DNA from: Actinomycetes bacterium
GTDB lineage: Bacteria; Actinomycetota; Acidimicrobiia; Acidimicrobiales; Aldehydirespiratoraceae
Reading direction: 5' to 3'
DNA length: 64,000 nucleotides
Assembly: GCA_024276495.1 (NCBI GenBank)
Contig: JAJRXC010000107.1
Location: 29,025-93,024, forward strand
Shown here: piece by piece, positions 1 through 64,000 of the stretch
How the letters are laid out: each line of letters opens with the position of its first letter
How positions within the stretch are numbered: position 1 is the first letter of the stretch
Made by a program: the position numbers and the translations under genes
The notes under the pieces: model-generated
What the model was told of the DNA's origin: nothing
Seen by the model: the letters and a program-made list of their open reading frames with translations, nothing else
Databases searched by the model: none

Positions 1-219
1 CACGGGATTCGGGTCAACGCGGTCGCGCCGAGCATCGCCATGCACGCCTTTTTGGCAAAGGTCAGCGATGAGGACCTCCTCGATCAACTGTCGCGCCGAG
101 AAGCGTTCGGTCGTGCGGCCGAGCCGTGGGAGGTGGCCAACGTGATGGTTTTCCTCGCCAGCGACCTCGCCAGCTACATGACGGGCGAAATCGTCGCGGT
201 GAGCAGCCAACACCCGTGA
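1..219 (+). CDS. Short-chain dehydrogenase/reductase (SDR), C-terminal fragment; 5' end lies outside the window
   Basis: Frame 1 from base 1 reads HGIRVNAVAPSIAMHAF...EPWEVANVMVFLASDLASYMTGEIVAVSSQHP, then TGA at 217-219. This is a typical SDR C-terminus. Confidence 0.8.
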   Translation, partial: HGIRVNAVAPSIAMHAFLAKVSDEDLLDQLSRREAFGRAAEPWEVANVMVFLASDLASYMTGEIVAVSSQHP

Positions 220-371
220 TCGGCGTCGCCGGGCGTCAAGAGGTCGCAACGAATCCGAAATCCGGATGAAGTTCTCGTGCCGATGACTTGCGTATGACGC
301 GTCGCATGATCCACAGTGCTAAACCTTGTGGCGCGAGTCACATGCCCGGTCACGTCCCTGGAGGATAAATC

Positions 372-2141
372 GTGAGGTCCCGTTCGATGTCCCGATCGCT
401 GGTCAAGCTCTTGGCCGCACTGTTCGCATTCTCGTTGATCGCCGCCGCGTGCGGAAGCGACAACGACGACGGTGACGGTGCGGTTTCCACCGAGGACACC
501 GGAGGAGGCGAAGCTCCCGACGACACCGGTGGTGATTCCGGTGGCGACACCGGTGGCGGCGATGCCGCGGAGAGCGCGGCCGAGGACCTCGTCGAGGATC
601 AGGTCGACACCGGGCCGGTGGCCGGTGGCACCCTGCGGATCGCGGTCGAGGCCGAGACCGACGGCCTGAACCCGACGGTCAACCGGTTCGCGGTGGCGGC
701 GCTCAACATGGCGACGGCGGTCTTCGAGCCGCTCGCCGCCTGGGACGAGAACGGCGCACCGACCCCGTACCTCGCCTCGGGGTGGGAGTCGTCGGACGAC
801 GGCCTCACCTTCACCCTGTTCCTGCGCGAGGGCATCAAGTTTCACGACGGCACCGATTTCAACGCCGACGCCGTGATCCGGAACTTCCAGGGCCAGCTGG
901 CCGACCCGCTGATCTCGCTCGCGGTGAACCCGGTGTTCAACACCGACAACCCCGTCGAGAAGATCGACGACTTGACGGTGCAGTTCAACCTGGCCCAGCC
1001 GAACAAGCAGTTCGCCGTCTTCCTGCCGTCCCAGCTCGGTCAGGTCGCCTCCCCGGCCTGGCTCGACGCCGCCGCTGACGATCCGGCCCTCAACCAGGAA
1101 CCGGTCGGCACCGGCCCATTCCGCTTCGACAGCCGCACCGTCGACCAGGTGACCCGGTTCGTCCGCAACGACGACTGGTGGCAGGCCGAGCAGCTCGGCC
1201 GCGAGGTGTATCTCGACGCCGTCGAGTACTACCCGATCACCGACGGTGAGATCGCCGCCGGCCAGCTCGAAGCCGGCGCGGTCGATTCGATGGGTACCAC
1301 CAACGCGTCCGCCATCGTCGCCCTGCGCGACCAGGACGTCAACCGGCTCGAGGACGACAGTGGCGAGGAATCCTTCGCCATGATCAACTCGACCGCGGTG
1401 CCCTTCGACGACATCCGGGTGCGCCAGGCGATCACCTTCGCGACGCCACGGGAGAACTGGTTGGAGTTCGCCGGTGCCGGTCTGTTGCGGCCTGCCGACG
1501 GCATGTTCACGCCGGAGTCGATCTGGTACGACCCGGCCGTCGTCCAAGAGAGCGACGATCCCGACCGGGCGGCGCCGCTGATCGCCGAGTACTGCGGGGA
1601 GAACCCCGACAACTGCACCGACGGCAAGGTCAACATCAATCTCCAGTACTCGGGCCCGTCGGTCCTCCAGGAGCAGATCGCCGACATCCTGATCGACGGG
1701 TGGAGCCCGTTCTTCAACGTCGAGCGTGAGGTGCTGCTCCAGGACGATCACATCACCGAGGTCGCCTTCGGTCAGTACCAGATCGTCACCTGGCGCCAGT
1801 TCGGGGCCGTCGATCCCGCCGGCGACCGCGTGTGGCTGGCCTGCGACTCGATCTCGGCGCTCTCGCTCAACTGGCCGCGACTGTGCGACCAGTCACGAGA
1901 GGACCTGCTCAACCAGGCCCGGGCCTCGGCCGACCTCGACGAGCGCATCGCCCTGTGGAAGCAGATCCAGGAGAAGATCCAGCAGGACTACACCTACATC
2001 TTCTTCGCCCACACCCTGTGGGTGAACGCCTTCGACAAGAAGGTCCAGAACCTGTGCGGTGCGGTCTCGCCCGATGATGTGGCCTTGAAGTGCACCATCA
2101 ACGGACGGCACTGGGTCTCCCAGATGTGGCTCGCCAACTGA
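372..2141 (+). CDS. ABC transporter substrate-binding lipoprotein, family 5 (peptide/nickel, DppA/OppA-like)
   Basis: 589-aa ORF. N-terminal signal with lipobox (LIAAAC-GS). GGAGG lies 7 nt upstream of GTG 372. It is the first gene of a BCDF-type permease/ATPase operon. Confidence 0.9.
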   Translation: MRSRSMSRSLVKLLAALFAFSLIAAACGSDNDDGDGAVSTEDTGGGEAPDDTGGDSGGDTGGGDAAESAAEDLVEDQVDTGPVAGGTLRIAVEAETDGLNPTVNRFAVAALNMATAVFEPLAAWDENGAPTPYLASGWESSDDGLTFTLFLREGIKFHDGTDFNADAVIRNFQGQLADPLISLAVNPVFNTDNPVEKIDDLTVQFNLAQPNKQFAVFLPSQLGQVASPAWLDAAADDPALNQEPVGTGPFRFDSRTVDQVTRFVRNDDWWQAEQLGREVYLDAVEYYPITDGEIAAGQLEAGAVDSMGTTNASAIVALRDQDVNRLEDDSGEESFAMINSTAVPFDDIRVRQAITFATPRENWLEFAGAGLLRPADGMFTPESIWYDPAVVQESDDPDRAAPLIAEYCGENPDNCTDGKVNINLQYSGPSVLQEQIADILIDGWSPFFNVEREVLLQDDHITEVAFGQYQIVTWRQFGAVDPAGDRVWLACDSISALSLNWPRLCDQSREDLLNQARASADLDERIALWKQIQEKIQQDYTYIFFAHTLWVNAFDKKVQNLCGAVSPDDVALKCTINGRHWVSQMWLAN

Positions 2142-2179
2142 GCCCCGTTGCCGATCGATCCGAGATGTCCAGGACGTAG

Positions 2180-3195
2180 TTGACCCTGATGAAGGTTGTG
2201 CGATTCATAGGCACGAGAATCGGCCAGCTGTTGCTGGTGCTGTTCGCGGTGACCTTGCTCACCTTCGTCGGGGTCAACACCCTGGGTGACCCTCTGGTCA
2301 ACATCCTGGGCCCCCTGGCCAAGGTCGACTGCAGCGCGGTCGAGGCCGGCGAGGCAGAGGATTTCTCTAGTCAGGGCGGCACCAGCGAAGGCGACTGTGC
2401 GATCGTCGCCGAACGCCGGGCCGAGTTCAACCTCGACGACAACGTGTTCGTCCGCTACGGAAAGTGGGTCGGCGACGCGGTCCAGGGCGACTTCGGCAGC
2501 TCGTTCTCCCAACAACGGCCGGTGAGCGACATCATCAAGGAGAAGCTGCCGGTCACGCTGCGCATGGCCGCCTTCGCCCTGGTTCTGTCGTTGCTCATCT
2601 CGGTACCGTGGGCGTTGCTCGCCGCGTTCGGGCCAACCGGGCCTTCGACCGTGGTTCGACGGTGATCTCCTTCGGCATGCTCGCGGTGCCGAACTTCGCG
2701 GTCGGGGTGATCCTGCTCTTCCTTTTCGCGGTGAAACTCCAGTGGCTTCCGTCGCGCTACGAACCGGGCACGACCTACAGCCAGTTCAAGTCGCTGTTCC
2801 TTCCCTCGCTCACCTTGGCCCTGCCGCTCGCGGCCACCTACCAACGACTGCTGCGCACCGACCTGATCGGCACCCTCCAAGAGGACTTCGTGCACATGGC
2901 CCGGGCGAAGGGCATGCCGCCCCGCCACATCATGACCCGCCACGCGCTTCGGCCGTCGATGTTCTCGATGATCACCGTGTTCGGCATCAACACCGGGGCA
3001 TTGCTGGGTGGCACGCTCGTGATCGAGCAGATCTTCAGTGTGCCGGGCATCGGCTCGGAGGCCGTGAAGTCGATCGTGCGCGACGACTTCCCGACGGTGC
3101 TGGCGATCGTGTTGATCATCGTCACCGCGTTCGTCGTGATGAACATGCTGGTCGACCTCCTCTACACGTTCCTCGACCCGAGGGTCCGGTCATGA
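2180..3195 (+). pseudogene. ABC permease (DppB/OppB-like) interrupted by a 1-nt frameshift
   Basis: The N-terminal half is in the frame of 2180 (...SVPWALLAAF) and the C-terminal half is in the frame of 2464 (ANRAFDRGSTVISFGMLAVPNF...LLYTFLDPRVRS). Together they make one DppB-type permease. The frames switch at about 2629-2632 (ttcGGGccaacc), and the first frame stops at TGA 2663-2665. Confidence 0.75.
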
Positions 3196-4082
3196 CCGCG
3201 GACGCGCAGATACCGGAGATCGATCTCGTCGCGCTGGAGGAAGCTCCCGACGACGCCGTCAAGAAATCCCTCGGCATCGGATTCTGGATCTCCGTCGCCT
3301 GGCTGGTCCTGATCGTCGTGATATCGCTCCTCGCGCCGGTGCTCCCGCTGGCCGATCCCGAGAAGATCGGTTTGGGCAGCAAGTTCCAGTCGCCGGGCGG
3401 CGAGGGCTGGTTCGGGTTCGACTCCAACGGCCGAGACGTGTTCTCCCGGGTCATCTGGGGATCGCGGGTGTCGCTGACGGTCGGGTTCATCGCCGTCGTC
3501 GCCGGCCTGCTCATCGGTGGTCCGCTCGGGATGATGGCCGGCTACTTCCGGGGATGGGTCGACCGGGTCGTGTCCTTCGCGTTCCTGATCCTCTTGTCGT
3601 TCCCGGCGCTGATCCTCGCCCTGCTGATCGTCAACAGCGTCGAGACCCGGAGCCTGCGGGTCGTGGCGCTCACCCTGGGCGTGCTGGCCATCGCGCCGGT
3701 CGGACGTCTGGCGCGGGCCAACACCATCGTCTTCGCCGAACGCGAGTTCGTGCAGGCGGCACGGGTCGTCGGCGCGAAGAACACCCGGATCCTCACCCGC
3801 GAACTGCTCCCGAACGTCTTGATCCCGATGGGAGCCCTGGCCCTGCTGGGCGTCGCGATCCTGATCGTGGCCGAAGGCGGGCTGGCCTTCCTCGGCTTGT
3901 CGGTCGAGGAAGGGGCCACGTGGGGGAAGATGATTCTCGAGGGCTCCAGCCCGGGTGCGCTCAAAGATGGTCCGCATGTCGCCATGTTCCCCATCGGGAT
4001 CATGTTCTTGACCGTTCTCGCCCTCAACTACGCGGGTGACAAGGTCCGGGAGTTCTTCGATGTGCGCGAGACGGCGTTCTAG
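3192..4082 (+). CDS. ABC permease (DppC/OppC-like)
   Basis: ATG 3192 overlaps the upstream TGA (ATGA). Multi-TM protein with a BPD-transporter signature region (FAEREFVQAARVVGAKNTRILTRELLPN). The longer ORF from 2742 is a spurious extension across the upstream gene. Confidence 0.9.
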   Translation: MTADAQIPEIDLVALEEAPDDAVKKSLGIGFWISVAWLVLIVVISLLAPVLPLADPEKIGLGSKFQSPGGEGWFGFDSNGRDVFSRVIWGSRVSLTVGFIAVVAGLLIGGPLGMMAGYFRGWVDRVVSFAFLILLSFPALILALLIVNSVETRSLRVVALTLGVLAIAPVGRLARANTIVFAEREFVQAARVVGAKNTRILTRELLPNVLIPMGALALLGVAILIVAEGGLAFLGLSVEEGATWGKMILEGSSPGALKDGPHVAMFPIGIMFLTVLALNYAGDKVREFFDVRETAF

Positions 4083-4090
4083 GGAGTCCG

Positions 4091-5152
4091 ATGTCTGAAC
4101 CGCAGCTCTCCGTTCGCGACCTCACCGTGCGCTTCCCCACCACTCGGGGGGTCGTCCAGGCCCTCAACGGTGTCAACTTCGATCTCGAGAAGGGCCAGAT
4201 GCTCGGCATCGTGGGCGAGTCGGGGTCGGGGAAGTCGGTGACGGCCAAGACGCTCATGAACCTCCTGCCCCGCACCGCCGAGATCGAGGGCGACGTCATC
4301 TTCGAGGGCAGAGACGTTCGCAAGCTCGCGGCCGACGGCACGCAACACTTCTGGGGCGTCGAGATGACGATGGTCTTCCAGGATCCCATGACGTCGCTGA
4401 ACCCGGTCAAGAAGTGCGGCGAGCAGATCGCGGAGACCCTGCGGTACCACCTCGGCCGCACCAAGAAGGAGGCGATCGAGGAAGCGGTCGATCTCCTCGG
4501 CCAGGTCGGGCTGCCCGAACCCGCCAAGAGAGTCGATCAATACCCCCACGAGCTCTCGGGCGGCCTTCGGCAACGAGTGGTGATCGCCATGGCGCTGGCC
4601 TGTCAGCCGTCGCTGCTCATCGCCGACGAGCCGACGACCGCCGTCGACGTCACCGTGCAGCGCCACATCCTCAACCTCCTCGACCGGCTGCGCGAGGAGC
4701 GCGGCATGTCGATGATCCTGATCACCCACGATCTCGGTGTGGCCCGGGGGCGGTGTGACGACATCGCGGTGATGTACGCCGGCCGCATCGTCGAACGTTC
4801 GGCGACCGAAACCCTCTTCTCCGACTCGCGTCACCCCTACACCGACGCCCTGCTCCGGTCGATTCCCCGCATCGACCAACCCAGCCACACCCGGTTGGAG
4901 CCCATTCCCGGGCGACCGCCCGAACTGATCAACCCGCCCGTGCGGTGCGCGTACTCCCCGCGTTGTCGATTCGCCCAACCGGATTGCCTCTCCGCGATCC
5001 CCGACGTGCACGGCGTCAGGGGCATGCACGAGTTCGCGTGCTTCCATCCGGCCAACACCGACCGCGGCCGAGAGGCGCTCGCGGCGAACGTCGCGGCCGG
5101 AAAGACCGCCGCGGGTCTTCCGATCGCGGGCTACGCCGGAGGAGGCGGCTGA
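4091..5152 (+). CDS. ABC transporter ATP-binding protein (DppD/OppD-like)
   Basis: Walker A GESGSGKS, signature LSGGLRQR, Walker B LLIADEPT, and a C-terminal oligopeptide-ATPase extension with a Cys cluster (CAYSPRCRFAQPDC). Confidence 0.92.
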   Translation: MSEPQLSVRDLTVRFPTTRGVVQALNGVNFDLEKGQMLGIVGESGSGKSVTAKTLMNLLPRTAEIEGDVIFEGRDVRKLAADGTQHFWGVEMTMVFQDPMTSLNPVKKCGEQIAETLRYHLGRTKKEAIEEAVDLLGQVGLPEPAKRVDQYPHELSGGLRQRVVIAMALACQPSLLIADEPTTAVDVTVQRHILNLLDRLREERGMSMILITHDLGVARGRCDDIAVMYAGRIVERSATETLFSDSRHPYTDALLRSIPRIDQPSHTRLEPIPGRPPELINPPVRCAYSPRCRFAQPDCLSAIPDVHGVRGMHEFACFHPANTDRGREALAANVAAGKTAAGLPIAGYAGGGG

Positions 5153-6156
5153 TGGCCGGAACCGGACATGCACCCCTTCGCGACGATCCCAACGTCTTGT
5201 TGGCGGTCCGCGATCTCGAGGTGGAGTTCCCGGTCGGGCGCGGCGCCGTCGTTCACGCGGTGAGCGGGATCTCCTTCGATGTGGCCGAAGGGGAGACGCT
5301 CGGCATCGTCGGCGAGTCCGGCTGCGGCAAGTCGACCGTCGCGAAGTCGATCATCCGCCTCAACGAGATCAAGGCCGGCTCGGTCGACTATCAGGGTCAT
5401 GACCTGGCCAAGCTCGAGGGCGAGCCGCTTCGCAAGGTCCGGCCCGACCTCCAGATGATCTTCCAGGACCCGATCTCGTCGCTGAACCCACGGCGAAAGA
5501 TCCGCGACGTGATCTCCGAAGGGCTCGCGGTGTGGGGTGACGAGCACGGAACCTGGTCGCAGGACCGGATCGAGGAGCTCATGCTCGCGGTCGGGATCGA
5601 CCCGAAGTTCGGCGACCGTCGGCCCCACCAGTTCTCGGGTGGCCAGTGCCAGCGCATCGGCATCGCCCGGGCGCTCGCCCTCGACCCGAAGGTCATGATC
5701 TGCGACGAGCCCGTCTCCGCCCTCGACGTGTCGGTCCAGGCCCAGGTCCTCAACCTGCTCGAAGACATGAAGCAGCGCTACGGCCTCACGCTGCTGTTCA
5801 TCAGCCACGACCTGTCCGTGGTGAAGAACGTGTCGGACCGCATCATCGTGATGTATCTCGGAAAGGCGTGTGAGATCGGGGACGCCGACGAGCTTTACGA
5901 GAATCCGCGGCACCCGTACACGCGGGCCCTGCTCGCCTCGATTCCCGAGCCGGCCCCGACCGTCGACCCGAGCGATGGCGACATCGACGGGGAGCTGCCG
6001 TCGCCGATCAACCCGCCGAAGGGCTGCCGGTTCAACACCCGGTGTCAACACACCACCGACATCTGTTTCACCGACGAACCGAAGATGCAACGCGTCGGCG
6101 AGCTCGACCACTACTTCGCCTGCCATCACCCCGTCGAGATCTCGGTCGGCCTCTGA
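5152..6156 (+). CDS. ABC transporter ATP-binding protein (DppF/OppF-like)
   Basis: ATG 5152 overlaps the upstream stop (TGATG). Walker A GESGCGKST, signature FSGGQCQR, Walker B MICDEPVSALD, and C-terminal CRFNTRC. Confidence 0.92.
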   Translation: MAGTGHAPLRDDPNVLLAVRDLEVEFPVGRGAVVHAVSGISFDVAEGETLGIVGESGCGKSTVAKSIIRLNEIKAGSVDYQGHDLAKLEGEPLRKVRPDLQMIFQDPISSLNPRRKIRDVISEGLAVWGDEHGTWSQDRIEELMLAVGIDPKFGDRRPHQFSGGQCQRIGIARALALDPKVMICDEPVSALDVSVQAQVLNLLEDMKQRYGLTLLFISHDLSVVKNVSDRIIVMYLGKACEIGDADELYENPRHPYTRALLASIPEPAPTVDPSDGDIDGELPSPINPPKGCRFNTRCQHTTDICFTDEPKMQRVGELDHYFACHHPVEISVGL

Positions 6157-6168
6157 CCCCCGTCGGTG

Positions 6169-7125
6169 TCAGGTGAGAGTCCAGACGGTCGCCGCGGCGG
6201 TGGCGCGAGCGTCGGTGATCGCCGGGGCGGCGCGCCCATCGGCTCGGAGCTTGAGGAGATGGGCCACAACGGACCGGGCCGCCGGTTTGTGGAGCTCCTC
6301 GCGTACGTCGGCGTAGAGCACGGCGACGATCTCGGTGGCCGAGCACGGCCCCTCACGGAGCTGCGTGAGGATCTGGGCCTCCCGGGCCAGGCGATGGTCG
6401 AACAGGGCCTGAACGTATGTCGTCGGGTCGTGGATCGGACCGCCGTGGGTCGGATACAGCACCTCGTCCTCGCGGTCGAGCAAGAGCCGGAGTGAACCGA
6501 GATATGCAGCGACGTCACCGTCGGGAGGCGGGATGATCGTGGTCGACCAGCCCATCACGTGATCGCCGGACAGCACCGCTCGTTCCTCTCGCAGCGCGAA
6601 GCAGAGATGATTCGAGATGTGACCGGGGGTGTGCAACGCGTCGACGCTCCAGCCGGGGCCGTCGACGGTGTCGCCGTGTCCGAGCCGGTGGTCGGGTGCG
6701 AAGTCGACGTCGGGACGGTGCCGCTCGGCCTCGTCGATCCCGGCGGTCGGATCGTCGCTCGTCTCGGAGTCGCCGGAGTCGTCGTCCTCACCGGTTGCCC
6801 CCGGAGGGTGGGGGCCGAAACCGAGCACCGTCGCGCCGGTCGCGTCGGCGAGCTCGGCGGCGGCAGGGGAGTGATCGCCGTGGGTGTGGGTGATCAGGAT
6901 GTGGCGGACCTGCTCGCCGTCGAGCGCCCGCAACAGATTGTCGACATGGGACCGATCGCGAGGACCCGGGTCGACGACGGCGACGTCGCCGTGGCCGATC
7001 ACGTAGGTGCCGGTGCCGTGGAACGTGTACTTCGACGGGTTCTCGCAGACGAGCCGCCGCAGCAGGGGCGACACGTCGACCATGCGGCCGTAGTCGGGTG
7101 AGAAGTCGGTGTCGAAGACGACCAT
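6169..7125 (-). CDS. MBL-fold metallo-hydrolase
   Basis: 318-aa ORF with an HxHxDH motif (ITHTHGDHSPAA) and later His/Asp ligands (HTPGH, SGDHV). Confidence 0.85.
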   Translation of the reverse strand: MVVFDTDFSPDYGRMVDVSPLLRRLVCENPSKYTFHGTGTYVIGHGDVAVVDPGPRDRSHVDNLLRALDGEQVRHILITHTHGDHSPAAAELADATGATVLGFGPHPPGATGEDDDSGDSETSDDPTAGIDEAERHRPDVDFAPDHRLGHGDTVDGPGWSVDALHTPGHISNHLCFALREERAVLSGDHVMGWSTTIIPPPDGDVAAYLGSLRLLLDREDEVLYPTHGGPIHDPTTYVQALFDHRLAREAQILTQLREGPCSATEIVAVLYADVREELHKPAARSVVAHLLKLRADGRAAPAITDARATAAATVWTLT

Positions 7126-7138
7126 CGCCAGAGGCTAC

Positions 7139-7999
7139 TCAGGCGCCCTGGATGGTCTCACCGGAGCGCTCACGAAGCCCGATCGCGGCGACGATGAGCG
7201 CGATCCCCAACGCGTCGCGCGTCGACGGAACCTGATCGAGCAGGAGCACCCCCATCAATGTCGCGGTCGCCGGGAGCAGCGCCAACAACAGGGCGAATCG
7301 TTCACGGGGGAGCCAGCTCATGACGAGCTGGTCGAGGCTGTACGGAACAACGTTGGACAGCAGGCCGACGGACGCGCCCGCCGCCACCAGCCACCAGTTG
7401 TCCGTCACCGGACCGAATCCGCCGAGGCCGAACGGCGCGATCGCCAGCGCGCCGAAGAGCATTCCGAGCCCGAGCCCGTCGATGCCGCCCCCTCCCACCG
7501 CGACGCGTCGGCCGAGCACGATGTAGGCACCCCACAACGTGCCGGCGAGGAGCGCGAAGGCGATGCCGGTGAGCTCGGCGCCCGTCGCGAAGGTGCTCAT
7601 CAACAACACGCCCGCCACGGCGAGGCCCAGGGCGCCGGCGTTGCGGCGGGTGCGCGCCCCGAGGGCAGCGACCGCGACCGGACCGATGAACTCGATCGCG
7701 ACGCCCGCGCCGAGGTCGATTCGATCCGCCGCCAGGTAGAAGACCAGGTTCATCGATGCCGTCGCGACCCCGAACGCCGCGGCTTCGCCCACCTGGGCCG
7801 ACGTCCACGAACGGGTCCAGGGACGCCGCCAGGCCAGCAGGATCACGGCCGCCGCGAGCACACGGGTGAGCGCGACCGCGCCCGGAGGCATCCGGTCGAA
7901 GAGGCTGACGGCGATCGAGGCGCCGAGATACAGCGAGACGGCCGAGGTGATGAAGTAGAGCTCCGGGGGAACGGCCGGCCTGGGCTCGGTGCCGGTCAC
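7139..7999 (-). CDS. EamA/DMT-family transporter
   Basis: About 10 predicted TM segments, Gly/Ala/Leu-rich, and a two-EamA-repeat-like length (286 aa). GTG 7999 overlaps the stop of the upstream small gene (GTGA). The 445-aa ORF to 8476 has an Arg/Pro-rich non-coding-looking extension. Confidence 0.8.
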   Translation of the reverse strand: MTGTEPRPAVPPELYFITSAVSLYLGASIAVSLFDRMPPGAVALTRVLAAAVILLAWRRPWTRSWTSAQVGEAAAFGVATASMNLVFYLAADRIDLGAGVAIEFIGPVAVAALGARTRRNAGALGLAVAGVLLMSTFATGAELTGIAFALLAGTLWGAYIVLGRRVAVGGGGIDGLGLGMLFGALAIAPFGLGGFGPVTDNWWLVAAGASVGLLSNVVPYSLDQLVMSWLPRERFALLLALLPATATLMGVLLLDQVPSTRDALGIALIVAAIGLRERSGETIQGA

Positions 8000-8325
8000 C
8001 CGGGGGAGTCCGGCTGAGACGAGCGGGCCGCCCGCACCACCTTCGTCATGATGAAGCCCACACCGCCGGTCAGCACCGCGAGCGTGAGCAGCTGGGCGTA
8101 GCCGCCACGGTCGCCGGGGTTCTCCGGCTTCGGTCCGGCATCCGCGCAGCCGATGATGGTGCGACACCGGCCCGGGTCGTCGTGTTGGGTCGCCACGGTG
8201 ATCTGGGCCGAGATCGTCGAGGCGGCGCGTCGTTCGCCGGGGCCGGCGGCGTCGGCGGGTCCCGAGGTGACGAGCAGCCCGACGAGGATCGTGACCGTCA
8301 TCAACAGCGAGCGGCGGCCGGTCAT
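7996..8325 (-). CDS. Small exported protein with a C-terminal membrane anchor (hypothetical)
   Basis: 109 aa: MTGRRSLLMTVTILVGLLVTSGPADA signal, a two-Cys core (CRTIIGC), then YAQLLTLAVLTGGVGFIM followed by a basic tail KVVRAARS. Its ATG overlaps the SDR stop (ATGA) and its stop overlaps the EamA start (GTGA). Confidence 0.55.
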   Translation of the reverse strand: MTGRRSLLMTVTILVGLLVTSGPADAAGPGERRAASTISAQITVATQHDDPGRCRTIIGCADAGPKPENPGDRGGYAQLLTLAVLTGGVGFIMTKVVRAARSSQPDSPG

Positions 8326-9155
8326 GACCCCGCTGCCTCGGTGACGTCGCCGGTGGAGGCCCGCAGGTAGCCGGGGGCCTCGCCGCCGCCGTGGACGGGG
8401 ATCGTGCAACCGCTGACCCAACGGGCCAGCGGCGACGCGCAGAACAACACCACGTCGGCGATCTCCTCGGGAACACCCATCCGGCCGAGGGCGAGGGTCC
8501 GCCCGACCGCGGCGATTCCCTCGGCGTCGCCGTAGAAGAGATGGGCTTCCTCGGTGACGATCATTCCGACCACCGGTGCGATGACGCGGATCTTCGGGCC
8601 CCACTCCTGGGCCAGCGTCTCGGTGAGGTTGATCAAGCCGGCCTTGGCCGCGCCATAGGCCGCGCCGGCGGGATTGGCCCGCGTCCCCGAGACTGACGCG
8701 ATGTTGACGATCACTCCACCGTCGTCCTGGGTCTGCATCTGATCGTGCACGGCCTGGGCGAAGGTCATCGGGGCCAAGAGGTTCAACGCGACGATCTTCT
8801 CGTTGAACCGAGGAGAGACGGTGGCGCTCTCCGCCGGTGGCGCACCGCCGGCGTTGTTGACCAACACGTCGATCCGGCCGGTTCGTTCGATCGCGCGGGA
8901 CACGACGCCGGCGATCTGGTCGGGTTCGCGCACGTCGCAGGCGACGAAGGTCGCGGTCCGGCCCGCGGTCTCCACCGGTTTTTCGGGTTCGTGCCGTGCG
9001 CAGATGACCACGTCGGCTCCCCGGTCGAGGAAACGTGTCGCGATGACCCGGCCGAGGCCCTTGGTTCCTCCGGTGACGATGACCGTGCGGCCGGTCATGT
9101 CGAGGGGATCGGTGCGCGGTTCGGCGTCGGACCCGGGTGCGGCATCGGCGGACAT
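8322..9155 (-). CDS. SDR-family oxidoreductase (3-oxoacyl-ACP reductase-like)
   Basis: Rossmann motif VTGGTKGLG, NNAG, and catalytic YGAAKAG (YxxxK). Start taken at ATG 9155; GTG 9188 is an alternative. Confidence 0.88.
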   Translation of the reverse strand: MSADAAPGSDAEPRTDPLDMTGRTVIVTGGTKGLGRVIATRFLDRGADVVICARHEPEKPVETAGRTATFVACDVREPDQIAGVVSRAIERTGRIDVLVNNAGGAPPAESATVSPRFNEKIVALNLLAPMTFAQAVHDQMQTQDDGGVIVNIASVSGTRANPAGAAYGAAKAGLINLTETLAQEWGPKIRVIAPVVGMIVTEEAHLFYGDAEGIAAVGRTLALGRMGVPEEIADVVLFCASPLARWVSGCTIPVHGGGEAPGYLRASTGDVTEAAGS

Positions 9156-9218
9156 GAGCGAAACCCTACCCGCACGTGTTCGCACCACTCGCAGCGGTGG
9201 CGTACCGTCGGTGCGGTT

Positions 9219-9248
9219 TCTGACACACCGTCAGACAACCCCGTCTGA
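9219..9248. promoter_or_regulatory. Overlapping inverted repeats in the SDR / CoA-transferase divergent intergenic region (candidate operator)
   Basis: TCTGAC-acacc-GTCAGA (9219-9235) and TCAGAC-aacccc-GTCTGA (9231-9248) share the central half-site. Confidence 0.3.
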
Positions 9249-9292
9249 TGGTGACTCGGCCACCGTGGTCGAGCAAGGAGAGGGTTCCCCAA

Positions 9293-10153
9293 TTGCCGGA
9301 CAAACGAATGACCGAGGACGAGGTCATCAGCGAGCTCGAGAGCGGGATGACGATCGGCATCGGTGGATGGGGTTCGCGGCGCAAGCCGATGTCGCTCGTC
9401 CGGGCGATCCTCCGCAGTGATCTCACCGACCTCCACATCGTCGCCTACGGCGGGCCCGACATCGGCATCCTCACCGCCGCCGGAAAATGCCGGAAGGTCA
9501 CCTATGGTTTCGTCTCCCTCGACTCGATACCGCTCGAGCCCCACTTCCGGGCCGTTCGCCAGGCCGGCGCGGTGGACTTCACGGAGCTCGACGAGGGGGC
9601 CTTCTACCTCGGCCTCATGGCCGCAGCCCACCGGGTTCCCTTCTACCCGACGCGGGCCGGCCTCGCGACCGCCATGATGTCGGAGAACCCCGATCTCCGA
9701 ACCGTGCGGTCGCCCTATGCCGACGGCGAGGAGCTCGTGGCGATCCCGGCGTTCGAGATGGACGTCGTGCTGATCCACATGAACCGGGCCGACGCCAAGG
9801 GCAACGGTCAGTTTCTCGGCCCCGACCTCTACTTCGACGACCTGTTCGCGATGGCCGGCACGCGCACGTTCATGTCGGCCGAGCGGATCGTCCCCACCGC
9901 GGCGTTCCTCGACGAGGGGTCGGTGCACACGCTGCGGGTACCGCGGATCCATGTCGACGGCGTGGTCGAGGCCCCGATGGGCGCCCACTTCACCGAGTGC
10001 CCGCCCGACTACGGACGCGACGAGGTGTTCCAGCGGGACTACGCGGCAACGGCGAAGGACCCCGACGCGTGGGCCCGGTTCCGTGCCGACTGGCTGGAGC
10101 TCGAATCACACGAGGCCTACACGACCAGGCTGAAGGAACGAGGTGCATGGTGA
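9293..10153 (+). CDS. CoA-transferase family subunit A, IpdA-like
   Basis: MPDKRMTEDEV..GMTIGIGGWGSRRKPMSLVRAILRSDLTDLHIVAYGGPDIG closely resembles, from memory, M. tuberculosis Rv3551. A TTG 9293 start is preceded by AAGGAG (9275-9280). Alternatives are ATG 9248 and ATG 9308. Confidence 0.85.
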   Translation: MPDKRMTEDEVISELESGMTIGIGGWGSRRKPMSLVRAILRSDLTDLHIVAYGGPDIGILTAAGKCRKVTYGFVSLDSIPLEPHFRAVRQAGAVDFTELDEGAFYLGLMAAAHRVPFYPTRAGLATAMMSENPDLRTVRSPYADGEELVAIPAFEMDVVLIHMNRADAKGNGQFLGPDLYFDDLFAMAGTRTFMSAERIVPTAAFLDEGSVHTLRVPRIHVDGVVEAPMGAHFTECPPDYGRDEVFQRDYAATAKDPDAWARFRADWLELESHEAYTTRLKERGAW

Positions 10154-10935
10154 GCGCGGTCGACAACACCGAGGTCTCGCTCGACGAGATCTGCATCATC
10201 GCCCTCGCCGAGGCTTTCCGGGGTGACGGCGAGGTGCTGTGCAACCCGATGGGGCCCGTGCCGGTCATCGCCGGACGGCTGGCCCGGGCCACCTTCGAGC
10301 CGGACCTGATGCTCACCGACACGATCGCGTACGCCGTCGAGGGCAACCTCGCGCTCGGTGCCGATGCCGGCGACGCCGTGGTCGAGTCGTACATGCCGTT
10401 TCGTTCGATCTTCGATCAGGTGTGGTCCGGAACGCGCCATGTGGTGATGGGCGCCAGCCAGATCGACCGTCACGGCAACCAGAACTTCGCGGCCATCGGC
10501 GAGTACCGAAAGCCCAAGGCGCAGCTGCTGGGCATGCGGGGGGCGCCGGGGAACCTCATCAACCACGCCACCACCTACTGGGTACCGAACCAGGCCCGGG
10601 CGTTCTGCGAACGTGTCGATGTCGTGTCGGGTCCCGGCTACGACCGCATCGCCGAGCTCCCCGAGGCGAGCCGGGCCCAATTCGAGATCCGCCGCGTCGT
10701 GACCGACCTCGGTGCCTACGACTTCGAGATCGACGACGACACGAGCCGGCCGCCGACGATGCGCATCCGGTCCCTGCACCCGGGGATCACAGTGGCACAG
10801 GCCCAGGCGGCGTCGCCCTTCGAGCTGCGGGTCACCGGCGCGGTTCCAGAGAGCCGGCTGCCGACCGACGAGGAGCTGGACCTCATCCGCGAGGTGTTCG
10901 ATCCCGACGGCGTACGCAAGGCCGAGTTCCGCTGA
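10147..10935 (+). CDS. CoA-transferase family subunit B, IpdB-like
   Basis: ATG 10147 overlaps the end of subunit A. MGASQIDRHGNQN...GAPGNLINHATTYWV...RLPTDEELDLIREVFDP resembles Rv3552 from memory. There is no SENG motif. Confidence 0.85.
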   Translation: MVSAVDNTEVSLDEICIIALAEAFRGDGEVLCNPMGPVPVIAGRLARATFEPDLMLTDTIAYAVEGNLALGADAGDAVVESYMPFRSIFDQVWSGTRHVVMGASQIDRHGNQNFAAIGEYRKPKAQLLGMRGAPGNLINHATTYWVPNQARAFCERVDVVSGPGYDRIAELPEASRAQFEIRRVVTDLGAYDFEIDDDTSRPPTMRIRSLHPGITVAQAQAASPFELRVTGAVPESRLPTDEELDLIREVFDPDGVRKAEFR

Positions 10936-12104
10936 TGGACCTCGAGCTCTCACCTCGCCACCTGGAGTTCCGCGACGAATGCCGGTCATGGCTCGCGGCG
11001 AACAAGCCCGCTCGACCATTGCGGTCGATGGACACCGCGGCCGGCTTCGAGGAGCATCGTGAATGGGAGCGCGTCCTGTTCGACGGGGGATGGTCGGTCC
11101 CGGGCTGGCCTGCGTCGTACGGCGGCCGCGACTGCGATCTCATCGAATGGCTCATCTATGAAGAGGAGTACTGGCTGTCGGGGGCACCCGGTCGGGTCAG
11201 CGCCAACGGGGTGAGCCTGCTGGCCCCCACCATCTTCAACTTCGGCACGCAGGCGCAGCAGGACCACTTCCTGCCGAAGATGGCCAGCGGCGAGCACATC
11301 TGGGCCCAGGGATGGTCCGAACCCGGGGCCGGGTCCGATCTCGCGGCGATCGCGACGAGGGCGATCCGCGACGGGGACCACTATGTGCTCAACGGCCAGA
11401 AGACCTGGTGCTCCCGGGGGGCGTTCGCCGACTGGATCTTCTGCATCGTCCGCACGGACCCGGAGGCGGAGCGACACGCCGGACTCACGTATCTCCTCGT
11501 GCCGGCCGACGCGCCCGGTCTCGAGCGGCGACCGATCGGGCGTCTCGACGGCGAACCCGGGTTCGCCGAGCTGTTCTTCGACGACTGTCGCGTTCGGGTC
11601 GACAACGTCCTCGGGGAGGAGGGTCAGGGCTGGGCCGTCGCGATGGCCGCGGCCGGCTCCGAGCGCGGCCTCAACCTGCGCAGTCCGGGTCGCTTCATGG
11701 CCGCGGCCGAACGGCTGACCGAGCTGGTCCGCACGCTGCGGGCCGAGCAACGAGAGATCGATCCCCGCCGGCGCGACGAGGTCACCGATGCCTGGATCCG
11801 GGCCCAGGCGTACCGCTGGCAGACATACGCCACCGCGGCCCGGCTCATGGACGGCGCCGAGCTCGGTTCGGAAGCGAGCCTCATGAAGGTCTTCTGGTCC
11901 GAGCTCGACCTCGAGCTCCACGCAACCGCGTTGCGACTGCTCGGCGATCGAGGAGAGCTCGCGGCCGGCGCCCCCGACGCGGTCGACGGGGGACGTTGGC
12001 TCGACGGCTACGTCTTCGCCCTGTCGGGCCCGATCTACGCCGGCACCAACGAGATCCAGCGCAACATCATCGCCGAGCGGGTGCTCGGTCTTCCCCGGAG
12101 GTAG
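10935..12104 (+). CDS. Acyl-CoA dehydrogenase (large subunit type)
   Basis: 389 aa. TGATG overlap with the upstream gene. Contains WAQGWSEPGAGSDLA, KTWCS and a C-terminal IYAGTNEIQRNIIAERVLGLP. Confidence 0.9.
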   Translation: MDLELSPRHLEFRDECRSWLAANKPARPLRSMDTAAGFEEHREWERVLFDGGWSVPGWPASYGGRDCDLIEWLIYEEEYWLSGAPGRVSANGVSLLAPTIFNFGTQAQQDHFLPKMASGEHIWAQGWSEPGAGSDLAAIATRAIRDGDHYVLNGQKTWCSRGAFADWIFCIVRTDPEAERHAGLTYLLVPADAPGLERRPIGRLDGEPGFAELFFDDCRVRVDNVLGEEGQGWAVAMAAAGSERGLNLRSPGRFMAAAERLTELVRTLRAEQREIDPRRRDEVTDAWIRAQAYRWQTYATAARLMDGAELGSEASLMKVFWSELDLELHATALRLLGDRGELAAGAPDAVDGGRWLDGYVFALSGPIYAGTNEIQRNIIAERVLGLPRR

Positions 12105-12107
12105 GCG

Positions 12108-13103
12108 ATGCGGTTCTCGTTCACCGAAGAACAGGACATGTTCCGCGACACCGTGCGTGACCTCCTGGCCGATGTCTGCCCGCCCGACGCGGTGAGGGCC
12201 GGCTGGGACAACGACGACGGCCGGGTGCCGGGCCTGTGGCCGGCGCTCGCCGAGATGGGCATGCTCTCGATCCTGGCCCCCGAGGAGGACGGCGGGCTGG
12301 GAATGGACGAGGTCGATCTCGTCCGTCTTCTCGAGGAGACGGGCTACGCCGGCGTGCCCGACCCGATCATGGAGCACGTGGCCGTCGCCGTACCGGCTCT
12401 GGCCGAGGCCGGCGCATCCGGTCATCTCGCCGCCGCGATCGCCGGAGAGACGACGTGCACGATCGCGTTGACCGGCGGAGGCGACTATGTGGTGGACGCC
12501 GAGGGTGCCGACCTCGTCGTCGTGGAAAGGGACGGCGGCCTGGTCGCCGCCACCGAGTACCGGGTGGAACCCCAAGCCTCCATCGACCGGTCGAGACGGC
12601 TGGGGAAGCTCGTCGCGGTCGATTCCGTCGATCCGCTGAGCGGCGCCGACCCGATTCTCGCCAACGACCGGGCCGCCCTCGGCACCGCGGCCCAGTGCAT
12701 CGGCGTGGCTCGTCGTCTGCTCGACTCGACCGTCGACTACGTCAGCGAACGTCGCCAGTTCGGCAAACCCGTGGGCACCTACCAGGCCGTCAAGCATCAC
12801 CTGGCCGACGTCCGCCTCGGGATCGAGTTCGCCGCACCTCTCGTTCATCGAGCGGCCTGGTCGGTCGCCCATCCGGAGTCACACGACGTCACCACGCGCG
12901 CCCGAGACGTGTCGATGGCGAAGGCCATGGCCGCCGACGCGGTCGACCGGGCCTGTCGAGCCGGGCTGCAGTGTCACGGTGCGATCGGTTACACCGACGA
13001 GTACGACCTTCAACTCTGGCTGAAGCGGGGTTGGGCCCTGGCTGCGGCCCACGGCGATGCCCCGTCGCATCGCGATCGGGTTGCTGACGCGCTGGGCATC
13101 TGA
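12108..13103 (+). CDS. Acyl-CoA dehydrogenase family protein (short, probable partner subunit)
   Basis: 331 aa, starting 3 nt after the previous stop. ACAD C-terminal helical domain (YVSERRQFGKPVGTYQAVKHHLAD...GAIGYTDEYDLQLWLKR). Confidence 0.85.
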   Translation: MRFSFTEEQDMFRDTVRDLLADVCPPDAVRAGWDNDDGRVPGLWPALAEMGMLSILAPEEDGGLGMDEVDLVRLLEETGYAGVPDPIMEHVAVAVPALAEAGASGHLAAAIAGETTCTIALTGGGDYVVDAEGADLVVVERDGGLVAATEYRVEPQASIDRSRRLGKLVAVDSVDPLSGADPILANDRAALGTAAQCIGVARRLLDSTVDYVSERRQFGKPVGTYQAVKHHLADVRLGIEFAAPLVHRAAWSVAHPESHDVTTRARDVSMAKAMAADAVDRACRAGLQCHGAIGYTDEYDLQLWLKRGWALAAAHGDAPSHRDRVADALGI

Positions 13104-13184
13104 GCCCGGGCCGAACCCCACTCCTTTCGAGGCCGCGATGCGACATGAGCCCGCCGGCTGCCGCGGTGTGATAGCCCCAGGGGC

Positions 13185-14510
13185 ATGCGCGGGAGGATCG
13201 TCGTCGTTGCGTTGGCTCTCGTGGCCGGCGCCTGCAGCCAGGACGACTCGTCGGATTCGCCGGTGCAAAGCGAGTCGATCGAGGAGCTCGCGCCGTCGAC
13301 TCCGGCCCAACCGTCGTCCACCACGACCCTGCGACCGCCGGTTCCGACCGATCCGCCCCTGCCGCAGTTCCCCCGGATCGGTGAGCTGGAGATTCCCTGC
13401 CGGCCGGCGGACACGGCGGCCATCACCGACCGTCCGGGGGTGAGTGACGACGCGATCACCATCGGCGTCGGCACCGATCGGGGCGGCATCGCCGCGGTCG
13501 GGTCGGGTCGGGGGGCAGTCGAGATGGTCGAGGCGCTCGCGGATCTGTGCAACGCCCAGGGAGGGCTCCTCGGTCGAGATCTGCGGGTGATCGAGTACGA
13601 CGCGGCGGCAGTCGAGGCCGGTGATCGGGTCGCCGAAGCCTGTGACGAGGTGGTGGCGCTGGTCGGCACCGTCTTCGTGCAGGAGATCGAGAGCACACTC
13701 ACCGCGTTGTCCTGTGGGCTTCCCCTCTACCCGGCGGGTGCCAACCTGGTGCCGACCGACCCCTTCACGCTCCACGGACACCTGGCGGCCTTGTTCGCCG
13801 ACCCGGCGTCGGCGGCGAGCGTCGTTCTGGTCGGGCCCGACACCGCTTCCGGCGCCGCCGACCGGGCGGCACGGCGCGCGGCCGTGGAGACCGGTGCGAC
13901 GGTGTTGACCGTCGCCGGCGAGGTCGCCTATCCGGTCGATCGGCTTCCCGACTGGGCTCGGATCGTGGCCGATGCCCGTGCGTCCGGCGCCGGTCAGGTC
14001 CATCTCGTCGGCGGCTGCGACCAGGCGGTTCTTCCCTTCGCGGCGGCCGCGGTCGGGATCGGGTGGAACCCCATGATCGTCGCGACGGCGGCAGCCTACG
14101 ACGAGGCGTGCCTGGCCGTCGCCGAGCCGTCGCGTCTGCTCGTCGAGGTACCGTTCCTTCCCTTCGAAGATGGTGACTCGGCGCCGGCGACCGCCGCGCA
14201 CGCCGCGCTCCTCGACCGAGTGGGCGCGCCCCGGACCGGCATCGCGATCCTCGCCGCCTCTGCGTTCTGGCGGTGGGCCACTGCCGCTCCCGTCTGTCTC
14301 CCCGATCCCGAACGTGGCTGTTTCGCCGAGGTGCTCGCCGGCCAGACGGACTGGTCGGCCGGGGGGTTGCATCCGGGCATCGGCACCGACGGGACGACCG
14401 AGGGCTGTGCCGTCGTCTTGGGGGTCGAGGACGGCACGTTCGTACGCCGACTCCCTGGTGAGCCGGGAACCTACGACTGCAACCCCGAATGGAGCGTCAC
14501 GTTGCCCTGA
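13185..14510 (+). CDS. Lipoprotein, type-1 periplasmic binding protein fold (LivK-like), orphan
   Basis: Signal and lipobox (LALVAGAC-SQ), a Pro/Thr-rich linker, then ITIGVGTDRGGIAAVG...NAQGGLLGRDLRVIEYD, typical of Leu/Ile/Val-binding-family proteins. No adjacent permease or ATPase. Confidence 0.7.
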   Translation: MRGRIVVVALALVAGACSQDDSSDSPVQSESIEELAPSTPAQPSSTTTLRPPVPTDPPLPQFPRIGELEIPCRPADTAAITDRPGVSDDAITIGVGTDRGGIAAVGSGRGAVEMVEALADLCNAQGGLLGRDLRVIEYDAAAVEAGDRVAEACDEVVALVGTVFVQEIESTLTALSCGLPLYPAGANLVPTDPFTLHGHLAALFADPASAASVVLVGPDTASGAADRAARRAAVETGATVLTVAGEVAYPVDRLPDWARIVADARASGAGQVHLVGGCDQAVLPFAAAAVGIGWNPMIVATAAAYDEACLAVAEPSRLLVEVPFLPFEDGDSAPATAAHAALLDRVGAPRTGIAILAASAFWRWATAAPVCLPDPERGCFAEVLAGQTDWSAGGLHPGIGTDGTTEGCAVVLGVEDGTFVRRLPGEPGTYDCNPEWSVTLP

Positions 14511-14512
14511 GA

Positions 14513-15388
14513 TCAGAGGAGGAGCCGACTCAGGTCGGCGATCCGCTCCTGGGTGAGGCATCGGTTTCCAACCTCGACCGCGGCGAGCAGGAGGTCGAAC
14601 GAGGCGTCGGCGCGGTCGGCGACGACGTCGACGAGATACTCGATCTCGAAGCCGGCGAGCAGCGGCGCCGCGCAGCGCGCCTCTGTCGTCGTCAGCCCGC
14701 CGAGCTCGAGGGCGACCCGCAGCGGGCGGGTGCAGTCGCCCGAGGTGTCGACGGGAACGACCTCGTCGGGATCGACGAAACGAAACAGGAACGTCGCCGC
14801 CTCGGCCCGCGAGACCGCACCTTCGGGAGTGAACGTCGTCTCCGACGTGCCGGTCGTGATGCCCTGCTCGGCCATCCACGCGATCGCGTCGCGCTGGTAG
14901 TCGCGATCGACGTCGGAGAACGGCAGTGGGGCCGACGGACGGGGCTGCCCGGCGTAGCGCCACACGAGCACCGCGAAGTCGCCGCGGGTGATCGACTGGT
15001 AGGGAGCGAACCGGTCGGGGGAGATGCCGGTCGTGAGACCGGCCCCGTAGAGCCAGCCGATCGGCGTCTGCTGGTAGGAGGCGGTGACATCGTCGAACGG
15101 ATGGTCGGCCGCTTCGGGGTCGTTGCCGAGCGCGGCGTCGAGGCGGTAGAGGAATGCCGCCACCTGGCCCCGCGTGAGATCGAGGTCGGGACCGAAGCAG
15201 CCGGCTTCGATGCCGGTGGTGATGCCTTCCGAGACCAGCCATCCGACGGCATCGGTGTAGTAGCGGTCGTCCTCGACGTCGCCGAAACCAACCGCCTGAC
15301 CGGCGAGGGCCGGTGTCGCGAGGGCGAGGGCCAATACGGCGGCGAGCGCCGGGAGAAGAACGCGGCGCGGGCGCGGTGTTCGTGGCAT
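14513..15388 (-). CDS. Secreted protein with three S-layer-homology (SLH) repeats
   Basis: Signal MPRTPRPRRVLLPALAAVLALALATPALA from ATG 15388. Three repeats of the form F-x-D-V-x(4-6)-Y-x-x-A-I/V-x-W-L/M-x(3)-G-I/L-T-T-G. Confidence 0.8.
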   Translation of the reverse strand: MPRTPRPRRVLLPALAAVLALALATPALAGQAVGFGDVEDDRYYTDAVGWLVSEGITTGIEAGCFGPDLDLTRGQVAAFLYRLDAALGNDPEAADHPFDDVTASYQQTPIGWLYGAGLTTGISPDRFAPYQSITRGDFAVLVWRYAGQPRPSAPLPFSDVDRDYQRDAIAWMAEQGITTGTSETTFTPEGAVSRAEAATFLFRFVDPDEVVPVDTSGDCTRPLRVALELGGLTTTEARCAAPLLAGFEIEYLVDVVADRADASFDLLLAAVEVGNRCLTQERIADLSRLLL

Positions 15389-15626
15389 GTTGATGGTTTG
15401 TCCTTGGTCGAATGGTTGCGGTCGACGCCTCGGACCCGTGGCGCAAGACGTGCGATTCGGGGAAGCGACGACCCGTGGACACGAGTCGATGTGGTGGCCC
15501 CACGATACCCGTCGTTCGCCCGCTCGACCGATCGCGGTGACACAGGTCATGGCGGGTGACGGTGGTCACAATCGCGGCCGCGGCGCCCAGTGGAGGTCGC
15601 GGCGCCGTCTCGCGTACGCTCCGACG

Positions 15627-16406
15627 ATGCCCGAATCGCTCCCGACCGAGCCGGTGATCCCCCGCTCGGTTCGACGGGTCGCCCTGGTGATGGCGATGGA
15701 GGTCGAGGCGGCTCCACTGCGGACCGCCCTCGACCCGACCGCCATCGATCTGCCGGGATGGGCCGCGGGGCTTCCGGCGCGACTCGCGGTCGCGCCGGCG
15801 ACCGGACGTCGCCCCGAGGTCCTCCTCGCGGTCAATGGCGTGGATCCGGTGAGCGGTGTCGCCTGTGTCGGGACCACCGCCGCCGCCCTCACGACCCAGG
15901 TCGTCTTGAACCTCGACGATCGACCCAGGCCCGAGCTCGTCCTCAGCGTCGGCACCGCCGGGGGCTGGGTCCGAGCCGGGGCCCGGATCGGCGACACGTT
16001 CCTGGCCTGGCCGCATTTCTCGTGCCACGACCGCCGGATCCCGCTGCCGGGCTTCCAGGCGCTCGGCGACGGCGACCTTCCGGCCGCCGATCTTCGCTCC
16101 CACGCGGCGCCGCTCGGCTGCCGCCTGGGCATCGTGACGACCGGTGACAGCCTCGACGAGTCGCCCACCGACCGGGTCCGGATCCTCGAGAACGGCGGCG
16201 AGGTGAAGGAGATGGAAGCGGCCGCGGTGGCGTGGGTCTGTCATCTCCACGGGGTCCCGGTCGGTGCGGTGAAGTCCATCACCGACCTGGTCGACTCCCC
16301 GGTGGCCACCCCCGAGCAGTTCACCGACAACCTCGCGGCCGCGTCGGCGTCGCTGCGACGCACGACGATGGCGCTGCTCGAGCGGCTGAGCGGAGCAACG
16401 ACGTGA
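15627..16406 (+). CDS. Nucleoside phosphorylase-fold nucleosidase (MTA/SAH nucleosidase-like)
   Basis: RRVALVMAMEVEAAPL, SVGTAGG and VKEMEAAAVAWVC match the PNP_UDP_1 / MtnN-type motifs. Start at ATG 15627. Confidence 0.8.
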   Translation: MPESLPTEPVIPRSVRRVALVMAMEVEAAPLRTALDPTAIDLPGWAAGLPARLAVAPATGRRPEVLLAVNGVDPVSGVACVGTTAAALTTQVVLNLDDRPRPELVLSVGTAGGWVRAGARIGDTFLAWPHFSCHDRRIPLPGFQALGDGDLPAADLRSHAAPLGCRLGIVTTGDSLDESPTDRVRILENGGEVKEMEAAAVAWVCHLHGVPVGAVKSITDLVDSPVATPEQFTDNLAAASASLRRTTMALLERLSGATT

Positions 16407-17128
16407 GCGACGAGTCGCGCCCGGGCGACGACGAGCTCGTGGTCGCACGCCTCCGGGAGATCGGCCGCCAGGTCCACGCCGGTCAGGTCGATGCCGAATC
16501 CCGCACCCGCGCGCTCGGTCATCTCGACGAGGCGTTGCGGCTCCTGTCCGACGGCACACCGCGACGGCGGTGGCAGACCGTCGACGACCCGGCCCGAACC
16601 GAGACCCGGGCACGAGACCGGGGACTGTCGACCTTCTCGGGTGCGCTCAACGTCGTGGCTCCACCGATGAGCATCCGGGCCGGCGAACTTCCCGACGGCC
16701 GCCGCGCCCTCATCGGCCGGGTTCGCCTCGGTCGACTCCACGAGGGTCCGCCCCGGTCGGTACACGGTGGCGTCCTCGCCGGGCTCTTCGACGAGTTGCT
16801 GGGCGGGGGACAACGGCTCAACGGCGGCCCCCCGGGAATGACCGGTCGGCTCACGGTTCGGTACCGGCGCCCGACCCCGCTCGACGCCGACCTCGAGCTG
16901 CGGGTCTGGATTCACGACGAACGAACCCGTCGGGTGGTCGTACGGGGCGAGTGCGCGCTCGTCGACGAGGCCTCGGCACGTCGAGGGTCGCCACGGGGCA
17001 AGGACACGATCACCGCCCACGCCGAAGCGATCTTCATGCGGGTGGACTTCGCTCGACTCGACGACATGATGCGGGATCGGCCCGACGGGGAGACCCCCGC
17101 CACCGCACCACCTCCGGAGAGGCGCTGA
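16403..17128 (+). CDS. PaaI-family hotdog-fold thioesterase
   Basis: GTG 16403 overlaps the upstream stop (GTGA). Core SVHGGVLAGLFDELLG...GMTGRLTVRYRRPTP. Confidence 0.75.
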   Translation: MSDESRPGDDELVVARLREIGRQVHAGQVDAESRTRALGHLDEALRLLSDGTPRRRWQTVDDPARTETRARDRGLSTFSGALNVVAPPMSIRAGELPDGRRALIGRVRLGRLHEGPPRSVHGGVLAGLFDELLGGGQRLNGGPPGMTGRLTVRYRRPTPLDADLELRVWIHDERTRRVVVRGECALVDEASARRGSPRGKDTITAHAEAIFMRVDFARLDDMMRDRPDGETPATAPPPERR

Positions 17129-17697
17129 TGGACGACCGGTCCACGATGATCGAGGCTCCCCGTCCCGACGACGACCCCGACCGCCCGATGGTGGTCTTTC
17201 TCTGCACCGGAAACGCGGCCCGCTCCGTGATGGGATCCGCGCTGCTTCGGGTCCGATTGGGCGCCGAGCCACCGGTGTCGGTGTCGAGCGGCGGGACCCA
17301 TGTCCTTCCCGGACAGGTGATGAGCGTTCGCACCCGCACCGCGCTCGAACGGCACCGGATCCGCGACCCGTTCCACCGCAGTCGTCAGCTCGTCCCGTCC
17401 GACATCGAACGAGCGTCGTTGATCGTGGCCATGGAGTCCGACCATCTCCGCTGGATGCGGCGAACCCATCCGATCGGCGCACCGATCACCGGCAGCCTGA
17501 AGCGGGTCGTCCGCGACCTCGCACCCCCGTGCGAAGGTTCGCTCGACGAGCGAGTCGCCGCGCTCGCGCTGGCGCAACAGACCTTCGAGGAGTGGGAGGA
17601 GATCGTCGACCCGGGTGGGGGGGAACAGCCGGATTTCGACGTCGCCGCCGACGAAATCGCGGCGCTCGTCGACCGCCTGTCCACCCGGTTGGGCTGA
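17128..17697 (+). CDS. Low-molecular-weight phosphotyrosine phosphatase / ArsC-superfamily protein
   Basis: TGATG overlap with the upstream gene. P-loop VVFLCTGNAARS (C-x5-R-S). Confidence 0.8.
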   Translation: MDDRSTMIEAPRPDDDPDRPMVVFLCTGNAARSVMGSALLRVRLGAEPPVSVSSGGTHVLPGQVMSVRTRTALERHRIRDPFHRSRQLVPSDIERASLIVAMESDHLRWMRRTHPIGAPITGSLKRVVRDLAPPCEGSLDERVAALALAQQTFEEWEEIVDPGGGEQPDFDVAADEIAALVDRLSTRLG

Positions 17698-17699
17698 CG

Positions 17700-18365
17700 G
17701 TGTCCGGTCATCGCCGGGAGGGTCTGCTTCTCGCGATCGCCGTCGGCGTCGTCGGCGTGACGTTCGGGGTGCTGGCCGACGCCGCCGGTCTGAGCCTCCC
17801 CCGGGTGATCGTCATGTCGGCGCTGGTGTTCACCGGCGCGTCGCAGTTCGCCGCCGTGTCGGTTGTCGATGCCGGTGGCTCGGGTCCCGCGGCGGTCGGC
17901 TCGGCGATGCTGCTCGCGGCCCGCAACGCCCTCTACGGACCCGTCGTTGCCCGGCTGCTTCCCCGCCGTCGGGCGTTCCGGGCGCTCGGTGCCCATCTGG
18001 TGATCGACGAGACCACCGCGATGGCGAGCGTGCAGGCCGACGACGACGCGGCAGCCGACGCGTTCTGGTGGACCGGGGTCTGGCTGTGGACGTTGTGGAA
18101 CCTCGGATCGATCGGCGGCGCACGTCTGGGTGCGGCCATCGGTGACGCCCGGACGTGGGGCCTCGACGCGGCGTTTCCGGCCGCGTTCGTCGCGCTGTTG
18201 GCGCCTCACGTCCGCACCGCGCCGGGCCGTGTTGCGGCGATCCTGGGGGCCGGGTTGGCGATGGCGACCGTGCCCCTCGCCCCGGCTGGCGTGCCACTGC
18301 TCGTCGCTGCGCTCGCGGTCGGTCCCGCGGCGTGGTGGCATGTTCGTTCGGCGGCGACGCCATGA
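17700..18365 (+). CDS. AzlC-family branched-chain amino-acid exporter subunit
   Basis: Multi-TM protein with the VFTGASQFAAV motif. GTG 17700 lies 2 nt after the upstream stop. Confidence 0.8.
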   Translation: MSGHRREGLLLAIAVGVVGVTFGVLADAAGLSLPRVIVMSALVFTGASQFAAVSVVDAGGSGPAAVGSAMLLAARNALYGPVVARLLPRRRAFRALGAHLVIDETTAMASVQADDDAAADAFWWTGVWLWTLWNLGSIGGARLGAAIGDARTWGLDAAFPAAFVALLAPHVRTAPGRVAAILGAGLAMATVPLAPAGVPLLVAALAVGPAAWWHVRSAATP

Positions 18366-18697
18366 CGTGGTGGGCGATCGGCGCCCTGGTCGTCGGCGCC
18401 TACGGGTGCACGCTCCTCGGCGTCTTCGTGTTGGCCCGGCTCGATGCGCGGGCCGAAGCGGCGACGACCGGTTGGGTGCGTCGTCTCCCGTTGATCGCGA
18501 CATTGATCCCGGCCGCGCTGTTCGCCGCCCTGATCGCGGTGCAGACATTCGATGTCGACGGTTCACTTCGTCTCGACGCACGGGCGGCAGGCCTCGCCGT
18601 GAGCGCCGTTGCCGTGTGGCGCCGGGCCCCGTTCGCGGTGGTCGTAATCGGCGCGATGAGCGTCACCGCGGTGATTCGCTGGCAGACTTCCGGGTGA
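18362..18697 (+). CDS. AzlD-family small membrane protein
   Basis: 111 aa with 3-4 TM segments. ATGA overlap with azlC-like, the usual AzlC/AzlD pairing. Confidence 0.75.
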   Translation: MTWWAIGALVVGAYGCTLLGVFVLARLDARAEAATTGWVRRLPLIATLIPAALFAALIAVQTFDVDGSLRLDARAAGLAVSAVAVWRRAPFAVVVIGAMSVTAVIRWQTSG

Positions 18698-20004
18698 TGT
18701 CCGAGAAGGTTCCCACGTCCGACGGGTCGGGTTCTCGCGCCGATGATCACCGCATCGTCATCTCCGGCGGCGCGTCGCTCGACGGAACGGTCCGGGTCGG
18801 CGGCGCGAAGAACAGCGCGCTGAAGCTGATGGCGGCAACCCTGCTGGCCGAAGGGACCTATCGACTCGCGAACGTGCCGCGCATCACCGACGTCACGCTG
18901 ATGTCCGACCTCCTGCGGGCCACCGGCTGTCGGGTCGCGTGGGATGACCGCGCCGACGAGTCGACGCTCGTCGTCGACGTGCCGGCGGTCATCGAACCGG
19001 TTGCGCCCTACGAGATCGTCGAACAGTTCCGCGCGTCGATTGTCGTGCTCGGCCCGATGCTGGCCCGTTGCGGCGAAGCCCGGGTGGCGTTGCCCGGTGG
19101 CGACGACTTCGGCCCGAGACCCATCGACATGCACGTGCGGGGTCTCGCCGAGCTCGGCGCCGAGTTCGAGACCCGACACGGCTACATCCACGCGAGCGCG
19201 CCCAACCTCCTCGGGGCGACCGTGCTGCTCGAGTTCCCCAGCGTCGGGGCGACCGAGAATCTGCTCATGGCGGCGGTGAGAGCCAAGGGAGAGACCACGA
19301 TCGACAACGCGGCCCGCGAGCCGGAGATCGCCGATCTCTGCGAGCTGCTCAGCAAGATGGGTGCGAACATCGAGGGATCGGGGTCCTCGGCACTGGTGAT
19401 ACAGGGAACCGAGGAGCTGCACCACGCCGATCACCGGGTGATCCCCGACCGGATCGAAGCCGCCACGTACCTCACCGCCCTCGGCATCACCGGTGGAGAG
19501 ATCACCGTCGAGGGCGCCCGCCACGACCACATGTTCATGCTCTGTCAGAAGCTGGGGGAGATGGGGATGCGGATCTCCCCCGACAGCAGCGGGATCTGGG
19601 CGTTCGCCGGCCGCCGCCTGAGCTCGTCGGATTGCTCGACGCTGCCGTATCCGGGCCTCGCGACCGACTTCAAGCCGTTTCTCGTCGCCCTGCTGGCCAC
19701 CGCCGACGGCGTCGGCATCGTCACCGAGAACATCTTCTCCGGCCGGTTCCACTATGTCGACGAGTTGCGCAGAATGGGAGCTGACATCCGAACCGACAGC
19801 CACCATGCCGTCGTCAGGGGCGTCGAACGACTCTCCGGCGCGCCCGTCAAGGCCCACGACATCCGCGCCGGGGCGGCGCTCGTCATCGCCGGACTCGGCG
19901 CCGAGGGGGAGACGGTGGTGGCCGAGGCCCACCATGTGGCCCGCGGCTACCACGATCTCGCCGGGAAGTTGACGGCACTGGGCGCCGACGTCCGCCTCGA
20001 CTGA
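18697..20004 (+). CDS. murA: UDP-N-acetylglucosamine 1-carboxyvinyltransferase
   Basis: TGATG overlap with the upstream gene. GGAKNSALKLMAATLLAEG, PGGDDFGPRPIDMH and full-length EPSP-synthase-fold MurA similarity. Confidence 0.95.
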   Translation: MSEKVPTSDGSGSRADDHRIVISGGASLDGTVRVGGAKNSALKLMAATLLAEGTYRLANVPRITDVTLMSDLLRATGCRVAWDDRADESTLVVDVPAVIEPVAPYEIVEQFRASIVVLGPMLARCGEARVALPGGDDFGPRPIDMHVRGLAELGAEFETRHGYIHASAPNLLGATVLLEFPSVGATENLLMAAVRAKGETTIDNAAREPEIADLCELLSKMGANIEGSGSSALVIQGTEELHHADHRVIPDRIEAATYLTALGITGGEITVEGARHDHMFMLCQKLGEMGMRISPDSSGIWAFAGRRLSSSDCSTLPYPGLATDFKPFLVALLATADGVGIVTENIFSGRFHYVDELRRMGADIRTDSHHAVVRGVERLSGAPVKAHDIRAGAALVIAGLGAEGETVVAEAHHVARGYHDLAGKLTALGADVRLD

Positions 20005-20012
20005 CCGCCGAC

Positions 20013-20171
20013 TCAGCTCGGTTCGTTGTCCACGTCGGCTCTCCCGGCGAGGTTCTCGATCACCCGATGCCGGGCGCGAACCAAGATGGCGGCGCCGACG
20101 ATGATCGGCACGCTGACCATCACGAGCTCGCCCCAGCCACCCTCGGCGGCGAGTATTGCGACCGGTGTCAT
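20013..20171 (-). CDS. Possible small membrane protein (hypothetical)
   Basis: 52-aa ORF from ATG 20171 with one hydrophobic helix (LVMVSVPIIVGAAILV). No recognisable family, so weak support. Confidence 0.3.
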   Translation of the reverse strand: MTPVAILAAEGGWGELVMVSVPIIVGAAILVRARHRVIENLAGRADVDNEPS

Positions 20172-20275
20172 GGTCTCACCGTAGAGGGTGGGCCGGCATG
20201 ACGGGAACACGGGACCGGGGTCGGCGTTGAGGCCGGTCGGTGCCACACTGGGACCGATGGAGCCGGGAGATCGTC

Positions 20276-20536
20276 GTGCGTGAGAAGGTCGAGAAGGTCA
20301 TTGCCGCCATTCGTCCGGCGATTCAGGCCGACGAGGGCGACATCGAGCTGATCGATGTCGACGAACGAACCGGTCTCGTCACCGTTGAGCTCAAGGGTGC
20401 CTGCGTCACCTGTCCGGCCTCCACCCAGACCCTCAAAGCCGGCATCGAACGGATCATGAAGGACCGGGTCGAGGGTGTGACCGAAGTCGTCGAGATCAAC
20501 GCCCTCGGGATGAGCGAGTCGCCCGTCAGCCTGTAG
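20276..20536 (+). CDS. NifU-like C-terminal-domain (Nfu-type) Fe-S cluster protein
   Basis: VEKVIAAIRPAIQADEGDIELIDV...ELKGACVTCPAS (CxxC). GGGAG lies upstream of GTG 20276. GTG 20240 is an alternative start. Confidence 0.8.
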   Translation: MREKVEKVIAAIRPAIQADEGDIELIDVDERTGLVTVELKGACVTCPASTQTLKAGIERIMKDRVEGVTEVVEINALGMSESPVSL

Positions 20537-23141
20537 TCGCGGCTCGGGCCTGCGCGAGGCGGCACGCATTGGTGATCAAACCGAGATGCGAGTAGGCCTG
20601 CGGGTGGTTCCCCAGCCCCCGGCCGGTTCGGGGATCGACCTCCTCGGCGAGCAGACCGGTCGGTCCCGCGAGCTCGACGTACCGCTCGAACAGGGCCTCG
20701 GCTTCGTCGAGGTCACCGAGGAGGATCTTCGCGTCGATCAACCAGCTGGTCATGAGGTTGAATCCGCCTTCGGCCCCCGGCAGGCCGTCCTCGTGTCGGT
20801 AGCGATAGACGGTGTCGCCATCGCGAAGCCAGGTCTCGACGGCGGCGACGGTCGCCGCGAAGCGCGGGTCGTCGGGTTCGAGCAATCCGAAGAGGCCCAC
20901 GGCGAGAACCGACGCGTCGAGGTCGGTGCCGTCGTAGGCCGTGATGAAGGACCCGATCTCCTCGTTCCACCCGTGGGCGAGCACGTCCGCTTCGATCTGA
21001 TCCCGCAACACGAGCCACTCCGGCCGTTCCCGTCCGAACACGGTGTCGGCGATGTCGATCGCCCGATCGACGGTCACCCAGCACATCACCTTCGAATGCG
21101 TGTGGTGACGAGGAGCCGACCGGATCTCCCAGATCCCCTGGTCGGGTTCCTGCCAGCGTTGCTCGACGCCGCTCACGAGATCCTCCACCAGCCGCCAGTG
21201 ACGAGACGACAGCGGAGCGCCGATCTCACCGAGCTGGTGGATGAGCTCGAGCACGGGGCCGAACACATCGAGCTGCACCTGGTGATCGGCCGCGTTGCCG
21301 ACCCGGACGGGTCTCGAGCCGGCGTAGCCGGAGAGCTCCTCGATCGTGGCTTCGGGCGGAAGTGAGCGGCCGTCGACGGTGTAGAGCGGAGAGAGCCGTT
21401 CGGGACCGCACCCGGTGGTGTCGAGGACCCGGAGCAGCCAGTCGAGAAGGTCCATCGCCTCCTCGATCGATCCGAGGCGGACCAGCGCACCGGCGGAGAG
21501 CGACGCGTCACGGATCCAGCAGTACCGGTAGTCCCACTGGCGAACCCCGCCGATGAACTCGGGCAGACTGGTGGTCGCCGCAGCGAGGATCGCGCCCGAC
21601 GGGCCGTACGACAGTGCCTTGAGGGTGAGGGCGGAACGCCGCACCATGTCGGTTTGCACCGGGGGGAGTTGGAGCCGGTCGGCCCAATCGCGCCAGAAGG
21701 CCGTCGTGTGTTCGCGGCGTCGGCTCTCCTCGGCTCGCTCGGGTCGCAGCGACGCGGTTCCACAGCGCAGCTCGAGGGTCACCGGACCGGCGCGCAAGTC
21801 GACCTCGGCGGTCGCCGTCTGGTGCATCCCGTGGTCGGTGACGGTCCACTCGACACCGGGAGCCCGCAGCACCACGAGGTCGGCCGCGTTGACCACCTCG
21901 AGGCCGCCGTCGCGGATCTGGAGTTGGGTGGGAAAGCGACCGAAATCGAGACGCGGCGCGAACTCGATGATCGCGGTGCCCCGACCCTCGATCACCCGGA
22001 CGAGATCAGTGCGGCCCGCGAGGCGATCGGGTCGGCCGTCGGAGCAGTCGAGATAGTCGACGACCGCCATCGAATCCCAGCTCGTTCGCAGCACCAGCGA
22101 GTTGTCGACGTAGGTCTGGGTCGGCGGCGGGCCCGATGTGTCGGCCGGGCCCACCGAGAAGTAACCGGCGACCGGTCCGCCCAGCAACTCCGCGAAGATC
22201 GCCGACGAGTCGATCCGGGGAACGCAGAGCCAGGTGATGCGGGCATCGGGAGTGACGATCGCCGCGGTGCGTTGATCGGAGAGGATCGAATGATCCTCGA
22301 TGGCGGTCAGCCCCGCGCCGGCGAGCCACTCGGCGCGCCGAACACACAATGCCGCGAGGAGAACGCCGACCTCGTCGGGTGACGCGATTCGGCACGGCGC
22401 GCAGGTCGGGCCGTCGCCGACCTTGATGCCGACGTCGGGCCCGGTGAGCGTCGCGAACGCATCCTCGTCGGTGACGTCGTCGCCGAGGAACAACACCGCG
22501 GTGGCCCCCACGTTGGCCCGCACCGTCGTCAGCGCCCGCCCCTTGTCGGTCGCGATCAGCAGGAGCTCGCACACCTTCTTGCCGTGGTGGGTCGACAGGT
22601 CACCGATCTCCGCCGACACCGCTTCGAGATCGGCGAGGACCGCGTCGACCGTCTCCGGATCGACGTTTCGGTAGTGCACGGCAACCGACGCCGGTTTCTT
22701 CTCGAGACTGAGGCCGGGGTGGCGGTCGACGAGGGGTTCGAGACCGGCGATGAGCCGGGCCCGTCGTTCGCGCAGCACCGGGTCGAGATCGAGGGCGAAG
22801 TCGATGTCGAACTCGGTGCCGTGGGATCCGACCAGATGGATCTCGACGGGGAGTCGGGACAGGGCGGCGAGATCCCGCAGCGAGCGGCCGCTGATCACCG
22901 CGACATGGGTCTGGGGAAGCGCGGCGAGGTTGCGGAGGGCGACGCTGGTCTCCCGAATGGGAAGCGCCTTCATCGGATCGCTGACGATCGGCGCGATCGT
23001 TCCGTCGTAGTCGCACGCCACCAAGAGGTTCGGTGTCTGGGCGAGTCGGTCGAGGCGATCCGTCAGTTCCGAGTTCTTCAGGAAGTCGGCGGGCACGAGC
23101 CCCGACGTTATCGCTGCGAACGTGGTGCCCCGCGTGACCAT
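20526..23141 (-). CDS. Bifunctional-looking trehalose-phosphatase (HAD, OtsB-like) / glycoside hydrolase family 15 protein
   Basis: N-terminal HAD motifs LVACDYDGT, VISGRS and GDDVTDEDAF. C-terminal GH15 beta-sandwich (ITWLCVPRIDSSAIFAELLGG) and barrel (GIWEIR...HTHSKVMCWVTVDRA). Start is uncertain: ATG 23141, 23198 or 23234. Confidence 0.85.
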   Translation of the reverse strand: MVTRGTTFAAITSGLVPADFLKNSELTDRLDRLAQTPNLLVACDYDGTIAPIVSDPMKALPIRETSVALRNLAALPQTHVAVISGRSLRDLAALSRLPVEIHLVGSHGTEFDIDFALDLDPVLRERRARLIAGLEPLVDRHPGLSLEKKPASVAVHYRNVDPETVDAVLADLEAVSAEIGDLSTHHGKKVCELLLIATDKGRALTTVRANVGATAVLFLGDDVTDEDAFATLTGPDVGIKVGDGPTCAPCRIASPDEVGVLLAALCVRRAEWLAGAGLTAIEDHSILSDQRTAAIVTPDARITWLCVPRIDSSAIFAELLGGPVAGYFSVGPADTSGPPPTQTYVDNSLVLRTSWDSMAVVDYLDCSDGRPDRLAGRTDLVRVIEGRGTAIIEFAPRLDFGRFPTQLQIRDGGLEVVNAADLVVLRAPGVEWTVTDHGMHQTATAEVDLRAGPVTLELRCGTASLRPERAEESRRREHTTAFWRDWADRLQLPPVQTDMVRRSALTLKALSYGPSGAILAAATTSLPEFIGGVRQWDYRYCWIRDASLSAGALVRLGSIEEAMDLLDWLLRVLDTTGCGPERLSPLYTVDGRSLPPEATIEELSGYAGSRPVRVGNAADHQVQLDVFGPVLELIHQLGEIGAPLSSRHWRLVEDLVSGVEQRWQEPDQGIWEIRSAPRHHTHSKVMCWVTVDRAIDIADTVFGRERPEWLVLRDQIEADVLAHGWNEEIGSFITAYDGTDLDASVLAVGLFGLLEPDDPRFAATVAAVETWLRDGDTVYRYRHEDGLPGAEGGFNLMTSWLIDAKILLGDLDEAEALFERYVELAGPTGLLAEEVDPRTGRGLGNHPQAYSHLGLITNACRLAQARAATTG

Positions 23142-23202
23142 CGACGACAACGCCACGGCCCCGCGGGCGGTTGCGTGCCCGGTGGGCGATAGCTTCATCG
23201 GC

Positions 23203-24072
23203 GTGAGTGGCACGCCGGCCGGATCAGACGTCACCAGTTGCTATCGGCACCCCACCCATCGGGCAGGAGTGATCTGTCAACGTTGTGATCGCCCGATCTG
23301 TTCGGAGTGCATGCACCAGGCATCGGTCGGGTTCCACTGCCCCGAGTGCGTGAAGGGTGGGAAGCAGCAGGTCTTTCGGGGTCCGCCGGTCTTCGATCCC
23401 ATCGCGACGAAGGTGCTCATCGGCATCAACCTGCTCGCCTACCTCCTGTCCACGGTCCAGGCGGGAACGCCGATGCGGATCAGTTTCGAGTCGCTTCGTG
23501 ACGGGGGCCTGTTCGCGACGAGCATCGATCCGGCCGCGGCGAAGCTGATCGGTGTCACCCAGGGCGAGTGGTACCGGTTGGTCACCTCCGGCTTCCTGCA
23601 CGACGGACCGCTCCACATCGGATTCAACATGTACGCCCTGTGGATCCTCGGCCCACAGCTCGAACGGGTGCTCGATCGTCCCCGTTTTGTCGCCCTGTAC
23701 TTCGCGTCGATGTTGGGTGGCTCCGCCGGGGTGATGCTGCTCGACCCCGATGTGGCGACCGTCGGTGCGTCGGGCGCGGTGTTCGGTCTCTTCGGCGCCG
23801 TCGCGGTGATCCAGCGGGCGGCGGGCGCCAACATCTGGCGAAGCGGGATAGGCCAGATCCTGGCGATCAACCTCCTCATCACGTTCGCGGTGCCGAGCAT
23901 CTCCATCGGTGGCCATCTCGGTGGTCTGATCGCCGGCGGGGTCATCGGGGCGGTCTACATCGGCCTCGTGCGGGCCCGCCAGAGCGTCTGGGTCGGCTTC
24001 GGCGCGGCAGTGGCCATCGGTGCCGCCCTGACGGTCGCCGCGGTGACACTCGCGTGGAACCCGTTGTTCTGA
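23203..24072 (+). CDS. Rhomboid-family intramembrane serine protease
   Basis: N-terminal zinc-ribbon-like CYRHP...CQRCDRPICSECM...CPEC, then TM core with HIGFNM, GASGAVFGLFGA (GxSG) and GGHLGGLIAG (His). Start at GTG 23203. Confidence 0.85.
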   Translation: MSGTPAGSDVTSCYRHPTHRAGVICQRCDRPICSECMHQASVGFHCPECVKGGKQQVFRGPPVFDPIATKVLIGINLLAYLLSTVQAGTPMRISFESLRDGGLFATSIDPAAAKLIGVTQGEWYRLVTSGFLHDGPLHIGFNMYALWILGPQLERVLDRPRFVALYFASMLGGSAGVMLLDPDVATVGASGAVFGLFGAVAVIQRAAGANIWRSGIGQILAINLLITFAVPSISIGGHLGGLIAGGVIGAVYIGLVRARQSVWVGFGAAVAIGAALTVAAVTLAWNPLF

Positions 24073-24076
24073 GCGT

Positions 24077-24517
24077 TCAGCGGCGGGCGAATCGCGCCGC
24101 GAGCTCTCGCAGATTGCGGCGCCACACCGCCCGAAGGATCGGCCGGCTGACCGCGGCGCCGATCCGACCGCCCATCCACCACGGAAACGTGAGGGTCTCG
24201 GTCCAGGTGAAAAGGGTGTGATCGGCGCCGACCGGCGTGAGCGTGAACCGGCCCTCGCCGCGGACGAGTCCTTCGTGGCGCACGCCGATCACCTGCTCGG
24301 CGACCCACTCGGTGATCTCCATTCGATCGGTGAGCCGGACCGGGCCGACCTTCGTCGCACAGTCGAAGGTGGTGCCGATCCCCTCCGTCGTCGCCGAGGT
24401 GAACGTGATCGCCGCTGCGTCGACCATCCACTCGACATGGGAGTCGATGCGGGCCACGTCGGCCCAGACGACGGCGGGAGACGCAGCGATCTCGACGTCG
24501 ACCCGGATCACGACCAC
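24077..24517 (-). CDS. SRPBCC (START/polyketide-cyclase-like) family protein
   Basis: 146 aa. VEIAASPAVVWADVARIDSHVEWM is a typical SRPBCC N-terminus. Confidence 0.75.
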   Translation of the reverse strand: MVVIRVDVEIAASPAVVWADVARIDSHVEWMVDAAAITFTSATTEGIGTTFDCATKVGPVRLTDRMEITEWVAEQVIGVRHEGLVRGEGRFTLTPVGADHTLFTWTETLTFPWWMGGRIGAAVSRPILRAVWRRNLRELAARFARR

Positions 24518-24540
24518 ATCAGGCAGGGTAGGTTGCGGCG

Positions 24541-25218
24541 ATGGACGATGAGCAGTTCGACCTCGAGTTCTTCTGGGACCCGGTGTGTCCCTTCGCGTGG
24601 GTGACCAGCCGCTGGGTTCAGATGGTCGCCGAGCAGCGCGACATGGCGGTCGACTGGCGGTTCATCGGCCTTCGGATCCTCAACGAGACGCGGGACTACG
24701 CCACCGAGTTCCCGCCCGGCTATCCCGAGTACCACACCCTCGGCCTGCGCGGTCTTCGGGTTGCCGCCGCGGTCCGAGCGGCGGAAGGGCGCGGCCCGAT
24801 GGGGCCGCTCTACACCGCCCTCGGCGACGGCATCTGGAACCGGCTGCCCGACGGCACCGACGACCTGCTCTCGGGCTACGACGAGGTCGCGGCGACGCGG
24901 TCCGCGCTCCGCCGGTGCGGTCTGTCGGAGCGCTTCGTCGAGCACCTCCACGACGAGTCGCAGGACGACGTGATCAGGCTCGACACCGAGGATGGGCTGG
25001 CCCGCACCGGCAACGACGTGGGCACCCCGATCATCGCGATGGCCGACGGTGGGCCTGCCTTCTTCGGTCCGGTGATCTCCCGAGTACCGTCGCCGGAGGA
25101 GGCGGGCGAGCTCTGGGACGCGGTGATGGTGTTGGCGAAGTGGCCCGGGTTCTCGGAGATGAAGCGCACGGCTCGTGAGTGGCCCCAGATCCCGTTGTTG
25201 ACCGGTCAGCCGACCTGA
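24541..25218 (+). CDS. DsbA-fold thiol reductase, Rv2466c-like (mycothiol-dependent reductase family)
   Basis: FFWDPVCPFAWVTSRW...DVGTPIIAM..GPAFFGPVISRVPSPEEAGELWD matches Rv2466c from memory. The active site reads CPFA rather than CPWC. Confidence 0.8.
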   Translation: MDDEQFDLEFFWDPVCPFAWVTSRWVQMVAEQRDMAVDWRFIGLRILNETRDYATEFPPGYPEYHTLGLRGLRVAAAVRAAEGRGPMGPLYTALGDGIWNRLPDGTDDLLSGYDEVAATRSALRRCGLSERFVEHLHDESQDDVIRLDTEDGLARTGNDVGTPIIAMADGGPAFFGPVISRVPSPEEAGELWDAVMVLAKWPGFSEMKRTAREWPQIPLLTGQPT

Positions 25219-26000
25219 CCGTTCCCCCCGATGCCGCGCCCGCGCGGCGCGTCGGCCGGGGCCGATCCGGTGAGCCGGTACACGCTGATGTGGTTCTCGG
25301 CCCCGTCGCTCCACGGCGTGCCCGACCAGTCGGCCAGACGGGCCTCGAGGCTGAAACCCGTGGCCGACGCCAGGGCGTCGAGTTGCTCGGGTGTGCGATA
25401 GCGGACCACCCATGGCCGCATCCTGATGCCGGCAGCCGAGATGTCGATGTGCTGGCCGCGGATCATCTGCGTTGCCGGGTCGTGCTGCGATGCGCTGAGC
25501 ACGGCGCGGTCCGTGGTGATCGTGCGAACGGAGACGCCGCCGTCGGACAGACCCTCCGACGGGGGAACGAACCCCTCGATCACGAGGCGGCCGGCGGGGC
25601 GCAGCGCCCGGGCGACGTTGGCGAAGCAGCGGCGTTGCGCGTCGTCGTCGGTCAGGTTGAAGAAGGTGTTGAAGGCGGCGAACACGAGGGCGAAGTGATC
25701 GGCGGCGACGGGCGGCTCCGCCATGTCGGCCTCGATGAGAGTGACCGCCGATCCACCTTCCTTCGCCCGAAGTCGATCGAGCATCGCCGGCGACGCGTCG
25801 ACACCGACGATGTCGACGCCGCCGGCGGCGAGAGGGATCGCCAGACGGCCGGTGCCCACCCCCAGCTCGAGGATCGGTCCGCCCGCCGCGAGCTCGATCA
25901 CACCGGTCACCGTGGCCGCGACGTCGCTGACGTCGCCGTACCAGTCGTCGTACACGTCGGCGAAGTGCTCGCCGTAGCTCCCGGGGCCGTATCCGTCCAT
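25206..26000 (-). CDS. Class I SAM-dependent methyltransferase
   Basis: Motif I ILELGVGTGRLAIPLA and motif post-II FAAFNTFFNL. 264 aa. Confidence 0.85.
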   Translation of the reverse strand: MDGYGPGSYGEHFADVYDDWYGDVSDVAATVTGVIELAAGGPILELGVGTGRLAIPLAAGGVDIVGVDASPAMLDRLRAKEGGSAVTLIEADMAEPPVAADHFALVFAAFNTFFNLTDDDAQRRCFANVARALRPAGRLVIEGFVPPSEGLSDGGVSVRTITTDRAVLSASQHDPATQMIRGQHIDISAAGIRMRPWVVRYRTPEQLDALASATGFSLEARLADWSGTPWSDGAENHISVYRLTGSAPADAPRGRGIGGNGQVG

Positions 26001-26049
26001 CGCCGTGCAGTCTGCCGTGGTGAGGGCCCCGCGTCTCTAGGCTGGAGGA

Positions 26050-27207
26050 ATGGACCCGGAGATCTATCTCGACCACGCGGCGAGCACACCGGTGAGAGCG
26101 GTCGCCCGCGATGCGTGGCTGGAGGCGGTCGCCACCCATCACGCCAATCCGACCGGTGCGCACCGGGCCGCGCGCGCCGCACGGCGCGCCCTCGACGACG
26201 CCCGTGACGTCCTCGCCGAGGCGCTCGGTCGCCCACCGGCCGAGGTCGTCTTCACGAGTGGCGGATCCGAGGCCGACAATCTCGCGATCCGCGGGGTCCT
26301 GGCCGCCCGAGCTGGCGTGGCGGTGTGCTCCGCCGGCGAGCACCACGCCGTACTCGAGCCGGTCGAGCACGCCGGTGGGGTGACGGTCGGTCTCGACGAC
26401 CGGGGCCGGGTCACGCCCGCGGCGCTCCGTGGCGTCCTCGCCTCCGTCCACAACGTGTCCCTCGTCTCGCTCATCGCGGTGAACAACGAGACGGGTGCGG
26501 TCAACGATCTGCCGGCGCTCGCCGAAGTCGTGCGGGCCGAGGCGCCCGGCGCCCTCATCCACACCGACGCGGTCCAGGCGGTCAGTTGGGTCGACCTCGC
26601 CGAGGCCACCGCCGACATCGATCTGGTCTCCATCACCGGGCACAAGCTCGGAGGTCCGACCGGCACCGGTGCGCTCTTCGTTCGTGAGAGCGTCGAGCTC
26701 GATGCCCAGATCCTCGGTGGTGGTCAGGAACGCGGCCGGCGGGCCGGCACACCCGATGTCGCCGGGGCGGTCGCGTGTGCCGCGGCGATCGAGGCGACGG
26801 TGGGCGGACGTGACGCCGAGGTGCTGCGGATCGCGGCTCTCCGGGATCGCCTGCTCGATGGTCTGCGGGCCGCCCTGGGGGACCGGGTCGTGCCGACCCT
26901 GCTCGGACGCGGCCACGACGACGAGGTCGCGGCCGGAATCCTCCATCTGTGTGTCGTCGGCGTCGACGCCGAAGCGCTGCTGTTTCTGCTCGATGCCGAA
27001 GGGGTACGGGCGTCGGCGGCGTCGTCGTGCAGCAGCGGCGCCCAGGATCCCTCACACGTTCTCGCCGCGATGGGAGTGGATCGTCGACTCGCCCGGGGTT
27101 CGCTGCGGTTGTCGCTCGGCCACACCAGCACCGACGCCGACGTGGACGGCGCGCTCGGGATCATTCCCGCGGCCGTCGAACGTCTCGCCGCCCGCGGCGG
27201 CGGCTGA
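26050..27207 (+). CDS. Cysteine desulfurase (class V aminotransferase, IscS/NifS-like)
   Basis: FTSGGSEADN, the PLP-lysine context SITGHKLGGPTG, and C-terminal SSGA...RLSLGHT. GGAGGA lies upstream of ATG 26050. Confidence 0.9.
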   Translation: MDPEIYLDHAASTPVRAVARDAWLEAVATHHANPTGAHRAARAARRALDDARDVLAEALGRPPAEVVFTSGGSEADNLAIRGVLAARAGVAVCSAGEHHAVLEPVEHAGGVTVGLDDRGRVTPAALRGVLASVHNVSLVSLIAVNNETGAVNDLPALAEVVRAEAPGALIHTDAVQAVSWVDLAEATADIDLVSITGHKLGGPTGTGALFVRESVELDAQILGGGQERGRRAGTPDVAGAVACAAAIEATVGGRDAEVLRIAALRDRLLDGLRAALGDRVVPTLLGRGHDDEVAAGILHLCVVGVDAEALLFLLDAEGVRASAASSCSSGAQDPSHVLAAMGVDRRLARGSLRLSLGHTSTDADVDGALGIIPAAVERLAARGGG

Positions 27208-27236
27208 CGCGTCGGCCCGATCGGCGCGAACCGGCG

Positions 27237-28256
27237 TCACCAGCGCAGCAGAGAACTGGCCCAGGTGAACCCGGATCCGAAGGCGGCGATGCAAACGAGC
27301 ATTCCCGGCTCGAGCCGGCCGGCCTTCAACGCCTCGTCGAGCCCGATCGGAATCGTGGCCGCCGTCGTGTTGCCGAATCGTTGGATGGTGTTGAACACCT
27401 TGTCGTCGTCGTCGATCCCGAGCTTCTTCGCCGCGAAGTAGTTGATCCGCATGTTGGCCTGATGAAAAATCCACAAGTCGACATCGGCCACGGCGAAATC
27501 GTTGGCTTCGAGGGCTTCGAGGGCCACCTCGGGCATCCGCGTCACCGCGTGTTTGAACACGGTCTTGCCGTTCATCTTGGGCCACTGGGCCCCCCGTTCG
27601 AGGAAGTCGTTGTCCCAGCGGTTGGGAGAGTACGTCGACGACGGACCCTCGATCCACAACTCCTTCGCGTAGTTGCCGTCGGCGTGGAGATGTGACGAGT
27701 AGATGTGGGCCTGGGTGGATGGGTCGTCGACATCGACCGCCTGCAGTACGGCCGCGCCCGCCCCGTCGCCGAACAGCACGCTGATGTCGCGGCCCTCCGT
27801 GGAGATGTCCATCGCCTTCGAGTGGATCTCGGCGCCGACCAACAGCACCGTGTCCGCCATGGCACCCCGCACGAACATGTCGGCCTGCGCCATCCCGTAG
27901 ACGAAGCCGCTGCATTGCTGACGCACGTCGATCGCCGGGATCCCGGGGCAGCCCAACTTGGCCTGGAGAAAGCACGCCGTGCCCGGGAACTCGTGATCCG
28001 GGCTGAGGGTGGCGACGATCAACATGTCGATGTCGTCGATGGACAAGCCGGCCGCGTCGAGTGCCCGGTTGGCCGCCTCGAGACCGAGATCCGATGTCGT
28101 CGTGTCGTCCGGTTCGACCCAGTGGCGTTGCTCGATCCCCGAGCGGGTCCTGATCCACTCGTCGGAGGTGTCCATCCACTGGGTGAGATCGTCGTTGGTG
28201 ACGATCCGGTCGGGAACGAAGGAGCCGACTCCGAGAACTCGAGTGCGTCGTGTCAT
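27237..28256 (-). CDS. fabH: 3-oxoacyl-ACP synthase III (KAS III)
   Basis: Catalytic triad contexts QQCSGFVYG (Cys), WIFHQANMRI (His) and FGNTTAATIP (Asn). Confidence 0.9.
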   Translation of the reverse strand: MTRRTRVLGVGSFVPDRIVTNDDLTQWMDTSDEWIRTRSGIEQRHWVEPDDTTTSDLGLEAANRALDAAGLSIDDIDMLIVATLSPDHEFPGTACFLQAKLGCPGIPAIDVRQQCSGFVYGMAQADMFVRGAMADTVLLVGAEIHSKAMDISTEGRDISVLFGDGAGAAVLQAVDVDDPSTQAHIYSSHLHADGNYAKELWIEGPSSTYSPNRWDNDFLERGAQWPKMNGKTVFKHAVTRMPEVALEALEANDFAVADVDLWIFHQANMRINYFAAKKLGIDDDDKVFNTIQRFGNTTAATIPIGLDEALKAGRLEPGMLVCIAAFGSGFTWASSLLRW

Positions 28257-28279
28257 GTCGGAGAACTTACGCTGGTCAT

Positions 28280-29374
28280 GTGAGTTCCGACCGCATCGAC
28301 CCAGCCGGGGTTACCTCGCCGGGCCCTGTCATGGTGATGATGTCGGGCGGTGTCGACTCCTCCGTTGCCGCCGCTCTGCTGGTGCGCAGCGGCCACGACG
28401 TCGTCGGCGTGACGATGAAGCTCTGGGGTGGGCCGAGCGACACGGGATGCTGCGCGGTCAGCGATGTCGACGATGCCCGGCGTGTCGCCGATCGTCTGGG
28501 GATCGACCATCACGTCTTCAACTTCGGCGACGACTTCGAGCGGGAGGTCGTGGAACCGTATGTGGCCGCCCACGCGAACGGGCGCACGCCCAACCCGTGC
28601 ATCGAGTGCAACCGGCATCTCAAGTTCGACCGACTGCTCCGCCGGGCCGACGCGCTCGGGTTCGCCACCGTCGCGACCGGCCATCACGCCCGGATCGTCC
28701 CGACCGCTGCCGGTCTCCGGCTCGGCAGGGGCGCCGACCCGGCCAAGGACCAGTCGTACGTCCTGCACATGCTCGACGAGTCGGTGCTCGCCCGGTTGCT
28801 GCTGCCCCTGGGCCCGATGACCAAGGCCGAGGTGCGCCGCCTCGCGGCCGACCTGGGCCTGCGGACCGCCCACAAGCCCGAAAGTCAGGACGTCTGCTTC
28901 ATCACCAACGAGCAGGGCCGGGCGACATTTCTCGGTCAGCGGATCCCGCTGCGGCCGGGCCGGGTCGTCGACTCGGCCGGTGTCGAGGTCGGATCGGTGC
29001 CATCCGTGGAGATGGTGACCATCGGACAGCGCAAGCGGCTCGGCCTCGCCGGCGGCACCGATCCCCGCTACGTCATCGATGTCGACACCGAATCGGCCGT
29101 CGTGACGGTCGGCGAACGTGCGGCCCTCGAGATCGACGCCACCCCGCTCGAGTCCTGGAAGTGGACCGGCGCGCCGGTTGCCGGGCCCGTGCGCGTGCAG
29201 TGTTCGGCCCACGGCCCCGTCGCCGAGGGTGTGGTCGAACACGACCGGGTCCGCTGGGCGGCCCCGCACCGACGAGTCGCGCCGGGCCAGAGCATCGTCG
29301 CCTACGCCGAGGATCCCGACGGGGGTCCGATCGTGGTCGGCGGGGGCGTCGTCCGGGGCGGTCCCGTCGACTGA
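28280..29374 (+). CDS. mnmA: tRNA 2-thiouridine(34) synthase
   Basis: PP-loop MMSGGVDSSVAA, CIECNRHLKF and DQSYVL. Start is uncertain: GTG 28250, GTG 28280 or ATG 28331. Confidence 0.9.
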   Translation: MSSDRIDPAGVTSPGPVMVMMSGGVDSSVAAALLVRSGHDVVGVTMKLWGGPSDTGCCAVSDVDDARRVADRLGIDHHVFNFGDDFEREVVEPYVAAHANGRTPNPCIECNRHLKFDRLLRRADALGFATVATGHHARIVPTAAGLRLGRGADPAKDQSYVLHMLDESVLARLLLPLGPMTKAEVRRLAADLGLRTAHKPESQDVCFITNEQGRATFLGQRIPLRPGRVVDSAGVEVGSVPSVEMVTIGQRKRLGLAGGTDPRYVIDVDTESAVVTVGERAALEIDATPLESWKWTGAPVAGPVRVQCSAHGPVAEGVVEHDRVRWAAPHRRVAPGQSIVAYAEDPDGGPIVVGGGVVRGGPVD

Positions 29375-29398
29375 TCAGCCGACATCGGCTCGCTGCGC

Positions 29399-32817
<3,419 letters not shown>

Positions 32818-32821
<4 letters not shown>

Positions 32822-33462
32822 TCGAGGCGATCTGTTGGGACGTCGGCGGGGTGTTCTCGGGCCGGCCGATCGACGCGGTCGGGAGAGTCGCCGTCGATCA
32901 TGGCCTCGACCCGGACGAGTTGTTCTCGGCGATCTTCGGGCCGTATCACCTCGACGGCGACCACGCCTGGCATCGACTCGAGCGTGGGGAGATCGCGCTC
33001 ACCGACGCGTGGGGCACGATCGAGGCTGCGATCGCGGACTTCGGCATCGAGCTCTCCCTGGTCGACTTCTTTCGCCGGTTCGGCGACGACCCGGTGGACC
33101 GGTCGATCGTGATCGACACGGTGCGCAACCTCCACGAGCGGGGAATCGTGATGGCGATCATCACCAACAACGTCAGGGAGCTCTCCGGGCGGGAGGGGGG
33201 AGGCTGGCGTTCATTGGTCCCGATGGAGCTGATGAGCGTCGTCATCGATTCATGCGAGGTCGGTGTTCGCAAACCCGACCCCGACATCTATCTCCGTGCG
33301 CTCGACGCGCTCGGCACGACCGCGGACTCGGTGGCCTTTCTCGACGACATGACCCACAACGTCGACGCCGCCCGGGGGTTGGGCATGCACGGCGTCGTCG
33401 TCGACGCCGACCCGTCGGAGGCGATGGCGGAGCTCGTCGCCCTCGTGAACCGGCTCAGTTGA
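32818..33462 (+). CDS. HAD-superfamily hydrolase (subfamily IA)
   Basis: GTGA overlap with the upstream gene. Motif I ICWDVGGVF, motif II ITNN, and motifs III/IV KPDPDIY...FLDDMTHNV. Confidence 0.8.
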
Positions 33463-33880
33463 CGGTGAACGCCCATTCGACGGTGTGCAGCTCACCCGGT
33501 CGTTGCAGGTTCTCGATCTCGATCTTCACACAGTTGTCGTCGGGGGCCAGGGCCGCGACCGGCTTGCCCTCGTCGGGTTGGTAGAAGTACTGCTGCAAAC
33601 CGTCGGTCAGGGTGACGAAGTCGATGACCTCGACCGGGCGGGCACAGCGCGCATCCGGTGAGATCGAGAACGACTTCACGATGAACCCGGGCTCGAGATC
33701 GATGCCGACCCGTTGTTGTTGGAGCACCTCGCTCCCTCGCGTCGGGATGAGCGCCTCCACGCCGGGTGTCCGCAACGCCTGATCCGGCGGGTTCGTCCGC
33801 CCGATCACGCCCGCGGCCGCGATGAGCGCGACCCCGGCGAGGATCAGTCCGAAGAAGATCAGGCGTTGCTTGCGTCCCAC
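33455..33880 (-). CDS. N-terminally membrane-anchored extracytoplasmic protein (hypothetical)
   Basis: 141 aa. MGRKQRLIFFGLILAGVALIAAAGVIG anchor followed by a beta-rich domain with two Cys. Divergent from the kinase gene. Confidence 0.6.
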   Translation of the reverse strand: MGRKQRLIFFGLILAGVALIAAAGVIGRTNPPDQALRTPGVEALIPTRGSEVLQQQRVGIDLEPGFIVKSFSISPDARCARPVEVIDFVTLTDGLQQYFYQPDEGKPVAALAPDDNCVKIEIENLQRPGELHTVEWAFTVN

Positions 33881-34013
33881 GTCGTCGATCCTGTCAGATC
33901 AGCGGTGTCAACCTCGGGCCGGGCGGGTTCGGTGGTCCGAGGGTCGTGTCCCGTCTCGGCCGCGGGTTCGGAGAGCCACCGACCGTGGTCGAGTGGCTTG
34001 TACGTTGTGGGCG

Positions 34014-35867
34014 ATGGCCATCCATGACTCCGACGCAGATGTCGGTCGCGTTCTCGGCGGCCGCTATCGCATCATCGCCCCGATCGGGGTCGGCGCGTCC
34101 GCCCGGGTCCATCTGGCCGACGACATCACCTTGCGGCGTCGGGTCGCGGTCAAGGTGCTCCACGAGGCGTTGGCGGCCGACGACGCGTTTCTCCGGCGCT
34201 TCCGGGCCGAAGCCCAGTCGGCGGCGTCGCTGAATCATCCCCACGTGCTCGGCGTCTACGACTGGGGCTACGACGACGTGCCCTTCCTCGTCAGCGAGTA
34301 TCTCGCCGGTGGGAGTCTCCAGGCGATGCTCGATGCCGGGCATCGCCTGACGACCTCGCAGGGGTTGTTGGTGGGCCTCGAGACGGCCCGTGGTCTCGAG
34401 TACGCCCACGGTGAAGGTCTGGTGCATCGCGACATCAAGCCGGCGAACCTCCTCTTCGGGGACGCGGGTCGGCTTCGGATCGCCGACTTCGGGCTCGCTC
34501 GAGCCCTGGCCGAGGCCGGATGGACCGAGCCCGACGGGTCGATGGTGGGCACCGCCCGCTACGCCGCTCCCGAACAGGCGCGAGGCGAACGGGTCGGGCC
34601 GGCCGCCGATGTCTACGCCCTCGCCCTCGTCGTCAACGAGGCGGTGAGCGGAGAGCTGCCGTTCGCGGCCGACACCGCCATCGCGACGCTCATGGCCCGC
34701 GCCGAGACGCCACTCGAACCGCATCCTTCCCTCGGTCCGCTCGGGGCGACCGTGCGCCAGGCAGGAGCCCTGGAGCCCGACGACCGGCCGACGGCCGCCG
34801 AGTTCGTCCGCGGGTTCATGGAGGCCGCCGAGGACCTTCCCCGCCCCGAACCGTTCCCGCTCGTGGGCGCCCTCGTCGACGAGCCCGGCGGCGACCACAC
34901 CCAGCTCGTCGCCACGCCGCGAACCGGCCCGGCCCCCACGCCCGGCCCGGCCGTGCCGCTCGAGGACGACGGCCCCACCCGCCGTTGGCCGTGGTTGGTC
35001 CTGGCCGTGCTCGCGCTCGCGGCGGCGGGGATCGGTGGGGTCCTCGCCTTCCAGAGCAGTCGCCCCGTCACCCACCCGGTGCCGGAGCTCGTCGGCGGCA
35101 CCGTCGACGACGCCACCAACGCCGCCCGTGAGTTCGGCTGGATCCCCAACATCGCCGAGATTCGACAGGACGGCACCGTCGCCGGTCAGATCCTGTCCGT
35201 GGACCCGCCGGCGGGCACCGAGCTCGAGGAGGGGGAGATGTTGCGGGTCGTGGTCTCCAAGGGCGAGAGCCTCGTGACCGTTCCCGACCTGGTCGACCAG
35301 AGCCTCGACGAGGCGGAGGCGCGCCTCTTCGCCGTGGGCCTCTCGGTCGGCGACATCAGCCGGATGGAGAGCGAGACGGTCGAGGCCGGCAGAATCCTCG
35401 AGGTCCTGCTCGATCCCGGACAGACCCAGGTCGAACCGGGCACACCGGTAGATCTTCTCGTCTCGGAGGGCCCGATCCAGCGCCAGGTCCCCGCCGTTCC
35501 CGACTCTCTCGATCTCGCCGAGGCGCGGCAACTGCTCACCGATCGTCGGCTCGTCCCCGTCGAGACCGCCGCCAACTCCGACGAGGTTCCGGAGGGGTCC
35601 GTGATCGAGTTCTCGCCGAGCCCCGGTGCGTTCGTCGATGCCGACTCCGAGGTCACCATCGTCGTCTCCTCCGGGCCCGCTCCCCGGGTCGTGCCCAACA
35701 CGGTGGGGCTCACGGTGGAGGAGGCGACCCTCGCACTCGAGGCCGAGGGGTTCGACGTCACGTTCACGATCGGGAGTCCGCTGCTTCCCGTGCTCGGAAC
35801 CAACCCGCCGGCCGGGGAGACCCACCCCTACGGGTCCGAGGTCACCATCATCACCCGGGGTGCGTAG
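34014..35867 (+). CDS. Ser/Thr protein kinase with four extracellular PASTA domains (PknB-like)
   Basis: Kinase motifs VAVKVL, HRDIKPANL, DFG and APE. One TM (WPWLVLAVLALAAAGIGGVLAF). Four PASTA-like repeats (VPELVG..., VPDLVD..., VPAVPD..., VPNTVG...). Confidence 0.9.
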   Translation: MAIHDSDADVGRVLGGRYRIIAPIGVGASARVHLADDITLRRRVAVKVLHEALAADDAFLRRFRAEAQSAASLNHPHVLGVYDWGYDDVPFLVSEYLAGGSLQAMLDAGHRLTTSQGLLVGLETARGLEYAHGEGLVHRDIKPANLLFGDAGRLRIADFGLARALAEAGWTEPDGSMVGTARYAAPEQARGERVGPAADVYALALVVNEAVSGELPFAADTAIATLMARAETPLEPHPSLGPLGATVRQAGALEPDDRPTAAEFVRGFMEAAEDLPRPEPFPLVGALVDEPGGDHTQLVATPRTGPAPTPGPAVPLEDDGPTRRWPWLVLAVLALAAAGIGGVLAFQSSRPVTHPVPELVGGTVDDATNAAREFGWIPNIAEIRQDGTVAGQILSVDPPAGTELEEGEMLRVVVSKGESLVTVPDLVDQSLDEAEARLFAVGLSVGDISRMESETVEAGRILEVLLDPGQTQVEPGTPVDLLVSEGPIQRQVPAVPDSLDLAEARQLLTDRRLVPVETAANSDEVPEGSVIEFSPSPGAFVDADSEVTIVVSSGPAPRVVPNTVGLTVEEATLALEAEGFDVTFTIGSPLLPVLGTNPPAGETHPYGSEVTIITRGA

Positions 35868-35870
35868 TGG

Positions 35871-36311
35871 TCATTCGGTGATCGCGTCGATCCGGGCCAT
35901 CACCTCGCGAGCGAGCGACGTCGACTCCGACTCGGAAGCCGGCGGAGCCGCCAGGCCGGCGAGCCCCAGGATCTTCGACGAATCACCGGTCAGCTTCACC
36001 TGACCGCCGATGAGGATGCCGACGATCGCCTGCGGGTCGCGATCGACGAATATCTGGTGCGCGACGGAGTAGCGCATCTCGAGCGCGAAGTCGCTGTCGT
36101 CGAGATGGCCGACCTCCAACGTGAGCGTGCCACCGGTCGTGTCGATGTGTCCCTTGATGGTGTCGTCCCCGAAGGGCGCCTCGGTCACCGAGACGTTCGC
36201 CCGGATCGAGATGTCGGTGTCGCCGACGCGATCGCGGTACTCGTCGCGGATGGCCGCGACCGCGGCGATCCACTCGGGGCTGAGGAACGGATGACGACTC
36301 ACCAGCGGCAC
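35871..36311 (-). CDS. SCP2 sterol-binding-domain protein
   Basis: 146 aa. C-terminal GGQVKLTGDSSKILGLAG is typical of the SCP2 fold. Confidence 0.7.
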   Translation of the reverse strand: MPLVSRHPFLSPEWIAAVAAIRDEYRDRVGDTDISIRANVSVTEAPFGDDTIKGHIDTTGGTLTLEVGHLDDSDFALEMRYSVAHQIFVDRDPQAIVGILIGGQVKLTGDSSKILGLAGLAAPPASESESTSLAREVMARIDAITE

Positions 36312-36361
36312 CCTATAACCGGTCGCAGCGTCGCGCGATCCGCTGCGTATCCTCTGTGCTC

Positions 36362-36664
36362 ATGTCCGAACGAATCTCCCGGGCCGACGTCGTGCACGTC
36401 GCCCGACTGGCCCGCCTCCGACTCGACGACGACGAGATCGATCTGTTCACCGGTCAACTCGGTGACATCCTCGCCCATGCCGCCGACATCGAAGCGCTCG
36501 ATGTCGGTGACATTCCGCCGACATCGCATCCGCTGCCGTTGGTCAACGTGATGCGGGCCGACGTCGTGACCCCATCGGTCGATCGCGACGAGGTGCTGGC
36601 CCAGGCCCCGGCGCCCGAGGACGGCCGATTCCGGGTTCCGCCGGTCCTGGGGGAGGAGCCGTGA
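36362..36664 (+). CDS. gatC: Asp/Glu-tRNA amidotransferase subunit C
   Basis: [26 protein letters not shown]... First gene of gatCAB. Confidence 0.9.
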
Positions 36665-38100
36665 CGGCCCGCGACATCGCGGCCGCGGTTCGGTCCGGAG
36701 ACCGCAGCGCCGTGGCGGTCCTCGAAGAGCACCTCGATCGGATCGCGGCCCGCGACGAGGAGCTGCACGCGTTCAATCTGGTGACGGCCGACGCGGCGCG
36801 AGCCGAGGCGGAGGCGGTCGACGCCGCGGTCGCGGCCGGCGCCGACCCGGGGCCCCTCGCCGGCGTCCCCATCGCGTTGAAGGACAACATGTGCACCCGC
36901 GGGATCCCGACGACGTGCTCGTCGAAGATCCTCGAGGGCTGGTGTCCGCCGTACGACGCCACCGTCGTGCGTCGCCTCCGGGCCGCCGGCGCGATCGCGG
37001 TCGGCAAGACCAACCTCGACGAGTTCGCGATGGGCTCCTCCACCGAGAACTCGGCCAACGGCCCGACCCGCAACCCCCACGACACCTCCCGCGTGCCCGG
37101 TGGCTCCAGCGGCGGGACGGCAGCGTCGGTCGCGGCCGGGTTCACGCCGCTCGGAATCGGCAGCGACACCGGCGGCTCGATTCGTCAACCCGCCGCGTTC
37201 TGCGGCGTGGTCGGCATGAAACCGACGTACGGGGCGGTGAGCCGCTACGGCCTGATCGCCTTCGCGTCGTCTCTCGACCAGATCGGGCCGTTCGCACAGG
37301 ACGTGGCCGACGCCGCAGCGCTGTTCGACGTGATCGCGGGCCACGACCCGCTCGACTCGACATCGATCGTCGACTTCGAACCGGTCGCGAGCGACGCCCT
37401 CGGTCGTGGAGTCGACGGTCTGCGCATCGGGGTCGTGCGCGAGCTCTCCGGCGGTGAAGGAACCGTCGAGGGCCTGTCGCCCGACGTCCTCGCCCGCACT
37501 CAGGAGGCCGTCGTCGCCCTGGAAGCCGCCGGGGCGACCATCGAGGACATCTCGGTACCTTCGGCCACGCTCGGGCTCAGTGCCTACTACCTGGTGGCCC
37601 CCGCCGAGGCGTCGAGCAACCTGGCCCGCTACGACGGGGTGCGCTACGGGTTGCGCGTCGATGCCCCGACAACGGGGGAGATGAACACGGCGAGTCGCAC
37701 CGCCGGGTTCGGACCGGAGGTCAAGCGGCGCATCATGCTCGGGACCTACGCCCTCTCGGCCGGCTACTACGACGCGTTCTACGGCAAGGCGCTCAAGGTT
37801 CGCACGATGATGCTGCGCGACTTCGCCGCCGCCTACGAGAAGGTCGACGTGCTGATCACCCCGACCGCGCCGACCACGGCATTCCCACTCGGCGAGCGCA
37901 CCGCCGACCCCATGACGATGTACGTCAACGACGTGTGCACGATCCCGTCGAACCTCACCGGCCATCCCGGGATCTCGGTGCCGTTCGGGGTCGGCGACGA
38001 CGGTCTACCCGTCGGGGTGCAGGTGCTCGCCCCGGCCCTCGACGACGTCCTCACGTTTCAAGTGGCCGCGGTGCTCGAAGCCGCCGGAGGACCCCGATGA
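36661..38100 (+). CDS. gatA: Asp/Glu-tRNA amidotransferase subunit A
   Basis: GTGA overlap with gatC. Amidase signature [14 protein letters not shown]...[12 protein letters not shown]. Confidence 0.95.
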
Positions 38101-39572
38101 CCGATTTCTCCGCGGCGGCCGCCACCGACGCCACACCCATCGAACCGACCCTGCCCGACGGGTGGGAGCTCGTCGTCGGCCTCGAGGTCCATGTCGAGCT
38201 CGACACCGCCTCGAAGCTGTTCTGCGGGTGCGCCAACCAGTTCGGTTCGGAACCCAACACCAACATCTGTCCGATCTGTCTGGGCCTCCCCGGATCGCTT
38301 CCGGTCATGAACGAGCGGGCGGTCGAGCTGGCGATGACCCTCGGTCGAGCCCTCGACTGCGACGTCCGCCGATCCGTCATGGCGAGGAAGAACTACTTCT
38401 ACCCCGACATGCCGAAAGACTTCCAGACCACGCAATACGACCAGCCGACCAACTCCGACGGCCGACTCGTCCTCGGCGACGGGTTCGTGGTCGGGGTCGA
38501 ACGGGCCCACATCGAGGAGGACACCGGCAAGTCGACCCACATCGGGGGCGGAGGACGCATCAGCGATGCCCAGTACTCGCTGGTCGACTACAACCGGGCC
38601 GGCGTGCCGCTGGTCGAGATCGTCAGCCGCCCCGACATGCGCACCATCGAGCACGCCAAGGCCTATGTCGAGGAGCTCCGGGAGATCCTCATCGCGACCG
38701 GTGTCTCCGACGCCCGCATGGAGGAGGGCTCGATGCGAGTCGACGCCAACGTGTCGGTTCGACCCCACGGCAGCGACGAGCTGCGGACCCGCTGCGAGAT
38801 CAAGAACATCAACTCCGTCCGCTCGCTCGGACGGGCGATCGAGTATGAGGCCCGGCGCCACATCGACCTTTGGACCAGCGGCTCGGCACCCGATCAGGAG
38901 ACCCGCCACTGGGACGAGGAGGGCGGGCGCACCCTGCCCGGCCGCAAGAAGGAAGACGCCGACGACTATCGGTACTTCCAGGAGCCCGATCTCGTTCCGC
39001 TCGACCCGGCGCCCGAGACCGTTGCCGCGATCGACGCGGCGATGCCGCCCCTGCCGTCGGCTCGGCGGGCCGCGCTCGCCGACGCGACCGGTGCCGACCC
39101 GGCCTCCGTCGCGTTGCTGGTCGGACGCGGCCAGGACGAGTTGGCCCTCGCCGCGATCGCCGCCGGGGCCGACGCCGACAAGGTCGTCGTGCGGCTCGTC
39201 AACGATCTCGCGGTCGACGACTGGTCGAAGGTCACCGCGACGGCGCTCGCCGAGTTGGTCGAGATGGAATCCTCCGGTGCCATCAGCGCGACCCAGGCGA
39301 AGCAGATCCTCGCCGACATGACCGAACGGGGCGGCGATCCTGCGATCCTCGCGGCGGCGCGCGGCTTCGAGGCGATGGACACCGACGAGCTGGAAACGCT
39401 GCTCGACGGGTTGATCGCCGACAACCCCGACGAGTGGGCACGGTTCACTTCCGGCGACGACGCGGATCACAAGAAGATGCAGGGGTTCTTCACCGGCCAG
39501 ATCATGAAGGCCACGCGGGGTCAGGCCGACGGCAAGACCGTCGCCCGACTCCTCGCCCAGAGATCGACTTGA
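38097..39572 (+). CDS. gatB: Asp/Glu-tRNA amidotransferase subunit B
   Basis: ATGA overlap with gat[25 protein letters not shown], and a C-terminal YqeY-like domain. Confidence 0.95.
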
Positions 39573-39611
39573 CCGTCGCCACTCGGTGCGACCCGGCTCC
39601 GGGGCGGATGG

Positions 39612-40946
39612 TCAGCGACGGTCGGGGCCGGTGACCAGCCAGGCGGAACCGCGGAAGCGGGCGAGGAGCATCGTGGCCCGGGTCAGGATCCAGACGTGCA
39701 AGGTGACCCACAACCAGCCGATGCCCGCGTTCGTGGCGAGAACGAGAAGCCCTCCCGCGACCAGAACTCCGGCCGCGGCCCACATCGCCCACGCGAGGTA
39801 GCGGAGATCACCCGCCCCGATCAACACCCCGTCGAGCGCGAAGACGACCCCGGCGACGGGCTGGGCGACCGCGGCGAGAACCAGCAGGAACGAGGCGAGC
39901 CCGAGCACGGCTTCGTCCTCGGTGAAGATCGACGGGAGGAACGGCGATCCGGCCAGCACCACGATGCCGAGGACCGTGCCCGCGGCCACGCCCCATCGCG
40001 TCATGCGTCGTCCGAGCGCCCGCGCCCGGGCGACGTTGCCGGCGCCGAGCTCGCGGCCGATCATCGCCTGGGCCGCGATCGCGATCGAGTCGAGGGCGAG
40101 GGCCAGCAGGTTCCAGATCTCGAACGCGATCTGGTGGGCGGCGAGGTCGTCGTCCCCGATTCGGGCCGCGACCGCCAGTGAGACCGCGAGGCTCACCCGC
40201 AGCGCCGCGGTGCGCAGGAACAGATCGAACCCGGCGCCGGCGAGCTCGCGGATCAGGGCCGCGTCGGGCCGCAGCGCAACGTGATGCTCGGAGACCGCCG
40301 ATCGGATCCACACCACGAAGACCCCCGCGGCGACCCACTGGGCGATGACGGTGGTGAGCGCCGACGCGCCGATTCCCTGGTCGAACCCGTAGATCAAGAC
40401 GAGCTCCATCACGAGGTTCAACACCGCGGTGCCGAGGGCGACCCGTAGTGGACGGCCGGTGTCCTGAAGCCCGCGAAGGTATCCGACCCCGGCGAGGCCG
40501 ATCAGCATCGCCGGCACGCCGAACAGGGAGATCCGGAAGTACACCTCGGCGTTTCGGGCGACCTCACCCCGGCCGCCCATCAGCGAGATGAGCGCCGGGC
40601 CGACGGCGAGGCCGACGAGGAGCAGGCCCAGCCCGACGAGCGCCGCGAGCCAAAGCGACTGCACGGCCTGGTGCGCGGCCCGACGGTTCTCGCCGGCGCC
40701 GAGAAGACGGGCGACGGCCGACGTCGTGCCGTAAGCGAGGAAGATGAAGACGGCGTGACCGATCAACAGGAGCGACGACGCGAGGGCGAGCCCACCGAGC
40801 TGGGGGGTGCCGAGCCGGCCGACGACCGCGGTGTCGGCGAGGATGTAGAGCGGTTCGGCGACCAGCGCTCCCAGCGCAGGCACGGCGAGGCGTAGAATCT
40901 CCCGGTCGTCGCCGGTCCACCGGAACCGACGACTCGGGGAGACCAT
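39612..40946 (-). CDS. MATE-family efflux transporter
   Basis: 444 aa, 12 TM. N-terminal REILRLAVPALGALVAEPLY is typical of MATE/DinF. Confidence 0.85.
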   Translation of the reverse strand: MVSPSRRFRWTGDDREILRLAVPALGALVAEPLYILADTAVVGRLGTPQLGGLALASSLLLIGHAVFIFLAYGTTSAVARLLGAGENRRAAHQAVQSLWLAALVGLGLLLVGLAVGPALISLMGGRGEVARNAEVYFRISLFGVPAMLIGLAGVGYLRGLQDTGRPLRVALGTAVLNLVMELVLIYGFDQGIGASALTTVIAQWVAAGVFVVWIRSAVSEHHVALRPDAALIRELAGAGFDLFLRTAALRVSLAVSLAVAARIGDDDLAAHQIAFEIWNLLALALDSIAIAAQAMIGRELGAGNVARARALGRRMTRWGVAAGTVLGIVVLAGSPFLPSIFTEDEAVLGLASFLLVLAAVAQPVAGVVFALDGVLIGAGDLRYLAWAMWAAAGVLVAGGLLVLATNAGIGWLWVTLHVWILTRATMLLARFRGSAWLVTGPDRR

Positions 40947-41046
40947 GGGGTCGCAGGGTAGGCCGTCTGGGTCATGGCGGCATCTCGGCCACTAGCGTCA
41001 ACCCGACCCGCCCACCGAAGAACGATCGCCGAGAAGTCCCTCTGCC

Positions 41047-43188
41047 GTGACCGACACGACCGAGCAGCAGTCCGCCCCCGACGCGGTTTCGGCGCGCCGA
41101 CGGTTCCGCTACATCCCCGCGCTCGACGGGATGCGGGGGTTCTGGGTCGTTTTCGGTCCGCTGCTCTACCACGCCCGACCCGAGAGCGTGCCGGGCGGCC
41201 CCGACATCCTGCCCGGCGGGATTCTCGGCGTCGACATGTTCTTCGTTCTCTCCAGCTTCCTCATCACCGGGATCGCCCTCAACGAGATCGAGACGACCGG
41301 GCGGCTCGATCTCGTCGCCTACGCCGGTCGTCGGGTCCGGCGGCTCTTCCCGGCGTTGTTCACCCTGCTCGCGTTCCTCGCCGTCTACGCGGCGTTGAGC
41401 GATCCCGAGATCGTGCCCCGCTGGACCGGCGCGATGGTGTCGGCGCTGCTCTATGTCGCGAACTGGTACGAGATCGGCAGCGGAATCGACTACTTCGAGC
41501 AGTGGCAGAACCCGTCGCCGCTCAAGCACGTCTGGTCGTTCTCCATCGAGGAGCAGTTCTACCTGTTCGCGCCCTTGTTCATCATCGCCTGCCACCGCCT
41601 CTTCCCGAAGCGGTTCCGCACCGCGTTGCTGGTCGCGTCGATCGGTGGCGCGTTGCTCTCGGCGTGGTGGATGTCGCGGGTTCACATCGCGGGTGCCGGT
41701 GATCCCTCCCGGGCCTACTACGGCACCGACACCCGGGCCCAGGCGTTCTTCGTCGGGATCTCGATGGCCGTCATGGTCCGGATGTGGGGGCCGATCCGAA
41801 AGCCGATCAACGGCACGCTCACCGCCGTGCTCGCCTACCCGGCGACGATCTGGTTCTTCTGGGCGGTCACCAACGTGTCCGAGCGCGACGACTGGATGTT
41901 CGAACAGGGCGGGTTCCTGCTCGCCGCGGTGATGGCGGCGATCATCCTCCACGGTCTTTCCCAGCCCGCGCCGTGGAGTCCGCTGCACCGGATCTTCGAG
42001 TCGGCCGCGTTTCGCTACGTGGGCCGCATCTCCTACGGGCTCTATCTCTACCACTGGCCCGTGTACCTGCTGGTCACGCCGGAGCGAGCCGAACGGCTGA
42101 CCACGATCGACAACCCGAGCGGCTACGTCCTGCTCTCCATCCATCTCACGATCACGTTCATCTTGGCTGCGGTGTCCTTCGAGATACTGGAGAAACCGTT
42201 CGCCAAACGGCGCTTTCCGCTCACCGGGATCACGCTCGATCTCCGCAACGGCACCCTCGCCGGTTCGTTCGCGATCATCGCGATCCTCGCCGGTTTGTTG
42301 TGGGCGAACAGTGATCGACCCAACGACGTCGAGCAGGTGCTGATCCCGGCCGCGGTCGTGCCGGACACCCTCGACGCGGCACCGGGAGTCGAGGTCGACT
42401 TCGGTCGGGAGGACATCGTCGGGGTTCCCCAGGACGCCGCGGTGCCCGTCGACGTCCTCGACGCGCCGACCGAGTCCGCCACCCGGATCCTCGTCGTCGG
42501 TGATTCGGTGTCGGCCCAGATCGGCTGGGCCCTCTACACCTGGGGTCAGGACAATCCCGGCGAGATCGTCGTCTTCAACGAGAGCCACCTCGGCTGCGGC
42601 GTCGTGCGCTACGGCGACAAGAGGGTCAACGAGACCGATGTCGGACCGGTCGGCGACGTCTGCTCCAACTGGAACGTGCCCGTCGCGCCGCAAGACGTCG
42701 CCGACACCGAGATCGTGTCGTGGCCCACCGCGATCGAACTGTTCCAGCCCGACATCGTTCTCGCCCACGTCTCGTCGTGGGACGTGGCCGACCGCATCGT
42801 CCCCGGCGTGGCCGAGGACTGGACCGCGATCGGCGACCCCGCGTTCGACGCCTACGTGCTCGACGAGTACACCGAGGCCAACCGGGTGCTCACGGCCTCC
42901 GGTGCCGACGTCTACTGGCTGATGTCGCCCTATCTGAACCGGTCGCTGCTCCCGGAGGACCACCAGGCCCGGGTCGACGGACTCAACGCGATCGTGGAGC
43001 AGGCGGTGGCGACGGTACGCGAGACATCCCCACCGGGGGGCTCGATCACACTCGTCGACTATCCGGGCTGGATCGGCCCGGTCGGCGAGAGCCGTGACGT
43101 GGAGCTACGAGATGACGGGGTGCACCTGACCGACCTCGGATTCGAGGAGGTCGCCCCCTGGTTGATCGGGGAGATGGGTCTGTCGTGA
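41047..43188 (+). CDS. Acyltransferase-3 (AT3) membrane domain fused to an SGNH hydrolase domain (OafA-like O-acyltransferase), paralog 1
   Basis: N-terminal FRYIPALDGMRGFWV...LLYH with about 10 TM. C-terminal SGNH blocks VVGDSVS, HLGCG and DDGVHLT. Confidence 0.85.
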   Translation: MTDTTEQQSAPDAVSARRRFRYIPALDGMRGFWVVFGPLLYHARPESVPGGPDILPGGILGVDMFFVLSSFLITGIALNEIETTGRLDLVAYAGRRVRRLFPALFTLLAFLAVYAALSDPEIVPRWTGAMVSALLYVANWYEIGSGIDYFEQWQNPSPLKHVWSFSIEEQFYLFAPLFIIACHRLFPKRFRTALLVASIGGALLSAWWMSRVHIAGAGDPSRAYYGTDTRAQAFFVGISMAVMVRMWGPIRKPINGTLTAVLAYPATIWFFWAVTNVSERDDWMFEQGGFLLAAVMAAIILHGLSQPAPWSPLHRIFESAAFRYVGRISYGLYLYHWPVYLLVTPERAERLTTIDNPSGYVLLSIHLTITFILAAVSFEILEKPFAKRRFPLTGITLDLRNGTLAGSFAIIAILAGLLWANSDRPNDVEQVLIPAAVVPDTLDAAPGVEVDFGREDIVGVPQDAAVPVDVLDAPTESATRILVVGDSVSAQIGWALYTWGQDNPGEIVVFNESHLGCGVVRYGDKRVNETDVGPVGDVCSNWNVPVAPQDVADTEIVSWPTAIELFQPDIVLAHVSSWDVADRIVPGVAEDWTAIGDPAFDAYVLDEYTEANRVLTASGADVYWLMSPYLNRSLLPEDHQARVDGLNAIVEQAVATVRETSPPGGSITLVDYPGWIGPVGESRDVELRDDGVHLTDLGFEEVAPWLIGEMGLS

Positions 43189-45290
43189 CGGCCCCGGAGC
43201 GGCCGAAGTTCCGCTACATCCCGGCCTTCGACGGAATGAGAGGTTTTTGGGTCGTGGTCGGCCCGCTGCTGTACCACGGGCGTCCCCAGAGCATTCCCGG
43301 CGGCCCCGACATCGTCCCCGGTGGCATTCTCAGCCTCGACCTGTTCTTCGTTCTCTCCAGCTACCTGATCGTCAGCATCGCGCTCCGGGAGTGGGACGGC
43401 ACCGGACGGATCGATCTCGTCGCCTACGCCGGGCGCAGGGTCCGAAGACTTTTCCCTGCCCTCTTCGTCGCCCTCGCCTTCTTGAGCATCTATCTCGCCG
43501 CGGTGAACGATCCGGAGATCATCGACCGCTGGACCGGTGCGATCGTGTCGGCCCTGACCTACAGCGCCAACTGGTTCGAGATCGTCTCCGGCTTCTCCTA
43601 CTTCGAGCAGTTCGGCTCGGCGTCACCGTTGAAACACGTCTGGTCGTTCGCGATCGAAGAGCAGTTCTACGTGTTCGCCCCGCTGTTCCTGATCGCCGGG
43701 CTTCGGTGGGGCGGCCGGCGGGGCCGACAGATCCTCCTGGGGATCGCCGTCGCCGGGGCGCTCACGTCGGCCTGGTGGATGGCGCAGGTGCACGTGGTCG
43801 GGCAGGACCCGTCTCGGGCCTACTACGGCACCGACACACGGTCGCAGGCGCTCTTCGTGGGCATCGCGATGGCGTTGGCGGTGAACCTCTACGGCGAACC
43901 GAGAACGGGTCGGGGTCGACGGCTGGCCGCGCTGATCGCATACCCGGCCACCGCCTGGCATCTGTGGGCCGTGCTGACCGTGACCGAACGTGACGCGTGG
44001 CTTTTCGAAAACGGCGGGTTCCTGCTCGTCGCGGTCACGGCGGGCCTCGCCATGTTCGGTCTCTCGCAGGACGCGCCGTGGAGCCCGCTCCATCGCCTCT
44101 TCTCGTCATCGCCGTTTCGGTACGCAGGCCGGATCTCCTACGGGCTCTACCTCTACCACTGGCCGATCTATCTGCTGATCACGCCCGAACGGGCCGGCGG
44201 GCTTTTCGGTGTCGATCGGGTGACGGGCTGGTCGCTGCTCGCCTTCCACCTCACGATCACCGTGATCGTGGCCGCCGTGTCGTTCCACTTCATCGAGCAG
44301 CCGTTCGTGAAACGAACGTGGCCGTTCTCGTTCCGCACGCTGGTGCCGTCGACCGCCGCGTTCGCCGCGGCCACCGCGGTCGTCGTGATCCTCGGCGGGC
44401 TTCTCGTCGCCCAGACCCGGCGTCCGGCCGAGATCGTCGAGCGGGTGGTGTTCGTCGAGAGTGCCGCTGCGACCGAGGAGATCGATGGTCTCGGCGCGGC
44501 ACCGGCCGAGTCCCGGCTGGGGGATGAACCCGTCGGGGGCGCGACCGGGGACGCGGCGCGAGCCACCACCGACGATCCCGTGCGCATCCTCACGGTCGGC
44601 GACTCGGTGATGGACCAGATCGGAGTGGCGCTGACCGACTGGACGATCGAGAACCCGTCCGCCGGCATCGTCGCCTTCAACGAGGCCCACATCGGCTGCG
44701 GCACCGTGCGCGAAGGCGACAAGCGGGTGCCGGAGGGCGACGAGGGTCCGGTCGGCGACATCTGCTCCGACTGGGGTGACCGTGTCGATCCCGGGATCGT
44801 CACGGAGTACAACGTCGTCTCGTGGCCGACCGTCGTCGACGTCTTCCGGCCCGACATCGTCATCACCCACGTCAGCCCATGGGATGTCACCGACCGGCGG
44901 ATTCCCGGGATCAACGGAGGTGACTGGACCAACGTGGGCGAGCCGGAGTTCGACACCTACGCCCGAGCCGAGTTCCGCGAGGCCATCGACGTGCTCACCG
45001 CCGGCGGGGCCGAGCTCTACATCCTCGAAGGGGCGTCGCTCAATCGTGAGATCACGCCGCAGAACAGCCCGGAACGGATCGCGGCCCTCAACGAGCTCGT
45101 CGCCGACGTCGCCGCCGAGGCGGCCGAAGCGGGAGCTCCGGTGACGATGGTCGACTACCCGACCTGGATCGGTGCCGTGGGAAGCGATCAGGAGCTGGCC
45201 CGGCGCGACGACGGCGTGCACCTCTCCGACGCTGGCTTGCGTGATGTCGTGCCGTGGCTGCTCGACGACGTTCTCGCCCTCGACCGCTGA
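43185..45290 (+). CDS. Acyltransferase-3 (AT3) membrane domain fused to an SGNH hydrolase domain, paralog 2
   Basis: GTGA overlap with paralog 1. FRYIPAFDGMRGFWV..., TVGDSVM, HIGCG and DDGVHLS. Confidence 0.85.
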   Translation: MTAPERPKFRYIPAFDGMRGFWVVVGPLLYHGRPQSIPGGPDIVPGGILSLDLFFVLSSYLIVSIALREWDGTGRIDLVAYAGRRVRRLFPALFVALAFLSIYLAAVNDPEIIDRWTGAIVSALTYSANWFEIVSGFSYFEQFGSASPLKHVWSFAIEEQFYVFAPLFLIAGLRWGGRRGRQILLGIAVAGALTSAWWMAQVHVVGQDPSRAYYGTDTRSQALFVGIAMALAVNLYGEPRTGRGRRLAALIAYPATAWHLWAVLTVTERDAWLFENGGFLLVAVTAGLAMFGLSQDAPWSPLHRLFSSSPFRYAGRISYGLYLYHWPIYLLITPERAGGLFGVDRVTGWSLLAFHLTITVIVAAVSFHFIEQPFVKRTWPFSFRTLVPSTAAFAAATAVVVILGGLLVAQTRRPAEIVERVVFVESAAATEEIDGLGAAPAESRLGDEPVGGATGDAARATTDDPVRILTVGDSVMDQIGVALTDWTIENPSAGIVAFNEAHIGCGTVREGDKRVPEGDEGPVGDICSDWGDRVDPGIVTEYNVVSWPTVVDVFRPDIVITHVSPWDVTDRRIPGINGGDWTNVGEPEFDTYARAEFREAIDVLTAGGAELYILEGASLNREITPQNSPERIAALNELVADVAAEAAEAGAPVTMVDYPTWIGAVGSDQELARRDDGVHLSDAGLRDVVPWLLDDVLALDR

Positions 45291-45294
45291 CGGA

Positions 45295-45843
45295 TCAACG
45301 ATACCGGTGGGGTTCGGTCCAGGCCCCGGTTGCCGCGTCGAAGGCGCGAGCGGCGTCGGTCATCCACTCGATCCGGCCGTCGCGCGCCGCGGTCGACGAC
45401 ACCTCCAGGAGGTTGTCGGCGACCGGGAGACGGTACCGGTCCGGGACGGGATGGGGCGGCCGGGGGGCGATGGCCAGGCCGGGCAGACGGGCGACGGCCG
45501 CGTCGCGAGCGGCAACGTCGCCTCCGTACCAGGACGGGTCGTTGACCTGGGCCCACTTGTCGGCTCCCATCACCACGATGTCGTAGCCCTCGGCGATGTC
45601 GATGACGAGCTGGGCGTCGGTCACGACGAAGCCGAGTCCGTCGAAGTGCTCGATCGATTCGCGGATCACGGCGATGCGTTCCTCGAAGCGGGGACCAGGA
45701 GCCGAGTCCTTGCCGAGGGCCATGACCGACACGGCCAGGTCGATCCGTGTCAACCCGTGGGTGTCGCGAGCCGCGAGGGCGATCTCCAAGTGGGCCCGGG
45801 TCGGCGGGTTGAACGAGCCCGGATAGACGCCGATGCGAGTCAT
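45295..45843 (-). CDS. Cytidylyltransferase-fold nucleotidyltransferase (NadD/NMNAT-like)
   Basis: GVYPGSFNPPTRAHLEI ((T/H)xxH motif) and EVSSTAARDG (ISSTxxR-like). Start taken at ATG 45843, because ATG 45876 would overlap the ilv promoter. Confidence 0.7.
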   Translation of the reverse strand: MTRIGVYPGSFNPPTRAHLEIALAARDTHGLTRIDLAVSVMALGKDSAPGPRFEERIAVIRESIEHFDGLGFVVTDAQLVIDIAEGYDIVVMGADKWAQVNDPSWYGGDVAARDAAVARLPGLAIAPRPPHPVPDRYRLPVADNLLEVSSTAARDGRIEWMTDAARAFDAATGAWTEPHRYR

Positions 45844-45869
45844 GTCGAGGAGCCAATCACGAATCCACG

Positions 45870-45898
45870 TTGTCATGGCGCCCGACAGTGGTCATACT
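45870..45898 (+). promoter_or_regulatory. Candidate sigma70-type promoter of the ilvBNC leader
   Basis: TTGTCA (45870-45875), a 17-nt spacer, then CATACT (45893-45898). The leader ORF start GTG 45906 lies 8 nt after the -10. Confidence 0.4.
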
Positions 45899-45905
45899 CG
45901 TGCCC

Positions 45906-45950
45906 GTGAACGCGCGTCTCGTCTCCGCCCTCGTAGTAGGCCTCCGCTAG
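45906..45950 (+). promoter_or_regulatory. ilvB leader peptide ORF (Leu/Val-rich, 14 codons)
   Basis: gtg aac gcg cgt ctc gtc tcc gcc ctc gta gta ggc ctc cgc tag = M-N-A-R-L-V-S-A-L-V-V-G-L-R-stop. It uses the rare codons GTA GTA and is followed directly by two stem-loops. Confidence 0.55.
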
Positions 45951-45989
45951 CGCACGTTCGCGACCAGTTTTCCTCCGGAACGTGCGCCA

Positions 45990-46022
45990 CGACCTCCCCA
46001 AGGGAGGTCGTTTCGTGTTTTC
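45990..46022 (+). terminator. Intrinsic terminator (attenuator) upstream of ilvB
   Basis: CGACCTCCC (45990-45998), loop caa, GGGAGGTCG (46002-46010), followed by TTTCGTGTTTTC. It lies about 50 nt before the ilvB ATG. Confidence 0.6.
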
Positions 46023-46075
46023 GGCCCATACTTCCCTGTCCGTTTCGGACACCGACCCATGCACTGCGAGTACCC

Positions 46076-47830
46076 ATGAGCGACAACCAGCAGATGTCCG
46101 GCGGCGAGGCGCTCGTCAAGAGCCTCGAGCACGAGGGCGTCGACGTGATGTTCGGCCTTCCCGGCGGGGCGATTCTTCCCGTGTACGACCCGATCATCGA
46201 CAGCTCGATCCGCCACATCCTCGTGCGTCACGAACAGGGCGCCGGACACATGGCCGAAGGATACGCCCACGCGACGGGCCGGCCCGGCGTCTGCATGGTC
46301 ACCTCGGGTCCGGCCGCCGCCAATGTGGTCACTCCGCTGCCCGACGCGTTCCTCGAATCGGTGCCGATGGTGTGCATCACGGGCCAGGTCCCGTACGCGG
46401 CGATCGGGACCGACGCCTTCCAGGAGTGCGACACGACCGGCATCACGATGGCGGTGACGAAACACAACTTCCTCGTCAGCGACGCGCAGGACATTCCCCG
46501 GATCATCCACGAGGCGTTCCACATCGCGACGACCGGCCGCCCCGGCCCGGTGCTCGTCGACATCCCCAAGGACATCGTCGATCCGGTCAATCCCCGCTCC
46601 GCGATGAGCTGGTACGAGGCGACCGACGCCGACATGGAGCTCCCCGGCTACCGGCCGGTGATGGAAGGCGATCGCGAGCTGATCCGCCGAGCCGCCGAGC
46701 TCATCCGGGATGCGGAACGTCCCGTTCTGTACGTCGGCGGTGGGGTGCTCAAGGCCCGGGCCGCTGATGCGCTCCGGGAGCTGGCGGAGATGGTGCAGAT
46801 TCCCGTCGTCACCACCCTGATGGCCCGGGGCGCGTTCCCCGACAGTCACGAGCTCTGTCTCGGCATGCCGGGCATGCACGGCAACTACACCGCCGTCACC
46901 GCGATGCAGCAGTCCGATCTGTTGATCTCCCTCGGCGCCCGATTCGACGACCGGGTCACCGGCAAGCTCGACGGGTTCGCTCCCGACGCGAAGATCATCC
47001 ATGTCGACATCGATCCGGCCGAGCTGGGCAAGGTGCGCCAGACACTCGTCGGCATCCAGGGTGATTGCCGCGTCGTGATCGAGGGCATCATCGCGGCGAT
47101 GCGGGAGCTCGGCGGAGCCGACGCCCAGGTCGACCGCACCGCGTGGCGCTCGACGGTGTCGGGTTGGCAGGAGAGGTTCCCGCTCGTCTACGAGCAGTCG
47201 GCGCCCGGCGAGAAGCTGAAGCCGCAGTACGTGATCGAGGAGCTGCGGGACCACAATCCGAGCGACACGATCGTCGCGTCCGGCGTCGGCCAGCACCAGA
47301 TGTACACGAGCCAGTGGTGGCGCTTCGATCACCCCTACACGTTCGTCAACTCCGGGGGGCTGGGGACGATGGGGTTCTCGATCCCCGCGGCGATCGGCGC
47401 CAAGGTCGGCATGCCCGACCGTCGGGTCTGGGCGGTCGACGGCGACGGCTGCTTCCAGATGACGGCCCAGGAGCTGGTCACCGCGTCGGTCGAGAACATC
47501 CCGATCAAGGTCGCGCTGCTCAACAACTCGTATCTCGGCATGGTGCGACAGTGGCAGGAGATGTTCTACGACGAGCGCTACAGCGAGGTTTATCTCCAGG
47601 ACCGCATCCCCGACTATGTGAAGTGGGCCGAGGCGATGGGCTGTGAGGCGATCCGGGTCGAGTCACCCGAGGAGGTCGCCCCGGCGATCGACAAGGCGAA
47701 CGAGATCAACGACCGTCCGGTCGTCGTGGAGTTCCGCACCGACGCCCGCGAGAACGTGTTCCCGATGGTGCCGTCGGGGAAGACGAACTCCGAACTGGTC
47801 GTCGACCCGAGTCAACAGGATCGTCTCTGA
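46076..47830 (+). CDS. ilvB: Acetolactate synthase large subunit
   Basis: MSDNQQMSGGEALVKSLEHEGVDVMFGLPGG, TPP motif GGLGTMGFSIPAAIGAK...DGDGCFQM...NN. The ORF's upstream extension from 45833 is non-coding leader. Confidence 0.95.
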   Translation: MSDNQQMSGGEALVKSLEHEGVDVMFGLPGGAILPVYDPIIDSSIRHILVRHEQGAGHMAEGYAHATGRPGVCMVTSGPAAANVVTPLPDAFLESVPMVCITGQVPYAAIGTDAFQECDTTGITMAVTKHNFLVSDAQDIPRIIHEAFHIATTGRPGPVLVDIPKDIVDPVNPRSAMSWYEATDADMELPGYRPVMEGDRELIRRAAELIRDAERPVLYVGGGVLKARAADALRELAEMVQIPVVTTLMARGAFPDSHELCLGMPGMHGNYTAVTAMQQSDLLISLGARFDDRVTGKLDGFAPDAKIIHVDIDPAELGKVRQTLVGIQGDCRVVIEGIIAAMRELGGADAQVDRTAWRSTVSGWQERFPLVYEQSAPGEKLKPQYVIEELRDHNPSDTIVASGVGQHQMYTSQWWRFDHPYTFVNSGGLGTMGFSIPAAIGAKVGMPDRRVWAVDGDGCFQMTAQELVTASVENIPIKVALLNNSYLGMVRQWQEMFYDERYSEVYLQDRIPDYVKWAEAMGCEAIRVESPEEVAPAIDKANEINDRPVVVEFRTDARENVFPMVPSGKTNSELVVDPSQQDRL

Positions 47831-48321
47831 TGAGCGCCGAACGGTTCCACACCATCGTCACCACGGTCGAGAACAAGCCGGGTGTGCTGGCCCGGGTGGC
47901 CGGCCTCTTCTCCCGTCGAGGATTCAACATCGAGTCGCTCGCAGTCGCACCGACCGATGACGAGCGGTTCAGCCGCATCACGTTCACCGTCGATGTCGAG
48001 TCGGCCCCCCTCGAACAGGTCGTTAATCAGCTCAACAAGCTGATCAATGTCGTCGACATCAAGGAGCTCGACCCGGCCGATTCGGTGTCCCGGGAGCTCA
48101 TGCTCGTCACCGTCTCGGCTGATTCGTCGCGTCGTGGTGCGCTCATGGACCTGATCGACGACTGGCGGGCGTACGTCCTCAACGAGAACGACGAGCAGAT
48201 CATGTTGTCCTTCTCGGCTCGACCCGCCCGACTCCTCGAGTTCGAAGAACAGCTGCGCCCGTTCGGGATCACCGAGCTGCAGCGCACCGGCCGCGTGGCG
48301 CTTCCGTCGCTCGGTCGCTAG
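47830..48321 (+). CDS. ilvN: Acetolactate synthase small (regulatory) subunit
   Basis: TGATG overlap with ilvB. ACT domain HTIVTTVENKPGVLARVAGLFSRRGFNIESL. Confidence 0.93.
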   Translation: MSAERFHTIVTTVENKPGVLARVAGLFSRRGFNIESLAVAPTDDERFSRITFTVDVESAPLEQVVNQLNKLINVVDIKELDPADSVSRELMLVTVSADSSRRGALMDLIDDWRAYVLNENDEQIMLSFSARPARLLEFEEQLRPFGITELQRTGRVALPSLGR

Positions 48322-48378
48322 TCCCCGACCGTCCAAGTTCAACATCCACCAACCAGACAGAGAAGAGAAGGTTCCGCC

Positions 48379-49413
48379 GTGGCGAACATCTACTACGAAA
48401 AAGACGTCGACCGTTCGGCGCTTGCCGATCGCCGGGTCGCCGTCCTCGGGTACGGATCCCAGGGTCATGCCCACGCCCTCAACATGAAGGAATCGGGCAT
48501 CGATGTCCGGGTCGGGTTGCGGGAGGGCTCGTCGTCGGTGGCCAAGGCCCAAGCCGCGGGTCTGGCCGTGCGTTCGATCGCCGACGCGACCGCCGAAGCC
48601 GATGTCGTAATGATGCTCATGCCCGACACGGAGATGGCCGCCATCTACGAATCCGACGTGGCCCCGAACCTGTTCGAGGGCGACGCGCTGTTCTTCGCCC
48701 ACGGGTTCAACATCCGTTTCGATCTGATCACGCCGGCGCCCGAGCTCGACGTCTGCATGGTCGCGCCGAAGGGGCCCGGCCATCTCGTTCGCCGTACCTA
48801 CACCGAAGGTGGTGGGGTGCCGTGTCTCGTCGCGGTCGAACAGGACGCCACGGGTGGCGCGAAGGCGTTGGCGCTCGCCTACGCCGACGCCATCGGCGGG
48901 GCCCGGGCGGGAGTGATCGAGACGACCTTCACCGAGGAGACCGAGACGGATCTGTTCGGCGAGCAGGCGGTGCTGTGCGGAGGTACGACCCGCCTCGTCC
49001 AGGCCGGATTCGAGACGCTCATCGAGGCCGGCTATCAGCCGGAGGTCGCCTACTTCGAGTGTCTCCACGAGCTGAAGCTGATCGTCGACCTCATGTACGA
49101 AGAGGGAATCGCCGGCATGCGCTACTCGGTGTCCGACACCGCCGAGTGGGGCGACCTCACCTCTGGTCCGCGGGTGATCGACGACCGGGTGAAGGCCACC
49201 ATGAAGACGCTCCTCACCGAGATCCAGGACGGCACCTTCGCCGCGAACTGGGTCGAGGAGAGTCGTTCGGGGCGCGAACGTTTCCACGCGCTCGAGAAGG
49301 CCGGACACGACCACCCCATCGAAACCGTCGGCAAGGAGCTCCGTTCGATGATGCCGTGGATCTCCGCCGGCAAGCAGTCCGTCGCCGAGACCTCCGGCGG
49401 CCAAGGCATGTAG
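48379..49413 (+). CDS. ilvC: Ketol-acid reductoisomerase
   Basis: [25 protein letters not shown], and full-length class I KARI similarity. Confidence 0.95.
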
Positions 49414-49430
49414 CCACCCGCCTCCTCCCC

Positions 49431-49460
49431 GCCTCCGCCCCGCCCGCCTCCGCCCCGCCC
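49431..49460. repeat. Perfect tandem duplication of a 15-bp C-rich unit (GCCTCCGCCCCGCCC x2) inside a 47-nt C-rich tract
   Basis: 49431-49445 and 49446-49460 are identical. The tract 49414-49460 is almost G-free on the + strand. Confidence 0.9.
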
Positions 49461-49511
49461 GCTTTTCTGACGCGTTGATCGCGTAGAGCGCGACCAACGC
49501 GTCAGAAAAGC
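49461..49511. terminator. Perfect 17-bp palindromic hairpin between convergent ilvC and a minus-strand gene (probable bidirectional terminator)
   Basis: GCTTTTCTGACGCGTTG (49461-49477) pairs with CAACGCGTCAGAAAAGC (49495-49511). The loop contains an additional 5-bp stem, TCGCG-tagag-CGCGA. There is no U-tract on either side. Confidence 0.55.
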
Positions 49512-49549
49512 AGGGCTCCGGTGGGGGCCCGAGGTCGGCGGGAGAGGAG

Positions 49550-49942
49550 TCAGGGGAAGAGGTTGCGGGCGAGCCAGGAGAGCTGCATGAGCGCGGCGAT
49601 CGAGACGGGGCCCACGAACGCGATCATCACCGCCCAGGTCATCCAGCGGATCCAGGGGGGACGATCGGCGAAACGACGTTGGTGGAACGCCGCGTCGAGG
49701 GCATCTCCTTCGGTGTCGGGCGGAAGGTCGTCGGTCAGCACACTGCGGGCGTGGTCGGCGATCTCGTCGCGCACGACGAGCTGGAAGACCCGCTCGGTGA
49801 CGAGATGGGGGGCGATCGAGTGGGCGGGATCGCCGAGCACCGCCGATTCGAGCCCGGCCTCACCCAGACGGGCCTTGGCGAGGTCCGCGTCGAATCGGGT
49901 GCCGAACTCGGCGACGATCGATCTCCCGGGAAGCGGACGCAT
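49550..49942 (-). CDS. Hypothetical protein, DUF2007-like N-terminal domain plus a C-terminal TM helix
   Basis: 130 aa from ATG 49942. IVAEFGTRFDADLAKARLGEAGLESAVLGD...QLVVRDEIADHARSVL, then WMTWAVMIAFVGPVSIAALM. Confidence 0.5.
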   Translation of the reverse strand: MRPLPGRSIVAEFGTRFDADLAKARLGEAGLESAVLGDPAHSIAPHLVTERVFQLVVRDEIADHARSVLTDDLPPDTEGDALDAAFHQRRFADRPPWIRWMTWAVMIAFVGPVSIAALMQLSWLARNLFP

Positions 49943-50031
49943 GTCACAGAGTCTTCCACTCCCCGCCACCGAAGCGCGCCGCGGTCCTTGGATAGGGTGC
50001 GACCACGGTGAAATCGGTCGAGGAGGGAACC

Positions 50032-50643
50032 ATGGAGCTCACCATTGACGGGATCGACAACGGACAACCGGTGCCGGCACGCCACGCGTTCTGTGTGGGC
50101 GATGGAATGGGCGACAACATCAGTCCGGCGCTGCGATGGCGCGACATCCCCGACGGCACCCGATCGATCGCGGTCACCTGCACCGACCCGGACGTCCCCA
50201 GCGACCCCACCGACGTGAACCAACAGGGGCGCACGGTTCCCGACGATCTCCCCCGCATCACCTTCGCCCACTGGCTGCTCGTCGACCTGCCGGCCGAGAC
50301 GACCGGCATCGACGAGGGCGCCGAGGGCTCGGGCATCGTGGCCAGAGGGAAGCCGGTCGAGGATGCGCCGGTCGGCGGCGTCCGCGGCGCCAACGACTTC
50401 ACGTCGTGGTTCGCGGGCGACGAGGACATGGACGGAACCTACGGAGGTTACGACGGTCCCTGCCCCCCGTGGAACGACTCGATCATGCATCACTACACGT
50501 GGACGGTCCATGCCCTCGACGTGGCGACACTGGGGCTGGCTCCCGGCTTTCGGCTGGCCGACTTCGAGGCGGCCGCCGACGGTCACGTGTTGGCCACCGC
50601 GAGCGTGACCGCGCGCTACAGCCTCAACCCCGAGGTCGGCTGA
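50032..50643 (+). CDS. YbhB/YbcL-family PEBP (Raf-kinase-inhibitor-like) protein
   Basis: AGGAGGG lies upstream of ATG 50032. SPALRWRDIPDGTRSIAVTCTDPDVP...FAHWLLVDLP...YDGPCPP...HHYTWTVHALD. Confidence 0.85.
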   Translation: MELTIDGIDNGQPVPARHAFCVGDGMGDNISPALRWRDIPDGTRSIAVTCTDPDVPSDPTDVNQQGRTVPDDLPRITFAHWLLVDLPAETTGIDEGAEGSGIVARGKPVEDAPVGGVRGANDFTSWFAGDEDMDGTYGGYDGPCPPWNDSIMHHYTWTVHALDVATLGLAPGFRLADFEAAADGHVLATASVTARYSLNPEVG

Positions 50644-50647
50644 CCCG

Positions 50648-51559
50648 GTGGCCACGGCGATCGAGGTGCGCGGCCTCGTCAAGACCTACGGCGAATCCCG
50701 AGCGGTCGACGGCATCAGCTTCTCGGTCGAGGAGGGCGAGGTCTTCGCGATCCTCGGCCCCAACGGTGCCGGCAAATCGACGACGGTCGAGATCCTCGAG
50801 GGGCATCGCGACCCGACCGACGGCGAGGTCTCCGTGCTCGGCATCGACCCATCGCGCGGCGGCCGCTCCTTTCGCGACCGGATCGGGATCGTGTTGCAAT
50901 CGGCCGGGATCGATCGTGAGCTGAGCGTGCGTGAGGTGCTCGACTTCTACGGGGCGGCCTATTCCTCTCGGCGACCGACCGACGAACTGATCGAGCTCGT
51001 CGAGCTCGGTGAGAAGGCCGACGACCGAGTGGGCACGTTGTCCGGTGGTCAACAACGGCGAGTCGACCTGGCGCTCGGGCTGGTCGGAGACCCGGAGTTG
51101 ATCTTCCTCGACGAGCCGACGACCGGCTTCGATCCGGGTGCCCGTCGCCGCAGCTGGGATCTGATCACCAACCTCCGTTCGTTGGGTCGAACCATCGTCT
51201 TGACGACCCACTATCTCGACGAGGCCGAGCATCTCGCCGACCGTGTCGCGGTGCTCTCCGAAGGAAGAATCGTGGCCGAGGGATCGCCGGCCTCGCTCCG
51301 TTCGTCGTTCGGGAGCGGCACGACGATCAGCTTCGATCTCCCGGCGGTCGACGGCTCACTCTCCGATCTCCTCGATCCGTTGACCGGGGAGGTTCGGGGC
51401 CGGGATCGGCGAATCGAGATCCTGACCTCTTCGCCCACGAGCGATCTCGCCCACATCACGACGTGGGCCGTCGCCCACGATCTCGAGCTCGGATCGCTAC
51501 AGGTCGCGTCGACCGACCTGGAAGACGTCTACCTCCAGCTCGTCGGCGGGGACACATGA
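50648..51559 (+). CDS. ABC transporter ATP-binding protein (ABC-2/DrrA-type exporter)
   Basis: Walker A GPNGAGKST, signature LSGGQQRR, Walker B LIFLDEPTTGFD. Confidence 0.9.
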   Translation: MATAIEVRGLVKTYGESRAVDGISFSVEEGEVFAILGPNGAGKSTTVEILEGHRDPTDGEVSVLGIDPSRGGRSFRDRIGIVLQSAGIDRELSVREVLDFYGAAYSSRRPTDELIELVELGEKADDRVGTLSGGQQRRVDLALGLVGDPELIFLDEPTTGFDPGARRRSWDLITNLRSLGRTIVLTTHYLDEAEHLADRVAVLSEGRIVAEGSPASLRSSFGSGTTISFDLPAVDGSLSDLLDPLTGEVRGRDRRIEILTSSPTSDLAHITTWAVAHDLELGSLQVASTDLEDVYLQLVGGDT

Positions 51560-52386
51560 CCCGACGGTCCACCCCCGCCCTCGTGCTGCTCCACATCCGG
51601 GCCCAGAACCGTCTGTTCTGGCGGGTCCCGATCGGTGCGTTCTTCACCCTCGCGTTGCCCGTGATCATGTTGGTGCTGTTCGTCGCCCTGTTCGGCAACG
51701 AGCCCGAGGGCAGCGTCGTGGGCACCATCACCCCGGCCCAGTTCTACACGCCGGCCCTCGCCGTGTTCTCCGTCGGTTCCGCCACCTACACCAACATCGC
51801 GATCAACTTGTCCACCCGGCGAGAGGAGGGCATCCTCCGCCGGGTGAGGGGCACACCGCTTCCTCCCTGGGTCTACATGGCCGGCGCGGTCGGCTCGGCC
51901 GTCTGGATCGGCGTCATCGCCCTCGTCGTGATGGTGGGGCTCGGCGTGATCGCCTACGACGTGAACCTCGAGGTGGCCAAGCTCCCGGCGATGGCCCTCA
52001 CGTTCGTGGTCGGCTCGATGTGTTTCGCGATGCTGGGCATCGCGTTGGCGGGAGTGGCCAAGTCGGCCTCGTCCGCCTCGGCGCTGGCCAACGCGACGAT
52101 CCTCCCGATGGCGTTCATCTCGAACATCTTCATCAACCTCGGCACCAATCCCCCCGAGTGGCTCCAGGTGCTCGGTGACCTGCTGCCCCTGCGCCACTTC
52201 GGGCTCGCGTTCGCGGAGGCCATGAGCCCGTTCAGCGAGACGCCGGCGATCCTGTGGGATCGACTCGGCGTGCTCCTCTTGTGGACCGCGGTCGGTGCGC
52301 TGCTCGCCCGTTGGCGGTTCCGATGGGATCCCGTTCCCGGGGCGAACGGCCGGACGACTCGTCGCGGGCGGAGGACGACCGCCTGA
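51556..52386 (+). CDS. ABC-2-type transporter permease
   Basis: ATGA overlap with the ATPase gene. 6 TM segments, typical ABC-2 length (276 aa). Confidence 0.85.
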   Translation: MTRRSTPALVLLHIRAQNRLFWRVPIGAFFTLALPVIMLVLFVALFGNEPEGSVVGTITPAQFYTPALAVFSVGSATYTNIAINLSTRREEGILRRVRGTPLPPWVYMAGAVGSAVWIGVIALVVMVGLGVIAYDVNLEVAKLPAMALTFVVGSMCFAMLGIALAGVAKSASSASALANATILPMAFISNIFINLGTNPPEWLQVLGDLLPLRHFGLAFAEAMSPFSETPAILWDRLGVLLLWTAVGALLARWRFRWDPVPGANGRTTRRGRRTTA

Positions 52387-52444
52387 CAGCTGGCGAAGTC
52401 TGCGTCGAAGTGGGAATGTGCGCCTGCGCCAGAGGAGGCACGAC

Positions 52445-53581
52445 GTGCTGAGCAAGTTCGACGACTATCCGATTCATCAGACACCGGATCCGATCGCCCA
52501 TCCGGCCTCGAGTGACAAGGACGTGTACGAGCGCTACTGGTTCAACGGGTACAGCCGGTCCGGCGACATGTACCTCGGAATCGGCACCGCCCTGTATCCC
52601 CATCTCGGTCTGCACGACTGCGGCATCTCGATCGTGTACGAGGGGGTGCAGTACGCCTTCCACGCGTCGGCCCGGGCCTCGAAGGAGCCGAGTGATCTCC
52701 GCATCGGGCCATTCGATCTCGAGCTCACCGAACCGATGAAGGCGTGCCGGGTCACGCTCGAATCCAACGAGACCGACTTCGCGTGCGACCTGCGGTTCGA
52801 AGGTCGAACCGGATGCATCGAGGAGCCTCGTCATCACCTCGGCTCCGGTCTGCGCAAGATGATGGACACGACCCGATTCACCCAGCTCGGTCGCTGGAGC
52901 GGTTGGATCGAGTTCGGCGGGAAACGGCTCGATCTCGACCGCGACGACACGTGGGGCACCAAGGACCGATCATGGGGCCATCGTCCGCTGATCGGCGGCG
53001 ACACGCGGGGGGCACCGCAACCACCGGCCATGAACGGGCTGTTCTTCTTGTGGGCGCCGCTGCACTTCGACGACCTGTGCCTGCACTACCAGCTCTTCGA
53101 GGACACACTTGGGCGGCCGCTGTTCAGCGTCGGCGCCAAGCTCCCCGTGTACGACTCGATCGCCGAGATTCCCGGAATCGAGGACGAGTCGGTCGAGCAC
53201 ATGCGCAACCTCGAGCACGACGTCACCTTCGCGTCGGGCAGTCGGATGATCACCGCGGCAACGATCGCCTTCACGTCGCTGACCGATGGTGAACGTCACG
53301 AGGTCGAGCTCGAACCGATCTTCACGTTTCGGATGAAGGGGATCGGCTACTCGCATCCGTTGTGGGTCCACGGGCGATGGCACGACGAGCTGGCGATGGA
53401 GAGTGAGCGCTGGTCACTCGATTCCGTCGATCCGACGGCCTACGAGAACCAGCACGTCCAGCATCTCGTGCGGGCTCGTTACGACGGACGGGTCGGCATC
53501 GGCGTGCTCGAACAGAACATTCTCGGTCCGCACAAGCCCTACGGCCTGGAGGGGGCGTTCGACGCGCCGACCCACGACTGA
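52445..53581 (+). CDS. Conserved hypothetical protein (soluble, beta-rich; no family I can name with confidence)
   Basis: GGAGG (52434-52438) lies 6 nt before GTG 52445. 378 aa starting VLSKFDDYPIHQTPDPIAHPASSDKDVYERYWFNGYS. Confidence 0.7.
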   Translation: MLSKFDDYPIHQTPDPIAHPASSDKDVYERYWFNGYSRSGDMYLGIGTALYPHLGLHDCGISIVYEGVQYAFHASARASKEPSDLRIGPFDLELTEPMKACRVTLESNETDFACDLRFEGRTGCIEEPRHHLGSGLRKMMDTTRFTQLGRWSGWIEFGGKRLDLDRDDTWGTKDRSWGHRPLIGGDTRGAPQPPAMNGLFFLWAPLHFDDLCLHYQLFEDTLGRPLFSVGAKLPVYDSIAEIPGIEDESVEHMRNLEHDVTFASGSRMITAATIAFTSLTDGERHEVELEPIFTFRMKGIGYSHPLWVHGRWHDELAMESERWSLDSVDPTAYENQHVQHLVRARYDGRVGIGVLEQNILGPHKPYGLEGAFDAPTHD

Positions 53582-53602
53582 CGACCCGGGCCGGGTGCGG
53601 GC

Positions 53603-54409
53603 TCAGCCGCCGGTCGTGGGGTACTGCTCGGCCGGCAACGTGGTGGTCGGAGTGACGGGATAGGTCGGGCCGGCTCGCAGGAACACCCCGATCGGCTCGG
53701 AGTCCTCGATCTGGGTGCCGGAGACCGCGTCGATGCTCTCGGCGCTGGGCCCGACGGTCGTGTCGACGACGATGGCGAAGACCTGGGCGACGCCCGGCCC
53801 GTCGAACAGGTCGATGACCGTCTGTGACCCGTCGGAGTGCTCGATGGTCAAGGCGACGATCTCGGGATCGACCCGGCCCCAGAGGTAGCCGAAGACCCGT
53901 TCTCCGTCGACGACGCCGATCGAAACGCTCATGGCATCGTCCATCTCGTCGATCCCGCCGTCGGGTCGCAGGCAGTCGGCCACGCCGTCGCCGAGGAGCT
54001 CGGCGATCGCCGGATCCGCGTTGGTGAGGTCGGCGTTGAAACACAGCTCGGTGGGCGTGCCCGTCAGCTCCCATGAGACGGTCGTGCCCGCGGCACTCGT
54101 CACCGAGCCCGTAGTGATGGTGCCGGTGGTGGATGGTGTCGCCGCCGTGGTCGGTGGTGTGGTGGTCGGCGTCGGCTGTGGGGGTGAGATGTCGTCGGTC
54201 GGCCCGGTCGTGGAGGTCGCCGTCTCCACGTCGACATCGACGTCGTCGACGGGCCCGGTCGATGTCGTGTCGTCGACGGGCCCGGTCGATGTCGTGTCGT
54301 CGACGGTCGGATAGTCGGACGCGGCGTCGTCGGATCCGGATCCGCAGGCCGCGACCACCAGTGTGAGGGCGATGCCGGCGAAGAGCTGTGTCGACCAGTG
54401 AGTTCTCAC
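53603..54409 (-). CDS. Lipoprotein with a Thr/Pro/Asp-rich repetitive linker (hypothetical)
   Basis: GTG 54409. Signal and lipobox (LTLVVAAC-GS). Repeated VDDTTSTGP, a PTTTPPTTAATPSTT linker, and a C-terminal globular domain. Confidence 0.75.
   Translation of the reverse strand: MRTHWSTQLFAGIALTLVVAACGSGSDDAASDYPTVDDTTSTGPVDDTTSTGPVDDVDVDVETATSTTGPTDDISPPQPTPTTTPPTTAATPSTTGTITTGSVTSAAGTTVSWELTGTPTELCFNADLTNADPAIAELLGDGVADCLRPDGGIDEMDDAMSVSIGVVDGERVFGYLWGRVDPEIVALTIEHSDGSQTVIDLFDGPGVAQVFAIVVDTTVGPSAESIDAVSGTQIEDSEPIGVFLRAGPTYPVTPTTTLPAEQYPTTGG
54244..54306. repeat. 27-bp perfect tandem repeat (2.3 copies) inside the lipoprotein gene
   Basis: CGTCGACGGGCCCGGTCGATGTCGTGT occurs at 54244-54270 and 54271-54297, then a partial copy runs to 54306. 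It encodes the repeated VDDTTSTGP on the minus strand. Confidence 0.9.
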
Positions 54410-54487
54410 GACGACACCCTAGGCAGTCTCGTCGCCGGCCCGCGGTCGCGTCCGCCCGGCGGGCGTGACGAGATTAGGGTCGACGGG

Positions 54488-55438
54488 GTGAACCCCGCGC
54501 CGAACCCCGAACCATCCGAACGCGAGTCGCCCACACCGGCGGCCTACGACGAGTTCGGGCTTCTCCACGAGAACGCGGCCGAGTACGGGATCTCGTTCGA
54601 CGCGGCCCCGGCCGTGCGCCGCGAGACGGTCTCGCTGGTCAACGGCTCGAAGCTGTCGGCCCTCGTGTGGGGTGAGGCCGATCCTGAGCTCGTCCTCATC
54701 CACGGCGGCGCGCAGAACGCCCACACATGGGACACGGTCGCGTTGGCGCTCGGCCGTCCGCTCGTGGCCGTCGATCTTCCCGGTCACGGCCACAGTGATC
54801 ACCGCCCGGAGCACGACTACAATCCGACGTCGATGGCGGCCGATGTCGCCCAGGCTGTCGCCCGGTTGGCTCCGAACGCCGCGGCGGTCGTCGGGATGTC
54901 GCTCGGAGGCATGACCGCGATCTGTCTCGCGGCCGAACATCCCGACCTCGTTCGCCGCCTCGGCGTCGTCGACGTCACCCCGGGGACCGATCACGCGAAG
55001 GCCGAACCGATCATCACCTTCGTCGACGGCCCCGAGTACTTCGCCGATTTCGAGGAGGTCCTCGCTCGCACGATCGAGTTCAATCCGGGCCGGAGCGAAC
55101 AGTCACTGCGTCGGGGGGTGCTCCACAACGCGTACGAGATGGACGACGGGCGCTGGACGTGGCGCTACGACCGGATGCGCGACTGGAAGGTCGGCGGTGG
55201 CGACGCGCCGTCGTTCGAGGACCTGTGGGACACGGTCGACCGGGTCCGGGTGCCGATCACGCTGTGGCAGGGCGGGGAATGGAGCGTCATCGGCGACGAC
55301 GACGTCGAAGAGTGGATGCGGCGCCGGCCCGACACCATCCACATCGTGGTCGACGGCGCCGGCCACTCGATCCAAGGTGACCGGCCGATGGAGATGGCCG
55401 GGTTGATCGAGGACCTGCTCAGCCGTCCGGTCGAGTGA
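54488..55438 (+). CDS. Alpha/beta-fold hydrolase
   Basis: LVLIHGGAQNAHTWD, nucleophile elbow GMSLGG, and C-terminal GAGHSIQGD (His). Start is uncertain: GTG 54488, or GTG 54398, which would overlap the divergent lipoprotein start. Confidence 0.8.
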   Translation: MNPAPNPEPSERESPTPAAYDEFGLLHENAAEYGISFDAAPAVRRETVSLVNGSKLSALVWGEADPELVLIHGGAQNAHTWDTVALALGRPLVAVDLPGHGHSDHRPEHDYNPTSMAADVAQAVARLAPNAAAVVGMSLGGMTAICLAAEHPDLVRRLGVVDVTPGTDHAKAEPIITFVDGPEYFADFEEVLARTIEFNPGRSEQSLRRGVLHNAYEMDDGRWTWRYDRMRDWKVGGGDAPSFEDLWDTVDRVRVPITLWQGGEWSVIGDDDVEEWMRRRPDTIHIVVDGAGHSIQGDRPMEMAGLIEDLLSRPVE

Positions 55439-56138
55439 TCCCGACCACCGCGTCGAGCAGCCCGGTGTAGGGCACGAGCAGCCGGCGACCGTCGGCGGTC
55501 TCGATCTCCGCCTTCACCCCGTGGAGCTCGACGATCGTGCCGGTGGCGATCTCCGTGTCGACCCGGTCGCCGACGTGGAGCACGCGGCGCAGGGCGCGGC
55601 TCGCCGCGACCTCAGAAGCGACGGGACCGGACCCCGAGTAGGCGACGAGGGCGACGGTGAGCGCGGTGCCGAAGAAGAGTGCGGCGGCGGCCAGGGTGAG
55701 GATCAGGGTGTCGATGCCGAGCTGTGCCGCCGCGATGAGCCCGCCCATGAACAAGATCCCGCCCTTCACGACCGGCGGCACCCGGCGGCGGATCGTGTCG
55801 GAGACGTGACCGAGCGATCGCTCGAGCGCGGCCACGACGAAGGTCGCGGCGATGTTCGCGACGATCACGACGATGGCCGCCGACAGCGCCTTGGGCACAT
55901 AGTCGATGAAGTCGTTGGGGAGATCGTCGACCGCCTGCTCGTCGACGAATCCGAGTGCGGTGATCAGCCCGATGATCACCGCGCCGGCGAAGAAGACGCC
56001 GGCGATCGGGCCCGCGGCGTCGCGCAGGGCCTCGGCCCGGCGATCCTTCGACAGCAATCCGCGAACGATCCGGGCCAGGATGCTGCCGATCACGATGCCG
56101 GCCCCGGCGGCGATGGCCGCGGCGACCCATTCGTTCAT
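55419..56138 (-). CDS. Membrane protein with an MscS-like C-terminal beta-domain (truncated mechanosensitive-channel-like)
   Basis: 239 aa with 4-5 TM segments, then LHVGDRVDTEIATGTIVELHGVKAEIETADGRRLLVPYTGLL, which resembles the MscS beta-barrel motif. ATGA overlap with the anti-sigma gene. Confidence 0.6.
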   Translation of the reverse strand: MNEWVAAAIAAGAGIVIGSILARIVRGLLSKDRRAEALRDAAGPIAGVFFAGAVIIGLITALGFVDEQAVDDLPNDFIDYVPKALSAAIVVIVANIAATFVVAALERSLGHVSDTIRRRVPPVVKGGILFMGGLIAAAQLGIDTLILTLAAAALFFGTALTVALVAYSGSGPVASEVAASRALRRVLHVGDRVDTEIATGTIVELHGVKAEIETADGRRLLVPYTGLLDAVVGITRPDG

Positions 56139-56443
56139 GTCTCGTCCTCCGTCATGAGGTTCCGAACCGTATCGAGTGGAATGCCCATCAGCTCGAGGAG
56201 GATCACGAGATCCTCCCGGGTCCGCATCGACTCGGTCATGCGGGCGCCGAGGCGGGCGACGAGATCATCGGGGGCCCGAAGGGAAGCGGAGAGGGCGGCG
56301 GACAGTTCCGGGAGCGGGGCGGCGATGTCCTCGATGCGGTTGGCGCAACGGGCGCATCCGGCGACGTGCGCGTCGACGTCGTCGGGTCCGCCTTCCTCGA
56401 GCCAGAGGCGGAGGGTGCGTGCCGTCGGGTGGAACCACCTCAT
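56135..56443 (-). CDS. Zinc-binding anti-sigma factor (ZAS family), soluble
   Basis: 102 aa. H-x3-C-x2-C motif (HVAGCARC). No TM segment. ATGA overlap with the sigma gene. Confidence 0.7.
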   Translation of the reverse strand: MRWFHPTARTLRLWLEEGGPDDVDAHVAGCARCANRIEDIAAPLPELSAALSASLRAPDDLVARLGARMTESMRTREDLVILLELMGIPLDTVRNLMTEDET

Positions 56444-56952
56444 GGGCGCCACCCTTCCAACGACGCGGCGAGGAGCCGCCGGGATCGCAGCAGACGGGTC
56501 TTGACGGTGGGGAGCGGGACGTCGAGGACCGCGGAGACCTCGTCGTAGGACAGACCCTCGACCTCGCGGAGGACGACGATGGCGCGGCTGAGCTCGTCGA
56601 GCGCGCCGAGCGCCTCCTCGAACGCATCGATCGACGCCCTGGCCTCGACCGTCGATTCGACGGACCGATCCGCGGGGTGCGCCTGTTCGGGAAGATCCCT
56701 CGGATCGACATGGACGTCGCGCCGTTTGCGCAAGGCGGAGATCGCGGTGTTGTGGGTGATGCGAAGAAGCCAGTTCTTGAGCGGTGAGTCGCCTCGAAAC
56801 GATGGCAAGGCCTGCCAGGCTTTCAACAGGGCGTCTTGGGCCACGTCTTCGGCGAGCTCGTGATCGCGGGTGACCGACAGGGCGACCCTATAGACGGCAT
56901 CGGCATGGCGTCGGGTGAGCTCGGCGAGCGCCTCGGCGGGCGCCATCGCCAT
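56440..56952 (-). CDS. ECF-type RNA polymerase sigma-70 factor
   Basis: Region 2 (AEDVAQDALLKAWQAL...WLLRITHN) and region 4 (LREVEGLSYDEVSAVLDVPLPTVKTRLLRSRRLL). Start at ATG 56952. Confidence 0.85.
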   Translation of the reverse strand: MAMAPAEALAELTRRHADAVYRVALSVTRDHELAEDVAQDALLKAWQALPSFRGDSPLKNWLLRITHNTAISALRKRRDVHVDPRDLPEQAHPADRSVESTVEARASIDAFEEALGALDELSRAIVVLREVEGLSYDEVSAVLDVPLPTVKTRLLRSRRLLAASLEGWRP

Positions 56953-57165
56953 GATGTCGGCATCGGGTCGAGCGGTCGGCGATGTCGGCGTCGTGGACCG
57001 CGACCCGGGTCCCGGTCCGGGCCCCGGCCCGATCGACGCGGCCGGGTCGAGCGCTCCGGCCAGCACGAGCAGACCCTCCCACCAGGGGAGCGTGGGCGCA
57101 GCGCCGCCGTCATGGGAGTTCCGACGCACGAGACGACCGGTTGGTCGCGGTTCGACATCGGCGGG

Positions 57166-57912
57166 TCAGGTGGCGGGGTCCAGCAGCCGGAACGCCTCGG
57201 CCAACGGCACGCCGCAGATCCGACCGTGGCGACGGGCATCCCCGAAGGTGCGTCGACGAAAGGCGTGGGTCTCGGAGCCGTCCTCGTCGGCGGTGATCGC
57301 CATCGTCGACTCGAACTGGCTCTCGTGGGCGAGGAGGGCCCGAACCTTCGCCTCCAGGTGATCGATGGTGACTGCCTCGTGGAGGTCGGGTTCTTCGCAT
57401 TCGAAGAGAAGAAGGTGATCGGGTCGATGATGGGGAACGTCGTGCTCGCGGTGGTAGTGCGGATCGCGAGCGGCGACCACCGCGTCGATCGTGAGGAATC
57501 CCGCGGCCCGGTGGTCGGGATGCATTCGCCAGCGCCGCCAGGGATCGTGGCCGAGGACGACGTCGGGCGTCAGTTCGCGGATGATCCGGGCGACCGCGCT
57601 GCGGCGCTCGACGCCGGTCGCCGTGATGTCGTGGTCGAGCTCACCGTCCTCGATGCCGAGGAAGCGGATCTCGCCGGTGACGCCGAGCCGGTCGGCCGCG
57701 GCCCGTTGCTCGTCTTGGCGACGCACGATCAGCGCGTCGGTGTCGGCGTCGGCATCCCATGTTCCCTTGCGGCCATCGGTGCACACGAGGAGGTGACACG
57801 TCGCGCCGGCCGCGCTCCACTTGGCCAGGGTGGCCCCGCACTCGAACTCGATGTCGTCGGGATGGGCACCGATCGCGAGGGCCGAGCTGGGAGTCGGAAG
57901 GTCGACACGCAT
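57166..57912 (-). CDS. PIG-L/LmbE-family N-acetylglucosaminyl deacetylase
   Basis: AIGAHPDDIEFECGATL and HPDHRAAG zinc-binding motifs. Confidence 0.8.
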   Translation of the reverse strand: MRVDLPTPSSALAIGAHPDDIEFECGATLAKWSAAGATCHLLVCTDGRKGTWDADADTDALIVRRQDEQRAAADRLGVTGEIRFLGIEDGELDHDITATGVERRSAVARIIRELTPDVVLGHDPWRRWRMHPDHRAAGFLTIDAVVAARDPHYHREHDVPHHRPDHLLLFECEEPDLHEAVTIDHLEAKVRALLAHESQFESTMAITADEDGSETHAFRRRTFGDARRHGRICGVPLAEAFRLLDPAT

Positions 57913-57913
57913 G

Positions 57914-58510
57914 TCAGCGCGGCTCCGGGACGCCGGCGACGGCTCGCCAGTCGTCGGGCAGATCGCAGGGGTCGTCGACGTCCCACGCCAGCGAGTCGTC
58001 GTCGACGATGGTCAGCGGCAACCCGAGTCGGTGTGCTTCGGCGCAGTGGCGGGCGAAAGACCCGGCGCCGTAGGCGAACTCGAAGCCCGAATCGGTCGGC
58101 ACACACATCACGTTCGATCCGTCGCGGCGGCGGTCGGGTGCGATGCACACCCCCGCACGGTCGAGCCCGGTCAAGTCGGCGGCCGCCGGCAGGTCGGCGT
58201 GGGCGACGATCACGCGGCCGAAGCCGAGATCGCTCGCGCGGTGCACCGCGGCCGCCACCGAAGGGTTCAACCCCCGGGCCCCGATCGTGAGCACCTCCAC
58301 TCGTCGTGCCCTCGCCCACTCGATGACGCCGGTGTCGTCGGTGACGATCCGGGTCGGGAGATTCCCGGCCGCGTGCACCACCTGTTGCGCCATCCACATC
58401 GACAACCGACGGCGGTCGTCGGCGTCGAGCGCACCGGCGAGCCGGGATTTGGCGTCGGTGAACGACCGGATCGGGATCAAGACGACGGTGTCGGCGGATG
58501 GTGACTGCAC
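57914..58510 (-). CDS. cofC: 2-phospho-L-lactate (phosphoenolpyruvate) guanylyltransferase, F420 biosynthesis
   Basis: VVLIPIRSFTDAKSRL, VAHADLPA, DGSNVMC and WDVDDPCDL match the CofC/FbiD pattern. It is divergent from gpsA, as I recall for mycobacteria. Confidence 0.78.
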   Translation of the reverse strand: MQSPSADTVVLIPIRSFTDAKSRLAGALDADDRRRLSMWMAQQVVHAAGNLPTRIVTDDTGVIEWARARRVEVLTIGARGLNPSVAAAVHRASDLGFGRVIVAHADLPAAADLTGLDRAGVCIAPDRRRDGSNVMCVPTDSGFEFAYGAGSFARHCAEAHRLGLPLTIVDDDSLAWDVDDPCDLPDDWRAVAGVPEPR

Positions 58511-58562
58511 GGCACGGGGAGTCTACGGGCCCGGAGATCGGTGCCAGGTCTAGGGTGGGCCG

Positions 58563-59564
58563 ATGGACATGAACGTCGCGGTCGTCGGAGCCGGATCGTG
58601 GGGGACCACCGTCGCCCATCTGTGTGCGCACAACGTGCCCACCTTGTTGTACAGCCGCCGGGAAGATGTGGCCGAGGCGATCAACGAACGCCACGAGAAC
58701 CCCCGCTATCTCGAGGGGTACCAGCTGCATCCCGACCTCCGGGCGTCGACGGATCTCGCCGCGGTCGTGGGCCAAGCCGATGTCCTGGTGATGGGGGTTC
58801 CGTCTGCGGGATTCCGGCAGACGCTCGTCGACATCCGTCCCGACCTCCGTCCCTGGGTTCCGGTCGTGTCGCTCTCGAAGGGGCTCGAGTTGGGAACCCG
58901 GAAACGGATGACGCAGATCGCCGAGGAGGAACTTCCCGGCCATCCCGTCGGCGTGTTGACCGGGCCGAACCTCGCGAAGGAGATCCTCGCGGGGAACGCT
59001 GCGGCGGCGGTGGTGGCGTTCACCGATCACACGATCGCCGAACGCCTGCAGGAGGTGTTCTCGTCGAGCCTTTTCCGTGTCTACATGAACACCGACGTGG
59101 TGGGCTGTGAGATCGCCGGGGCGCTCAAGAACGTGATCGCGCTCGCGGCCGGGATGGCCGACGGGCTCGAGACCGGCGACAACACGCGGGCCGCGGTGAT
59201 GACCCGTGGACTCGCCGAGCTCACCCGCCTCGGCGTCGCGATGGGCGGCCGGCCGGAGACCTTCGCCGGTCTGGCCGGCATGGGGGATCTTCTCGCGACG
59301 TGCATCAGCCCGCAGAGTCGCAACCGGTACGTCGGCGAGCAACTTGGCCGAGGCCGGTCCCTCGATGAGATCATCGAGGAGATGAACCAGGTCGCCGAGG
59401 GCGTGAAATCCGCGAAGATCGTGCTGGAGCTCGCCGAGGAGTTCGGTGTCGAGATGCCGATCGCGTCGGAGATGCGAGCGGTCGTCACCGAGGGGCGCAG
59501 CGCCATGCGGGCCTATCGCGGCCTGGTGCAGCGGCCGGCCACCCACGAGAACGCGCCGGACTGA
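58563..59564 (+). CDS. gpsA: NAD(P)H-dependent glycerol-3-phosphate dehydrogenase
   Basis: VAVVGAGSWGTTVAH, SKGLE, and GALKNVIALAAGMADGL...GDLLATC. Confidence 0.93.
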   Translation: MDMNVAVVGAGSWGTTVAHLCAHNVPTLLYSRREDVAEAINERHENPRYLEGYQLHPDLRASTDLAAVVGQADVLVMGVPSAGFRQTLVDIRPDLRPWVPVVSLSKGLELGTRKRMTQIAEEELPGHPVGVLTGPNLAKEILAGNAAAAVVAFTDHTIAERLQEVFSSSLFRVYMNTDVVGCEIAGALKNVIALAAGMADGLETGDNTRAAVMTRGLAELTRLGVAMGGRPETFAGLAGMGDLLATCISPQSRNRYVGEQLGRGRSLDEIIEEMNQVAEGVKSAKIVLELAEEFGVEMPIASEMRAVVTEGRSAMRAYRGLVQRPATHENAPD

Positions 59565-60982
59565 TGAGACAGTGGTTGCAGGATCGACGTGATCGGTCCG
59601 GACGCCGCCTCACCCACGCGCTCGTCGGTTCGATCATCGGCGATCTCGACGGGCCGACCGCGGTCGTCGACGAGCACGGGCGAGTGGGCGCCGACGACGG
59701 AAGCTGGTGGCTCGAATGGGGTGTGGGCGCGGAGGATCGCTGGCGGGTCGCCCACGAGGAGGTGGCCGTCCGTCAGTCCCGTGTCGCCGATGCGCCCGTC
59801 TACGAGACGTGGATGCGGGTGCCGGGCGGCGACGTGATCCAACGGGTCGCCTCGGCCAACGACGGCCTCGGCAAGGTGTTGATCGTCGAGTTCGAGAACG
59901 CGTCGTCCGCCGCGGTCGCGATTGCCCTCGCCGGCCGGGTGACCGGGTCGGCATCGATTGGGGCCGACGCCGACGCCGTGACCCTCGACGGCGTCGAATG
60001 GATCCGGGGAGAACGACCGGCGGGCGGCACGGTGGTCGTCGACGGTGATCCGTGGCCGGCCGTCGTGGCCGGCCCGGACGCCACCCGGCTCCGACTCGGA
60101 CCCGTCGACAACCCGGCCGGCGCGCTGATCCTGGGGCTTCCCCATCGTCAGGCCGTGACGTTCGTGGTCCTTCTCGAAGGCGAGTTCCCGACCCGTCCGG
60201 TCGGTTCCGACGAGGTGTCGGCGGGCTGGCGGTCGGTCACCGCGGACGCGCTCTCGATCGACGTGCCCGATTCGGATCTCGGTGAGGCCTGGAATCGCAT
60301 CCTTCCCGACTTGATCGTCCAGGCGGGGTCGACCGACCCCCGGTTGGCGGCCGAGGCGGCACCGGCGCTCGACATCGCCGGTCTCGTCGGGGAAGCGGAC
60401 CGGGCCCGGGCGACGGTCGTCGCGGCGGCCGAGGACGGCACCCTGCGAGGGTCCGATGCCGTCGCCGCGCTACGGGCGCTGGCGTCGCGTGATCTCCGGG
60501 CCGCCACCGCGTCGGGCCTCGAGGAGCTGGCCGGCCCGCTCGCTGTCGCAGCCGGCGCGTCACTCGATGCGACGACCCTCGACCATGTCGCTCGTGCGTT
60601 GGCGGCCGGCGGGTTCGTCGACGCGGCGGACGACGCCCGCCGGCTCGAAGCGGTGGCGGCAGGATCGTTCGTGGTGTCCTCGCCCCCTGCGGTGGCTGCC
60701 GAACGGGTGCTCGCGGTGGTGATCGGCGCCGACGTGAACGACACGATCGAACTGCTCCCCGATGTTCCGGTGGCCTGGCGTGGTCAGCCGATCGACGTCC
60801 GGGCCTGTGCGACCGCCAACGGACGGGTGTCGTTCAGTGTGCGGTGGCACGGTGACCGTCCGGCGTTGTTGTGGGAGCGACGGGGCGGTGCCGACTCGGT
60901 CGAGATGCGCTGCCGTGGGCTCGACCCGACGTGGCGCTCGACCGAACGCGAGGGTGAGGCACTGCTTGCCGCGCCGGCGTGA
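59564..60982 (+). CDS. Hypothetical protein (472 aa, soluble, Ala-rich centre)
   Basis: ATG overlaps the gpsA stop (TGATG). The frame is intact and uses the same GC3-biased codons as its neighbours. No motif I can assign. Confidence 0.65.
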   Translation: MRQWLQDRRDRSGRRLTHALVGSIIGDLDGPTAVVDEHGRVGADDGSWWLEWGVGAEDRWRVAHEEVAVRQSRVADAPVYETWMRVPGGDVIQRVASANDGLGKVLIVEFENASSAAVAIALAGRVTGSASIGADADAVTLDGVEWIRGERPAGGTVVVDGDPWPAVVAGPDATRLRLGPVDNPAGALILGLPHRQAVTFVVLLEGEFPTRPVGSDEVSAGWRSVTADALSIDVPDSDLGEAWNRILPDLIVQAGSTDPRLAAEAAPALDIAGLVGEADRARATVVAAAEDGTLRGSDAVAALRALASRDLRAATASGLEELAGPLAVAAGASLDATTLDHVARALAAGGFVDAADDARRLEAVAAGSFVVSSPPAVAAERVLAVVIGADVNDTIELLPDVPVAWRGQPIDVRACATANGRVSFSVRWHGDRPALLWERRGGADSVEMRCRGLDPTWRSTEREGEALLAAPA

Positions 60983-61099
60983 TCGGCGGCTGAGCCAGGT
61001 CGACACGAGCGCGGGGACCAGCCGGTCCGGTCGGCAACGGAGCCGAGGACGGACGTCGTCGCACCGTCGTCGTCGACCCCGCGAGCTACCGTTGCGCCG

Positions 61100-61819
61100 A
61101 TGACCGTCACCACTGCGCAGCTTCGCGGCTCGATCAAGGGCAAGGCACCGGGGCTTCGGCACGAGACCGAGCTCTGGCGGGGCGGAAGTGCGATCGTCAC
61201 CGGAATCGACGAGGTGGGTCGGGGCTCGTGGGCCGGCCCGCTCACCCTTGCCGCGGTCGTCGTGCCGCGTGGCAAGCGGCTCTACAAGGTTCGCGATTCG
61301 AAGATGCTGACGGCCGGGGAACGAGAGGTCATGCACGACCGGATCCTCGAGTGGGCCGACCATGTCGCCGTCGCCCACGCGAGCCACGAGGAGTGTGATG
61401 CGCTCGGCATGTCGGCGGCCCAGAAGTTGGCCGCGCAACGGGTGCTGTCGCGTCTGGGCGTCGCGGTCGACCATGTGCTCGTCGATGGCAACTGGGACTT
61501 CGTGGAGTCCCATTCCACGACGTTGATCGTGAAGGGTGACACGGTCAGCTTGTCGATCGCCGCCGCGTCGATCGTCGCGAAGGTGACCCGCGACCGGTTG
61601 CTGCGCGAGTGGGACGCGCACCATCCCGGCTACGGGTTCGCCGCCAACAAGGGATATCCGTGTCCTCGCCACAAGGCCGCGTTGGCGGCCTACGGGCCGA
61701 GCGCCGTGCATCGGCGGCGATGGGCGTTCATGGACGATCTCCGTTGGACGGCGATTCCGAGGGTGGGGATCGGTGACGGCGGCGACGAGGCCGACGGCGC
61801 CCAGCTCGGGTTGTTCTGA
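61100..61819 (+). CDS. rnhB: Ribonuclease HII
   Basis: GIDEVGRGSWAGPL (DEDD Asp/Glu), DSKML and KGD...SIAAASIVAKV. Confidence 0.9.
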   Translation: MTVTTAQLRGSIKGKAPGLRHETELWRGGSAIVTGIDEVGRGSWAGPLTLAAVVVPRGKRLYKVRDSKMLTAGEREVMHDRILEWADHVAVAHASHEECDALGMSAAQKLAAQRVLSRLGVAVDHVLVDGNWDFVESHSTTLIVKGDTVSLSIAAASIVAKVTRDRLLREWDAHHPGYGFAANKGYPCPRHKAALAAYGPSAVHRRRWAFMDDLRWTAIPRVGIGDGGDEADGAQLGLF

Positions 61820-61842
61820 TCCGGGGCCGTAGCCTTCACCCG

Positions 61843-62205
61843 ATGCGATCGAATCGGGTTCCGACGCTCACGCTCGTTGCCTGGACGTTGTTCGTCTGGG
61901 CGACCCGGGTCAACAACATCATCGGCGACGACGAGCTGGTCGGGAGCGAACGGGCGTGGCGGCTCGGCGTGGCCGTGCTCTTCGTGGTGTTCGCGCTCGT
62001 GCTGCTCGGCGCGCGTCGGTTCGCCCCCGACCGCGTCACGATGGTGCTCGCGCCGTTCGTCGTGTTCAGCGTGGGCTACTGGCTCGTGCGGGGAACGGGC
62101 ATCATCCTCGATGATCACGAGCTCGGGTTCACGATCGTCCACACGATCCTCATGGCCGTCTCGATCGGGCTGGCGATGTGGGCCTGGACGCGCCGGGCCG
62201 GGTAA
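61843..62205 (+). CDS. Small integral membrane protein (hypothetical)
   Basis: 120 aa, four hydrophobic helices. Confidence 0.55.
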   Translation: MRSNRVPTLTLVAWTLFVWATRVNNIIGDDELVGSERAWRLGVAVLFVVFALVLLGARRFAPDRVTMVLAPFVVFSVGYWLVRGTGIILDDHELGFTIVHTILMAVSIGLAMWAWTRRAG

Positions 62206-62218
62206 CGTCTCGGTCGAT

Positions 62219-62548
62219 ATGGGACAGCCGGTCACCTTCCTCACCACCACCGCACCGAAGCCAGGGGTGCTGCGTTTCGAGCTGAATCGCAGCCTCACCG
62301 GGATGGGGCACGAGCGTTACCGTGCCGGTGACGAGATCCGGGGCAACCGCCCGCCCGACGTGCTGGCCCGTCGGATCTTCGCGGCCGGTGATGTCGAGGC
62401 GATCCACATGTACGGCTCGATGGTCACCGTCTATCTCGCGTCGAGCGACGCGGGCGACATGGAGACGGTGTTGCGGGAGCTCTACACGTACTACGTGCCG
62501 GGGGTCGAGATCCCCAGCGACGAGGAGCTCATCGCCCAGGTCGAGTGA
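62219..62548 (+). CDS. Nfu/NifU N-terminal-domain-like protein
   Basis: 109 aa. PKPGVLRFELNRSL...LARRIFAAGDVEAIHMYGSMVTVYL resembles the Nfu_N scaffold domain. Confidence 0.65.
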   Translation: MGQPVTFLTTTAPKPGVLRFELNRSLTGMGHERYRAGDEIRGNRPPDVLARRIFAAGDVEAIHMYGSMVTVYLASSDAGDMETVLRELYTYYVPGVEIPSDEELIAQVE

Positions 62549-62560
62549 CGGCCCGTGCCC

Positions 62561-63175
62561 TCAGGCGGGGATGAGGAGCTCGGCGGCGCGATCGATGCGG
62601 CGGCGGACGTCGGCTCGGGTGCGGTTTCCCTGCTGGCAGCCCCGCAGACTCTCGGAGAGCACCGCGCTCATGATGTCGACGATGTCCGTGCGGGTGTCGG
62701 CCGGGAGCTCGTCGAGGGCGGCGCCGAACGCCGCGGTCTGGCGATCGCCGAACTCGGAGAAGAGGGCGGTGGCCTGCGGGTCGCGACTTGCCTGGAGCTG
62801 CATCAAGGCGTCGAACACCCGCGGCTCGTTCTCGAAGGCACGAGCGGCTCGTCCGTACACCGCCTTGACCCGTTCGACCGCGGTGGCGGTCCCGCTCTGG
62901 TCGACCCGTTCGGCGAAGCTCGACGACCATTCGAGCAGAGCGCAGGCCATCAGGTGATCCTTCGAGCTGAAGTACCGGTAGAGGGTGCCGAGGGCGACGC
63001 CGGCCCGCTCGGCCACGTCCTTGACCTGGATGTGGGCGTAGTCGACCTCGATCATCATCTTCACGGCCGCCTCGACGATTCGTTCCCGGCGTTCACGTTG
63101 GCCGGTGGGCAGGTCGCCGACCGCCGGGGTCTCGCGTGGGATGGAGGAGCGGGGTCGGGTCGAGTGTCGAGGCAT
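62561..63175 (-). CDS. TetR/AcrR-family transcriptional regulator
   Basis: N-terminal HTH ERIVEAAVKMMIEVDYAHIQVKDVAERAGVALGTLYRYFSSKDHL. Confidence 0.88.
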   Translation of the reverse strand: MPRHSTRPRSSIPRETPAVGDLPTGQRERRERIVEAAVKMMIEVDYAHIQVKDVAERAGVALGTLYRYFSSKDHLMACALLEWSSSFAERVDQSGTATAVERVKAVYGRAARAFENEPRVFDALMQLQASRDPQATALFSEFGDRQTAAFGAALDELPADTRTDIVDIMSAVLSESLRGCQQGNRTRADVRRRIDRAAELLIPA

Positions 63176-63192
63176 GCAGTCCCTGGCGGCCG

Positions 63193-63224
63193 GATTGGAT
63201 GAGATTGGAATCTAGTTCTAGACT
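63193..63224. promoter_or_regulatory. AT-rich operator/promoter region between the TetR gene and the amidohydrolase gene
   Basis: Direct repeat GATTGGA (63193-63199 and 63203-63209, 10-nt period). Palindrome TCTAG-tt-CTAGA (63211-63222) overlaps a -10-like TAGACT (63219-63224) that lies 7 nt before ATG 63231. Confidence 0.45.
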
Positions 63225-63230
63225 AGCGGC

Positions 63231-64000
63231 ATGACCGTGGCAACCAGCGAGCACTACACCCTCATCTCCGCCGACACGCACGCGGGTGCGAATCACGAGA
63301 CCTATCGTGCGTTTCTCGATCCCGCCTACCACGACGACTTCGATGCGTGGCGGGCCAAGTACAAGAACCCGTGGAAGGACCTCCGCGACACCGACCTGCG
63401 GGTGCGGAGCTGGGACGACGACCGTCGCGACGCGGACCAACTCGCCGACGGCGTGGTCGGCGAGGTTCTCTACCCCAACACCGTCCCGCCATTCTACCCC
63501 GGGTTCGTGTTGTTCGCCGGGCCGCCGAAACCCGAGGACTACGCCCATCGACGGGCCGGCATCCACGCCCACAACCGCTGGATGGTCGACTTCTGCTCCC
63601 GCAAGCCGGCCCAGCGGGCCGGCGTCGGCCAGTTCTTCCTGAACGACATCGACGACGCCATCGCCGACGTGACCTGGATCAAGGAGAACGGTCTGCGCGG
63701 CGGAGTGCTGTTGCCGACCGTGGCCCCCGACGTCACCTGGGTCAAGCCGCTCTACGATCCCGTCTACGACCCGCTGTGGGCGACGCTGCAGGACCTCGAC
63801 ATCGTGATCAACCTCCACGGCGGGACGGGGTCACCCAACTACGGCAAGTACCCGGCCACCCCGTTGCTGCTCATCAGCGAGATCGGTTTCTACGGCATGC
63901 GGGCCTTCGTCCACATGCTCTTGTCGGGCGTGTTCGAACGGTTCCCGAGGCTCAAGTTCGCCATCACCGAGATGGGAGCCGCGGGAATGCCCGACCTGCT
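63231..64000 (+). CDS. Amidohydrolase-2 (ACMSD-like metal-dependent hydrolase) family protein, 3' end outside the window
   Basis: Open frame from ATG 63231 to the window end. LISADTHAG (metal His), LYPNTVPPF, GVGQFFLNDIDDAIADV and VINLHGG. Confidence 0.8.
   Translation, partial: MTVATSEHYTLISADTHAGANHETYRAFLDPAYHDDFDAWRAKYKNPWKDLRDTDLRVRSWDDDRRDADQLADGVVGEVLYPNTVPPFYPGFVLFAGPPKPEDYAHRRAGIHAHNRWMVDFCSRKPAQRAGVGQFFLNDIDDAIADVTWIKENGLRGGVLLPTVAPDVTWVKPLYDPVYDPLWATLQDLDIVINLHGGTGSPNYGKYPATPLLLISEIGFYGMRAFVHMLLSGVFERFPRLKFAITEMGAAGMPDL

Follow-up and report, generated by a model that had tools for sequence, protein, structure and literature searches.

The ilvBNC operon of this Acidimicrobiia (Actinomycetota) genome is likely controlled by a transcription attenuator that is ribosome-mediated and of the ilvL type known from Actinobacteria. 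This reading is based on the recurrence of one module ahead of ilvB at 75 of 80 related Acidimicrobiia loci and on the enrichment of the codon GTA in the leader ORFs of that module. The attenuator most likely turns ilvBNC on when Leu, Val or Ile is scarce. Throughout the family the module has the order −35/−10 promoter, ORF of 10–20 codons, hairpin fused to the stop codon (H1), terminator hairpin and U-rich tail, and its conservation in 75/80 loci is far beyond chance. The comparison set consisted of 80 Acidimicrobiia ilvB loci with IlvB proteins 67–90% identical, and the module statistics were calculated on the 75 loci carrying the module. Sequence comparison establishes the anatomy and conservation of the element, covariation in H1, the rare-codon sensor, the footprint geometry and the near-identity to the validated design of Mycobacterium tuberculosis. 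The features are listed below by their positions in the window, that is, the whole 64,000-nt stretch of DNA that was analyzed.

45870–45875, plus strand: −35 hexamer TTGTCA; a TTG-type −35 lies 16–19 nt before a −10-like hexamer in about 65/75 related loci.
45893–45898, plus strand: −10 hexamer CATACT, 17-nt spacer from the −35; identical in the closest relatives (L001, L002, L004–L007).
45906–45950, plus strand: ilvL-like leader ORF with a GTG start at the predicted transcription start site (TSS), 14 codons plus TAG, MNARLVSALVVGLR*; equivalent ORFs of 10–20 codons occur in 75/80 loci.
45930–45938, plus strand: putative sensor codons CTC GTA GTA (Leu-Val-Val), GTA being rare; at least one GTA is present in 75/75 leaders.
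45948–45950, plus strand: stop codon TAG, the last base of which is the first paired base of H1.
45950–45987, plus strand: hairpin H1, presumed ribosome-sensitive antiterminator, 10-bp stem GCGCACGUUC/GAACGUGCGC and 18-nt loop.
45989–46011, plus strand: terminator hairpin ACGACCUCCC-CAA-GGGAGGUCGU, 1 nt past H1, −17.7 kcal/mol.
46011–46022, plus strand: U-rich tract TTTCGTGTTTTC, interrupted; an attenuated transcript of ~115 nt is predicted to end here.
46076–49413, plus strand: predicted regulated operon ilvBNC, directly 3′ of the leader element (45870–46022).
46076–47830, plus strand: ilvB (NCBIfam equivalog TIGR00118, 1.5e-228).
47830–48321, plus strand: ilvN (NCBIfam equivalog NF008864, 1.4e-50).
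48379–49413, plus strand: ilvC (NCBIfam equivalog NF004017, 2.3e-166).

The ilvBNC locus and its leader region

A leader-peptide attenuator in front of ilvBNC had been proposed in an initial annotation of the window, and all of the elements that it named were recovered in the sequence where it had placed them. The anatomy, the conservation and the sensor codons now support that proposal, and the identity of the three downstream genes was confirmed by the NCBIfam matches. The 232-nt spacer claimed upstream of ilvB was borne out once the start of the divergent gene was set at 45843, a position supported by the family alignment. Aligning the region upstream of ilvB in relatives, a check that the annotation had suggested, revealed that the mini-ORF, its Leu/Val codons and a covarying H1 are kept in 75/80 loci.

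Within positions 45500–46400, TTGTCA/CATACT was the sole promoter-like match (1 found vs. 0.2 expected), as was the hairpin at 45989–46011 among terminator-like sites (1 found vs. 0.2 expected), while no plus-strand terminator-like site was found within 46400–52000, a range covering the operon beyond the first ~325 nt of ilvB. Searching Rfam 15 with the region 45700–46300 at E up to 10 returned noise matches alone (E at least 0.3) and no ilvB-related family, and the whole 64-kb window gave zero matches at gathering thresholds. Likewise, no covariance-model match was obtained to the curated Rfam families of amino-acid leaders, any ilvB motifs in that release, ppGpp/ykkC riboswitches and T-boxes. 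A literature search for leader-peptide attenuation in Acidimicrobiia found no papers. We compared the element with the class of actinobacterial ilvB leader-peptide (ilvL) attenuators (Seliverstov 2005; M. tuberculosis ilvB1; C. glutamicum ilvBNC), of which it displays the location ahead of ilvB(N/H)C in the same orientation, an ORF rich in L/V/I codons, GUA control codons, the leaderless signature and a terminator.

The leader ORF is very probably leaderless

The promoter hexamers with their 17-nt spacer are present as the initial annotation described them, and GTG 45906 begins 7 nt after the −10 box. The same arrangement, a promoter 6–9 nt before the leader start codon, was found in 65/75 loci compared with 0.4% of control ATG/GTG triplets, and an SD-like 4-mer upstream of the leader ORF was seen in 4/75 loci alone. 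Based on these sequence features, the mini-ORF is very probably leaderless, as had been claimed. Transcription would then start at or beside GTG 45906, and hence the leader ORF is proposed to be translated without a 5′ UTR or Shine-Dalgarno (SD) sequence. The in-frame GTG 45900, offered earlier as an alternative start, can be set aside: it lies only 1 nt past the −10 hexamer and so would sit upstream of any transcript from that promoter, and L002, L005 and L006 have no in-frame start there.

The annotation was mistaken in regarding a leaderless leader peptide as a notable variant, since this is the norm in Actinobacteria. All eight leader peptides of Streptomyces lividans, IlvL among them, are transcribed leaderless (PMC8079986), the ilvBNC leader ORF of Corynebacterium glutamicum begins one nucleotide from the TSS (PMC11857589), and the published TSS position in M. 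tuberculosis is 1 nt before the uORF ATG.

Rare GTA codons in the leader peptide

The ORF running from GTG 45906 to TAG 45948–45950 encodes MNARLVSALVVGLR, in which Leu or Val makes up 6 of the 13 residues after the start, exactly as claimed. Across the 75 loci, L/V/I accounted for 74% of the last six leader residues vs. 14% of the rest of the peptide, and this C-terminal run is encoded by CTC GTA (GTA). GTA contributed 63% of the Val codons in the leaders but 1.4% of those in ilvB of these genomes, and its first occurrence was 3–5 codons ahead of the stop in 70/75 loci. In the window, 1/101 Val codons in ilvBNC is GTA vs. 2/3 in the leader, so the rarity that had been judged by eye holds when counted. 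As read from this codon usage, the rare GTA codons are a conserved sensor. The leader frame itself is kept in the family, running from a TSS-proximal ATG/GTG to a structurally fixed stop (TAG in 63/75 loci) with variable N-terminus and length. The CTC GTA GTA triplet series also occurs in the M. tuberculosis uORF, and Corynebacterium has CUU GUA GUA GUA.

Elsewhere in the window, CTCGTAGTA has one other exact match, at 30432–30440 on the minus strand, and 11 of 12 one-mismatch matches are on the minus strand as well; these minus-strand matches read TAC TAC GAG on the plus strand and may be sense codons of plus-strand genes.

H1 and the terminator are adjacent, conserved hairpins

The first stem claimed to run on from the stop codon is present, with GCGCACGTTC (45950–45959) pairing with GAACGTGCGC (45978–45987) over 10 bp, and corresponds to a hairpin conserved in the relatives. 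In 58/75 loci the first base of H1 is the second or third of the stop codon; in the window it is the third, 14–17 nt after the GTA codons. An alignment with MAFFT and RNAalifold recovered the terminator only, as the right arm was misaligned owing to the variable loop of H1, and segmentation based on the minimum free energy (MFE) structure mis-parsed a few loci; a register-fixed pairing test was used in place of both. By this test, 7/7 H1 pairs formed in 55/75 loci vs. 1.5% of shuffles. The arms covary: 42 distinct arm pairs were counted, with at least three Watson-Crick pair types at every position, and the complementarity between left and right arm reached t = −26 over the 75 loci.

The terminator, previously placed at 45990–46010, was measured as a 10-bp stem (ACGACCTCCC/GGGAGGTCGT, 45989–46011), and TTCGTGTTTT comes after it. 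The hairpin is conserved across about 75 loci, where the three basal pairs covary and the CCUCC:GGAGG core is nearly invariant, and the CCTCC...GGAGG hairpin has a single occurrence in the 64-kb window. The spacer between H1 and the terminator is 0–3 nt in 64/75 loci and 1 nt in the window. Relatives have similarly interrupted T-runs, often with a ...GTTTTC motif, and the first TTT run is 4–7 nt from the terminator stem in 35/75 loci, which makes the strength of the terminator uncertain. GGGAGG was also considered as the SD sequence of ilvB or of a downstream ORF and was rejected, as no start codon after it is conserved and its distance to ilvB varies from 41 to ~200 nt.

Folding of 45900–46030, as the initial annotation had recommended, yielded both hairpins at −53.8 kcal/mol (z = −3.4), and 0/200 shuffles were as stable. 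Nearest-neighbor folding with ribosome masks gave the terminator a probability of ~0.97 in all three ribosome states at every locus; ribosome-masked folds of the 75 loci contained no terminator-excluding structure, and neither these nor truncated-transcript folds of the same loci displayed a state-dependent change in the terminator. We then compared with shuffles the duplexes of all pairs among ten segments (5′ part and 3′ part of the ORF; left arm, loop and right arm of H1; spacer; left arm, loop and right arm of the terminator; tail) and found complementarity for H1-left:H1-right and terminator-left:terminator-right alone. Complementarity of the H1 arms to the terminator arms was even below that of shuffles (H1-right:terminator-left, t = +8.3). 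An extended terminator, formed by a freed H1 right arm and the stretch between stem and U-run, was tried and scored worse than shuffles (t = +3.7). H1 and the terminator have zero shared nucleotides and are not mutually exclusive, and since no further segment pair exceeded the shuffles, the switching step is without sequence-level support. The M. tuberculosis leader behaved similarly under the same folding protocol, both hairpins coexisting in its MFE structure 1 nt apart. At the 5′ end of the window leader, GUGAACG could pair with CGUUCGC in H1, but the equivalent pairing is only weakly enriched in the family (t about −2).

A model for attenuation and its alternatives

We infer the TSS, the translation of the ORF, the response to branched-chain amino acids (BCAA) and the block of the terminator by H1, and the proposed course of events is as follows. 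When charged Leu and Val tRNAs are plentiful, the ribosome would reach TAG 45948, where its footprint (~13 nt downstream of the A site) would cover the H1 left arm (45950–45959) and block H1; the terminator (45989–46011) and its U-tract would then act and a transcript of ~115 nt would be released. A ribosome stalled at the sensor codons, which are 14–17 nt upstream of H1, would leave H1 clear, just outside the ribosome and free to fold. Folded H1, abutting the terminator stem, would hinder productive terminator formation, and RNA polymerase would read into ilvBNC. A hairpin that would be free during a sensor stall and covered at the end of the ORF is what the H1 geometry predicts, and M. tuberculosis has the same spacing. 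Because H1 and the terminator have no nucleotides in common, the effect of H1 would have to be steric or kinetic, through contiguity or an RNA polymerase pause, and not classical base competition. The family may accordingly be an example of non-overlapping antitermination, with H1 suppressing the terminator by forming 0–3 nt upstream of it, either by steric exclusion of the basal terminator pairs in the RNA exit channel or by a hairpin-stabilized pause; the nearly invariant, anti-SD/SD-like CCUCCC/GGGAGG core could add a ribosome-dependent component. As the M. tuberculosis element likewise kept both hairpins in the masked folds, this could be how actinobacterial ilvB attenuators act in general. 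We put this forward tentatively, as a rather doubtful conjecture.

Conventional base competition would require a segment that captures one arm of the terminator. The initial annotation had suggested that the H1 loop, with CGACC (45961–45965) and CCTCC (45972–45976), is a decoy for the terminator right arm, and both motifs indeed exist in the window, CGACC and CCUCC/UCUCC also in the loop of L001, and CCUCC-like or GACCUC-like stretches in those of L017, L019, L022, L032, L035 and L037. The pairing itself is not conserved, however: its duplex energy across the 75 loci equals that of shuffles (observed −4.95 vs. control −4.65 kcal/mol, t = −1.3), and the motif is absent from many loci, e.g., L002, L005, L011, L029 and L036. 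Nor does another helix that would sequester a terminator arm fare better, given that the left arm of the terminator is almost entirely single-stranded until the right arm has been transcribed, that the H1 right arm combined with the stem-to-U-run stretch falls below shuffles as noted above, and that the 3′ end of the ORF is not enriched for pairing with the spacer or the terminator arms. The loop-decoy model is thus disfavored on sequence grounds, and a classical multi-segment attenuator of either form, switching between two mutually exclusive sets of pairs, appears very improbable. An enterobacterial-type arrangement of 1:2, 2:3 and 3:4 helices was rejected, its 2:3 helix on the terminator left arm being the depleted pairing with t = +8.3. 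The absence of an RNA antiterminator from folds and duplex tests could instead speak for ribosome capture, in which the 16S 3′ tail of a stalled ribosome, unoccupied because the leader ORF has no SD sequence, or a 30S subunit competes with the left arm for the SD-like GGGAGG, CCUCCC being an anti-SD mimic and H1 bringing both close. The (near) invariance of the CCUCC:GGAGG core amid a varying loop, stem base, H1 and ORF, the uniqueness of such a hairpin in the 64-kb window and the SD-less leader ORFs would fit. This idea is, however, pure conjecture with no known precedent, the competing left arm is in cis and made first, and no start codon after GGGAGG is conserved; moreover, one clade has CCCCUCGC/GCGAGGGG and M. 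tuberculosis CCCUCG/CGAGGG, so that the GAGG core alone is kept. Conservation of the CCUCC:GGAGG core may simply come from common descent together with selection for a stable G+C stem. We consider capture highly unlikely.

A terminator that is constitutive, or regulated by growth rate, (p)ppGpp, NusA/NusG or polymerase speed, with a mini-ORF that does not sense BCAA through ribosome stalling, would agree with the prediction of the terminator whatever the ribosome position, with the sensitivity of the M. tuberculosis attenuator to RNA polymerase kinetics (PMC13236596) and with the codon substitution reported to have no effect in the Streptomyces coelicolor ilvB leader (PMC1262725). It leaves unexplained the rare GTA found position-locked in every leader, the C-terminal L/V/I run and the fusion of stop codon and H1, and in M. 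tuberculosis the change of LVVI to AAAA abolishes induction (PMC13236596); we regard it as unlikely. Some bacteria carry a ppGpp riboswitch upstream of ilvB. An untranslated structured RNA of that sort, be it a riboswitch or a protein-binding leader, would account for the two conserved hairpins, and translation of the ORF in this organism is a prediction from its sequence. The Rfam searches of the region and of the whole window argue against it, as do the open frame maintained from a TSS-proximal ATG/GTG to a stop at fixed position despite variable length and N-terminus, the L/V/I codon substitutions, which resemble the evolution of coding sequence, and the translation of homologous uORFs in M. 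tuberculosis and Corynebacterium, which together make such an RNA extremely improbable. The ribosome-mediated attenuator therefore remains our preferred reading.

Comparison with other amino-acid biosynthesis leaders

The Acidimicrobiia element is an ordinary attenuator of actinobacterial type, a known kind of switch that is well conserved in this class, and it adds the deep-branching, mostly uncultured Acidimicrobiia to Corynebacterium, Mycobacterium and Streptomyces as bearers of leaderless ilvL-type attenuators. The CUC/CUU-GUA-GUA sensor is common to Acidimicrobiia, Mycobacterium and Corynebacterium, all three lineages whose leader sequences were compared, which points to an old, phylum-wide regulatory device. 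As the element has no matching Rfam family and would otherwise be missed in annotation, the module also offers annotators a simple signature for it.

A close likeness was found with M. tuberculosis ilvB1NC, whose leader (L081) was located with a protein query 99% identical to cluster P0001. Its attenuator produces a terminated transcript of ~120 nt, close to the ~115 nt predicted here, and its uORF carries ribosome footprints; a terminator-less control belongs to the same published support (PMC13236596). The uORF is translated (bioRxiv 10.1101/2022.06.01.494293). In both systems the uORF follows the promoter almost directly (in L081 the published +168 for the ilvB1 start places the ATG 1 nt after the TSS) and CTC GTA GTA forms the sensor, which in M. 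tuberculosis is succeeded by an Ile codon. Counted from the first GUA, the antiterminator starts at ~+14 nt, and 1 nt separates it from the terminator, a G+C-rich hairpin with a U-tract and a CCUC/GAGG core. Apart from this core the hairpin sequences are unrelated. The M. tuberculosis uORF is six codons longer (GRRVGA), extending into the left arm of the antiterminator with a UGA stop in the loop, whereas the ORF here ends with UAG exactly at the 5′ base of H1; and an optional GGU:ACC extension there overlaps the terminator by 2–3 nt, an overlap that was not found here. Since antiterminator and terminator are neighbors and not competitors, the textbook explanation is incomplete, and the 75-genome comparison exposes a mechanistic gap that extends to this medically relevant attenuator. 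Non-overlapping antitermination, if true, could take the place of the textbook competition for shared bases in actinobacterial ilvB attenuators.

C. glutamicum ilvBNC (the ilvB-II motif; PMC11857589, PMC10272879) likewise has a leaderless leader peptide, control codons CUU GUA GUA GUA ACC (LVVVT, a peptide ending common to many Acidimicrobiia leaders) and an antiterminator adjacent base-to-base to the terminator. It differs in an additional 5′ hairpin, its third, which serves as anti-antiterminator and extends over the start codon, in an ORF that goes on (ARRLP) beyond the Val run, and in a GCC common to antiterminator and terminator; in the published description CUU and GUA are the control codons and this single trinucleotide is the whole overlap (PMC11857589). 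The Streptomyces ilvL before ilvBHC, likened here by its description in S. lividans (PMC8079986), encodes a leaderless 13-residue peptide, MRTRILVLGKRVG, from an ORF that contains L/V/I codons; hairpins and a U-rich stretch come next. In S. coelicolor, mutations of the candidate regulatory codons reportedly left regulation of the ilvB leader unchanged (PMC1262725), so the mechanism in that species is disputed.

The same attenuation logic is found in the enterobacterial leaders. Those of ilvBN, ilvGMEDA and leu combine a peptide rich in the amino acids of the pathway with stalling of the ribosome and with an intrinsic terminator ahead of the first structural gene; they have a 5′ UTR with an SD sequence, longer peptides, overlapping 1:2, 2:3 and 3:4 segments and an antiterminator sharing bases with the terminator. 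The 5′ UTR with its SD sequence, the longer peptides, the overlapping segments and the shared bases were not found in the Acidimicrobiia family. The ilvB-OMG and Leptospira ilvB RNA motifs, which have been reinterpreted as uORF attenuators (PMC10272879), are also ilvB-associated and have a uORF rich in BCAA/Thr codons within a conserved structured leader, but they belong to other lineages and have a different consensus.

A leader module upstream of ilvBNC

The promoter, leader ORF and two hairpins proposed in the initial annotation were all located at their assigned positions by reading the sequence from 45600 to 46200:

45295-45843, − strand: cytidylyltransferase-like gene, upstream and divergent
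45870 (start), + strand: −35 hexamer TTGTCA
45893-45898, + strand: −10 hexamer CATACT, 17-nt spacer from TTGTCA
45906 (GTG start) to 45948-45950 (TAG stop), + strand: leader ORF of 14 codons, MNARLVSALVVGLR
45950-45959 and 45978-45987, + strand: paired arms GCGCACGTTC and GAACGTGCGC of H1, the presumed antiterminator
45989-46011, + strand: terminator ACGACCTCCC-CAA-GGGAGGTCGT, then TTCGTGTTTT
46076, + strand: ATG start of ilvB
46076-47830, + strand: ilvB (NCBIfam)
47830-48321, + strand: ilvN (NCBIfam)
48379-49413, + strand: ilvC (NCBIfam)

A consensus scan of 45500-46400 returned exactly one promoter-like site, TTGTCA/CATACT, and exactly one terminator-like site, the 45989-46011 hairpin, each against 0.2 expected, and the folding proposed initially gave −53.8 kcal/mol (z = −3.4) for 131 nt. 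No Rfam family matched the attenuator region or, at gathering score, any part of the 64-kb window, in which no tRNA or tmRNA gene was found either. Beyond ilvC come ORFs without assignment and then an ABC transporter, which makes ilvBNC the regulated unit.

The module is conserved across Acidimicrobiia

The comparison with relatives suggested by the initial annotation was made with the 80 best IlvB relatives among GTDB species genomes (IlvB identity 67-90%), all being Acidimicrobiales/Acidimicrobiia MAGs, and the module was found upstream of ilvB in 75 of the 80 loci, with a TTG-type −35 and a NANNNT −10 hexamer before the ORF. It is missing from relatives L003 and L045; in L003 (about 1170-1500), whose IlvB is 85% identical, the upstream stretch is visibly more A+T-rich and a coding region extends to within about 45 nt of ilvB, leaving neither leader ORF nor hairpins. 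Some lineages have lost or replaced the attenuator. Within the literature collection searched, no paper connects Acidimicrobiia with leader-peptide attenuation; the kind of element, the leaderless start and the GUA sensor are already published for other Actinobacteria.

Probably leaderless ORFs with rare valine codons near the end

The 75 leaders start with ATG (51), GTG (21) or TTG (3), at a distance of 6-9 nt from the −10 hexamer in 69 loci. The full promoter-plus-spacing signature was found at 65/75 leader starts, whereas of the 11,021 ATG/GTG triplets elsewhere in these loci 0.4% have it, and an SD-like 4-mer precedes the start in only 4/75, which supports the initial prediction that the mini-ORF is leaderless. 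Leader starts were picked from in-frame candidates by the promoter criterion, but a choice among three or four per ORF, at a background of 0.4%, cannot account for 65/75. The alternative start once considered, GTG 45900, lies 1 nt 3′ of the −10 hexamer and hence outside the predicted transcript, and no in-frame start was seen at the equivalent position in L002, L005 and L006. Nor would a leaderless start be the notable variant initially supposed: in S. lividans all eight leader peptides, among them IlvL (MRTRILVLGKRVG), are transcribed leaderless (PMC8079986), and the ilvBNC leader ORF of C. glutamicum begins at a distance of one nucleotide from its TSS (PMC11857589).

ORF length is 10-20 codons in 73/75 loci. 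The last six residues are 74% Leu, Val or Ile, versus 14% for the rest of the peptide, and the core codons are CTC GTA (GTA/ATC/CTC). GTA accounts for 63% of Val codons in leaders versus 1.4% in ilvB genes of the same genomes; every leader contains at least one, the first lying 3-5 codons ahead of the stop in 70/75. Its scarcity in the surrounding genes, initially judged by eye, was confirmed by counting (1/101 Val codons of ilvBNC in the window). Leader peptides and terminators of ilvB have been predicted in Corynebacterium, Mycobacterium and Streptomyces (Seliverstov et al., PMC1262725), and the Corynebacterium ilvB-II alignment reads AUG ACC AUU AUU CGA CUU GUA GUA GUA ACC... (PMC10272879 supplement), encoding LVVVT, with which many Acidimicrobiia leaders end.

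The leader stop is TAG in 63/75 loci. In G+C-rich Actinobacteria one would expect TAG to be an infrequent stop; its preference here may have a structural reason or may stem from slow RF1-dependent release, which would hold the ribosome over the left arm of H1. The AG of the stop (45948-45950 and equivalents) is usually paired within the H1 stem.

Two independent, abutting hairpins

In a hairpin search made without use of ORFs, the H1 left arm was placed directly after TA, completing TAG, and H1 begins at stop-codon base 2 or 3 in 58/75 loci. In a register-fixed test, in which an antiparallel partner of the 7 nt from the third stop-codon base was sought before the terminator, a 7/7 partner was found in 55/75 loci versus 1.5% of shuffled-control trials. 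The arms comprise 42 distinct pairs (for example GCGCACG/CGTGCGC, GCACACG/CGTGTGC, GGCGAGC/GCTCGCC and GACGTAC/GTACGTC), and no position shows fewer than three Watson-Crick pair types. The terminator stem is 9-10 bp in the family, with compensatory changes at its three basal pairs (RNAalifold) and an almost invariant CCUCC:GGAGG core, whose U:A pair is replaced by U:G in 15 loci. Mean stabilities are equal (−18.0 kcal/mol for H1, −17.7 for the terminator) and the gap is 0-3 nt in 64/75 loci. What the family conserves is a pair of hairpins that abut but are independent of each other.

The terminator core forms an anti-SD/SD-like pair, CCUCC(C):(G)GGAGG (45993-46007), which is (nearly) invariant in more than 70 genomes while the terminator loop, basal pairs, H1 and ORF vary. 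One clade (L043, L060, L069, L079) carries CCCCUCGC/GCGAGGGG instead, and M. tuberculosis has CCCUCG/CGAGGG; both retain only GAGG of the core. The CCUCC:GGAGG hairpin type occurs once in the 64-kb window. The U-tract is interrupted (46011-46025; columns 111-123 of family alignment A1), the first TTT run lying 4-7 nt 3′ of the stem in 35/75 loci, often within the conserved motif ...(C/G)GTTTTC(G/C). Such a tract is atypical of a canonical intrinsic terminator, and termination may be factor-assisted (NusA/NusG).

Proposed coupling of translation to termination

This geometry agrees with ribosome-mediated attenuation, the most likely mode of action. With the 26-nt occlusion taken from the M. tuberculosis study (PMC13236596), a ribosome whose A site is on either GUA has its edge 1-4 nt short of H1, while one at TAG covers the entire left arm; formation of H1 would therefore report stalling. 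In ribosome-masked folds the terminator forms with a mean probability of 0.97 in all 75 loci whether the ribosome is absent, stalled or at the stop, and its left arm is essentially unpaired until the right arm is transcribed.

Duplex tests of every pair among ten leader segments found complementarity only for H1-left:H1-right (t = −26) and terminator-left:terminator-right (t = −46). The switching step proposed initially, in which an H1-loop decoy competes for the terminator right arm, found no support and stayed at shuffle level (t = −1.3), and between the H1 arms and the terminator arms complementarity is lower than in shuffles (t = +6 to +8). Our preferred reading is a contiguity effect, steric or kinetic, by which H1, sharing no nucleotides with the terminator, would suppress it. 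Extension of the terminator by a freed H1 right arm was also rejected, scoring worse than shuffles. The leader 5′ end including the GTG start (GUGAACG, 45906-45912) can pair with CGUUCGC (45955-45961) inside the H1 left arm, resembling the C. glutamicum anti-antiterminator that covers a leaderless start; equivalent complementarity is only weakly enriched in the family (t about −2).

Resemblance to the M. tuberculosis ilvB1 attenuator

For M. tuberculosis ilvB1, a terminated leader transcript of roughly 120 nt, ribosome footprints and a lacZ fusion for the uORF, loss of induction upon the LVVI to AAAA change, and a terminator-less control have been reported (PMC13236596; bioRxiv 2022.06.01.494293). 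This locus (L081) was found with an IlvB1 bait (99% identical to cluster P0001; neighbours ilvN and ilvC). Its leader reads ATG GAC AAG GCC GGA AAG CCC GGG ATG CTC GTA GTA ATT GGT CGG CGC GTT GGT GCC TGA, downstream of a TTGACT/TACCGT promoter with 8 nt between −10 hexamer and ATG. With the ilvB1 start at its published position, +168, the TSS falls 1 nt before the uORF ATG (L081 834-835), so the uORF is effectively leaderless; the Term-seq preprint lists it among 'isolated', not 'leaderless', uORFs (bioRxiv 2022.06.01.494293).

Under the same masked protocol, folding with ribosome-covered nucleotides blocked, the L081 antiterminator CGCGUUGGUGC...GCACCAACGCG has its start +14 nt from the leader's first GUA, and the two hairpins coexist in the MFE structure; 1 nt separates it from the terminator CCCUCG...CGAGGG with its U-run (core L081 925-948). 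Given this near-match, the window's element is the same kind of device as the validated attenuator, and the missing clear thermodynamic competition is a class property, no ground for doubting it. The main structural difference is that the Acidimicrobiia ORF ends exactly at the hairpin 5′ base, whereas the M. tuberculosis ORF is six codons longer and stops inside the hairpin loop.

Neighbouring promoter and overlapping frames

The −35 box of the leader promoter lies only 27 nt from the start of the cytidylyltransferase-like gene (45843, minus strand), so both divergent promoters must overlap within a small section of the 232-nt spacer. Long ORFs at 45833-47830 (+), 45947-47332 (−) and 45982-46767 (+) overlap ilvB and the leader, and are typical spurious frames of G+C-rich DNA. 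The frame at 45833-47830 is an in-frame 5′ extension of ilvB across the entire attenuator, and a gene caller could wrongly place the ilvB start at ATG 45833, hiding the leader.
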